A DNA stretch of 64,000 nt from Raja brachyura (taxonomy: Eukaryota). The notes under the pieces were generated by a model. That model worked only from the letters and a program-made list of their open reading frames with translations, was not told where the DNA came from and did no database searches. How positions within the stretch are numbered: position 1 is the stretch's first letter; the number at the start of each line of letters is the position of its first letter. The stretch is taken from contig OY740797.1 of the NCBI GenBank assembly GCA_963514005.1, positions 6,138,001 through 6,202,000 of the forward strand. Reading direction: 5' to 3'. Position numbers and translations under genes: made by a program. Positions 1 through 64,000 of the stretch are shown here, piece after piece.

Positions 1-441
1 CACAGCGAGCTTTGTCTCCGGGCTCCTGTCCGGACGACACCGGCACCTGATGCGCAAATTCTCAGGCAGCCTGAGGCAGTCGAAGAAGTCCAAACTGGTA
101 AAGAGCTACATGGCGAAGGGCATTGAGAAGCACTTCCTGTCCATACCACCAGCCGTCAGGGACGAGAAAAAGAGCATGCACGCCTTGCCTGAGTTTGTGT
201 GGTGGATCAAATGCATTTATGAAATGCAGGACGATGATTTGGCCAAGCAGGCCGTGAGTAACCTAGAGGTGGATCACCTGAAGCTGACGTTTTGTGGGAT
301 CGGACCTTTGGAGTGCACTGCCCTTGCCTACGTTCTGAAACACTTGAAAAATCCCGTCGGATTACAATTGGATTATAACTCGGTCGGCGATATCGGCATT
401 GAACAGCTCCTGCCTTGCCTGGGAAACTGCCAGTCCATCTA
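1..441 (+). CDS. NOD2: NOD2 large NACHT/HD2 exon, 3' part (5' end outside window)
   Basis: Frame 2 reads TASFVSGLLSGRH...KHFLSIPPAVRDEKKSMHALPEFVWWIKCIYEMQD...HLKLTFCGIGPLECTALAYVLKHL...LQLDYNSVGDIGIEQLLPCL, matching human NOD2 HD2/first LRR; donor TA|GTAAGT at 442. Confidence 0.95.
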
Positions 442-1401
442 GTAAGTGCTTCCAGTTGGAAACTAGAGTTGACGATATTAATATAAATAAAGGTTAAACG
501 TGCTCCTGTGACATTCGGGCCTCACAGCAACAGAGACCCTGGCTCCAACCTGACTACGGGTGCTGTCTGTACGGAGTTTGCACGTTTCCCCTGTGACCGT
601 GCAGGTTTTCCCACACTCCACCGACTTACAGGTCTGCAGGTTAATTGGCTTCGGCAAAAATGTAAATGGTCCCTGGCTGTGTGTTGGACAGTGTTAGGGT
701 GCGGGGATAGCCGGTCGGTGCAGACTCGGTGGGCCGAAGGGCCTGTTTCCGTGCTGTATCTCTAAACTATAAGTTCAAGATTGATTAGTACTGGTGTCAG
801 GGATTATGGAGAGAAGGCAGAAGAATGGGGTTAGGGGGAAGAGAGAGAGGTCAGCCATGATTGAATGGCAGAGTAAACTTGATGGGCCGAATGGCCTTAT
901 TCTGGTCCTATCACTTATGAACTGACAAATTACGAAAATAAAACATTTTGTTACAAAATATTACAGTACTCAGAAGGTAGTCAAAAATGCTGGAGAAACT
1001 CAGTGGGTGAGGCAGCATCTATGGAGCGAAGGAATAGACAACGTTTCGGGTCGAGACCCTTCAGACTGATGGGGGGGGGGTGGGGGCGGGGAAAAAAGAA
1101 AGTGGACAGTGGGCTGTGTGAGAGCTGGGGAGGGGAAGGAGGGTGAAAGCAAGGACTACCTGAAATTGGAGGTCAATGTTCATACCGCTGGGGTGTAAAC
1201 TACCCAAACGAAATATGAGGTGCTGGTCCTCCAATTTGCAGTGGGATTACAATACTTAGAAGTACAATGCAAATATTACCATGATAGAAAACAATTTAAG
1301 TCACAAAATTGAGGCACAGTGTTCAAAAGAAGATTTTGCAAAGTCTCTTTCTATTTGTGCAAGGTATATCATGCAATCAATTTTACCTTTATATCTTGCA
1401 G

Positions 1402-1485
1402 CCTCCGGGCAAATAACATTTGTGATCGGGGAGCCGCCACACTGGTTGAACAAGCTCTCGGGAGCAGCAACTTACAAAAGATCGC
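1402..1485 (+). CDS. NOD2: NOD2 LRR exon (84 bp): YLRANNICDRGAATLVEQALGSSNLQKIA
   Basis: TTGCAG acceptor, GTAAG donor, phase 2, 28-aa LRR matching human LRDNNISDRG...QKLA. Confidence 0.93.
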
Positions 1486-1690
1486 GTAAGAACGAGGCTC
1501 CTGCTTGTCTCTGTCATCGTAGGTCTGGCATCCACAACCGCAAGAAATCAATAAAGGAATCAGTGAAGATAGACACAAAATGCTGGAGTAACTCAGCGGG
1601 ATAGGCAGCATCTGTGGAGAGAAGGAATGGGTGACGTTTTGGGTCGAGACCCGTCAGTCTGAAGAAGGGTCTCGACCCGAAACTTCACCC

Positions 1691-4600
1691 TTTTTTTATT
1701 TCAAAATAGACTTTATTCGAGTAATAAATATATACATCAACCGTGCGAAAAAAAAACCATCCGACATTTTCGGAGGCTATACAAATTGTCCCATACAGTC
1801 TATATACATTTTTCCAATTTTTCTAATTTCACGAATCGATCCCCCACCCGTGCCACTCATGTGGCCCCCCGGCATGGGATACCTTCCCTTATTTTGAGGG
1901 GCGTCTCCACCATACCGTGCCCCCCATGTCCAGCAGCGGAAGGACCTTAGACTGTGGCCCTCCCCCACCAAGCCTTGGCGTTGGCTGCACCGAGCTTCAG
2001 TGCGTCCCTCAGCACGTACTCCTGCAGTCTGCAGTGGGCCAGTCGGCAACATTCCCCGACGGACATCTCGCTCTGCTGGGTGGTGAACAAAGCTCGGGCA
2101 GACCAGAGAGCGTCTTTCACCGAGTTGATGACCCTCCAGCAGCACTCGATGTCAGTCTCTGAATGTGTCCCTGGGAACAGTCCGTAAATCACAGACTCCT
2201 CTGTGATGGAGCTGTTTGGAATAAAGTGTGCCAGGGACCCTTGCATTTTTCTCCAGACTCTTTGGGCAAATCCACACTCTGCAAAGAGGTGGGCAACTGT
2301 CTCCACTCCATTGCAGCCGTCCCGAGGGCAGCGTGCGCTGGCAGTGAGGTTCCGACGGTGCAGGAAGGATCTGACTGGGAGGGCTCCCCTCACCGCCAGC
2401 CAAGCCAGGTCTTGGTGCTTGTTGGTGAGTTCTGGCGATGAAGCATTTTGCCAGGCAAGCTGGGCAGTCTGCTCTGGGAACCACGCCACCGGGTCCATCG
2501 AGTCCTTTCCCTGCAGCACCTGCAGGACATTCTGTGCTGACCATTGCCCAATGGACATGTGGTCAAAGGTGTTGGTCCGGAAGAACCTTTCCACAGACGA
2601 CAGATGGGGCGGCAATGTCCAGCTGACTGGCACCTTGCGTGGCATCTGCGCCAGGCCCATCCTTCGCAACACCGGGGACAGGTAGAACCTCAGCAAGTAG
2701 TGACACTTGGTGCCCACGTGCCTTGACTCTACACTCCGCCTGATGCAGCCACACACGAAGGTGGCCATCAGGATGAGGGCGACGTTGGGCACGCTTTTAC
2801 CCCCGTTGTCTGCTGACTTGTACATTGTGGCCCATCGCACCCGGTCCATCCTCGACCCCCAGATGAACTGGAAGACGGCCCGGGTGATCCCTGTGGCGTA
2901 GGAAGGAGGGACAGGCCACACCTGTGCCAAGTACAGCAGGCCTGAGAGCACCTCACACCTGATAACCAAATTCTTTCCCGTTATGGAGAGGGAGCGTTGC
3001 CTCCACAGCTCCAGCTTCTTCCCCACCCTGGCTATCCGCTCCAGCCAATTTTTGTTACATGCCTCAGCCCCCCCGAACCAGATCCCCAGCACCTTCAAGA
3101 AGTCAGGCTTGATGGTGAAGGGGACGGAAGATCTGTCGGGCCAGTTGCCAAAGAGCATGGCCTCGCTCTTCCTGCGGTTCACCCTGGCTCCCGTGGCTGA
3201 CTCAAACTGGTCGCAGATACTAATCAATCTGCGGACCGACCCTGGATCCGAGCAGAAGACAGCGACATCATCCATGTACAGGGAGGTCTTTACTTGAATG
3301 CCCCCACTGCCGGGCAGTGTCACTCCTCTAATGCTCGCATCCTTCCTGATGGATTCGGCAAAGGGTTCAATACAGCAGACAAACAAGACAGGAGAGAGAG
3401 GGCAACCCTGCCTGACTCCAGACCTTACAGGGAAACTGTCTGATTCCCACCCATTGATGTGGACTGCACTACGGATGTCGGTGTAGAGCAGTTTGATCCA
3501 ATTCCGGATTCCCTCCCCAAAACCCATTTTGGAGAGCACGTCCCTCATGTACGTGTGCAAAATCCTGTCAAAGGCCTTCTCCTGGTCCAAGCTGACTAGG
3601 CAGGCATCCACCCGTCTGTCCTGCACGTAGGCAATGGTATCTCTCAGCAGCGCTAGGCTGTCTGAGATTTTCCTGCCAGGTACAGCACAAGTTTGGTCCG
3701 GGTGGATCACCTGTCTCAGAGCAGACTTGACCCGGTTGGCGATGGCCTTAGACAGGATCTTGTAGTCTACATTCAAGAGTGTTATGGGTCTCCAATTCTT
3801 TATGTCCTTCATCTCCCCCTTCTGCTTGTAGATTAGGGTGATGCTGTCCTTCTTCATGGAGTCTGACATGCTGCCAGCTAGAAGCATGTCGTTGTACACT
3901 TCTAGCAGGTCCGGGCCCATCCAGTCCCACAGAGCCGAATACAACTCGGCCGGTAAGCCATCGCTTCCGGGAGTTTTACTCGAGTCAAAGGAACGGATGG
4001 AGCCAGTCAGCTCCTCTAGGGTCAGTGGTTGGTCCAGACTCTCCCGCTTGCTGTCCTCCAAGACCTCCGTGATCGAGGACAGGAAGTTCTGGGAGGAGGT
4101 GCTGTCTATGGCCTTTTGGTCATACAAATCTGTGTAAAAGGATTTGCAGATCCTCAGCATGTCTGTGCGTGAGGATGCTACCGAGCCGTCCTCCTCCCTA
4201 AGGCTGTTCATCACAGAGCTCCCCCTGTGAACCTTATGGAAGAAGAAACGTGACCACGTCTCATCCTGCTCCACATGGCGGACCCTGGATCGGAAGATGA
4301 TCTTGGAGGATTCAGAGGTAAAGAGCCGAGCTTGCCGGTCCTTCACATCTCTAAGTTCCTCCTTCACATCCACCCCTCTCGACTGCAGAGGAGCAGTTGT
4401 TGCAAATCTGTCTGGAGTTGGCACAATTCCCTCCGACTCTGTCTTGCTCTCTGAACCCCTTTACTTATGAAGAACCTCTTAATGTTCTCCTTGGTTGCTT
4501 CCCACCAGAGTGTGGGGGAGTCAAAGAGGGGCCTCACCGTTCTCCAACATGCGTAGTCCCTCTTTAGCTCCTCGATGTTCTCTGTGGTCAACAGCTTCAT

Positions 4601-4740
4601 GTTTAACTTCCACGTCCCCCTGCCTGCCTTCCGGTCCTCCTGTAGGTGACAGGAAGCCTGAAGGAGGCAGTGGTCGGAGAAGAACACCGGCGTGAGGTCA
4701 GTGTGTCTCACCGTGACGGCCTTCGTCGTGAAGACAAAGT
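1691..4740 (-). mobile_element. 5'-truncated Tx1-like (L1 group) LINE
   Basis: ORF 1947-4424 has RT (GVRQGCPLSP, YMDD) and C-terminal CPRDGC..ETVAHLFAEC zinc finger; APE endonuclease end (FSDH) in ORF 4364-4795 joined by a frameshift; AATAAA and A-tail near 1691-1720; TSD CTTCACCC at 1683-1690 and 4741-4748. Confidence 0.92.
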
Positions 4741-4765
4741 CTTCACCCAATATTTCTCTCCAGAG

Positions 4766-5093
4766 TGTTCCCGATGTTGGGGAAGTCCAGAACAAGGGGT
4801 CACAGTCTAAGGATAAGGGGGAAGTCTTTTAGGACCGGGATGAGAAAAACATTTTTCACACAGAGAGTGGTGAATCTCTGGAATTCTCTGCCACAGAAGG
4901 TGTTTGAGGCCAGTTCATCGGCTATATTTAAGAGGGAGTTAGATGTGGCCCTTGTGGCTAAGGGGATCGGGGGTATGGATAGAAGGCAGGTACGGGATAC
5001 TGGGTTGGATGATCAGCCATGATCATATTGAATGGCGGTGAGCTCGAAGGGGCCAAATGGCCTACACCTGCACCTATTTTCTATGTTTCTATG
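4766..5093 (+). mobile_element. CR1 LINE 3' fragment with (TTTCTATG)n tail
   Basis: TRGHSLRI..FFTQRVVNLWNSLP C-terminal CR1 motif and 3' UTR. Confidence 0.85.
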
Positions 5094-5967
5094 TCCCGCT
5101 GAGTCACTCCAGCATTTTGTGTCTATCTTTGGTTTAAACCAGTATCACCTGCAGTTACTTCCGACACAAAGGGAGCAGTGACAAGAATATGCCACAGGGT
5201 TTGATGGAAGGGGTACTTATGCATTTGATTAATTATAGTTCGGGTCATAGAGTGATACAGTGTGGAAACATGCCCTTCGACCCAACTGACCCACATGGTC
5301 CATCTACACTACTCCCACCCGCCCGCGTTTGGCCCGTATCCCTCCAAACCTGTCCTATCCAGGTACCTGTCCAAATGTCTTTCAGATGTTACAATCGTAC
5401 CTACCTCAACTACCTCCTCAGGCAGCCTGTTCCATACACCCACCACCCTTCATGTGAAAAAAGTTCCCCTCAGTGTCCGATTAAATCTTTAGAGGAGGAA
5501 GGAACTGCAGACGCTGTTTGGAAGTCGGAAGAAAGTTTGGAGAAGGGTCTCGAACTCAAACATCACCCATTTCATCTCTCCAGAGATGCTGCCTGACCCG
5601 TTGAGTTACTCCAACATTTTGTCCCTATTAAATCTTACCCCCCCCCCCCCCCACCCTCACCTTAAACCTATGTCCATTGGTTCTTGATTCCCCTACACTA
5701 GATGAAAGACTGTGCGTTTGCCCTATATATTCCTCTCACGATCTTATACACCTCTAAGGATCATCTTCTTAACTACTGGGGAGACTTGCCTGTCAATGGT
5801 TTGTGATTCATGCACTCGACCACCGGGATGCCCCTGACCTTCGCTTGTTTTTGGTCACTGTGCATTAACCCTTCGTCCCACAACGCCCATGCCAAACACG
5901 ATGCCCCCCCCCCCACCCCTAAACTGCCTGCACGTGATCCCTACCACTACATTCCAAGCCCAACTAA

Positions 5968-6365
5968 AGGCACGGTGGCGCTGCGGTAGAGTTGCTGCCT
6001 TACAGCGCCTGTAGCGCCAATGTCCCGGGTTCGATCCCGACTGCGGGTGCTGCCTGTGTGGAGTTTGTAAGTTCTCCCTGCGTAGGTTTTCTCTGACATC
6101 TTCGGTCTCCTCCCGCACTCCAAAGACGTACAGGTTTGCAGGTCAATTGGCTCAGTAGAAATGTAGAATTGTCCCTAGTGTGTGTAGGATCAGCCATGAT
6201 CATAACGAATGGCAGTGCTGGCCGAATGGCCTCCTCCTGCACCTATTTTCTATGCTTTTATGTTTCTATGATAGTGTTAATGTGCGGGGATCGCTGGTCG
6301 GTGCGGACTGGGTGGGCCGAAGGGCCTGTTTCCGCGCTGTTTCTCTCTAAACTAAACTAAACTAA
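5968..6365 (+). mobile_element. tRNA-derived SINE (HE1/V-SINE-like); representative of more than 15 copies or fragments
   Basis: A box GGTGGCGCTGCGG, B box GGGTTCGATCCC, central GGAGTTTG..TTCTCCC domain, CR1-like tail and (CTAAA)n end; other copies near 510-770, 11510, 11980-12170(-), 14200-14495(-), 14940-15240, 17370-17655(-), 22140, 27430-27680(-), 33255, 41930, 42705-43015(-), 48630-48930, 58470-58750(-). Confidence 0.85.
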
Positions 6366-6886
6366 AAGCATCTTAAATGCCACTATTGTATGTTCTTCCA
6401 CCACTCCCCTGGCTGCACGTTCCAGGCACCCACCACACTCTGGATAAGAAAATATTTGGCCCACACACCACATTTAAACTTTGCCCTTCTAACCTTAGAG
6501 CTATATATACCCTCATCTTGAACATTCCACGCTGGAGAAAAGGTTCTGACTGTCTACCCTATCTGTGCCTCTCATAATTATTTGATACTTCTATCAGCCT
6601 CTGACTCACCAGGTAAAACATTTTAAGTTAGCCCAACTTCTCCATAAAGCTAATGTCCTCTAACCCAGGCAGCTGGCCGGTAAACGCTCCCTGCAACCTC
6701 TCGAAAGCCTTCACATCCTTCCTGTAATGGGGTGCCCAGAACCGCACGCAATACTCCAAGCGTGGACTGCCCCAAGTCTTATAATGTTGCAGCATGACCT
6801 CCTGGCCAGAAGAGGTTGTGTTCTGTAGGATTTATAGGTTCGGAGGATATTATTCGATTTACCATTCAAATTCTGTATTTCTTTAG

Positions 6887-6970
6887 GTTGTTTCATAACA
6901 ATTTAACCGATGACTGCGCTGGGGATTTTGCAAGGCTTCTGAAACACAAGGATAACTTTCTAGCACTAAG
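6887..6970 (+). CDS. NOD2: NOD2 LRR exon (84 bp): LFHNNLTDDCAGDFARLLKHKDNFLALR
   Basis: TTTAG/GTATGG splice sites; matches human LFNNKLTDGCA...NFLALR. Confidence 0.95.
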
Positions 6971-7074
6971 GTATGGTTAGCATTGCGGAGCGGTACTTAA
7001 CAAAGGAAGTACTCTAACAAATAAAGCCTGATGTTCGGGGGAGGGGTCAGGATGTGGTAGATGAGTCTTTTACT

Positions 7075-7469
7075 CAAAGATCCTATAGCGGAGCAAGATA
7101 GACCACTCCTGCTAAATGCAATGGGCTGACGTGTAGTACGCAACGGAACGGAACGTGGGCCTTTTTTTCATCCATTTCCGTAATCGGACCCGACCCGACT
7201 CGCAGTGAAATCAACGTTGCGGGGGAACAGTTTGTGTTAATAAATTGAAATTCTGAAAAATGAGTAGAACATTTTTATCAAATAACTTTTATTTTTACGA
7301 GGATGTTTCCGTAACCTGCTTCCGTCTCCGCACTAGTATCCTACGGGATCTTTGGTGCGGAGACGGAAGCCGGTTACGGAAGGGGGTTGAAAATTACCCA
7401 TGAATCTGCCCTTGACCGTACTATATCTTTTTCGTCGAGTGGACTATCTTGCTCACTATAGGATCTTTG
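7075..7469. mobile_element. Non-autonomous TIR element (MITE) with an internal hairpin
   Basis: ~34-bp imperfect TIRs CAAAGATCCTATAG..GAGCAAGATAG.CCACTC; flanks CTTTTACT/CTTTTAGG suggest a degraded 8-bp TSD. Confidence 0.75.
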
Positions 7470-8242
7470 CTTTTAGGGGAATCAAGAACCAGAGGACATA
7501 GGTTTAAGGTGGGGGGGAGGCGGGGGGGGAGGGGGAGATTTAATAGGAACTTAAGGCGTAACCTTTTCACACAAAGAGGGTGGTGGGTGTATGGAACGAG
7601 CTGCCAGAGGAGATAGTTGAGGCAGGTAATACAGCAATATTTAAAAGACATTTGGACAGGTACATGGAAAGGGTAGGTTTAAAGGGATATGGGACAAATG
7701 CGGGCAGGTGGGACCAGTGTAGAGGCTGGTTGGTGTGGATAAGTTGGACTGAAGGGCCTGTTTCCACGCTGTGACTTGTGCATAGTTTCGGAAAGGGATT
7801 TGAATTTGGGTCGAGGCTTCAGGATTTTGTTTGAACGTAGGTCTGGCTTCAGATTTTGGGTAGGAAGAAAGTGCAGGTGCTGGTTTAAACCGAAGATTGG
7901 CACAAAAAGCTGCAGTAACTCAGCAGGGCAGGGAGCATCTCTGGAGAGAAGGAATGGGTGACGTTTCAGGTCGAGACCCTTCTTTCAGCCAGAAGAATGT
8001 CACCCATTCCTTCTCTCCAGAGATGCTGCCTGTCCCGCTGAGCTAATACAGCTTATTGTGTTGTATATCATCTGGCTTTGGATTTTAGTGGCCTGAGGTA
8101 GCTCAGTGCATCTTTTTATTACTCTAAGGTTAATTGGCTTGGGTGAAGTTGTAAAATGGTCCTTAGGGTGTGTAGGATGGTGTTAGTGTACAGGGTGATC
8201 GCTGGTCGGCGCGGACTTGGTGGGCCGAAGGGCCTGTTTCCA

Positions 8243-8871
8243 TATAACCATATAACAATTACAGCACGGAAACAGGCCTTCTCGGCCCTTCCAGTCCTTG
8301 CCAACCATTTATTTTCCCCTAGTCCCATCTACCTGCACTCAGACCATACCCCTCCATTCCCTTCCCATCCATATACCTATCCACTTTACTTTTAAATGTT
8401 AAAATCGATCCTGCCTCCACCACTTCTGCTGGAAGATCATTCCACACAGCCACCACTCTCTGAGTAAAGAAGTTCCCCCTCATGTTGCCCCTAAATATCT
8501 GTCCCTTAATTCTCATGTCATGCCCTCTTGTTTGAATCTTCCCTACCCTCAATGGGAAAAGCTTATCCACGTCAACTCTGTCTATCCCTTTCATCATTTT
8601 AAAGACCTCAATCAAGTCCCCCCTTAACCTTCTGCGCTCCAAAGAATAAAGACCTAACTTGTTCAACCTTTCTCTGTAACTTAGTTGCTGGAACCCAGGC
8701 AACATTCTAGTAAATCTCCTCTGTACTCTCTATTTTGTTGCCATCCGTCCTATAATTAGGCGACCAAAATTGTACACCATACTCCAGAATTGGTCTCACC
8801 AATGCCTTGTACAATTTTAACATTACTTCCCTACTCCTATATTCAATGCTCTGATTTATAAAGGCCAGCAC
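8243..8871 (-). mobile_element. CR1 LINE 3' fragment inserted in a SINE tail
   Basis: ORF 8319-8705 CR1 C-terminus, (TTATATGG)n tail, TSD GTTTCCA (8236-8242 / 8872-8878). Confidence 0.88.
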
Positions 8872-10491
8872 GTTTCCACGCTGTATCGCTGGAGTCTAAA
8901 GTCTAAACTGCAGATGATGGTATCTTCCAGCGCATTCTTCCAAATCCTACAAATACATAGTTTGGAGACACTAGAGAGAACAGATGTTGAAATCTTGAGC
9001 AAACCTTGAGGAGCAACTCAGCGGGTCTGGCTGCATCTGCGAAGGGAATGGATAGAGGATGCCTGCAGAAAGCCCCTGTTCTAATAGTCTAATGTTCCCG
9101 ATGTTGGGGGGAGTCCAGAACCAGGGGCCACAGGTTAAGAATAAGGGGTAGGAGATGAGGATGAACTTTTTCACCCTGAGAGTTGAGAATCTGTGGAATT
9201 CTCTGCCTCAGAAGGCAATGTAGGCCAATTATCTGCATGCTTTCAAGAGAGAGTTAGATAGAGCTCTAAAACGTATTCATTGATAATGAATAAGCTTATT
9301 CATTCATTCAGTCTTTCAAACATAGGGGATATGGGGAGAAGGCAGGAACGGGGTACTGATTGTGGACGATCAGCCATGATCACAGTGAATGGCGGTGCTG
9401 GCTCGAAGGGCCGAATGGCCTCCTCCTGCACCTATTGTCTAAATCAGGGTGGATGGAGAAAGCTCCACTTTGCAATGGCGGGTGAGGGTTCCTGACCTCT
9501 GCTTTAAAGTGCTGGGAGTCACCATGAATCCAGCTGGCCTTGTCTCTGTGCTCTGGCTTCTGCCATGGGTTCGAAAGGCAGTGGGATCCGTTTCTGTGGC
9601 AGCTGTACCAAAAGGAGAAGCCCACTTCATTAGTTAGTTAGTTTAGTTTTGGGTCGAGACCCTTCTTCAGACTGAGAATCGGGGGAGAGGGAGATGTAGA
9701 GATATGAGAGGGCAAGACGTGAAATGACAGATCAAAGGGGACGATGCTCAAGGAAACGTAGCATGGTTCATTGTTGGCCGAGGGGAAGGTGACAACAAGG
9801 AGTACAATCTATTATTTAATCAGGAGGACAATAAACTAGTCGGAGAACTAGGGTGGGGGGGGGGGGGGAGGGACGGGGAGAGGGGGAAAGCAAGGGTTAC
9901 TTGAAGTTAGAGAAGTCAATATTCAGTTGGTAGACACAAATGCTGGGGTAACTCAGCGGGACAGGCAGCATCTCCGGAGAGAAGGAATGGATGACGTTTC
10001 AGGTTCTTCAGACTGATGACGGGACTGAAGAAGGGTCTCGACCTGAAAGGTCACCCATTCCTTCTCTCCAGAGATGCTGCCTGTCCCGCTGAGTTACTCC
10101 AGCATTTCGTGTCTACCTTCGATTTAAACCAGCGTCTGCAGTTCTTTCCTACAATCAATATTCAGTTTCAGTTTAGCGTATTGCCACGTGTACTGAGAAA
10201 AAGCGAAAAGCTTTTGTTGTTGCGTGCTACCCAGTCAGCGGAAAGACAATACCTGATTACAGTGTACAGACACATGATGATGGAAGATCACAGTTAAAGT
10301 AAGAAATGTTGCTGTAGGACTGGAGATTGAAGAGTGAGGAGCGATTGTAATCTGTGACTGTAGATCTGCTTCTGTGGCTAGCGCGCAAATAGTGGCCTGG
10401 GCTGGGCACCATCTTGGGAGCTACTTGTTTTAGTCAGGCAGCCAGGCTGGTGTTGGTTCAACTTTCACGTCCATTCTTGAACATTTCCTAG

Positions 10492-10575
10492 GCTGGGTAA
10501 CAACCACCTGACAGCCACTGGAGCAGAGGCACTGGCAGAAGGTTTGAAGCAAAACAACTCCATCCAGTTCTTGGG
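10492..10575 (+). CDS. NOD2: NOD2 LRR exon (84 bp): [28 protein letters not shown]
   Basis: CCTAG/GTAGG splice sites; matches human LGNNYITAAGAQVLAEGL...QFLG. Confidence 0.95.
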
Positions 10576-10699
10576 GTAGGTCCGTCTCTGTTCAATTCTT
10601 TCTTCTGCTTTTGCACGTTGCTGCCCCGAACGTTACGCTCCAGTCACAAATGTTCTCGATTATGGGGTCATGTTGGGGGTTGTGGGTAGAAGGCTGGAG

Positions 10700-11250
10700 A
10701 ATGGGGTTTTACAGTTCTGGTCTCCAAATCTGGGGAAGGACATTATTTCCATAGAGGGAGTGCAGAGAAGGTTCACCAGACTCATTTCTGGGATGTCAGG
10801 ACTGTCTTATGAAGAAAGACTGGATAGATTCGGTTTATACTCTCTAGAATTTAGGAGGTTGAGAGGGGATCTTATAGAAACTTACAAAATTCTTAAGGTG
10901 TTGGACAGGCTAGATGCAGGAAGATTGTTCCTGATGTTGGGGAGGTCCAGGACAAGGGGTCACAGCTTAAGGATAAGGGGGAAATCCTTTAGGACCGAGA
11001 TGAGAAGGCCTTTTGTCACACAGAGAGTGGTGGGTCTCTGGAACTCTCTGCCACAGAGGGTAGTTGAGGCCAGTTCATTGGCTATATTTAAGAGGGAGTT
11101 AGATGTGGCCCTTGTGGCTAAGGGGATCAGAGGGTATGGAGAGAAGGTAGGTATGGGATACTGAGTTGGATGATCAGCCATGATCATATTGAATGGCAGT
11201 GCAGGCTCGAAGGGCCGAATGGCCTACTCCTGCACCTAATTTCTATGTTT
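10700..11250 (+). mobile_element. CR1 LINE 3' fragment
   Basis: ORF 10670-11164 QFWSP...EGVQRRFTRLI...LYSLEFRRLRGDLIETYK. Confidence 0.88.
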
Positions 11251-12844
11251 AGAGGGAAGGATATGGCGGAGTAGACTTGATGGGCCGAATAGCCTAATTC
11301 TGCTCCTATGACATGAACTTATGAGAACATGGATATGTGACGTTTCAGGTCAGAACCCTTCCTCTGAAGAAGGGTTCCATCTCGAAACATCATCTTTCCA
11401 TGTTCTCTAGAGATGCTCCTAGGACTTAAGAATAAAGTGTTTTCATTAGTTTGTACCTTAAATAAATAACGTTGACATGGAAAGCAACTTAATTTATCTA
11501 GTCCGAAGGGCAGCACGGTGGCACAACGGGTAGAGCCTGCTGCCTCACAGCGCCAGAGACCCGGGTTCAATCCTGTATGTAATCCTCACCTCGAATGCTG
11601 TCTGTATGGAGTTTGCACGTTCTCCCTGCCTGCTCGTGAGTTTCCTGCGGGTGCTCGAATGGCGGAGTAGACTCGATGGCACTAAGGTACGATTAGAGTT
11701 GCAAGCGGTAGTTGCAAGTTGCAGAATGGCCTGATTCAGCTCCTACGACAAGAATTTATGAAATGATTGGAATAATCCATGCTGAATTTCTGTTGTATTT
11801 GGTAGTTAATCTTGCTACAAGATAGACAGAGAGAAACAGCAAGAAATGGGGGCCCTTTGGCCCATCAATTCAGTTCAATGATACTATCGAGTCGACACTG
11901 ACTCTCTCCCACCCATTTTACACTAATCCTAAATTAATCCAATTCATCTTTATTCTCCATATGGTTATTAATTCTTCACTCACCTGACATTAGGGGCAAT
12001 TTACAGCCGGCAATTAACCAACCAACGTCTTTGGGATGTGGGAGGAAACCCAGGCGGTCACAGGGAAACCACGCAGACTCCACACAGACAGACCCCGAGA
12101 TCAGCATGGAACCCGGGTCTCTGGCGATGAGAGGCAGCGGCTCGACCCGCTGCGCCACCGTGCTGCCCGTTCCCCTACTATAAAAATACATTTTCTTTTT
12201 CAACAGATTAAAACATCTAAATCAAGTCATGGAATTTCAAAAATGAAAACCAATCACTTATTAAGTGTTCGTGGATGGTTTTTTTAATCAATGCAGAATA
12301 AAATCAGACACAGTGTTGAACAGACAGCAGGTAGATTCGCATAGGGTAGATTGCCTGTCCACGTTCTCCAGACACAAAGTGCTGAAGTAGGGGAGAGAGG
12401 GAAGATGAAACAGGAACTTGAGTGGCAACGTTTCCACTCAGTGGGTGGATGGGTGTATGGAACAAGCTGCCGGAGGAGGTGGTTGAGCCAGGTACTGTAA
12501 CAGCATTGACAAACATTTGGAGAGGTACATGGATAGGAAAGGTTTAGAGGGCTATGAGCCAAATACAGGCAGATGGGACTAGTGTAGATGGGGCATCTTG
12601 GTCGGAAGGGCCAAATTGGGCCATGAGTCTGTGAGTAACCCAGCGGGCCAGGCAGCATCTCTGGAGAACAGGGATAGATGATGTTTCGAGATGGAACCCT
12701 TCTTCAGAAGAAGGGTTCTGACCTGAAATGTCACCTATCCATGTTTTCATAAGTTCATGTTATACTATAGGAGCGGAATTAGCCCATTCAGCCCATCATG
12801 TCTGCCCCGCCATTCAATCATGGCTAATCAATTTGTCCCTTCCC

Positions 12845-13480
12845 ACCCAAACCACGAACCTCCCCGGGTACTTTCCCTTGCAACCACAGCAAATGCTACA
12901 CTTGTCGCTTTACCTCCCCTCCCCAACTCCATCCAAGGACCCAAGCAGTCGTTCCAGGTGAGGCAGAGGTTCACTTGCACCTCTTCTAGCCTCATCTATT
13001 GCATCCGCTGCTCTAGGTGTCAGCTGCTCTACATCGGTGAGACCAAGCGCGGGCTTGGTGATCGCTTCGCCCAACACCTCCGCTCAGTTCGCAATAACCA
13101 ACCTGATCTCCCGGTGGCTCAGCACTTCAACTCCCCCTCCCATTCCAAATCCGACCTTTCTGTCCTGGGCCTCCTCTATGGCCAGAGCGAGCACCACCGT
13201 AAATTGGAGGAGCAGCACCTCATATTTCGCTTGGGTTGTTTACATCCCAGCGGTATGAACATTGACTTCTCCAATTTCAGGTAGTCCCTGCTTTCTCCCT
13301 CCTTACCCTCCACTTCCCAGCTCCCCCACAGCCCAATGTCTCCGCCTCTTCCTTTCTTCGTCCCACCCCTCCCACCCCCACATCAGTCTGAAAAAGGGTC
13401 TTGACCTGAAACGTCACCCATTCCTTCGCTCCATAGATGCTGCCTCACCCGCTGAGTTTCTCCAGCTTTTTGTCTACCTT
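12845..13480 (+). mobile_element. Penelope-like element 3' end (GIY-YIG endonuclease + pseudo-LTR), possibly Neptune-type
   Basis: LIYCIRCSRCQLLYIGETKR..RF.QH..PVAQHF...EEQHLIFRLG..P.GMN; frameshifted GTFPC...CYTC upstream; 3' UTR ends in the hammerhead-bearing repeat (13385-13420). Related (-) fragments near 980-1245, 9650-9925, 19262-19671, 24220-24575, 25195-25790. Confidence 0.88.
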
Positions 13481-13728
13481 CAATCATGGCGGATCTATCT
13501 TTCCCTCTCAACCCCCATTCTCCTGCCTTCTCCCCATAGCCCAGAAATGTTGAAAGAGGGTCTTGACCTGATAAAATATATTATTATTTTAATCACTATA
13601 GCTTAAAATAACTTCCGTTTCCTTCAGAGAATAACCGGAGTCATTTTACAGCATTCGCTGTATTTTCCTCGGATTATGTACTAATATTTAAATAGGATTC
13701 ATTAGCTTTTCCTTTGATATTTCTGCAG

Positions 13729-13812
13729 GCTTTGGGGAAACAAGGTCGGAGATGCTGGAGCCTCGGCCTTAGCTGAAGCCCTTGAAGATAACACTAGTCT
13801 GATATGGCTGAG
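13729..13812 (+). CDS. NOD2: NOD2 LRR exon (84 bp): [28 protein letters not shown]
   Basis: TGCAG/GTAAGA splice sites; matches human FWGNRVGDEGAQALAEAL...WLS. Confidence 0.95.
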
Positions 13813-13910
13813 GTAAGATAGCTGGCAGAGCAAATGGTTCGCATGCAGTGCTTTTCAAAACCCTGTTGTGTTCAGTTAAGTGACCCTGCACTCTCTCATT
13901 TGACCGCTAG

Positions 13911-13994
13911 CCTCGTCGATAATAACATTGGTGGTCGAGGTGCCAGAGATTTGGCTTCCATGTTGAAAAGGAACACTGCCCTACAGGAACTGTG
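13911..13994 (+). CDS. NOD2: NOD2 LRR exon (84 bp): LVDNNIGGRGARDLASMLKRNTALQELC
   Basis: GCTAG/GTGAGA splice sites; preceding intron only 98 bp; matches human LVGNNIGSVGA...EELC. Confidence 0.95.
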
Positions 13995-14771
13995 GTGAGA
14001 TTAATGGAGGCGCCTGTATTTACGTGGTCCTCGTGTGAGATTCATCATCAGGTCAATGATGGTCCTGGATTTTTTTTATTATTATGATGATGATAATACT
14101 TTATTAACCCATGTACCAAAGTACTAGGCACATTGAAGTTCTTTGTTTTGCACACATTTCAGTAAGATTCAGTTCTTAGTCTATTTTTAACTTAGGTTAG
14201 AGACACAGTGCAGAAAGAGGCCTTTTGGCCCACTGAGTCCAAGCCAACCAGCGAGCACCCCGCACATTAACGGTCTTACACACACTCGGGACAATTCACC
14301 TTTATACCAAGCCAATTAACGTACAAACCTGTGCGGCTTTGAGGTGTGGGAGGAAGCCGAAGATCTCAGAGAGAACCCACATGGTCACTGGGAGAACGTA
14401 CAAACTCCGTGCAGACAGCACCCGTTGTCAGGATTCAACCCGTGTCTCTGGCGCTGTGAGGCAGCCACTCTACCGCTGTGCCACCGTGCTGCCGTTAATG
14501 TCTATAGAACCGATACGCCACACAATGCTGAGAACTATATTCTGCACTCAGCCTCTTCCCCATTGCTCTACCTATTGTCTCTATGTATAGCATTACCTGA
14601 TCTGACTGTATAGCACGCAAAACAAAGCTTTTCACTGTACCTCAGTACACGTGACAACAATAAACCTGAACCTGAAGCTATAATCAATGTTCTTGGATTA
14701 AATGATATAAAGCGTTAATAAAAATGAAGATTGGATATTTATTTTATTTGATGTATTTGTTGTTGTTGCAG

Positions 14772-14855
14772 CCTTGAGGAGAACAGTTTAATTGATGAGG
14801 ATGTGCAGCATTTTGCAGAAGGACTGCAGAGCAACACAAGCTTGAGGGTTCTCAA
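14772..14855 (+). CDS. NOD2: NOD2 LRR exon (84 bp): LEENSLIDEDVQHFAEGLQSNTSLRVLK
   Basis: TTGCAG/GTACGT splice sites; matches human LEENHLQDEGV..LAEGL. Confidence 0.95.
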
Positions 14856-15304
14856 GTACGTACTGAAACGTTGCCTAATGTACGATTCCTCAAGAACCTA
14901 TGGAGCAGTGCAATATCGAGGGGAGTGATTTGGCTGCTGTACACGGTGGAGCCGCTGCCTCGCAGCGCCAGAGACACGGGTTCGATCCTGACCTCGGGTG
15001 CTGTTTGTGTGGAGTTTGCACGTTCTCCCCGTGACCGCGTGGGCTTCCTCCTGGTGCTCTGGTTTCCTCCCACATCCCGAATTTGTAGATTAAAATTGGC
15101 TTCTTTAAATAACCCGGAGTGTGCAGGAAGTGGATGCAAAATTGGGTTAACACAGAACTAGCATGAACGGGTGATCTAGTGTGATGGTCGGCGTGGACTG
15201 GGTGGGTTGAGGGGCTGGTTTCACTCTGTATCTTTCAATCCATCCAGCATGTGTAGTCTCTTTGAAGAGGTAATACACTCCTCCCTAACAATAGTCAGCA
15301 AATT

Positions 15305-15860
15305 TCCTTCAACAGATGCACCATAGAACACATTTTTTCAGGATGCATCACAGCACGGTTTGGGAACAGCTCCATCCAAGACCGCAAGAAATTGCAGCGA
15401 ATTGTGGACGCAGCCCAGCCCATCACACAAACCATTGACTCCATACCATCCCTTCCATTGACTCCATTTATACCTCACGCTGCCTCGGCAAGGCCACCAG
15501 CATAATCAAGGATGAGTCCCACCCTGGCCACTCCCTCTCCTCCCCTCACCCATCGGGCAAAAGGTACAGAAGTGTGAAAACGCACACCTCCAGATTCAGG
15601 GACAGTTTCTTCCCGGCTGTTATCAGGCAACTGAACCATCCTACCACAACCAGAGAGCAGTGCTGAACCACTATCTACCTCATTGGAGATTCTTGGACTA
15701 TCCATGATGGGGCTTTACCTTTCATTGAATGTTATTCCCTTGTCATGCATCTATATACTTTAAATACTCAATTGTAATCATGTCATGTCTTTCCGCTGGC
15801 TGGATAGCGCGCAACAAAAGCTTGCCACTGTACCTTGGTAACGTGGCAAGAACTTTAAAC
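15305..15860 (+). mobile_element. Rex1/Babar-type LINE 3' fragment (second fragment ~63195-63470)
   Basis: Degenerate RCTIE..GCITA.FGN..QDRKKLQR...IIKD.SHPGH...PSGKRYRS..T.RFRDSFFP. Confidence 0.75.
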
Positions 15861-16196
15861 TGAAATCTGTTATACAACGGTTGACCTTGGACGAAAGTAT
15901 TTTGGGCAAATAATACCAGGCGCTACCTGAGTAGCAAGGATAATGTTGTCGCATGTTAAGGGAAGGGTAGTTAATCTGTGGCACTCATTGCCACAGAGGG
16001 CTGTGGAGGCCAAGTCAGAGGATATTTTTAAGGTGGAGATAGACAAATTATTGATTAGAACGGGTGTCAAGGGTTATGGGGAGAAGGCAGGAAAATGGGA
16101 TTAGGAGGCAGAGATCAGCCATAATTGAATGGCAAAGCAGACTCGATGGGCCGAATGACCTAATTCGACTCCTATAACTTGTGAATGATGTACCAT

Positions 16197-16430
16197 TGTG
16201 GCGGCACCTGATAGCAACCCAAGGTCACGACGAACCATCGGCTCTAGAGGGAGGTGTCTTGGTGGGGGAGGCGCGCGTCACGGGGTCGTTATCTGATTTG
16301 TTATTTAAGGCCGGGCAACGTCCGTGTCAGCTGAGGAGTAGGGAGCTGTATGCAGAAGAATAAACACGTCTGGAGCACGCAACTTGTGTCCGCCTAGTTT
16401 TTGGCTGGACTCCTGCCAGTCCCCGCCACA
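16197..16430 (+). mobile_element. Solo LTR (234 bp)
   Basis: TGTGGCGG...CCGCCACA terminal inverted repeat, 4-bp TSD CCAT, TATA-like TATTTAA (16302), AATAAA (16359-16364). Confidence 0.85.
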
Positions 16431-16469
16431 CCATGACCTTTTATTTTTTCTCTTTCTCTCTCTCCACAG

Positions 16470-16553
16470 GTTGTCGAATAATAAGATAACCAAAAAAGGA
16501 ATGGAATTAATTGTTTCTGCGCTAAAGCACAATGTTACTGTTGCGTCTATTTG
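16470..16553 (+). CDS. NOD2: NOD2 LRR exon (84 bp): LSNNKITKKGMELIVSALKHNVTVASIW
   Basis: Polypyrimidine tract + CACAG, donor GTGAGT; matches human LSNNCIT...EVW. Confidence 0.95.
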
Positions 16554-16760
16554 GTGAGTTTTTCATGCATGGTCTCCTCACGTCTCTCTCGATACAATAC
16601 GATTGGTCTGTCACAAAACACAACAAAATACATGAACCACAAAATTAAAGTGACGAGTGGAAAGTCCAGGATTGGGGATGTACAAAGATTAGGGTTGGGG
16701 GAAACACAAAAGGCTGGAGAAACTCAGCGGGTGCAGCAGCATCTAAGGAGCGAAGGAGAT

Positions 16761-16795
16761 AGGCGACGTTTCGGGTCGAGACCCTTCTTCAGAAG
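16761..16795 (-). ncRNA. Minimal hammerhead ribozyme motif (best-preserved core) in a Penelope-derived pLTR
   Basis: Minus strand reads CTGAAGA-A-GGGTC-TC-GACCC-GAAA-CGTC/GCC: CUGANGA, stem II, GAAA, palindromic ACGU stem III, GUC cleavage triplet; stem I is weak. Confidence 0.55.
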
Positions 16796-17746
16796 TTGGG
16801 GGAGGGGTGGGAGGGGAGCCAGTCTTTCCCATTCTCCTAAGATCTCTTTTATCTTGTTTTTACCTTAATTTTATCCTTGTAATATCATTGCTGAGGTGAC
16901 CCGTTGTCTTGTCCAACACATTTCATTGTACTGTTGACCCTGTGTTAACCTACATATGACAAATAAAAACTGAACTATGATATTAAGGTCCAGGTTTTGT
17001 ACAGGTAGCAAAGTACTGTTGGAAGACTGTTCATATAAAATTCTGACAACATAGAAAAGTACAGCACAAGAACAGGCCATTCGGCCCACAATGTCTGTGC
17101 CGAGCATGATGTTCAGATAAACTAATCTCCTCTGCCTGTACGTGATCCATATCTCTTCATTCCTTGCCTATGCATGTGCCTATCTAAAAGCCTCTTAAAC
17201 ACCACTATTGTATCTGCCTCCACCACCACCACCATTAGGCTGTATAACACTCTGTTTAAAAACTTGCCCCGCATCTTCTTTAAACTTCTCCCCTTAAATC
17301 TGTGTCTTATAGAAGATACGGAAACAAGAGTTGGACTTTGAAGAAAAGAAATGGTATTGTTCAGAGACCAATACCATCTATCGCCCACTGAGCCCACGTC
17401 GACCATCGATCGTCCATTCACACTAGTTCTATGTAATCCCACTTTGTCACACACTCCCCACTGGGGGCAATTTTCCAGAGGCCACAAACCTACATCTATT
17501 TGGGATGCGGGAGGAAGGCAGAGCACCCGGATGAAACCCACGCCGTCACAGAGAGAGCATGCAGACTCCACCCGGACAGCACCCGAGATCAGGATTGAAC
17601 CCTGGTCTCTGGCGCTGCAGGCAGCAGCTCTACCCGCTGCGCCACCGTGCCGCTGGGAAGTTGCAGCAAAATGATTGCTCAACCCAAGCTAACTGTTAAA
17701 CAGAGTTTACTTGCACACTATATATTGCTTTTATTATTGCTTTCAG

Positions 17747-17819
17747 GTTAGGAGGAAATCAGGTGACTGCTGAGGAGATTGAAGAGGTGACCAGAGCAGA
17801 AGCAAGACTGACGTTTTGA
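17747..17819 (+). CDS. NOD2: NOD2 terminal coding exon: LGGNQVTAEEIEEVTRAEARLTF*
   Basis: TTTCAG acceptor, in-frame TGA 17817-17819; same length as human [23 protein letters not shown]. Confidence 0.92.
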
Positions 17820-18137
17820 CGAAAAGTCAGATCATTCAAAAGTTAACTTTGAACTTTTGTTACTGGACTCTGCCACAGAAGGCAGTGGAGGCCAATTTAC
17901 TGGATGAAAAGAGAGTTAGAGCTCTAGGGGCTAGCGGAATTAAGGGGTATTAGGAGGTGGCAGGCACGGGTTACTGATTGTGGATGATCAGCCATGATCA
18001 CAATGAATGGCGGTGCTGGCTCGAAGGGCCAAATATTTTCTATGTTTCTGTGTTTCTATGACTCACAATGAGCTGGGCTGATTATTTATTTACAATTTTA
18101 TAATGGTACGGGTCATATTTATGGATGTTGGCACTTT

Positions 18138-18143
18138 AATAAA
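18138..18143 (+). terminator. Candidate NOD2 polyadenylation signal AATAAA
   Basis: First AATAAA after the stop, followed by U-rich and GU-rich sequence. Confidence 0.5.
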
Positions 18144-18195
18144 CAATTTTTACTTTATCAATTGGCTGAATACTAATTGTACTTACTGGAAAGGT

Positions 18196-18395
18196 GGTGT
18201 GTGTCCGTGTGTGTCTGTGTGTTGTGTCTACATGTGCCTGCATGTCTGTCTAGGCGTGTGCCCATGTCTATGTGCATCTGTGTGTGCCTGAGCGGGTTTG
18301 TGTGTCTGTATGTGTCTCTGTGTGTGTGAGCGTGTCTGTGTGCATCCTGCTTGTGTCCGTGCGTGTGTGTGACTGTGCATGTGCATGTAAGTGTG
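18196..18395. repeat. Degenerate (TG)n microsatellite
   Basis: TG/TGTC-rich low-complexity tract. Confidence 0.9.
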
Positions 18396-18993
18396 ATTAG
18401 CAATGATTTCCATTTTTATCAACAATGTTCTTTTATTGTTTCTGACAACTATTATCATCCTGCAAGATAATACAGAAACATTGAGACACAAGGAACTGCA
18501 GATGCTAGAATCTTGAACAAAACACAAAGAGCTGAAGGAACTCAGTGGGTCAGGCAGCATCTGGGGACGAAAGGGCAGGTGATGTTTTGGGTCGAGACCC
18601 TTCCTCAGACTGAAACATGACCTGTTCATTCCCTCCCGAGATGCTGCGTGACCCGCTGAATTCACAAGTAGTTTGAGAATGGAGGAACATTCATTTTTAT
18701 ATCTAACTTTTTCAATGTCAATTGTTACATAATGATTCCTACAACAATCATATTCTTGATACATTCAGTACAGATCTGGCCATTTGTGTTTCTGAAGGCT
18801 CAGAAGGATACTTGCAATTGCAGAATTGTGTTCAACTGTATTCCAACACAATCTGTCTGCCAAAGCCTACTAGATCTCTCAGTTGCTAAACACTTTTCAC
18901 TCCCTTTCCCATTCCCACACGGACTTTTCAGTCCTAGGCCTTCTCCATTGCAACAGTGCTTCCACATGGAAACTGGAGGAACAGCACCTCATA

Positions 18994-19199
18994 TGTAGAT
19001 ATGTGTGTATACCTTTAAATATAGTGATATATCCACCACTAACCACTCCCCTTACCATTCAGTATAATTGTGACCTTCCCACCCCTGTCTCTCTCTCTCT
19101 ATCATCCGTGACAGACCACGTACAGCTAGGGCTGCGATGTATTTGACTAGTGAATAAAATAGTAGTAAAGACTCTGTGTGTTAGAGACCATTCTTTACA
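18994..19199 (+). mobile_element. LTR (~206 bp) followed by a tRNA-Leu PBS
   Basis: TGTA...TACA termini, TATAA (~19063), AATAAA (19153), followed immediately by TGGTGTCAGAAGTGGGAT. Confidence 0.75.
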
Positions 19200-19245
19200 T
19201 GGTGTCAGAAGTGGGATACGAACCCACGCCTCCAGGTGGAGACCA
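19200..19245 (-). pseudogene. Reverse-transcribed 3' half of mature tRNA-Leu(CAA) including CCA
   Basis: Minus strand TGGTCTCCACCTGGAGGCGTGGGTTCGTATCCCACTTCTGACACCA; matches the recalled vertebrate tRNA-Leu(CAA) 3' half outside the variable loop except at A58. Confidence 0.85.
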
Positions 19246-19678
19246 TTCTTTACATCGAAGACCAAAGATAGGCCCAAAATGCTGGATTATTTCAGCGGGT
19301 CAGGCAGCATCTCTGGAGGGAAGGAATAGGAGATGTTTTGGGTCGGAAATCTTCAGACTGAAAGATGGGGGGGGGGGGGGGGGAAGAGAAGGAATAGGAG
19401 ATTTTTCGGGTGGGAACTCTTCAGACTGAAAGATGGGGGACGGGGGGGAGATTGGAGGTGAGCAAAGGCCAGAACAAATCAGGGGCGGCAACAGATGACC
19501 TCAGGAAGAGTGGAGATGTGCTAATAAGAGAGATACAAGGAATGGAATGGTGGAACTGGCAGGGTGACTAGGGTGGGGAGGGAAGGACTGTTGGAGTTAC
19601 TTGAAATTAGAGAAATCAACATTCATACCACTGAGTTGTAAGGTGCCCAAGCCAAATATGAGGTGCTGATCCTCATAT

Positions 19679-21910
19679 AACCATATAACCATATAACAAT
19701 TACAGCACGGAAACAGGCCATCTCGGCCCTTCAAGTCCGTGCCGAACAACTTTTTTCCCTTAGTTCCACCTGCCTGCACTCATACCATAACCCTCCATAC
19801 CCTTCTCATCCATATGCCTATCCAATTTATTTTTAAATGATACCAACGAACCTGCCGCCACCACTTCCACTGGAAGCTCATTCCACACCGCTACCACTCT
19901 CTGAGTAAAGAAGTTCCCCCTCATGTTACCCCTGAACCTCTGTCCCTTAATTCTAAAGTCATGTCCTCTTGTTTGAATCTTCCCTATTCTCAAAGGGAAA
20001 AGCTTGTCCACATTAACTCTGTCTATCCCTCTCATCATTTTAAAGACCTCTATCAAGTCACCCCTTAACCTTCTGCGCTCCAGAGAATAAAGACCTAACT
20101 TATTCAACCTATCTCTGTAACTTAGCTGTTGAAACCCAGGAAACATTCTAGTAAATCTCCTCTGTACCCTCTCTATTTTGTTGACATCCTTCCTATAATT
20201 GGGCGACCAAAATTGTACACCATACTCCAGATTTGGTCTCACCAACGTCTTGTACAATTTTAACATTACATCCCAGCTTCTATACTCAATGCTCTGATTT
20301 ATAAAGGCTAGCATACCAAAAGCTTTCTTTACCACCCTATCTATATGAGATTCTACCTTCAAGGAACTATGCACGGTTATTCCCAGATCCCTCTGTTCAA
20401 CTGTATTCTTCAATTCCCTACCGTTTACCATGTACGTCCTATTTTGATTTGTCCTGCCAAGGTGTAGCACCTCACATTTATCAGCATTAAACTCCATCTG
20501 CCATCTTTCAGCCCATTTTTCCAACTGGCCTAAATCACTCTGTAGACTTTGGAAATCCTCTTCATTATCCACAACACCCCCTATCTTGGTATCATCTGCA
20601 TACGTACTAATCCAATTTACCACCCCTTCATCCAGATCATTGATGTACATGACAAACAACAAAGGACCCAACACAGATCCCTGAGGCACCCCACTAGTCA
20701 CCTGGCTCCAACCCGACAAACAGCCATCCACCATTACCCTCTGGCTTCTCCCATTCAGCCACTGTTGAATCCATCTTGCTATTCCTGCATTTATACCCAA
20801 CAGTTGAACCTTCTTAACCAACCTTCCATGAGGAACCTTGTCAAAGGCCTTACTGAAGTCCATATAGACAACATCCACTGCTTTACCCTCGTCAATTTCC
20901 CTAGTAACCTCTTCAAAAAATTCAAGAAGATTAGTCAAACATGACCTTCCAGGCATAAATCCATGTTGACTGTTCCTAATTAGACCCTCTTTATCCAGAT
21001 ACTTATATATATTATCTCTAAGTATCTTTTCCATTAATTTGCCCACCACTGAAGTCAAACTAACCGGTCTATAATTGCTAGGTTTACTTTTAGAACCCTT
21101 TTTAAACAATGGAATAACATGCGCAGTACGCCAATCCTCGGGGACTATTCCAGTTTCTAATGACATTTGAAATATTTCTGTCATAGCCCCGGCTATTTCC
21201 ACACTAACTTCCCTCAATGTCCTAGGGAATATCCTGTCAGGACCTGGAGACTTATCCACTTTTATATTTTTCAAAAGTGCCAGTGCTTCTTTTACTTTGA
21301 AACTCATAGTATCCATAGCTACTCTACTAGTTTCCCTTACCTCACATAATTCAATATCCTTCTCCTTGGTGAATACCGAAGAAAAGAAATTGTTCAATAT
21401 CTCCCCCATCTCTTTTGGCTCTGCAGATAGCTGTCCACTTGGTCTCTCCAATGGACCAATTTTATCCCTTGTTATCCTTTTGCTATTAACATAGCTGTAG
21501 AAACCCTTTGGATTTACTTTCACCTTACTTGCCAAAGCAACCTCATATCTTCTTTTAGCTTTTCTAATTTCTTTCTTTAGATTCTTTTTACATTCCTTAT
21601 ACTCCTCAAGCACCTCATTTACTTCATGCTGCCTATAATTATTGTAGATCTCCCTCTTTTTCCGAACAAGATGTCCAATTTCCCTTGAAAACCAGGGCTC
21701 TTTCCAATTTTTACTGGTTCCTTTCAACCGAACAGGAACATAAAGATTTTGTACTCTTAAAATTTCCCCTTTAAATGTCCTCCATTTCTCCTCTACATCT
21801 TTCCCATAAAACAAAATGTCCCAGTTCACTCCTTTTAAATCATCTCGCATCTCGTTAAAGTTAGCCTTTCTCCAATCAAAAATCTCAACCCTAGGCCCAG
21901 TTCTGTCCTT
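19679..21910 (-). mobile_element. 5'-truncated CR1 LINE with an uninterrupted RT ORF
   Basis: ORF 19760-22105 (NYRPVSLTS, DFSKAFDKV, GVPQGSVLGP, YADD); (TTATATGG)n tail; candidate TSD CTCATAT (19672-19678 / 21911-21917); first ~60 aa of the ORF are flanking sequence. Confidence 0.93.
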
Positions 21911-22779
21911 CTCATATTCCAGTTGGATAGCTTGCAACCCAATGTCCCATCCCCAGATAAAACATACTCCATACCTCTCCATTACATGTTCCCCACTCAC
22001 CGTATAGCTATGCCCTCTACTGGTGGACGTTTCCACCCTGGGAAAAGCTTGGTGCGGGAGCATGGCGATTCTTTGCATACTCTTCCCAGGAAAGGACCAA
22101 TACAAGAATGATCTGATGCAATCAGTCTACTATTTTAAATGTGGTGTCGCAGCAGTTGAGCTGCTGCCCGACAGCGCCAGAGACTCGGGTTCAATCCCGA
22201 CTACGGGTGCTGGCCGATGGAGTTTGTACCTTCTCCCCATGACCTGCGTGGATTTGCTCAAAATCTTCTGTTTCCTCCAACACTCCAAAGACGTACAGGT
22301 TTGTAGGTTAATTTGCTTGGTATAAAATGTAAATTGTCCCTTAAGTGCATAGGATAGTATTTTGTCACGGTATACATGACAATAATAAACATTAACCTAA
22401 TCAACGACCACTCTCATCCCGGTCACTCCCTCTTCTCTCTCCCATCAGATTAGATCAGCCATGATTGAATGGCGGAGTAGGCTTGATGGACCGAATGGCC
22501 AAATTCACTTATGATCAGGCAAGTGGTACAGAAGCTCCTCTATCTTCTGAAGAAGAGGTCTCGACCTGAAACATCACCCATTCCTTGTCTCCAGAGATGC
22601 TGCCTGTCCCCCTGAATTACTCCAGCACTTTGTTTTTTATCTGCAATCAAAAAATAAAACCTAGTTTTAGTTATTTAACCAGCACTACCGGAGTAAGTTT
22701 GTGCAGAAGCAATTGATGTTCTGCATTGGGTGCAAGAGGATTGCAGAGCAGTGTTGAGAAAACTGCTGGGGATATGCCA

Positions 22780-23650
22780 AGTGTCAGTCAGACATAGCCC
22801 CGTCCCCACCAAGGTTCGCCCCGTTCCCATGCCAAGGCTCATCCACCCTGCACCAAGGCTCACCACCCCCCCCCCCCGCCAAGGCTCGTTCTCCCCCCCC
22901 ACGTGCCAAGACTCGGACCGTCCCCACCAGCCCCCGGACAGGACGGGAGGGGACAGGGATGGCCCAGCAGCAACTCAACAGCGCCGGAGACCCCGACCCT
23001 GACCCCGGACGAAAGGTAAGCCTGCACACAACGCAGCAGCACAGTTACCAAGAATGTTTATAGCGAGTGACCTATGACCTGGGCATGCGCAGTCGGAATA
23101 CCGAACTCGCTTATTCCTTCTCTCCACAGACGACGCCTGATCCGCTGAGTTTCTCCAGCAGTCTTGTCTACCTGGTGCCGATTGGGGTATCCACCCGTCA
23201 GTCAAGCATGTCCCGCCCTCCGCACGATCCTATTGGGCGGCCAGCCCGTTAATTACACCAGTCCCGCCCCCCTACTCCTCCACCGCCAGCGGCCATTGGA
23301 CGGTCGGCCTGTCCGTCTGCGGTAGTCCCGCCCCCACCGCGCGCTCCTATTGGGTCACCTCGCCGGCGGAAGCGGCCGGAACTCAGTGACGGACAGCGGC
23401 GCGGACCAATGGCGGAGCTGGTTGGCGCGGGGGTGGGGGAAGGGGGAGCGGTTGTCGTTTCCGGTCGCTGCTGTCCGCCGCCGCCGTGAGGAGCGAAGGA
23501 TCAGCGAGCGCCGGCGCTGAGGGTGTCCATGGAGCCCGGGGACTGGCGGCAGCCGGTGAGCGCCGGGACCGCCCGGGGGGGGGGCGGCGGGGGGTCCTGG
23601 TCCGTGTGAGGGGAGGGTGGAGCTCGCTGTCTATGCCGCCGGCACCGGCA
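22780..23650 (+). promoter_or_regulatory. CpG-island promoter of CYLD
   Basis: CpG-dense region; five CCAAT/ATTGG boxes (~23181, 23232, 23296, 23349, 23406), several CCCGCCC GC boxes, ETS-like CGGAAG/CCGGAA (~23367-23381), NRF1-like GCATGCGCA (~23083). Confidence 0.8.
23400..23555 (+). other. CYLD: Probable first (5' UTR) exon of CYLD; start approximate
   Basis: Downstream of the CCAAT/GC-box cluster, ends at donor CCG|GTGAGC (23556); acceptor TTTAG|GT at 26709 precedes the start codon. Confidence 0.6.
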
Positions 23651-23779
23651 TCATGTACACAGTACAGCACGGACATTGTGGGCCGAAGGGCCTGTCCCTG
23701 TGCTCTAGAGCTCTGTGTCAGGGATGTAATCGAACAAGAAGTTTGGTTCAACGTCTCAAATATATCTCTATCTCAAACT

Positions 23780-24215
23780 CTGTATATGACTGTGTGTCTG
23801 TATGTGTCTCTGTATCAGTGTCCGTGAGTGTGGGGTGTGTATTTATGTGTGTGTATGTATGTAAGTGTGTATGTATGTGTGTGTGAGTGAGTGGGTATGT
23901 GGGTGAGTATNNNNNNNNNNNNNNNNNNNNNNNNNNNNNNNNNNNNNNNNNNNNNNNNNNNNNNNNNNNNNNNNNNNNNNNNNNNNNNNNNNNNNNNNNN
24001 NNNNNNNNNNNNNNNNNNNNNNNNNNNNNNNNNNNNNNNNNNNNNNNNNNNNNNNNNNNNNNNNNNGCGTGTGTATATGTACGTGTGTGTAGTTGTATGT
24101 GTGTGTAGTTGTATATGTGTCTGTGTATGTATATATGTGTATGTACGTGTGTGTGTGTGTGTGCATGTATGTGTGTTTGTGTGTATAAATGTGTGTGTGG
24201 CTGTGTGTATGTGTA
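23780..24215. repeat. (TG/TA)n microsatellite containing an assembly gap (N 23911-24066)
   Basis: Direct observation. Confidence 0.95.
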
Positions 24216-26199
24216 TGAACAGGCAGGAACTGCAGATGCTGGTTTACCCCGAAGATAGACACAAAATAACTCAACGGGACAGGCAGCATCTCTGGAGAGA
24301 AGGAATGGGTGACATTTAGGGAGAGAGAGAAGGAAAGGAAGGGTTATTTGAAGAAGGGTCTTGACCAGAAGTGTCACCCATTCCTTCTCTCCAGAAATGC
24401 TGCCTGTCCCATTGAGTTACTCCAGCATTTTGTATCTTTCAAGGATTACTTGAAGTTAGAAAAAAATCAATATTCATATCGCTGGGGCGTAAGCTGCACA
24501 AGCAAAATATGAGGTGCTATTCCTCCAATTTGCATTGCGCCTCACTCTGACAGTGGAAGAGGCCCAGGACAGTTGTATACGTGTATATACTGTATACACA
24601 CACTGAACTTTTGACTTGTGTATTATATTGTTTACAGTGTACTATGTTTATATATTATGTTGTGCTGCTGCAAGTAAGCATCTCTATGTTCTGTTTGGGA
24701 CATATGACACTGAAGCACATTTGACGTGTGTTATTCCTTCTCTCCAGAGATGCTGCATTTTGTGTTTCATCAGTTCATAAGTGATAGGAGCAGAATTAGG
24801 CCTATCAAGTCTATTCCACCATTCAATCATGGCTGATCTACCTTTCGCTCGCAAACCCCATTCTCCTGCCTTCTCCCCATACCCCTGACACCCATGCTAA
24901 TCGAGAATCTGTCCATCTCTGCCTTAAAAATATCCATTGGCCTCCACCGCCTTCTTTGTCAATGAAATCCACAGATTCACTACCCACTGTCAATCTTGTG
25001 GCTAGCTACCCCAGCAGTTGCGATTCAAGGCCAAGATTGCAATGATCAACATCTTAAATCATCTTTTATTCAACGTTGTCCAAAATGTAATGGTTAATGC
25101 ACTTCATACCAGTTAATTAAAGATTTTATTGACAGCTGTCATACATCCTGACACAAATACCAACTTCAGTGCAGAAATAATCCTATCCAATTGCAGGAGG
25201 AAAACCTATGATAGACACAAAAAGCTGGAGTAACTCAGCGGACCAGACAGCATCTCTGGAGAACGGAATCGTTTCTGGGTCTGGACCCTTCTTCAGACCG
25301 AGAGTTAAGGAAAAGGGAAACGAGAGATATAGATGGTCATATAGAGATATGTAGAACAAATGAGTGAAAGATGGACATGCATTACATGGATAGAACCAGT
25401 TTGGAGGGATATGGACCAAATGTGGGCAGGTGGGACTACTGTTACTGGGACATTTTGGCTGGTGTGGGCAAGTTGGGCCAAAGGGCATGTTTCTACACTG
25501 TATAACTATATGCAAAAAAAGTAAGGATGATAAAGGAAACAGGCCATTCTTAGCTGTGAGCTAGGTGTGAACGAGCCACAGACAATGAGACTGAACAAGA
25601 CAACTTTGAAGCTAGTATGACTTGGATGGGGGTGGGATGGAGAGAGGGGGGTTACAAGGGTTACTTGGAGTTAGGGAAATCAAAACATGCTGCTGGGTTG
25701 TAAACTGCCCAAGCGAAATATGAGGCCCAGGACAGAAAGGTCAGTTTGGGAAGGGGAATTAAAGTGTTTGGCCACAGGTAGGTCCAGGCGAACCTAGATT
25801 TGAAACTAAACCACTCTTTGCCTGATCCCTGGGAAGAGATTATTTTCGAGCCCGCATCTACAAAGCAATTGAGAGCAGAGTTCTGTTCAACTAGTTCTGT
25901 TCAGTTTCATTGGGTTAGAACCAAACATGTTTTTGATTCCTACCATTAAGCTGCATCTCAAAACCATGCTCTGATATTTGTAAATTCTTTATAGCTGTAT
26001 AATTCAATAACAAATGTGGCTTGCATTGTATTTTGGAAACCTGAATCCTGCTTTCACTGAGTCTGACGTGATTTTATCTTTCAATCATTTACGATGCATG
26101 TTTTCCTTATTTTAAGTAGGAACTGACATACATAGTTATTGGATAACTATGTATCCAATACGTATGTATTGTAGAGGCTCCAGAGGATGTTTATGATAA

Positions 26200-26650
26200 T
26201 AATCCCAGGTTAACCAAGTGTTTGAAAGCACTGGGCCTGTACTCGCTGAAGTTTAGAAGGATGAGGGGGACCACGTTGAATCTTACTAAATAGTGAATGG
26301 CCTGGATAGAGTAGATGTGGAGAGGATGTTTCCACTAGTGGGAGAGTCTAGAACCAGAGGTCGTGACCTCAGAATAAAAGGTAGTACCTTCAGAAAGAAG
26401 ATAAGAATGGATTTCTTTAGTCAGAGGGTGGTGAATGGGTGGAATTATTTGCTTCAGGCGGCTGTGGAGGCCAAGTCAACGGGTATTCTCATGACGGTGA
26501 TTGACAGACACTTGATTAGTGCGGGTGTCGGAGGTTACGGGGAGAAGGCAGGCGAATGGGGTTGAGAGGGAGAGATAGATCCGCTATGATTGAACGGCAG
26601 AGTAGATGATGTGCCAGATGGACTAATTCTGCTCCTTGAAGTTATGACCA
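26200..26650 (+). mobile_element. Degenerate CR1 3' fragment
   Basis: ORF 26293-26565 GLDRVDVERMFPLVGESRTRG..FFSQRVVN.WN. Confidence 0.8.
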
Positions 26651-26888
26651 CAATGCATGAAATGTTTAGGATAATTATTGACATTTATTTTTTTGTTTAC
26701 CCATTTAGGTGAACGACTTGTTGTGTTTACTGAAGAATTGAGTGTTTACTGAAGAATTGATTTTTTTCTCAATGAAATCTATTTAATGCATTCAATAATG
26801 TAATGTAGACATTGCTCTTGGTCCCAGCACTCGTAGCAACACGGTGACTTTGAGACACAGTCTAGGCTAAGCACCTGAAGTTTGCATC

Positions 26889-27392
26889 ATGAATACTGCG
26901 GCTACGTGGAACAAAGATAAACCCAACGTTGTGACTCGTGACGAGGCCAGATATTACCTCGTTGCTCAAGAATGCACCGCATTTGAAAAACCCACCCAAT
27001 CATTGGTCAGACTAGTGAAGGGGACCATGGTGTTGCTTTGCGACCGAGGTTCTCAGCTGCCAAACATTCACGGTAACAAGATCAAAAGGGGGTCGGTTAT
27101 TGTGCAATGCTTGGAAGACCCGTACACCATCATGCTCATGGACGAGAAGGAGTTGCAGGAAGTTGAGCCACGCATTGCTGAACTGCTGTTGGCTGTTTCA
27201 ACCAGTGAGGAGAGGCACGTTCTGTCCAAAAACAAAGCAAGGTTGCAGAAAGCTCTCCAGATTAATTGTGGGTCGAATGTCAATGTTCAGTTGAGACCCG
27301 GTGATGAAAAAATACCTGGAATCGTACGGTTTAAGGGACCGCTGCTGCAGAGTATGTTGCTGTGTGAAACGTGTTTTGGAGTGGAATTATTG
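26889..27392 (+). CDS. CYLD: CYLD first coding exon (168 codons; start of CAP-Gly1); exon likely begins at 26709
   Basis: MNTAATWNKD...YYLVAQEC...AELLLAVS...PGIVRFKGPL...FGVELL|GTAAGT; 504 bp coding, as recalled for human CYLD. Confidence 0.93.
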
Positions 27393-30300
27393 GTAAGTCT
27401 TTTCTGTGTTTTATACACTGTGTACATTTTAGAGTTTAGTGAAACTGCGCGGAAACAGGCCCTTTGGCCCACCGGATCCGCGCTGACCAGCGATCATCCT
27501 GTACACTAACATTATCCTACACACTAGCAACAATTTACAACTTTTTATCGGCCAATTAACCAATAATATGTCTTTGGAGTGTGCAGGAAACCGGCGCACC
27601 CGGAGAAAACCCCCGTGGTCACAAACTACATACAGACAGCACCCAAGGTCAGGATCGAACCTGGGTCTCTGGTGCTGTGATGGGGGCTCTGGTGGAGTGC
27701 AGCAATAAAATGTCTACATCTCCAGTCTAACTTGAATTATTGAACCCCGCTGCCTGTTGACTCCTCTGCTTCCATAATTATTCTGCAAGTCTTCTTGACT
27801 AGGAGCAATTCTTTCTCTGAAAAGAGACAGAGTGCTGGAGTAACGAAGTAGGTCAGGTAGCATCTTTGGAGAACATGGTTAGGTGATGTTTCGGGTCGGG
27901 ACCCTACGTCAAATTGATTGTGATTGGAGGGGAGAAAGCTGGAAGAGAGGTGGGGGCAGGACAAAGCTTGGTGAAGGATAGGTGGACAGAGGTAAGCACC
28001 AGTTACTAATCATTGATAACCTCTTCCCTGTCTTCTGCTGAGACTGCTTCAGCACAGGCTACAGGAAGGGAGTTAACACCTTTGAATAGCACCCCACACG
28101 TTGCATGAAATAATTAAGTGCTCAGAGATAGTACTCTTGATTCTAAATCGCAAAGCTTTTGGTTTTGATTAGATAGATACAGTATGGAACCTTGCCCTTC
28201 AGAATCGTTGCCTATCCACATTCTCCTGAGAAACTACCTGACCAACTTAGTTACTCCAGCACTTTGTGTCCCTTTTGAAATTCCTCGTATGTTGCAAAGC
28301 ATACTTGGCGAATAAAGTGTGATTCTGATTCTGATTGGTAAACCAGCATCTGCAGTTCCTTGTGTCTCTTCTCTTTCTGATGTGTTTTGTCAGTGCATGC
28401 TGATGGTCATTAATCTGTCTGTTAGTTCATTTGTCACAATCGTGCATTCGTTTAACGTGCTAATTTGCTATCTTGGTTATAATTAGTGGTTTATTAATAT
28501 GGCGTTGTTGAGCAAGATTCTGGAACGTATAAAATTAGAACAAACCGTTCAGTCGCAGTTAATTAGATCCAGCATTACAACAAGGTCAAGTGATTACATT
28601 ATTGTACTTATGGCATAGGACTTATTTATTCAGCAGCATAAAGTATTCATGGATTCCTATCTGTATATAAATCCAAATTGGTATTTTCTAAAGGGAAAAT
28701 AATTGGTCCAGAAACTAATGAAATATCTCAAAAAAAGAAATTGTTTTTAAAATAGAATATAATCTCTTTCATCCAGCAGGCTTGGTTCTTAATTACCAGA
28801 TTTTCTCATTTTAAGGTTGTTATTCCTATTAATCCACCAACACATTTTAAAACATTGTTTTTAGATATTAGACAGTAGAGTAATAAAATTGGTATGAAAC
28901 GGGTAATTAGGAATATTGGAAACAAGGCCAGGGTAAGTTTTAAGGGTACGTGAGAAATGAAAATGGACTCGTTTTGAGAGAACATAGGGTTTGGCTGTGT
29001 GAAAGGGAGCCTAGGAACCAGCATCAGGTGAATCCAATGTCCTAGCAACAGCATTTCTGAATGATTGGCTGGCGGATTATCAGAGTTTATCTATAAACTA
29101 TGGTCCTGACACAAAACGTCAAAAATCCACGTTCTCCGGAAATGCTGCCTGATCCGCTGAGTTATTCCAGCACTTTGTGTCTTTTTTGTTTGTAAACCAG
29201 CATCCACAGTTCCTCCAGCCTACATAGTAAACGACTACAGTTTTTAACTGGGATGTCCATTAAAATTTGATAGCAAATCTTAAATAGAGATTGTAAATTA
29301 AGAATGATGAAAGGATCGGCCATAACGGTTCAGAAAGCAAATGTCTCTCACCAGTTTTTTTTTGTTATTGTGTTGGTTGTCTTTCTACTCTTCCCTGTGT
29401 CACCACCTCCAGTCACCATCTCTTACTTTATGATTTATTTTTGTTTAAACCCCTATTTTCTTGTCATTTGCTTTATCTTTCTTTCCCTTTGGTTGGGACT
29501 TCCATATGGCTTGATGTGGTGGCCTGAGCTATGAGAACGTTCCCCAACCCAACACGTTCAATTCCCTCCACAGACGCTGCCTGATCTGTTGAGTTACTCT
29601 CGCATTTTGTGTTTTACCCAAGGTTCCAGCGTCTGCAGTTTCTTGTGTCTCCAAACTATACACTTGTTGTGATCAGAAGAATGTGTAGGCTGCGCCCTCA
29701 TCTACTGGCTTCCTGTCTGTATCATCTGTACTTCCTGTGGAATTCCCCAGCATTTTCAGTCACCATCTCAACTTGGCTGTATGGTAATTTGCATATCACT
29801 GTACCTTAATTGGTACATGTGACAATAAAATACCTTTGAAACCTTTGAGGGAAGGAGCGACAAGTGTAGCATTTCCTGTGGTTGCAAGAGAAAGTGCCAG
29901 GAGAGGGGGTGGTTAACTTTGAACTTCCTTACCCCTGCTCCATGACACTGATCTCATTATAGTTCAATGTCAAGCCCTGTTTGTACGACCTAACCTTACT
30001 TCCTCTTCATTGTTCTTCATGTTTTACATATTGTTTCCCATAACTAACTGTATGTTTACTCTGTTCTTCCCTCCCTAACCCTTATAGTCTCTTTAAACTT
30101 CCTGTCCATTTTCCATTAGGTCCGTGGATAAGAAAGGTTTAGAGGGATCTGGGCCAAACATGGCCAGGTGGGACGAGTATTGACAGGGTATCTTGGTTGG
30201 CATGGGAAAGTTGGGCTGAAGGGCCTTGTTCCATGCTGCATTAGTTGGGTTCCTCAAAGTTATCAAATTTAATTTCTTCTACAACTCTCCCTTTTGTGCA

Positions 30301-31699
30301 CTCTGGTTCTTAGCCCAGACCTCTGCCAAATTTCCAACCTTTTCTTCAACTGATATACTTGATAACACTGGATTTTGTTAGGAAATCCAGGCGCATCTGA
30401 AGCACTGGTCTGAGGAAAGGCATTGTCCAAGCCCAGGTTCTTTGTTCGAAGCTGATGATTTTAAATATGTTTGTTTGATTGGAGTTGCTGCCTTACAGCG
30501 TCTGAGTCCCGGGTTCGATCCTGACTGTGCGTGCTGCCTGTACGGAATTAGTATGTTGTCCCTGTGACCGTGTGTGATTCCTCCGGGTGCTCTCTGAGAA
30601 AACCCACCTTGTCATGGGAGAATGTACAAACTCCATATGGACAGCACCCATATTCAGGAGCGAACCCGGGTCTACAGGCACTGTAAGGCAGAAACTCTAC
30701 TCCTGCGCCACTGTGCCGCCCTTAGGCACTGTGTATTTTTTTTTGTAAACCAGCATCTGTAGTTCCTTGTTCCTCTCCACCTTTGTATTAATTTCCCTTT
30801 GCAATAAGCAATAACATTGTTCCCCTATTTGCTGTATTTTACCACTAGCCTTTTGACAATCATACACCGAAAGATGCAGAACCCTTTACACGTCAGAGCT
30901 AAGCAATCCCTCACCATTTGTATTTAAAACAAACATTTATGCCAAAATAGTGAAATTCTCCATGCTTTGCTATTTTCTTGTTGCGTATGGCGGGCACCAC
31001 CTAATGTTTTAAGACAACTTGTTCTGTTTGATCTTCTGTGTGTACATGCCAGGTTGATTGCATTCGTTGAAACAGGGTGGACACGTGAAGGTTGCTATCT
31101 CCCACCCCATGCTTTGCTATGATGTAAGGTCCTTGTCCTTTGACGATCCTATCTGTAGCCCTGAGTAACATTACTTCCTCTTCATAACTCACTTTCCTAC
31201 CTTTCTTCGATTTGAAAGCATTTTTAACTGCAAAAGGCACCAATATCTGCATGTTGAAATTATTTTTCACTTCAGACTTTTACAGAATAAAATTCTTGTT
31301 TTGAGGGCACAATGTTAATTTGGAAACTTCTGCTTTTGCACATATGACAACTTAGTGCCAGGGTAATTTGTTCTCATAGGAGCATTCTATTCTATGAAGT
31401 GTTTACAGTAAGTATTTTGATTTCATTTCCTCTTGCTTTTTTGTGAGTCAGATCGTGAAATTATTTCTAGGTGTATGCAGAGAATTGCAGTTGGTGGTTT
31501 AGAGAAAAAAGACGCAAAGTGCTGGAGTAACTCAGCAGATCAGGCAGCATTTGTGGAGAATGCATGGATAGGTAAGTTTTTAGGTCGGTCTGATGCGCCT
31601 GTCTGAAGAAGGGTCCCAACCTGAGATGTTCTGCAGGGATGCTGTCGGACCTGCTGACTTCCTGCAGCATTTTATGTCTTTTTCTAGGATTATGGAATT

Positions 31700-31799
31700 A
31701 ACCACGTGATTGTTTTTCTATCGCACATCTCAAATTGTGGAGTACAGAAGCAAATAAATAAATGATGGGTCTTTGTCCCAAGCATTGTGGAGGGCACTG
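31700..31799. mobile_element. Isolated Tc1 TIR fragment (same family as 39829)
   Basis: Ends TTTGTCCCAAGCATTGTGGAGGGCACTG|TA, reverse complement of the 39829 terminus. Confidence 0.7.
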
Positions 31800-33701
31800 T
31801 AGCTTGAGCCTGAAGAAATGCCTCGACCCAAAATCACCTGTCCCTTCTCTCCAGAAATGCTGCCTGACCCGCTGAGTTACTCCAGCACTTTGTGTCTTAT
31901 CTTCGGTGTAAACCAGTTCCATCTTGCACACTTGGGCATATCTTTAAGGTGAGGGTTCAAAGTTTACATCAGGTAGGCAGGACAATTTTTAAAACCGGGG
32001 TTAGTGGTTGAGGCAGATATGATAGTGGCTGTTATCATACCCTTGGATAGGCATATACATATGCAGGGAATGGAGAGATATGGATTATGCCTGGGTACAT
32101 AAGAGATGGTCTTGACATCATGTTCGGCACAATATTGTGGGCAGAAGCGTCTGTTCTTGTGCTGTTCTGTTCTATGTTCTATGGAAATGACTATAAATTA
32201 GCTGATTAATCCCTAGGGCTACATTGCTCCACTTTTTTTTAAATCTTGGTGAATACTAATGTAAAGACAGTTTACAGAAGCCAATTCACCTGCAAACCTG
32301 CACGTCTTTGGGGTTTAGGGGAGGCCAGAGCACCCGGAGAAAAACCACACTGGCACAGGGAGACAGTACAAAGTCCACACCACCAACATCCGTAATGTTG
32401 AAGGGGAGGTTATTATCTCACAAAAAGGAGTATCACCCAGAGCTGCACAGGATGGAAACAGGCCACCTTCAAGGATCTTTAGTACCCCCGTTCTTCAGTA
32501 TTGCCTTGGACACGACCATTCACCGTGTATATCCTAGCCTCCTTAGTACGTCCATAATGCTTCACCTCACATTTATCAGCATTAAACTCCACCTGCTGTT
32601 CTCTGACCATATCACCAATACATCGGCATTTGATAACATTATCATTTAGTGAACAATCTTTGAACCTCTTCCATAATTTGTACATCAGCCAACAAATGAG
32701 TGAAGCAAATTGGACATAAGTACTGTGCACAAGGTCTTGCATAAAGATAATTTTATTGATATTTAATCCTCCTAGCAGAGTGTACTAATCCATTTTCCTG
32801 AAGTCCTTCCAGCCTGATTAGTTATTTTAGTTCACAAATCTTTCAGTATTTCTCATGCTTAATAGCATTAAGATTGCGCCTCTTAAATTCCTAAGACTGC
32901 ATTTATTTGTTTTAAATTGAGTTGGTCTGATGCTTGCCCAGTTCCCATTACATCAGGATCTGTCTGTAATCTGCTGTAATTTGGTGCTCTTATCCATTTT
33001 AGCTTCAATACACAATGGCCATCCATTAATTTGTTAATTCCCCATTGCCTACTTGGCTGTGCTGAATTATTCATCAGGATCGTTGCTTCTCTTTTGATAC
33101 GTGAGGCTGTGTTGCGTGGGTTCTATTTTCTTCATGCATTTGATGGCAGGAAAACAAAATACATAAAAAATTTAAAAAAGACACAAAGTACTGGAGTAAC
33201 TCAGCGGTTAATTGATAGGCGACGTTTTGGGTCGGGACCCTTTTTCAGTCTGAAGGGACGGCACAGTTGCGCAGTTGGTCGAGTTGCTGCTGCACAGTAC
33301 CGGAGACCCGGGATCGATCCTGACCTCGGATGGATGACTTTGCAGAGTTTGCACCTTCTCACAGTGACCACGTGGGTTTTCTCTGGGTGTTCCAGGTTTC
33401 CTCCCACATACCAAAGACGTGCGGGTTTGTTGGCCTGTGCAGGATACTGCTAGTGTACGGGTGATCGATGGGCAGTGTGCACTTGGTGAGCATGTCCTCT
33501 GGTTCTCGATTCCCCTACTCTGGGCAAGAGACGTGTGTCTACCCGATCTATTCCTCATGATTTTGTACATGTGTTTTAATGTCTATGAATTTGTCATTGT
33601 TATTGTAGTTTGCACGTGTAGCCAGTTGTTTCATTTGTATAACATTTGTCAAAATATGCTTCAGTGAATGAATAACAATGTGTTTGTCACTGATTTAACA
33701 G

Positions 33702-34001
33702 GAAGACGGCCGGGGTCAAGGCTACACCGATGGCTCGTACAAAGAAAAACAATTGTTTGAGTGTGATGAGGACTGTGGAGTTTTTCTCCCCTTTGACAAA
33801 CTGGAGCTTGTGGAAGAGGAAAGTGGCATGGAACACGAAACTGTGATCACAGAGAGGTTTTGTTACAGTGAAAAATCTGCCTTGCCGATCAACTCCAGGG
33901 TGGGTACATTAATCGAGGATGAGTTCGTGCTTGGCACAGTCGTGTTCTGTGGTCTCCTGCCAGGAAAAGAAGACTACGGCTACTTTTTAGGCGTTCACAT
34001 G
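33702..34001 (+). CDS. CYLD: CYLD exon (CAP-Gly1 end / CAP-Gly2 start)
   Basis: EDGRGQGYTDGSYKEKQLFECDEDCGVF...GTVVFCGLLPGKEDYGYFLGVHM; ACAG/GTGAGA sites. Confidence 0.95.
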
Positions 34002-34519
34002 GTGAGAAGATTTCTTTCAACTGCATTCTGATATTATTTTCACTGTAGCGTGGAACATCATGTGGCTATTGAATTTCAGTGTCTGGGTAACTCGTTATCA
34101 CCTACCCCGCAGCCAACAATGGACCATTGTGGGCTCCACATTTCCTTGATCATTGGTTTTTCCATATCTTTCATTCACTGGTCTTATGTGCCGACTATAT
34201 ACCTCGGTTTCCTCTACCTCTGATTCTCAGTCTGAAGAAAGGTCTCGACCCAGAACGGGTCGGGACCTTTCTCCAGAGATGCTGTCTGACTCGCTGAGTT
34301 GCTCCAGCTTTTTGTATCTATCTTCGTATTAAACCAGCATCTGTAGTTCCTTCCTACACATCTTTCGCTTTTTGTTTTTTTTCAACCATTTGCATACTTC
34401 CTTTAGTTTAAAGATTTAGCACTCGCCAAGCCTAATGTTTCAGAGAAGCATACTAGCGTGAAATGTTTTGGAAATGAGGAAATTGGGATATTAACAGAGA
34501 AGCTATAGCGTACCATGGT

Positions 34520-34925
34520 GGACAAAATTGCTGGAGAAACTCAGCGGGTGAGGCAGCATCTATGGAGCGAAGGAATAGGTGACGTTTTGGGTCGAGCCCT
34601 TTCCTCAGACCCGAAACATAGAAAATAGGTGCAGGAGTAGGCCATTACGGCCCTTCGAGCCTGCACCGCCATTCAATATGATCATGGCTGATCATCCAAC
34701 TCAGTATCCTGTACCTGCCTGCTCTCCATACCCCCTGATCCCTTTAGCCACAAGGGCCACATCTAACTCCCTCTTAAATATAGCCAATGAACTGGCCTCA
34801 ACTACCTTCTGTGGGAGAGAAACGTCACCTATTCCTTCCCTCCATAGATGCTGCCTCACCCGCCGAGTTTCTCCAGCAATTTTGTCTACCGTTGAAATTT
34901 CCAGCATCTGCAGTTCTTTCTTAAA
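34520..34925. repeat. Palindromic Penelope-pLTR repeat with a CR1 tail inserted at its centre
   Basis: Inverted arms GCTGGAGAAACTCAGCGGGTGAGGCAGCATCTATGGAG / CTCCATAGATGCTGCCTCACCCGCCGAGTTTCTCCAGC; CR1 (-) at ~34618-34817 flanked by GAAAC. Confidence 0.8.
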
Positions 34926-37065
34926 CATAGCGTACTATTGAGTACTATAAGAAGGAATTTGTACTTGTCTAATTTTTTTAAGATCTTTTCAAGCCCTGAT
35001 GTTTTTTTCCCCAATGTTTTACTGTTGTAAGAAAATATTCAACCAGTTTTATGCTGACACAGTTCCACAAAATAACAATAGGATATATGGAAACAATATT
35101 TTTCTTCATCATCGACTATGTGTGGGCTGCAGCTATAGAAGAATTCACCTTCAACTCGTCGATTAGGATAATGGATCTTGTACTTTTGTACATGTGAATG
35201 CATGTTAAAACCTTATTCCAAAGATATTAGATAAAGTCAAGTGGCACCACCACTGTGCTGTGTGATTGAGTATCTGAAGAGAGGTTGCCAGCTGCAGTAT
35301 TGTCCACTTTAAAAGTGCGACCACTGTAAAAGTTAACACCACTTCTTTATCCTCCAAAAAATTCAAAAGTCCATTACACCTAGGAGCAGAATTAGGCCAT
35401 TTGGCCATCGAGTCTGCTCCGTTATTCGATCATGGCTGATCTATCCATCTCTGCTTTAAAAATACCCAATGACTTGTCTTCCACAGCTACCCGTGGCAAT
35501 TAATTCTAGAGATTCGCTACCATCTTCATTCTAAAAGTACATTTTTTTTAAATTCTGAGGCTGTGCTCTCTGGTCCTAGACTCCCATTACTGGAAACTTT
35601 CTCTCCACATCCACTTTCATTATCGAGGCCTTTCACTGTTTGGTAGGTTTGAGGTGTGTCAATTCTCTCTCTCCCCCCCCCCCCCCCCCCCCCCCAATTC
35701 TTCTAAACTCCACGAGTACAGGTTCAAAGCCATCAACCATCACTCTTATGTTAGCCCAATTATGGGTGCAATTATGATTACCTAAGCAAGAGTTTACTAA
35801 AACTTCTCTACTTTTGCAATTTTATTTTCTCTTTACGTGAAGGATAACAATTTGGACAGTATTTGTGGTTGTAGTTTCGTAACGTGCATATTCGCAGTCT
35901 TAAGAAGGGTCTCTACCCGAAATGTCACTTATTCATGTCCTCCGGAGAAGCTCCCTGATCCGCAGAGTTATTCCAGCATTTTGTGTTCTACTCATAATTT
36001 GGTAGTTCTTTGAAGACTGTAATGGTTTCTTGGTTATTAGCGTTAGATTCACTATACAGGATGCAGCATAACTAGTCCGCCACAGTATGAGTATTAGCTC
36101 ATCTGACTTGTACTCTACTGTTCTACAAGTGTAATTGACTGTTCCTACGACTTTGTTTCTCTGCATTGCCTTCACATCTATATTGAGTTCAGTGGGACAC
36201 TTGAACATTTCTTGACCATTTTGAGAGGAATAGATCGGATAGATGCATAGAGTCTATTTCCTTATTCTCTTTGCACTTAATTACACTAAATAATGTTACA
36301 TTTTACCTGCCATTGTTCTATTTTAAGTACTCAGCCCAATGTGTTCTGATTTTATTTTTGGTGGTGCTCTCTGAATTGCACGTCCTTTGTAGATTGAGGT
36401 CATCACCAAATTAACTTACTTTACAATGAGCTGCTAAATTCAACAACTGCGTAGATTGGAAATTGTACCGCATCTAATACTGAACTGCCGGATGCTCCTT
36501 CCATCCTCAAATCCCTTGCCACCCTTTGAGTAGTGGGGAAGAGTTAGGTTTAGGCTTATTATGAGGTCCAATGAAAAGCTTTGCTATCCATACATAAATA
36601 CAATCAAGTCAACCTCAAGTACAAAGTAGAAAGTGCAAAGGGGAAGATGCAGAGTGTAGAATATAGTTCTCAGCATTGTAGCGCATCAGTTCCAAAGTCC
36701 AATCTCCATAATGGGGTAGAGGTGAATCGGACAGTACCTAGCGTATGAAAGGACTGTTCAGAAGCCTGACAACAGAGGGGAAGAAGCTGTTTCTGAGTGT
36801 GGTGGTGTGCGCTTTCAAGCTTTTGCACCTTCTGTAGGACAGGGAGAGGAAGGAATGACCGCGGTGGAACAAGTCTAAGGGGAATAAAAGATTAGTCATG
36901 GTTATCAAGAAGAAAATAAAACCACCAAAGTGTGTGGGTAGTGAGTAAAAGCATCAAATATATATATATATTTACTTCGGTGTTATTACTCATTGAAGGC
37001 TTAGATACCTTTCGTTATAGGATCAGTATAAGAATGCTATTTAATAGTAAAACTTGTGTTTTCAG

Positions 37066-37165
37066 GACAATGGCTTCAGTGATTGGGATGGCACATGGAA
37101 AGGGAAAGTATTATGCAGACATTTGCATGCGATGGCTCTACTTTGGATTGAAGATGTCATGCCAG
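37066..37165 (+). CDS. CYLD: CYLD exon (CAP-Gly2 end): DNGFSDWDGTWKGKVLCRHLHAMALLWIEDVMP
   Basis: TTCAG/GTATA sites, phases 0/1 fit neighbours; aligns to human DNPIGNWDGRFDGVQLC...DIIP. Confidence 0.88.
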
Positions 37166-39105
37166 GTATACATCTTCAGATTTGAAAAGTTAAGAAAATT
37201 AATTCTCCAATGGAGACTTTCATATATCATTTATATTGTGCTTACGAAGTGTATAATGGTTCATGTGACACAATGAAAGAATACATTTTATAAATAGTAA
37301 TTTGGACACGATGCTCGCTCAGTTAGCTTCTTTCACTTTGTACAAACATCTCTTTCAACGTGACGGTACAGTGTTGAGTTGCCGTCTTTTGACACAACCC
37401 AGTGGTGCGGCTGGTCGAGCTGCCACCTCACTGCATCAGAGACCCGGGTTCCATCCTGACCTTGGGTGCTATCCATGCGGAGTTTGCACATTCTCCCTGT
37501 GACCTTGTGGGTTTCTACCAGGTGCTCCGGTTTCCTCCCACATCCTCAAGACACATGCGGGTTTGTAGGTTAATTGGCCCCAATGTGTGGGAGGAAACCG
37601 GAACGCCCCGGGAAAACCAATGCGGTTGCAGGGAGAACGTGCAAACGCCGCACAGACAGCACCCAAGGTCATAATCTTCTTCTTTCATTTAGAACCGTCC
37701 CGACCCGAAATGTCAACATTCATCTCCTGAGATTCTGCCTGACCCGTTGAGTTACTCCAGCATTTTGTGTCTTTTTTTTAATAAACCAGCATCTGCAATT
37801 CCTTGTGTCTACTCTTAATATTTTGTTTTTGCATTAAGTTCGTATTTTTGACTAGTGTGTCCACACGTAATCCACAAGTTGTTAACAGAGGCAAACAATT
37901 GTCTAAGATTGCTGTTGCAGAAACATTAGTGTATGTAGTAATGTTCTTTGTGATGTCACAGAGCTCTATCCTTTTAACAATCCATTTAGGTCAGTACAAT
38001 ATTGTCCACAATCTGTTTAGTGGATGATACAATTGAAGGCAGAGTTTCTTTCATGTATGTATTAGCGATTTTCAAGAATAAGGTAGAAACTAAATCCAGG
38101 AAAAAAATTCAAGTCAGAATATTTGTGTCTTCTTTTGAACAATTTCTACCCCCAATGGTTGAGATGAATGACTGAGGAAGATTTTATGTGAGAAAACTGT
38201 CTGGAAGGTGGCGAGGAACTGTTTCCTCTGAAAAGGTGTAACAATGGAGGAGAATTTAAATATCAAGGATAAGTCTTTCACCCAAGGGTAGTAAATCTGT
38301 AAGGTCTGATGGCCAGTTAAGGTCAATAGGAAATGAGATTCATCCGTCCATATTAGACAAGGATATTAAGGAATGTGGAATAAATGGAGCACAATGGGCC
38401 AATGATATGCATGGCTTTTGATTTAACGTTAGTTTTAAGCATGGTAGAACAAGCTTGAAATACTAACCTATTTGTTCTTAGGATTGTGACATTGCTTGAA
38501 ATGTAATGGAATCCAGTGAAATTATGAGTTTGTGATGGCAATATCATATATATCAAACAACAAACAGGATGACAATTTAAGATGTCATAATATTTAGGGC
38601 AGACAGCAACTAATCATTTTGAAATTATATTTTGGCTAAGAAAGGTCTATTAACTTTAAATATATTTGATATCCTGGAAAATATTACCAATTTAATTATC
38701 TATTTTATACCATAAGAAAAAAATACTCTTATACTGTTGTAAGAAAGAACTGGCAGATGCTGGTAAAGTCGAAGGTAAGACTGATCAGTCTGAAGAAGGG
38801 TCTCGACCCGAAACATCATCCATTCCTTCTCTCCAGAGATGCTGCTTGACCCGCTGAGTTACTCCAGCATTTTGTGTCCACAATGTTCTTATCATGAATG
38901 GCTTCCGTGTGTTTTTACTCATCCATTATATTATAGTATAGTAAATAATTTGCATCTGATGCATTTGTCAATTGGAATGAAAATTTGATATTTTTGACAC
39001 CAACTCCCATTGTCATAAATTTACAATTGTAAAAGCACTACAGGGACCTAACAATTGCTGATTGTTAACCTGTTGAAGATGCTCACTGTTCTGTCCATTT
39101 TTCAG

Positions 39106-39201
39106 ATAATTCAGAATCAAGACCTTACAAACAATGTTTTGAATCGAGAGCGTGCAATGAAAAAATCTCTTCAAATATAACGACCAGATCGAAGAATAAA
39201 G
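39106..39201 (+). CDS. CYLD: CYLD linker exon: DNSESRPYKQCFESRACNEKISSNITTRSKNK
   Basis: TTTCAG/GTAGGA sites, phase 1/1, open frame, weak similarity to human ERRPPKLAFMSRG. Confidence 0.8.
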
Positions 39202-39828
39202 GTAGGAGTCGCTCTCTGTTCCATTCCACACTGTGAAGGATCCACCTTCAAATGCCATGATGTGACGTTGAGAGAAGATTTAATTCTAGCCTCTGTGGAT
39301 ATAAAGAACTTATTTCCCGAAGGGCTTATTAATAAGTGGCATATGTTTTGGGTAATTAGTAGGTTGAGGGATAATATTTGCCATGGAAAGTGGTGGAGAT
39401 CTGAAACTCAGTACCTTAAATTGTGCTATCATGTCTAACAAGTGCTTGGAGTGTGCAGGTGCCCAAATCTGCAAGGCTACTGCGTGTAGGAAAGAACTGC
39501 AGATGCTAGATTATACTGAAGATAGACACTAAATGCTGGAGTAATTCTGCGGGACAGGCAGGAAGGAACTGCAGATGCTGGTTTACACCAAAGATAGACA
39601 CAAAAAGCTGGAGTAACTCAGCGGGACAGGCAGCATCTCTGGAGAGAAGGAGTGGGTGATGTTTCGGATTTGAAGAAGGGTCTCGAACAGAAACGTCACC
39701 CATTCCTTCTCTCCAGAGATGCTGCCTGCCCCGCAGAGTTACTCTAGCTTTTTGTGTCTATGAAATGGAGTAGGTGATGTTTGGGTCGGATTGGAGTCTG
39801 CGGAGGTTTCTGATCCGAAAAGCACCTA

Positions 39829-40325
39829 CAGTGCCCCCCATATTGCTTGGGACAAAGACCCATCATTTATTTATTTGCCTCTGTACTCTGCGATTTGAGA
39901 TTTGTAATAGAAAAAATCACATGTGGTTAAAGTGCACATTGTCAGATTTTAATAAAGGCCATTTTTATACATTTTGGTTTCACCATGTAGAAATTACAGC
40001 AGTGTTTATACATAGTCCCCCCGTTTCAGGGCACCATAATGTTTGGGACACAACAATGTCATGTGAATGAAAGTAGTCATGTTTAGTATTTTGTTGCATA
40101 TCCTGTGCATGCAATGACTGCTTGAAGTCTGTGATTTGTGGACATCACCAGTTGCTGGGTGTCTTCTCTGGTGATGCTCTGCCAGGCCTGTATTGACTTG
40201 GCCACTCAAGAATTGACCATTTTTTAGCTTTGATAAACTCCTTTGTTGCTTTAGCAGTATGTTTGGGATCATTGTGTTGCTGTAGAATGAACCGCCGGCC
40301 AATAAGTTTTGAGGCATTTGTTTCA
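39829..40325 (-). mobile_element. Tc1 DNA transposon remnant (IR-DR type end + transposase fragment)
   Basis: TA|CAGTG terminus, inner direct repeat CATAATGTTTGGGAC (~40035); minus strand encodes [37 protein letters not shown] (Tc1 QDNDPKH...WPSQ). Confidence 0.85.
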
Positions 40326-41053
40326 ATTTGAGCATCTGCAGTTCTTTGTTTTTACTCTCTGAGAATTTATTGTTCAGTTTTCTGCAAATCACAGTGGTCT
40401 GTCAATATATGTAGCGTATTTTTTGACTCGCTGAGTGCAGACTCTTTAAACTTAGCAGGTGCACAAGGCATTTACAAAATGTTCTAATGTTTTCAAAAAA
40501 GGTTAGCAGGTGTAAATGTGTTAATAATGAGTGAATCGATGGCGCTATATTTAAAAAGTGGATCAACCGATCTATACTCATTAACAATGTTAAATGAATC
40601 TACTAATTTAAGCACTCAAATAAAATGGCATAATGTTTTTTTAATTTATTATCAAATTAATCATTTAATTAGATTGGCAATGCTATAGAATGATCATCGT
40701 TTTGTTCATCTATGTTAATCTAGCTTGTTCATAATAAATGGCTTCAGTATGTCTTTCCAATTCCCTTTCCATTTTTGGCAGTTTGAGTCATACAGCATGG
40801 AAACAGGCCCTTTGTTCCAACTTTTCCACACTGACCTCGTGGCCCATCTACACTGGTCCCACATGCCTGTGTTTGGCCTGTGTTCCTCTAAACCCATCCT
40901 ATCCATGCATCTGTCTAAATGTTTCTTAAATATTGCGATAGTACCTGCCTCACCTACTGCCTCCGGCAGCTAGTGCCACACACCCATTACCCTTTGTGCA
41001 AAAAAAAGTTACCCCTCAGGTTCCTATTGAATCTTTCCGCTCTCACTTTAAAC

Positions 41054-41480
41054 CAGTGGTTCTTAACCTTTTTGGCACCATCATCGGCAGTCACTCGAAA
41101 TGAGTATGACTGTCCTCTCCTCTCCATAGGGTCGTCTACTTGTGGGTCTGTGGAGGCTGATCCGCGATCCACACACCTCGATGCAACGTGGGCAGTGGAG
41201 ACTGGCGGTGGTTGGCAGTCGTCGAGCCCCCTTCTCTGTCTCCTTACGGTGCTGTCGCTTTGTCTCTGCGACATGGCGTAGTTCCATTTCGTGAAGTGCA
41301 GCTCCTTCCTGCACGGAGCATTTGGAATGGCATACGTAGGCGCATACACGAGCAAAACACTGTATGTGGTATGTACCTTTGTTAGGTTCCTAAAAATGGG
41401 CTCAACAAATGGATATGTTATTTATGACCCCTTCATGTCCCCTGGTAAAGCCCCAAACGACCCCACGTTAAGAACCACTG
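41054..41480. mobile_element. hAT (Charlie-like) MITE inside a CR1 remnant
   Basis: TIR CAGTGGTTCTTAAC; perfect 8-bp TSD CTTTAAAC. Confidence 0.9.
41079..41345 (-). mobile_element. RTE-clade LINE 3' end nested in the hAT MITE
   Basis: ORF 41081-41314 ends in HCPRCIEVCGSRISLH (RTE C-terminal C..C.SRIGL.SH motif); short (GAT)n tail. Confidence 0.7.
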
Positions 41481-41628
41481 CTTTAAACCTATGTCCTCTG
41501 TTTTTACTACCTTGTTTCTTCCAAAGTCAAGTATACATCCAGTAAATTGTTTTATAATTGTTCTACATGTTACCAACCATTGGAAATGTGTTGATCTTTA
41601 ATGTAGGATTTAACTTTGTCATCGGCAG

Positions 41629-41754
41629 GGCTTGTTTCACAACCAGGAAAATCTCCAGGCCATAATCTGAGCCGGTCAGAGTTACGCTGCACGTTAAATG
41701 GCACATCGGTTGACTCACAAACAAAATCCAAAAGTACATGGTATATCGATGAAG
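41629..41754 (+). CDS. CYLD: CYLD linker exon: [42 protein letters not shown]
   Basis: GCAG/GTACTG sites; matches human RSELFYTLNGSSVDSQ...TWYIDE. Confidence 0.92.
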
Positions 41755-43430
41755 GTACTGAACGTGACGCCACCAGATTTTATCTGCACATTGGGGGTGG
41801 AACAGCAGCGCACCATTTTGTGCTGCTATAGCAACTCTCCAGTGACCTAGGTTACATCTTGACCTCTGTGGAGTCTGCGTGTCTATTTCTTCTGGGTGCT
41901 CAGATTTCATACCAGTGCACGGTGACTTGCTGACTTTCAGCGCCAGTGACCTGTGTTCGATCCTGACCACGGGTGCTGTCTGTGCGGAGTTCGTGCGTTC
42001 TTCCTGTGACCGTGTAGGTTTTCTTCCGATGCTCCGGTTTTCTCCCACATTCCAAAGACTCGCGGATTTGTTGGTTAACTGGCTTGTATAAATTGCCCCC
42101 GGTGTGTATGACAGGGAACTAGTTTACGGGTCGATGTGGACCTGGTGGGCCAAAGGGCCAGTTTCCACACTGTATCTTTAAACATAAACAAAGATAAATA
42201 TCACATGCAAATGCTGGTTGGTGGTTTAATTGGACCCTTTGGAGAGGAATTCTGTTCTAAGCATCAATTATCTAGTTTACACACGGCTCCAGATTCACAT
42301 CAATGCGATTGATCCTTAACCGCCCAAGCAAGCTGCTAATGTTTTATTCAAAACATAAATAAAAATTCAGGGGACAATCTGACATTAACTTAGGCTCCTG
42401 GCTGGACAAAGGGCCACCTGGCCAATTCAACCCCCAATAGTCATTTACATCGAGTACCTGTCAACAACTGGGAGTGGTGTCCCATAACGTTGACAATTAT
42501 TCTCACAGTATCACATCTTTCAAGTATATTTTTCTGACGTACTTTCATATTCACTTTTGTGAAGGCTGCTATTGAATTGGCTTTCATCACTTGCTTAACA
42601 AGGCACCTCGGATCACAATAACAAAGTATTAATAGATTTTTTTTGTGTTGTGCCAGCTTCTGGTTCTTTTGTATTAACATAATTTGCTGGCATTTCTGTG
42701 GTTTGTTAGTTTAGTTTAGAGATACAGCGCGGAAACAGGCCCTTCGGCCCACTGGGTCCGTGCCGACCAGAGACCCTCACACATTAACACTATCCTGCAC
42801 CCACTAGGGACAATTTTTTCATTTGCCAAGCCAATTAACCGACAACCCTGTACGTCTTTGGGATGTGGGAGGAAACCAAAGATCTCGGAGAAAACCCACG
42901 CAGGTCACGGGGAGAACGTACAAACTCTGTACGGACAGCACCCGTAGTTGGGATCGAACCCGGGTCTCCGCTGTTGCATTCGCTGTAAGGCAGCAACTCT
43001 ACCGCTGCGCCACCATCACCAAAAACCTCAGGATTTTTGTTCAGGCAGTTAAAAATTTATGTTATCCTTATCGAAAATAGACACAAAATGCCGGAGTAAC
43101 TCTGCGGGTCAGGCAGCATCTTTAGAGAGAAGGAATAGGTGACGTTTATAGGGTCGGAACCCTTCTTGACACTTTCCGACACGAAACGTCACCTATTCCT
43201 CTCCAGAGATGCTGCCTGTCCCGCTGAGTTACTGCTGCACTTTGTGTCTATTTTCAGTATAAACCGGCAACTGCCATTCATTTCCTTTACTTATCTTTGC
43301 AATTCTTCACATTTTCTTCACTACAACTAAAGACTGATTCACATCCAATCCATATTTCACAATTGTTCCACCGCTTTTATTGAAAATACATTAGAATACA
43401 TTGTAAGGTAATTTTCTTTCATCTTTTTAG

Positions 43431-43798
43431 GTGAAGATTCAGCAAAATCACTAGTGGATACGCAGCCAAACTTGAGTCAGTCGCCACCCTCATCGTCGCT
43501 TCAAGCCTCGCTCTCAAATGAAAATAAATTTCATTCCTTGCCCTTCAGCCTCACCAAAAAGCCAAGTGTAAATGGAAGCATTGGCCATCCCCTCTCCTTG
43601 TCTGTTCAGTCAGTAATGATGGATGTGAATACCGGTGCAAGCCAAGATACTGAAGTCGTTAGAGTGCCATTCAAAGAACAGCCCGGCTTGGAGGAGGGCT
43701 CGTTGGTACAAGTAAAGGAAAATCCCCCTCTATATGGAGTGATACGCTGGATTGGTCAGCCTCTTGGAGTTAATGAGCAGATTGCTGGACTTGAACTT
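43431..43798 (+). CDS. CYLD: CYLD exon (serine phospho-cluster, TRAF2-binding region, CAP-Gly3 start)
   Basis: GEDSAKSL...[13 protein letters not shown]...[11 protein letters not shown]...[17 protein letters not shown]...AGLEL|GTAAGT. Confidence 0.96.
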
Positions 43799-44128
43799 GT
43801 AAGTAGAATGGACATAATCTTATTGTAAAATTGGTGAGGCAGATCATGCTGTAGCGTGGACCTGCTATCTTGGAAGGATTGCACAAACCCACCCTCTGCA
43901 CCCACGAGGCAGTCTGCATGGCAGAATGGCTCTTGGTGGTGACTGAGGCTCGAGCATTGGGCTTTACTCTAGAACTTGACGTGGTGGCTATTAACTGCTC
44001 AACATTGTCAATGGTTCAATGGTACTTTATTGTCATGTGTACCCAAGTGAAATTCTCCTTTTGCATACAGTTCAGTGACAATCCTACTGTACATTGGGCA
44101 CAACCACGCTAAGCATAACAGTGTGTTA

Positions 44129-44987
44129 AGGGCCTGTCCCACTTATAACCATATAACCATATAATAACCATATAACAATTACAGCACGGAAACAGGCCTT
44201 CTCGGCCCTTCCAGTCCGTGCCGACCATTTATTTTCCCCTAGTCCCATCTACCTGCACTCAGACCATACCCCTCCATTCCCTTCCCGTCCATATACCTAT
44301 CCACTTTACTTTTAAATGTTAAAATCGATCCTGCCTCCACCACTTCTGCAGGAAGATCATTCCACACAGCCACCACTCTCTGAGTAAAGAAGTTCCCCCT
44401 CCTGTTACGCCTAAACTTCTGTCCCTTAATTCTCATGTCATGCCCTCTTGTTTGAATCTTCCCTACCCTCAATGGGAAAAGCTTATCCACGTCAACTCTG
44501 TCTATCCCTTTCATCATTTTAAAGACCTCAATCAAGTCCCCCCTTAACCTTAACTTACATGCGATTGCATGCGTTTGGCACGACCAAACGGAAGCGGAGT
44601 TCGCGCTAAGTACGCGCGTGACGTAATTCGCGTCATACTCACCAATCAGCTGGGCAGGAGGCGGGCTGGCTGAATATGGGCGTCGCACGTCATCACGCAA
44701 CGCCACGCGCCAGGCGTACGGCGTCAAGACGCTGCGTACGACGTGAAGACGCTGCTTGCACCATCAAGACGCTGTGTACGCCCTCAATGCGCCTGCGGGC
44801 CGACAGGCCATTGGTACGCGAAATGTTCGGACAGTGCGGGATTTTCAGAGCCCCGAGCGATGTCGGGACCAGCCCCGCACAACTCCATACGCCTCCGCGC
44901 TTCGAAGTGGGACCGGCCCCGTGCGGCCCGTACGCCTCAAGCGACCATGTTTGATCGCGCCAGACGCATGCAAGTGGGACAGGCCCT
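44129..44987. mobile_element. PIF/Harbinger-like MITE interrupted by a CR1 fragment (44146-44552, -)
   Basis: TIR AGGGCCTGTCCCACTT..CATGCG, TWA flanks; CR1 with (TTATATGG)n tail and TSD ACTTA. Confidence 0.8.
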
Positions 44988-46486
44988 TAAGGTAGTAGAA
45001 TACAACTGAGCCATGTTTTAGGTGCCATCTTGTACCTTACGAGTCCAAAATTAAAAATAAATGTTGTGTCTTAGCTTGGCCATAAAAGCCCGCTGTCTTG
45101 ACGGCAGCACTGGCTCAGAGTTGCAGGGGTCAGCCTGGCTTGGCAATGTGTCGATGTCCTCCTCCTCCGCTCCAAGTATTAGATATTAATTAATTAAAAA
45201 CATGAAGTGAAATGACTAGGATCTCCTTCCACAGTGACAGTGACTCCATTTGTATGCCATTCATCCCTGCTTTAATATTGAAAGACTAAAGGAAAAATGC
45301 ATCTTTTGCAAATTATCCCCAGTGTGTAGGATAAAACACATGTGCTCAGTGGGCCGAAGGGTCGGTTTCCATGCTGCAGCTCAAAACATAATTAAACTAA
45401 AAGCCTACTTTAATAAAACCTTGGCTTGGTTTAGAAAAACAATATTTTAGTAGGAAAAATATTGATGATTGTTTGCCTTAAGATTTTATTCCCAAATTTT
45501 TTCCTTTCTGTATTTAATATTTGTGGCAATATCATTGGGAGTGCCTATTTTCCCCCCAAAAAAGACACAAAATGCTGGAGTAACGGAGCAGGTCAGGCAG
45601 CATCTCTGGAGAATATGGATAGGTGCCATCTTTTGTCTTTTCGCCTCCGGGCTTTGTCCAACCATCTGCTTATCAAACCTGCAACCCCTCATCTGTATCC
45701 ACCTATCACTCGCCAGGCTTTGTCCTGCACCTTCTCTTTTCCAGCTTTCTCTTCCCACCACAATTAGTCTGAAGAAGGCTCCGACCCAAAATATCACCGA
45801 CCCATGTTCTCCAGAGATGTTGCCTGACCCGCTGAGTAACTCCAGCACTTTGTGTCTCCTTAAATTAATTGATCTCGATGCACTGAAGTTAAGCATTGAT
45901 TGCAGAGGTGAAAGAAAGGCCATTGTTTAATTGTCCCCTCTGTAAAGAGAAAATGAATTTATTTAATTGCATCAATGTCAACTATGCCAGGGTGACCAAG
46001 TCCTGTGCAGCCCATTAAGTCTTTTAAAAAAAAATTATTCTAGTGACTGTTGTAAAGCAGGGAAGCAAGGTATTCAATTCAAACCCCCTACAAGTAGCTA
46101 TCTGATAAAGACTAGCCATAGCTGAGGGATAAACTGAAGGGTCTCAACCCGAAATGTCGCCTATTCCTTTGCTCCATAGATGCTGCCTCACCCACTGAGT
46201 TTCTCCAGCATTTTTGTCTAGTTAAGTACTTTGTTTCCTTTGCATGGGAGTGTCAATCTAGAATTTTTAACACACTAGTGGGACATGAATCAACAGCCAT
46301 CTGACTGAGAGTTGAGGCAATTTTCACTGAGTGAACTCCTCAATATTTTTGAACTGAAAATGGATGAGAATTCCCATTCAACCAATTGTCAGCAGTCGAT
46401 AAATACAACTCTCACCGTTATAGGAGTGGAGCTGCTGCTGTTCTTAATTTAACAAATGATGGTTGTAAATTATTGTCTTTATTCAG

Positions 46487-46652
46487 GAAGAGGAAAGTGC
46501 AGGCTGCACAGACGGCACCTTCAAAGGAGTGCGGTACTTTGCGTGTGCTTCAAAGAAGGCGTTATTTGTCAAGCTTAAAAGCTGCCGACCTGATTCAAGA
46601 TTTGCATCGTTGCCTCATCACGCCAATCAGATTGAAAGATGCAATTCAATCG
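46487..46652 (+). CDS. CYLD: CYLD exon (CAP-Gly3 end)
   Basis: [42 protein letters not shown]...NQIERCNSI; 166 bp. Confidence 0.96.
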
Positions 46653-47387
46653 GTATTGTTTTTGGATGTCATTTTGCCTTTCCATTGCGCATGTTTTTCC
46701 TGTGTCTTTTGACGTTTCCAGTCAATATTTCTTCTGTGTGCTTTCCATAATGCCGCATTGTCTCTCACTGATTCAGATCAAGCTTCCTGACTAGATTAAT
46801 TTAAAGTTAAAGTTATTTTTTATGTTAACATTTTTTTAACGCGCTATGGAATAGACAATAGTTCTTTATTTGTCACATTTGCAACTGCAGAGTGAAATTC
46901 ATTTTGCCTATAGTATACATGAGGGCATCGCCGTTTTTGGCGGCATTATTCAAAGTCCGGTCGGCCCGCGTGCTCGATATACTGGAACAGTTCCCGCAAA
47001 CCAACGCCATCTCCTGGCCAACTTTGTATCCTAGGGCACCTCGTACAGCCTGCCTGAAGGCGCTGGAGGAATTACTTCAGTTCACCCTCCTACCAGCCCT
47101 TGCTCCTCGCGTCTAATTTGCAATTGTTTATCTATATCTGCACACTAAATTGTTCTTTAAATTCACAAAAGGGCACAAAGTGCTGGAGTAACTTAACGGG
47201 GCAAGCAGCATCTCTGGAGAACATGGATAGGCAAGGTTTGCGTTGCGACTCTGCTTCAGCCCGGAGAACAGTCTCGACCCAAAACATGACCTAACCATGT
47301 TCTCCAGCGATGCTGCCAGACCTGCTGAGTTACTCCCAACAAAATTCTTTAAATTCACTGAATTCTATGCTATGCATTTCTTGTTAA

Positions 47388-47576
<189 letters not shown>

Positions 47577-48362
47577 TAAGCATTTGCAGTCACATTTGCA
47601 GTATGCGGTTCTGAACTTGAAGTGCGCTTTCCTCCTGACCTAGTTTCTCATTAATAGGTTCATAAGTTATAAGAGCAGAATTTGGCCATTTCCATCATCA
47701 AGTCTGCTCCTCTATTCAATCATGGCTGATCAGTTGTTCCCTCTCAACCCCCTTCCTCAGCCTTCTTCCCATAACCCTCGACACCCCGTACTAATGAAGA
47801 ATCTGTAAATCTCCGCCTTAAACATCTCCATTGACTTGGCCTCCACAGCTGTCTAGCAATGAATTCCACAGATTCACCACCCTCTGACTAAAGAAATTCC
47901 TCTTCCAACTCCATTGTAAAAGTACATCCTTTTATTCCAAGGCTATGGCCTCTGGTGCCAGACTCTCCCACTAGTGGAAACATCCGCTCTATCCGGGCCT
48001 CTCACTATTCTGTAGGTTTCAGAGGTTCCCCCCCATACTTCTAAACATCAGTGAGCGCAGGCCCAGTGCCGTTAAACGCTCATCATATTGGTAACCCAAT
48101 CATTCTGAGACTGCATGGGCAAATATAACATCTTTTTTGGCATCACCTAACCCTTTCCTTCTGTCCTGGTCCTCAGATTGGAAGGACATTAACCAAAGAT
48201 CATTGCGATGGTGGGGTGGCAGAGGCATAGATACTGGTTACTGTACAGTGATGGAAAAAGATTGATCTCAGTAATATGTGACACATTCATAGCTGAAACA
48301 GTATGGAGTGGTGCGAAAATTGTAAATCCTTCCTCATGGTCTAATATTTATTTTCTCCACAG

Positions 48363-48485
48363 TATGTTTGCTTTTAGTTCGGTATTAGATACTGTACTGC
48401 TCAGGCCTAAAGAAAAGGATGATGTTGAATTTTACACTGAAACTCAAGATTTGCTCAGGACAGAAATAGTCAATCCTTTGAGAAA
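48363..48485 (+). CDS. CYLD: CYLD USP exon: [40 protein letters not shown]
   Basis: CCACAG/GTAAGT sites; 123 bp. Confidence 0.97.
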
Positions 48486-49174
48486 GTAAGTGCAGCGTAT
48501 TTTCATGCCCTTCGTGTCTTACACTTAATATATAAATATTTATAGAAACCTAATTGAACTACTTTGCATTCCAGAAATAATTGAAGCCTAAAACAGAATT
48601 GTATGTCTTGGGAAGGCATGTTTGGGGACAGCACAGTGGCACAGCGGTAGAGCTGCTGCCTTACAGCCCAAGAGATCCAGGTTCGATCCTGGTCTGTGCG
48701 GATTTTGTACGTACACCCTGTGGGTTTTCTCCGGTTTCTCTGGTTTCCTCCTGCATTGTAAAGACGTGCTGGTTTGTAAGTTAATGGGCTTCTCTACAAA
48801 TTGCTCCCAGTATGTAGGTTGCAAAATTTGGGATGACTCGTATACCGGTGATCGATGGTCGATCGATGGTCGGTGTGGATTCGACGGGCCAAATGGCCTG
48901 TTTCCATTCTGTGCCTCTAAACTAAAACCAAAATCTTCATTGACATGGAGTCACAAGCAAATGCAAACTGCTGAGGAATGTTAACTTGAAAATGTGTTTT
49001 TGGTCCTTGGGAATGTAATAAATATCTAGTAGACTGTTTCTGTCAGAGAATGTGATTTCTAAATTTTCAAAAACTTTTTTAACTTGTTGAAAATCATGTA
49101 GGATTTGGATTATTTGAAGAAAACGTTTGATTTATTTTCGCCGTGTGGTATGGCGTACTGCAGTCCTTAATTAA

Positions 49175-49408
<234 letters not shown>

Positions 49409-51327
49409 TAGGCGCCGACTATCCGACCATGGAGCAGGTAGCATGGGATTACATGGTACCCGTGGCGGGGGGGAACTGACCCCGCCACGGGTAAAGCTTG
49501 TTTAAAATGAGAGGTGTTACAGTAGAGTGTCTCTAGGATTCATTGTGTGTATTCTATACTTTTGCAATTAAGGAGCAATTTTAAAATAGATGACATTTTC
49601 AAAGTTAGACACAGAATGCTGTAGTAACTCACAGGATCAGGCAGCATCTCTGGAGAAAAGGCATAAGGGACGTTTCAGGTTGAAACCTTTTCTGACTTTC
49701 AGACGACCCAATACATCACCTACTCGTTTTCTCCAGAGATGCTGCCTGACCCACTGAGTTACTCCAGCATTTTGTGCCCATCTTCGGTGTAAGCTAGCAT
49801 CTGCAGTTCCTTTCTACACATTTTCAAAGGACTACCCCTGCATTGCAGCAGTGTTCAATTCGATAAAGAACTCACAAGGAACTGCAGATGCTGGAATCTT
49901 GAGCAAAACACAAAGTGCCGGAGGAACTTGGTGGGTCAGGCTATATCCGTGGAGGGAATAGACACATGGCTGACGGAGTACGGGGGAGAAATCCTGCTTT
50001 CACCCGCCCCGCTCCGTCAATCTGAAGAAGGGTTCCAACGTCATCAGTCTTTTCCCTCTGCAGATGCTGCCTGACCCACTGAGTTCCTCCAGCCTTTTGT
50101 GTTTTGCTTTGAATTCTATGAATTTTTTCCCATTAGACATAAGCTTCACAATATTTTAAGTAGTTTGTTAAACTGTTATGAAACCATTATGTAACATTTT
50201 ATACATTACATTGTGATTTTGCTATTATCTTTGAAAGTATTTAATTGCATCAGATCTATAGACAATAGGAGCAGGAGTAGGCCATTCGGCCCTTCGAGCC
50301 AGCACCACCATTCAATGTGATCATGGCTGATCATCCAGAATCAGGACCTCTTTCCTGCTTTCTCCCCATATCCCCTGACTCCGCTATCTTTAAGAGCTCT
50401 CTTGTAAGTATCCAGAGAACTCGCCTCCACCGCCCTCTGAGGCAGAGAATTCCACAGACTCACAACTCTCTGTGTGAAAAAGTGTTTCCTCATCTCCATT
50501 CTAAATGGCATACCCCTTACTCTTAAACGGTGGCCCCTGGTTCTAGAGCCAGATGAGTTAATTATTACATACACTGGGGTGCAATGAAATTTCTTGTTCT
50601 CATGAAGCTCATAGAGTACCTAGAATAAATGTTATAGATACAATGAAGAATGCAAAACAGCAAAGTGGTGCAAAGATTGCCGTTTATTATCCTTGAAAAT
50701 ATTTCCTTCTGCTCCTGATTCACGAGTGGTGCAGACATCCCAAACACATTTTTCAACCAATTGAATTTTGCTTAAAGAACACTTTTAGGATTCACAATGT
50801 GCCAGTCACTGTAATTCAGACTTACAGTAAAATGTCCATGATTTGTCTGTATCTTTGTTGGTCAGAATCAATCTTGGAAGTCTTCCTGTGGTGTAATCTA
50901 CTGTATTCCTGCAGCTTTGTGCTTTGCATTTATTCACTAAGCACTTTGGTTGAGATATTTAACATTTTAAGTATTTCCATCAAAGTCCAGATTTGATTCA
51001 AACTGCCCTAGAAATATAGACGGTCACAAAGTGCTGCAGTAACTCAGCGGGTCAGGCAGCATCCATGGAGGTACATTAGCAAGTACTATCACAACGTTTT
51101 AGCAACTGCTCTAGCAACATTTAAGAAACATTTAGGCAGGTACATGGATAGGACAGGTTTAGAGGGAAATGGACCAAAAGCAGGCAGGTGGGACGAGTGT
51201 AGATGGAGCATGTTGGTCGGAGTGGGCAAGTGAGGCCAAAAGTCCTGTTTCCATGCTGTATGACTCTATGACGATATCAATATTTATGTGATGGTCATTT
51301 GGGTAATTACCGACATGTACATACTGA

Positions 51328-51471
<144 letters not shown>

Positions 51472-51553
51472 TAGGCACATTTGTTTCTGTATCAAACTTT
51501 GGATTCATCATTATATGTTAGAGTTTTCTGCTTGGGCACTCCTTCACCCACAG

Positions 51554-51655
51554 TTTAATCATTTTTGATACAAAACATTAAGCTAAATTGCTTCCGCCTA
51601 AACAAAAGGATGATGTTACTTTGCTCAGAACAGAAACAGTCTATGTTTGGAGTAG
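51554..51655 (+). pseudogene. Degenerate duplicate (pseudo-exon) of CYLD exon 48363-48485
   Basis: CCACAG acceptor, GCCTAAACAAAAGGATGATGTT and TTGCTCAGAACAGAAACAGTC blocks, 21-nt deletion, in-frame TAA, donor mutated to ATAAGT. Confidence 0.75.
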
Positions 51656-52065
51656 ATAAGTAGAATTTAAAAGCTTAGTGTTTTGACCACTTACATGTGC
51701 AATTATAGCAGCACATTGGTTGAATTTTTCTCTTCCCTTTCTCATATTCAAAATATTTTAAAAAGAGTAAGCAAATGTACTTGTCCGCAGTGTTTTCATA
51801 TTCCAAATTTCTAAACATGCCTGATGAAACTTGGCCACATGTACAGCGCAAACATTGTGGGCCGAAGGGCCTGTTCCTGTGCTGTACTGTTCCCCGGGCT
51901 GTCACCATTTAATCACTTGGCAAATGTGTCAACAAATTTGAAAGGCAGTTCACTTATGTGTGGAGCCTCGGGATGAGAGTGAAATCCTAAAGGAATATTT
52001 CTCATTCGGTATTTACCAGGGAGAAGGACGTGGAAGCTGGAGATTATAGGGACTATATACCAATG

Positions 52066-52281
52066 CAGGTGCTCCCCGATTTACGATGTTTCGACTTGCG
52101 ATATTTCGACTTGCGATATTTCGACTTTACGATCGGCAGACGCTCGGCAACAGCAGCGAGCCGCGCGTCACATCCGGTCACGTGATTGCAATATATCGCA
52201 ATGCGTTTTCGGCTTGCGATATTTTCGGTTTAGGGTGGGTTTTATCGGAATGTTACCCCATCGTAGGTCGAGGAGCAGCTG
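52066..52281. mobile_element. Tigger/pogo-type MITE (MER47/Tigger5-like)
   Basis: TIRs CAGGTGCTCCCCGATTTACGAT / ATCGTAGGTCGAGGAGCAGCTG|TA; internal TTTCGACTTGCGATA repeats. Confidence 0.7.
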
Positions 52282-52814
52282 TATTCTGGAGCTCAGTGGT
52301 GGAGCTGCTGCCTCACAGCACCAGTGACCCGGGTTTGATCCAGACCTCGGCTGCTGTCGGTTGAGAGTTTGCATGTTCTTCCTGTGACCACCAAGGGTTC
52401 TTCCGGGTCAGCTGGTTTCCTTCCACATCCCAAAGACATGTGGGTTTATAGGTCACATGGAGAACATACAAACTCCGTACAGACAAGCACCCGTAGTCAG
52501 GATGGAACCCGGATCTCTGGCGCTGTTAGGCAGTAACTCTACCCCTGCGCTTCCGTGCCGCCCCTACTTCTAGTTCCTTTTGTTGTGATGACACCACAGG
52601 CAATGTAGACGTTTGTAAAGTAACTAATGGATAGTCCAACATCATACATTATAATGGAGTTAAATAGTAACTTCACCTAAAGATCACAGGTATTTTTGGC
52701 AGAATCACTGAAATTGCAGCTATCTACATAATTTAAATTGCAAGGTACGCCAACTGATTCAATTTTTGAAGTGGTCATTGATTTTTATTTTTTTTTCTAT
52801 TTCTTTTCCAATAG

Positions 52815-52947
52815 ATCGGCAGGGCAAAAAGTACAAGACTGTTTCTTTTACCAAATATTCATGGATAAAAACGAAGATGTCGGTGTTCCTACAATTCAGC
52901 AGTTGCTTGAGTGGTCGTTTATTACCAGTGATCTTAAATTTGCTGAG
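52815..52947 (+). CDS. CYLD: CYLD USP exon: [44 protein letters not shown]
   Basis: AATAG/GTGAAA sites; 133 bp. Confidence 0.96.
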
Positions 52948-53274
52948 GTGAAACACGTTTAATTTTTTAAAAAAAACAACTCAAAATGCAGTTGTAATTT
53001 GGGATGTATCGAGGTTATAAAGTGATCATAAGCCAAAGATCACCAAGCCAGAGGCGATTATTCAGTCCATGGAGTTGCACGCTGCAAGTCAGAGGGTTAA
53101 TTGAAAATTATTATTATCCCATGCTTCCTGCCTAGTTCCAGTTGCTCAATGTTCTGAGAGTCATGTTACCAGTGGCTACCCACAGAATGACCTCTGGCAA
53201 AACTCATAGCCCACTTTGGTTTGTGACTCAGGTCCACCACTGATTTTCTGGCACCCTTGGTTCCAGAGCCTTTC

Positions 53275-56263
53275 TGGATTACTTCCAGAAAGTTACTTTC
53301 AGATTTGATAAAATAACTCGAGGTAAAGAAACCGCTTGGAGGTAGTGATCATAATATGATTAGTTTTAATCTGCAATTTGAGAAGGAGAAGGTTAAATCG
53401 GAAGTGTCAATGATGCAGTTGAACAAAGAGAACTATGAAAGCATGAGGGAGGAGCTGGCCAGGCTAGACTGGAAAGGGATCCTAGCAGGAATGACGGTGG
53501 AATAGCAAAGGCAGGAATTTCTGGGCATAATCCGGAGACGCAGGATCATTTCATTCCAAAAAGGAAGAAAGATTTTAAGGAGAGTAGGAGGCATCTATGG
53601 CTGACGAGAAGTTAAGGGCCTGTCCTACCAGCATCCGACTCCATGCGATGAGCGCGATCAAACTAGAAGCGGGGGCCGCGCGGAGGTCGGGTGATCCCTG
53701 TACAGGGCCGTTCCCACCAGCATGCGGCAAGCGCGGCCAAACAGGCAGCGAGGGTCGCGTGGAGGCCGGGTGAGTGGCACAACGCGGCGCAAAGTGAGGC
53801 GAACTTGGAGTGAAGTCTTAAAGGTAAGTTTGCCAGGACAGAGAGGGGCACAGAGGCACACACAGAGAGGGCCACGGAGCCACAGACAGAGAGAGTCACG
53901 GAGGCACCTACAGAAAGGGTCACGGAGGCACGACGTCGACGCGATGTGTAATGCGTCGAGGCGACTGCGAGCCGACAAGCCGTTGCCGCGCGGAATTTTT
54001 GAACGTGGTCAGATGTCGGGACGAACTCCGCACAATTACGCACGGCTCCGGCGATCGAAGTGGGACCGGTCCCGCGACGCCGGACGGCTCAAGCGACCAC
54101 GTTAGGTCGTGCTCATCGCATAGAGTTACATGCTGGTGGGACAGGCCCTTTAGGGATAGAATAAAACTAAAAGGAAAAATGTATAACACAGCAAAGAGTA
54201 GCCGGAAGCCAGAGGATTGGGAAACTTTCATAGGACAACAAAAGGAAACAAAACAGGTAATACGGTCTGAAAAGATGAAGTACGAGGGGAAGCTGGCCAG
54301 AAATGTAAAGAGGGACAGTAAAAGCTTCTTTAGATATGTAAAGGGAAAAAGAATAGCAAAGTCAAATGTGGGTCCCTTGAAGGCAGATACGGGTGAAATT
54401 ATTATGGGGAACAAGGAAATGGCAGAAGAGTTGAACAGATATGTCGGATCTGTCATCAGTAAGGAAGACACAACCAATCTCCCAGAAGTACTGGAGGACA
54501 GAAGATCTAAGGGGGTAGAGGAACTGAAAGAAATGTTCATTAGGCGAGAAATAGTATTGGGTAGGCTAATGGGACTGAAGGATGATAAATCCCCTGGGCC
54601 TGATAGTCTGCATCCCAGGGTCCTCAGGGAGGTGGCTCTACAAATAGCGGACGCATTGGTGATAATTTTCCAATGTTCAGTAGATTCAGGATCAGTTCCT
54701 GTGGATTGGAGGATAGCTAATGTTATCCCACTTTTCAAGAAAGGAGAGAGAGAAAACGGGGAATTACAGACCAGTTAGCCTGACTTTGGTGGTGGGAAAG
54801 ATGCTGCAGTCAATTATGAACGAGGTAATAATGGGGCATTTGGATAGCAGTAAAAGGATTATTCCAAGTCAGCATGGATTTATGATGCTTGACTAATCTT
54901 CTGGAATTTTTTTGAGGATGTTACAAGTAAAATGGATGAAGGGGAGCCAGTGGATGTAGTGTATCTAGACTTTCAGAAAGCCTTTGATAAGGTCCCGCAT
55001 GGGAGACTGGTGACTGAAATTAGAGCACATGGTATTGGGGGTAGGGCGTTGACGTGGTTAGAAAATTGGTTGGCAGAGAGGAAGCAAAGAGTAGGAGTGA
55101 ACGGGTCCTTTTCAGAATGGCAGGCAGTGGTGAGTGGAGTGCCGCAAGGCTCAGTGTTGGGGCCACAACTGTTTACCATATATATTAATGATTTGGAAGA
55201 GGGAATTAGGAGCAACACCAGCAAGTTTGCAGATAACACAAAGCTGGGTGGCAGCGTGGACTGTGAAGAGGATGTTAAGAGGTTGCAGGGTGACCTGGAC
55301 AGGTTGAGTGAGTGGGAAGATGCGTGGCAGATGCAGTATAATATAGATAAATGTGAGGTTATCCACTTTGGTGACAAAAACAAGGGGGCCGATTATTACC
55401 TCAATGGGGTTAGGTTAGGTAAGGGGGAGGTACACCAGTCACTGAAAGTTGGCGTGCAGGTACAGCAGGCAGTGAAGAAAGCTAATGGAATGTTGGCCTT
55501 CATAACAAGAGGATTTCAGTACAGGAGTAAAGAGGTTCTTCTGTAGTTATATAGGGCTCTGGTAAGACCACATCTGGAGTATTGTGTACAGTTTTGGTCT
55601 CCTAATTTGAGGAAGGACGTCCTGTTTTGCCGGACCAACAGAGGTCACGGCCTTCGAGAGGAGTCGACCGGTACCGAGCTGACCATTGTGGTGGAGAGAG
55701 AGAAAAACAATGAGAGTCAAAAGCCATCATGTAATCGGGAACTTTTGTCCATTATGACCTAAAATTATTGGCTCACTACCAGACTGATTCCTGGGATGGC
55801 AGGACTTCCATATGAAGAAAGACTGGATAGACTTGGCTTGTACTCGCTGGAATTTAGGAGATTGAGGGGGGATCTTGTAGAGGCTTACAAAATTCTTAAG
55901 GGGTTGGACAGGCTAGATGCAGGAAGATTGTTCCCGATTTTGGGGAAGTCCAGAACAAGGGGTCACAGTTTAAGGATAAGGGGGAAGTCTTTTAGGACCG
56001 AGATCAGAAGAACTTTTTTCACACAGAGAGTGGTGAGTCTGTGGAATTCTCTGCCTCAGAAGGTAGTTGAGGCCAGTTCATTGACTATATTTAAGAGGGA
56101 GTTAGATGTGGCCCTTGTGGATAAAGGGATCAGGGGGTATGGAGAGAAGGCAGGTACAGGATACTAAGTTGGATGATCAGCCATGATCATATTGAATGGC
56201 GGTGCAGGCTCGAAGGGCCGAATGGCCTACTCCTGCACCTATTTTCTATGATTCTATGATTCT
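53275..56263 (+). mobile_element. Decayed CR1 LINE (endonuclease end to 3' tail)
   Basis: LGGSDH endonuclease end, ORFs 53951-54778, 54932-55546, 55796-56167 (GVPQGSVLGP, FADN), frameshifts, (ATTCTATG)n tail. Confidence 0.9.
53615..54149. mobile_element. PIF/Harbinger-like MITE inserted in CR1
   Basis: TIR AGGGCCTGTCC.ACCAGCAT, TSD TTA; removing it restores CR1 GAAGTTAGGGATAGA (EVRDR); internal similarity to the 44129 element. Confidence 0.85.
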
Positions 56264-58013
56264 AGGAGGTAGTTGAGGCAGGTACTATAGCAGCATTTAA
56301 AAAACTTTTGGACATGGACTGGTAAAGGTTTAGAGGGATATTGGCCAAACATGAGCAGGTGGGAATGTGCTGATGGGTCTAAGTTGGCATGAGTAAGTTG
56401 AGCCGAAGGGCCCTGTTTCTATGCTGGATGACTCTGTGACTATGGCTCCATCTTTAGATATGTCCTCTGTTTGATGTAATAGTGTTCTCTTGGTTCACCT
56501 CTTCTATGCCTGCTGGTTGCCATTAATTGCATTGGTAATGTGGTGAATAATTAGACCCTTTGGCTCCTTTCAGCACTTGCGTCATGCATTCATCATGAAC
56601 TCTGATTCAAAGTCTATGGAAATTGTGGGCTGTCTGTGCTCTTGCAGTCTGACCACAATCCCCCACACCTACTGTGGTCTCTCTCCCTCCCTCAGTTCTT
56701 CCCTTATTTCTCTTTTCGCATTCCAACTTTCGCTTTTCGCTTTTTTGCTGCACACCCTCTCACTGCACCACTTCCACTCGTCTCAAAGGCCAGGTCACCC
56801 AAGACCTGTGAACTCAAGTCTTCCTCCTGCTCCATTCCCCCAGAAACAAAACTAGGCTTTCCTACTGAAAACCCCAGCCTAGTTCTGGCTGCTCAGTGTG
56901 GTCGACACAGTGAACATGGTGCTAGTGGTTGCTCACAGGGTGACCTCCGGCAAAACCCATAGCTCTCTTTGGTTTGTGACCCATATTGCTCCAATGTTAG
57001 ACACTACAAAGCTGGAGTAACTCAGCGGGTCAGACAGCATCTCTGGAGAAGAGGAATAGGTGACGTTTCTGGTCGAGACTCTTCTTCAGACATGCCTGAC
57101 CAGCTGAGTTACTCCAGCTTTCTGTGTCTATCTTTGGTTTAAACCAGCATCTGCAGTTCCTTCCTACACATTTCTCCAATGTTGTATCTTTGTTGTGCCA
57201 TTTACCCTTTATCTGTGCACTGGGGATGGCTTGATTGTATCAAGTCTTTTTCTTTGACTGGATAGCATACAAACAAAAGCTTTTCATAATATCTCGGTAC
57301 ACGTGACAATAAGAAACTAAACTACATTAAAAAATCATGAAAACTGCTGATTGAAGAAGGGTCCTAACCCAATACGTCGCACGGTGTTTTGTCTCCAGAT
57401 TTACTGCCTGACCACGGAGTTATTCCAGCACTCTGTGTCTATCTTTGGTAAGGACAGGAGTTGCTTCCTCGTGAAAATTGTTATCCAGCACCTGTATAAA
57501 ATAAAGCATCTTCGGGGAGAAATCTCATTCTCCTTTATGAATTTTAAACAGAATTAAAGCAATCATTTACATATTTTCTTGTATAAAATCGGAACTTTTT
57601 CAGCGAGTGAAAAGAAGGCACTTAGAAATTGATGTGAGGAAATTTGAACTGATCGTCTCGAAGAAAGGGCCCCGACCCGAAGCGTCACCTATCCATGTTC
57701 TCCAGAGATGCTGCCTGACAGCTGAGTTACTCCAGCACTTTGTGTCTTTTTTTCTGAACCAGCATCTGCAGCTCTTTGTGTCTCCCTCCGCAGATGCTGC
57801 CTGACCCGCTGAGTCCCTCCAGCAGCTTGTCTCTTCCTGAGGAAATTGAAAGTTTCTAAATGACCTGACCACGCGACATGATTGTGCTTAATAGAGTGTA
57901 GCATCTTATTAAACAACAGGATTGTCAATTTAATGGAAATTAAGTTTATTTGAGGATTTTGAAGGTTAGCATAAATAACTAGAAAACTTGATCAGATTCA
58001 TTTTTTCTTTAAG

Positions 58014-58122
58014 GCGCCTTCATGTCTCATAGTTCAGATGCCACGATTTGGTAAAGATTTCAAGATGTTTAAGAAGATATTTCCAACTCTGGAATTGGAT
58101 ATCACTGATTTATTAGAAGACA
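58014..58122 (+). CDS. CYLD: CYLD USP exon: [36 protein letters not shown] (gene continues beyond window)
   Basis: TTAAG/GTGAGT sites; 109 bp. Confidence 0.96.
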
Positions 58123-58812
58123 GTGAGTAATATTTATTCTATTTCTGTTTGCTTTCCAAATTCATTTATTATTGTTATGAACCAGGAAGTGCCCTTTTTA
58201 GATTTTCCTGTTTATGTTTAAACTTAGAACTGCCTGTGCTATTTTTATAGTAGTCAGCCAATGTTTCTGAATATAACTCTTGAATATGTCATATTTAATG
58301 TAATGTTGACATTTATGCCTTTTTTTTTAAGTGTTGTAAGCTTTGAAGAAGCCTAACCAATACTGAAATATGGCCTCAGTATTTTCCATTGCATAATAGT
58401 TTGGCTGATTAGAATCAATAATCTAAAGAAAGCTCTGACCTTTGAGGCACAGATTTGTATCTTGTAGTTTTGGTTTGGTTCAGTTTCGAGATGCAGCGTG
58501 GCAACAGGCCCTTTGGCCCGCTGAGTCTGTGCTGACCAGCAATCACCCGTTCACTAGTTCTATTCTGAACAGTTGAGGCAATTTACAGAAGCCAATTAAC
58601 CTACAAGCCTGCATGCCTTTGGAGTGTGGAAGAAAATCAGAGCAAGCGGAGAAAACGCATGGGTCACAGGGAGAACGTACAGACTCCGTACAGACAGCAC
58701 CTGCAGTCAGAATCGAACTCGGGTCTATGGTGCTGTAAGGCAGCAACTCTAGACACAAAATGCTGGAGTAACTCAGCAGGACAGGCAGTATCTCTGGAGA
58801 GAAGGGATGGGT

Positions 58813-61800
58813 TGTAGGTGCCTGGATGAGGTCAGGAAAATTTCAGACGCCAGGCAGGTTCAGAAGTCGTTTTAATGAATCATGGCAAGCACACCCAACG
58901 CTCGCGAGCAGGACCCGGGAAACCCCGTGGGCAGACAATTGTCCCTGTCCCTCAAGAGCCGAGGGGGATGACTCGAGGAGTGGCCGAACCCCCAGGGACC
59001 GCTATTGGACCCCCCCCCCCCCCCCCCCCATAGAACCAGAGCGCACCATGCCCGGCACAGGAACGGGCAACTGACCGACAGAGTAGCCACTGGGGGAGGT
59101 ACCTTAGAAGGAGGGCGCCCTAGCTTACGGGGCCGCGCTACCAGCACCGTCCAATCAATGTCAATATGTGCCGGCTTCAGCCGCGCAACCGACACAGTCT
59201 CATGCCGAATCCCCCATGTCCAAGACTAAAGTGGACGAGCCATGTTCCAGGACCCGGAAAGGATCCTCGTACGGCTGCTGGAGAGGTGCCCAATGAGCAT
59301 CCCTGCGCAGGAAGACAAACTGGCAGTCTTCTAAAGGAGAGGGAACGTGCGGACGGAAGGACCCATGACGAGGTGTGGGCACCGGCACCAGCTTGCCCAC
59401 TGTCTGCCGAAGAAGGTTGCTCCACCTGGCCCCGCGCCGGCAGGATAAACTCCCCAGGCGCCATCAACGGGGACCCATACACCAACTCGGCGGAGGACGA
59501 GGCCAAGTCCTCTTTCGGTGCAGTGCGGGTCCCCAGCAAAACCCACGGCAGGGCGTCCACCCAGTCCAGGTCAGTGAGCCGTGCTTTCGGGGCATCCTTG
59601 AGATGGCGGTGAAATCGCTCCACCGTCCGTTTTCGTGCGGACGATACGCCGTCGTGTGGTGTAGGCGAACCCCCAGGAGGAGTGCCATGGCCGAGCACAG
59701 TTCTGATGTGAACTGAGGCCCCCGGTCGAATGTTATGTCCAGCGGCACCCCGAACCGGGCGATCCACTGCGCCACAAGGCCCAAGCACAAGTGGCTGTTG
59801 AATCAGCCGGCAGAATGGCTTCAGGCCACCGTGTGAAGCGGTCCACCACGGTGAAGAGATAGGTCATACCCCGGAACATCGGCAGCAGCCCCACGATGTC
59901 CACGTGACTGTGGTCGAACCGCCGCCGAGGAATGGCGAACTCCTGCAACGGCGCACGCACGTGTCGCTGAAACTTGCTAGTCTGGCACGGGATGCAGGTG
60001 CACGCCCAATGTCCAACCTCCTTGATGTGGGAGGCTACAAGGGCTGTTGTCGCCCAGATGGAGGGATGAGCAAACCCATGGAGCACCTCAAACACCCTGC
60101 GCCGTTAGGCGATGGTGACGATGGGTCGTGGAACTCCAGTGGAGACATCGCACAACAGCGTTGCGCCTCCAGGACCACAGACAATGTCCTCCAACTGCAA
60201 GCTCGATACCGCCGTGCGATAGGTGGCCATTTCCTCGACGACCAGCTGTGCGGCTGCCAGGGAAGAATAATAAATGCCCTCAGCGACTTGGAGAACGGCG
60301 TGAACCGCAGGTCGTGATAAGGCGTCGGCCACCTTGTTCTACGTGCCCTAGACAAAACGGATGGAGGTGGTGTACTCGGACACGTACACCAACTGCCTCT
60401 GCTGCCACGCAGACTTATGGGCTTGAAACCTTGGCAAACGCGAATGTTAGCGGCTTGTGATCTGTGAAGGCAGTAAAAGGCCTCCTCTCCAGGAAGTAGC
60501 GAAAGTGGCGTAGGGCGAGGTACAGGGCAAGGAGCTCACGGTCGAAAGCGCTGTAACGGTGCTGAGCACCACTGAGGTGCCTGCTGAAGAAGGCGAGTGG
60601 CCGCCAGCATCCATCAACGAGCTGCTCCAACACTGCCCCAACTGCCATCTCAAAAGCGTCCACCGTCAGGGCAGTCGGGGCATCCTCTCGTGGACGGACG
60701 AGCATCGTGGTCCCAGCCAGGGCCTCCTTAGCACTCTCGAACGCGGCTACTGCTTCATCGGACCACTCAACCTCCTTGCAATGACCAGCGATCAGGTGGA
60801 AAAGCGGGGGCATGATTGCGCCCGCCGCCCGCAAGAAACAATGATAAAACGCAAACATCCCCACAAATTCCTGGAGGCCCTTAACTGTGGTCGGACTGGG
60901 CAACTGGTGGACAGCGTCCACCCTGGCCGGCACCACCCCTTGTTGAGTTACATGGTGGCCTAAGGAAGTCGATGGCCTTCACCCAAAAAATGACACTTGG
61001 ACTAGTTGATAGCCTGTCCATAATCACTGAGGCGATGACACAGCTGACGGAGGTGGATGCAGTGTTCCTGCCGCGAGTGGCTGGCCACAAGTAGGTCATC
61101 CAAGTAGACGAATACAAAGTCCAGGACATGGCACACACCGTCCATAAGCCTCTGGAAGGCATGCACGGCGTTCTTCAACCCAAACGGCAGCCGCAAAATT
61201 CAAACAGTCCAAACAGTGTAATAGTTGCTGTCTTAGGGATATTGTCGGGGTGGACCGAAATCTGGTTGTACCCTCGCTCGAGGTCCACCTTGGAGAACAC
61301 CGATGCTCCGGCCAGACGTGCATTGACGCCCTGAATGTGCGGGAGCGGGTACCTGTCGGCGATGGTCGCATCAGTCAGACGGCGGTAATCCCCACACGGG
61401 CACCAGTCCCCTCCCGCTTTGGGGACCATGTGGAGCGGTGACACCAATGTGTTATCGGAGGGACGCACGATGCCTATCGCCTCCATCAGGCGGAACTCCT
61501 CCCGAGCTAGACGGAGCTGGGCGGGCCAGTAGTCAGAATATGGTGCTCCACCCCGTGCTTGGGAGCGGAAGTGGGGTTCGGGAATGTCCGGAAAATCTGC
61601 CAGGATGCACGCGAAAGTCGCATCCAAGGACAATGGGACCATCAGGACATGCAACTGGATCACCAACGAGGAGGAAGACTGGCTCCAGCGTGACGGAGTG
61701 CCCCAGGCGCCGCTACTTGACATCCACGAGGAGTGAATGGGCTCGAAGGAAGTAGGCGCCCAGCGATGGAGGGAGGCAGCACACTCACTGCTGCCCCGGT

Positions 61801-62820
61801 GTCCACGAGGAACCGACCCCCGGTGCGGTGATCCCAGGTGAAGACGCGATGAAAGGAATCACGGGAACGCACAGGGCGGGCAACACTGCCTGGCTGCAGC
61901 TCCCCAGCGGTGGTGATAGTAGCACCAACCCCCTCTGCTGGCGTCTGGTGGAATAGCAGGTGAATTTGGCTGAGCTGAACCATAGAGACCTCTGCTGGCG
62001 TCGGATGGAACTGCCGGCTGGCAGTGCTGGAGCAACGTGCCTGCGCTGGAATGCCCGATGGCAGCCGGGGGGTCGTCTGGGAGCAGCGGAGATGCGGTCG
62101 ACCTTCTCCGCGCCTCCAGACGCCACGGGAAGGACGGCCAGCGCTTCCAGGTCCCGCTGACGGGACTTCCACAGCTGGTCGGCGCACTCAGCCAAGCACC
62201 TGCGTGTCAGCAAAGGAATTGGTGGCGAGCTGCAGGCGGATGTCGGGTGGGAGCTGCTGAACGTGGGCATATTTAAATAAAAAAAGGGCTCGTGGTCGCC
62301 CATAAGGGCGAGCATGTCCTCCAGAAGGGCCGACGGTCACCTAAGAGAATCCGAGATCAGGCTCGCTAAGGCCAAATCTCCTGATAAGCAGGGCCTTGAG
62401 GCCCCTATATTTGTTAGTTAACGGGGGTGGGGGGGCGGGAGCCCACTGCGGTAAGGTTTAACCCGCCTCGAAGTCGCCTGGTCAAGCGCTGACCACGTAA
62501 AATTACTTAGTTTCATCTACCGTCACCCCTCGCAGATCAAACTGTGCCTCTGAATACTGGAACCAGATATCAGGCTCTTCGGTCCACAAAGTCGGGAGCT
62601 TCAGTGCAACAGCATTGTTTTCCATCACGATGCGTGATGAACGTCGGGGTCACCAGTTGTAGTGGCCTGGATGAGGTCAGGAAAAGGCCAGACGCCAGGC
62701 AGTTTCAGAAGTCGTTTTAATGCATCATGGCAAACACACAGAATGCCCACGAGCAGGACCCGGGAAACCCCGTGGGGAGACGATCTTTCCTGTCCCTCAA
62801 GAGCCGAGGGGGGTGACCGA
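58813..62820 (-). mobile_element. Decayed Gypsy LTR retrotransposon (CsRn1-like features)
   Basis: LTR copies 58813-~59005 and 62658-~62820 (truncated); PBS TGGTGACCCCGACGT (tRNA-Trp) at 62641-62655; G-run PPT ~59010-59029; gag MENNAVALKLPTLWTEEPDIWFQYSEAQF from 62625; protease FLVDTGA, RT YLDD, RNase H YSAFDRELLA..FTDHKPL, integrase HVDIVG..VDRFTRWPEA; many frameshifts. Confidence 0.92.
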
Positions 62821-64000
62821 AGGCGTGACCCGCTGAGTTACTTCAGCATTTTGTGTCTATCTTCAATGTAAACCAGCATCTGCAGTTCGTTCCTACACAT
62901 ATCTATAGTTATTGTCGCAGTCTTGATCAACGTGTTCAGCAGCACCACCACTTCTTCCTATCGAGTCCACACACAAGATTAGAAGTTGTTCAACCAGAGC
63001 TGAACACACTTCTCGGCATCTGCATGCAATAGTGTCTGCTTGTGCTTCTTGTGCGTGGTGGTGGAAAGATTGATGGAAACAGGACCGTGACGTGAACGCT
63101 CTTTCCTTGACCCCAAACATCACCACTAAAACGATGGGATCAGGCCAATACAACATTACTGGCTGTTACATTTTCATTTGAGACATTGAAAAACTCTGCC
63201 ACGAGCACTGACCTCCCCACCATCGAAGGGATCAGTAGAAGGGAGAGTTGCCTCAAAAAGACAACCAGTATCATCAAGGACCAACACCACCCTGGCCATG
63301 CTCTCATTTCACTCCTGCCATTGGGAAGAAGGTATGAACATCTGAAAACCGTGACCTCCAGGTTCAGGAACAGCTTCAAGTTAGGGTTTAGGCTGTGCAC
63401 GCCACACGAAAGAAGAAGAAGGAACAGCTTCTGCTCGACATTGATCAGCCTATTGAATACTACACAACATTAGTTTAGTTTTAGTTTAGTTTATTGTCAC
63501 ATGTACCAAGCTACAGTGAAAAGCATCTGTTGCTCGCTAACCAGTCTGTGGTAAAATAAATACATGATTACAATCGAGCCATCCGCAGGGTACAGATGCA
63601 TGATAAAGGGAATAACATTTAATGCAAGATGAATAATGCAGTAAGTCTGATTAAAGATCTCCTATGAGGTCGACAGTAGCTCAGGACTGCACTCTAGTTG
63701 TCAGCTAAACTATGAACTATAAATTGTCTTGCTTGCACTGGAGGCTTTGGGCTTTTTTGCTTATTATGGTATTTATAAATCTGTTATACCTCTGCAAATA
63801 AGAATTTAATGATACCTGTTTTCGGTACAAATGACATTTAAACACACTTGACATTTCAGATTTCCCTTTGAGTTAGTTACTATATTTTAAAGTTGATTGT
63901 GTGACTAATTTTTTTTTTGTGGTCAATAATTTTTAACCGGGATTTGAACGCTTTGGTGACGGAGATAATCTGTTGTGTACTAGGTTTTGAGATTGAGTTG

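Follow-up and report, generated by a model that had tools for sequence, protein, structure and literature searches.

Strong-stop read-through as the probable origin of LTR copies joined to extended tRNA-Leu(CAA) complements in Raja brachyura

The window, a stretch of 64,000 nucleotides from Raja brachyura, contained an LTR that ran directly into a complement of tRNA-Leu(CAA) and then returned to the LTR end. Plus-strand strong-stop DNA is a copy of U3-R-U5 together with the 3' end of the primer. The window locus was very probably formed from over-extended DNA of this type, which switched template by microhomology, acquired two LTR ends and was likely inserted by integrase, the reverse transcriptase (RT) having passed or stalled at modified bases of the tRNA. 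Related junctions were found throughout the genome. They amounted to at least 356 read-through insertions, and details were taken from 90 of the first 100 listed. The earlier note had described the locus as an integrated aberrant strong-stop product. This description held at the locus and was extended to a genome-wide class with three more modification signals, at C47d, G37 and G26.

The window locus and its LTR family

All first-reader coordinates at the LTR/tRNA junction were verified on the sequence, namely an LTR, an 18-nt primer binding site (PBS) and a 46-nt tRNA complement with its only mismatch at 19218, opposite A58 (Table 1). The complement occupied 19200-19245 and was identical, except for 19218, to the tRNA-Leu(CAA) genes L155 and L156. 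As had been predicted, these genes had A58 and no encoded CCA; they also contained an intron. The window copy had the correct base opposite C47d (19235). ARAGORN detected no tRNA gene in the window. GAGACCA was present twice at the locus, at 19184-19190 and 19239-19245. Positions 19239-19254 repeated the final 16 nt of U5, with the GAGACCA part overlapping the tRNA copy, and TTCTTTACA, the last 9 nt of U5, directly followed the tRNA copy. The lone mismatch at 19218 proves little, and the case is made by the population of copies.

Table 1. Features at the window locus (positions in the window)
Feature	Position	Strand	Basis or remark
Left target site duplication (TSD), TCATA	18989..18993	+	Inside old host repeat
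Ty3/Gypsy-type LTR, 206 bp, TG...CA	18994..19199	+	Repeat family; paired LTRs, purine tract and 5-bp TSDs in family copies
U5 end from which the repeated tail derives	19184..19199	+	Sequence
Complement of tRNA-Leu 76-59, 18-nt PBS including non-encoded CCA	19200..19217	+	tRNA gene comparison
A in place of T opposite tRNA A58	19218..19218	+	Likely m1A58 misincorporation
Read-through copy of tRNA-Leu(CAA) 57-41, ACCT-loop isodecoder	19219..19245	+	tRNA gene comparison
GAGACCA, 7-nt microhomology at the switch	19239..19245	+	Sequence; microhomology enrichment in the class
Regenerated U5 end ...TTTACA, TTCTTTACA	19246..19254	+	Sequence
Block at the right junction, likely inserted later	19255..21911	-	Inverted host-repeat piece and LINE
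Inverted host-repeat piece	about 19256-19677	-	Repeat comparison
Young 5'-truncated LINE	19678-21911	-	98.6-99.3% identity to other LINE copies; RVT_1 match
Displaced right TSD, TCATA	21912..21916	+	Left host repeat continues from 21917 on

The window LTR was confirmed as a high-copy repeat in the 2.7-Gb genome, with 2381 candidates, 40 of them scored, and 96.5-98% identity to the five family copies compared. Copies with an ordinary PBS had paired LTRs of 200-210 bp, a purine tract (PPT) before the 3' LTR and 5-bp TSDs, and reached lengths of up to about 4.5 kb. The Pfam domain scan refers to a related family that shares the PBS and to which the internal parts of the window family align. The domain order there was RT, RNase H and integrase, which assigns it to Ty3/Gypsy, and no env family was matched in the scan. 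The Mag clade of Ty3/Gypsy, characterised by a tRNA-Leu PBS, short LTRs and a single ORF, is a candidate placement of the element.

Full-length copies of the window family had a PBS of only 13 nt, mostly with a C at position 4 that mismatches tRNA A73, so the 18-nt stretch at 19200..19217 was likely copied from the tRNA. Genome-wide, 403 such short-PBS junctions were found with a slightly different prefix. The C mismatching A73 was present in 81 of 100 listed short-PBS copies of the window's superfamily; the PBS of the element, like that of Ty1/Ty3, therefore apparently does not come from the primer. A second U5-tRNA contact through GAGACCA, proposed in the earlier note together with conservation of this heptamer in U5, was not borne out. 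GAGACCA occurred at two LTR ends among the 90 read-through copies and in none of 27 short-PBS copies; within the window family the heptamer varied and was kept in 20 of 32 ends. It acted as microhomology at the window locus and is not a conserved primer contact. A different motif, CGYCTCC, was observed at bases +25 to +31 past the LTR end in 22 of the 27 short-PBS copies (L275-L304). It complements tRNA 49-47f, skipping the T arm, and its C/T variation preserves G-U pairing. CGYCTCC may be part of a bipartite PBS, located downstream rather than in U5, and would be a better candidate for extra pairing than GAGACCA, with the proviso that a single 7-mer could arise by chance.

The immediate flanks of the window copy, TCATA and TCGAA, did not form a TSD. 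A one-ended insertion or a deletion was considered and dropped after the displaced TCATA at 21912 had been found. The host repeat interrupted at 18993 picked up again at 21917, after the second TCATA, and the two sides overlapped by exactly 5 bp when compared with a single repeat copy that had no interruption (74-82% identity). The continuation after 21912-21916 showed a median identity of 18/30 to 29 repeat continuations, and the site ranked second among the 60 TCATA sites of the window in this respect. The right TSD, 2.66 kb away, is thus assigned from one uninterrupted repeat copy and the rank test. Since the host repeat resumes with a 5-bp overlap, integration of the window copy likely left a normal 5-bp TSD, as at L045, L059, L062 and L114. 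These four loci share its U5-tail design and have a perfect TSD; L061 has the same design.

Between the LTR copy and the displaced TSD, an inverted host-repeat piece was joined to the tandem tail of the young LINE, the two forming a single block placed precisely at the LTR end. The block was likely inserted after the LTR copy, at its junction, and was possibly a co-mobilised unit. No close source of the intervening sequence (19256-19720) was found among 40 scored candidates, and a search using the LINE 5' end gave no match. Contigs of four public runs at the locus were mostly repeat matches; one piece entered the LTR by 26 nt, which was below the bridging threshold. Positions 18490-18665 contained a palindromic repeat belonging to the family seen in the right flank. 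The repeats of the host may resemble those of sharks and rays.

Genome-wide junctions and base signatures

The LTR end followed by the 18-nt PBS gave 792 exact matches genome-wide, of which 356 ran on into the tRNA T arm, and reversed control patterns gave none. Further loci with an LTR and an extended tRNA copy, which the earlier note had suggested looking for, are therefore numerous. With the 403 short-PBS junctions added to the 792, the read-through share was about 30%, a figure that counts surviving copies and is not an error rate. The 90 examined junctions were all different, none being common to two copies, and the copies came from many LTR families. In this class, a full LTR lay upstream and the CCA 3' end of the tRNA was flush with the U5 end. 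The template was mature tRNA, with CCA present and the intron absent. T58 in the tRNA genes, a non-repeated LTR or a 46-nt extension in all family members, any of which the earlier note had set against its reading, did not occur.

The base opposite A58 was A in 44, T in 38, C in 5 and G in 3 of the 90 copies, so that 52 were mismatched. Opposite C47d, the third base of the variable loop, 62 of 71 copies were mismatched, mostly with A. Unconstrained non-CpG positions showed mismatches in about 2% (20/1017); positions 57-50 had been preset in the search pattern and were unusable as controls. A58 was present in 10/10 genes of each of two overlapping gene sets. C47d was present in all 17 intron-bearing genes found, and the sole match with T was itself a read-through copy. 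In the 15 copies whose LTRs were at least 99% identical, position 58 was mismatched in 11 and 47d in every one of the 11 that could be scored there, so that decay does not account for these mismatches. Stops were also position-specific. Position 38 was reached by 20 copies, 19 of which ended within 3 nt of G37. Seven copies passed G37 genome-wide, all of them intronless and located after an LTR-like ...ACA end; five had a mismatch at G37 and all seven exited within 2 nt of G26.

These errors and stops likely mark the methylated bases m1A58, m3C47d, m1G37 and m2,2G26 of tRNA-Leu(CAA), with the chemistry deduced from the signatures. Zebrafish tRNA-seq (tRAM-seq) shows RT signatures at m1A58, m3Ce2/47d, m1G37 and m2,2G26, which are methylations of the Watson-Crick face, in the part of the report available (PMC11417395). 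In that part, m3C47d is listed for Leu-CAG and Ser and not for Leu-CAA, for which the supplements may be relevant. An intron-containing tRNA-Leu(CAA) gene cluster was located at G000:C13:9.47-9.49 Mb (L169-L174). The intron-bearing tRNA-Leu(CAA) genes tested were mis-called as tRNA-Thr by ARAGORN.

Metagenome contigs contained 28 loci of the same kind with 17 distinct junctions, and locus boundaries were compared manually. Only 3 of the 17 junctions were mismatched opposite 58, and a Gypsy pol match lay nearby at four loci. The U5-tail design was present at five metagenome loci (L307, L313, L316, L318 and L322), which are DNA of other organisms. In four of these five, the copy was flanked by 5-bp repeats, each pair differing at a single position.

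Junction structure, mechanism and alternatives

Most copies re-entered internal element sequence and not U5. A pol protein match was found within 400 nt after the tRNA in 70 of 90 copies. Landing sites within 120 nt (n = 64) were sense in 56 and antisense in 8 cases and ranged from pol codon 2 to 1382. Microhomology at the switch averaged 3.4 nt at nine exactly mappable junctions compared with 0.8 nt in simulation (P about 2e-5), and 2.75 nt at 24 junctions. Other U5-tail copies had homology of only 1-2 nt. The first 50 loci, 40 of them with 9-kb flanks, comprised 28 with a second LTR and a TSD, four with a regenerated U5 tail and a perfect TSD, five with two LTRs lacking a clear TSD and 13 with ends not assigned. 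Integrase-type TSDs were thus present at both ends of 32 of these 50 copies.

The sequence of events suggested by the earlier note, in which RT reads the primer beyond position 58, misincorporates at that position and switches back to the end of U5 before the product integrates, was supported. RT would bypass m1A58 and m3C47d, in both cases mostly inserting A, would usually halt at m1G37 and would never pass m2,2G26. The over-long 3' end would be unable to prime at the PBS and so would pair with a different nascent strand over 0-8 nt. The simplest choice of partner would be a minus strand that had stalled, at the window locus after only about 16 nt, and whose 3' end took part in the pairing; back-slippage on the same template may be an alternative. 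Completion of both strands would yield two LTR ends, which integrase would join to the target. The antisense landings need extra switches.

Several unusual copies were observed. In L074/L256 and L310, a second PBS or tRNA copy followed the regenerated U5 end, as if the switch had hit a still-primed template. In the fold-back products L049, L061, L067 and L154, sequence of U5 or of the tRNA came after the tRNA copy in inverted orientation. L003, L005, L011 and L013 had one common junction right after the 18-nt PBS. They represent a non-autonomous derivative that was amplified, in contrast to the read-through copies, each of which has its own junction.

Microhomology of 0-8 nt, filler at some junctions, the eight antisense landings and complex multi-piece junctions would also fit a model in which RT makes the over-extended strong-stop DNA and host end-joining (microhomology repair), not template switching, fuses the cDNA pieces before integrase acts. 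This model is unlikely, since the partners are overwhelmingly element sequence, as the pol matches indicate, and mostly in sense orientation. Moreover, the copies finish at the PPT and the 3' LTR, as expected from completion by RT, and the exit points follow RT-blocking positions. Far less probable is that LINE activity placed a 5'-truncated tRNA retrocopy at the end of a solo LTR and duplicated 16-17 bp of target sequence. A 17-bp direct repeat surrounds the window tRNA piece and young LINEs are active in the genome, but CCA exactly abuts the LTR end in 356 loci, with no LTR-independent dispersed insertion, and most loci lack such a repeat and continue into an internally deleted element with LTR-type 5-bp TSDs. 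The flush CCA/LTR junctions and the 5-bp TSDs ruled it out as an explanation of the class. Hardly any weight is given to an inherited non-autonomous subfamily in which the tRNA extension belongs to the regular internal sequence and variation stems from mutation or extinct isodecoders: some 18-nt-PBS derivatives share one junction over several copies, so that such derivatives can amplify, but 90 of 90 read-through junctions differ and are spread over many LTR families, mixed bases remain in near-identical young copies and no T47d gene was found among the genes examined.

Comparison with known systems and significance

An error of this type is already known from retroviral systems; the integrated genomic class is apparently new. 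No report of such a genome-wide class, or of tRNA modifications read from one, was found in the literature search, which left most subscription and older papers outside. Pulsinelli and Temin reportedly described in 1991 strand-transfer-error deletions in retroviral vectors that started at the PBS and showed little homology in the faulty plus-strand transfer, and some of these deletions are said to have followed late termination of strong-stop DNA. Those were single-round vector clones in culture, whereas the copies described here form a fixed germ-line Gypsy population with a position-resolved modification signature. The strong-stop model of Ohshima and Okada for the origin of tRNA-SINEs reportedly joined tRNA to LTR sequence, with minus-strand strong-stop DNA as the hypothesised intermediate. 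Tailless tRNA retropseudogenes (PMC5322556) are likewise truncated genomic copies of tRNA, but are reportedly LINE-mediated. Unlike in these retropseudogenes and in that model, a full U3-R-U5 precedes the tRNA copy here, and the TSDs are 5 bp long.

In Ty1/Ty3, synthesis of the first plus strand continues into the tRNA, and the PBS of the element itself does not come from the tRNA; the yeast product ends after about 12 nt and is a dead end within the particles, as far as the accessible text of PMC5371799 describes it. In contrast, the tRNA copies found here comprised 30-62 nt and were rescued and integrated. For HIV-1 and HTLV-1, the sections available of two reports (PMC8599865, PMC11251516) state that plus-strand strong-stop synthesis halts at m1A58 and that products reading through are neither completed nor integrated. 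In the present genome, hundreds of them were integrated with TSDs, position 58 was passed with a mismatch and hard stops occurred at G37 and G26. The four positions are the same as in the zebrafish tRAM-seq data, to the extent that these are covered by the part of the report cited above, but here they were written into the germ line by an endogenous RT, and the 47d signal is on Leu-CAA.

With fair rather than high confidence, it is proposed that m1A58 is no reliable stop in animal Gypsy elements primed by tRNA-Leu, and that read-through followed by random rescue is a major route to internally deleted copies with two LTRs, which make up about 30-45% of the surviving 5' junctions here. With the same reservation, the copies would record germ-line tRNA modifications in a form that can be dated and resolved by isodecoder, among them an m3C47d on tRNA-Leu(CAA) that has not been reported, and this record could be read from any animal assembly. 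The integrated class contradicts the usual statement that read-through beyond m1A58 of the primer yields non-integrating DNA. Its hundreds of independent events provide in vivo statistics on RT bypass and template switching. Germ-line tRNA modifications and the choice of primer isodecoder become readable from DNA alone and can be dated by LTR divergence, also in species without tRNA-seq. The process accounts for a large class of deleted LTR elements, as well as for tRNA-like fragments that annotation tools would label pseudogenes.
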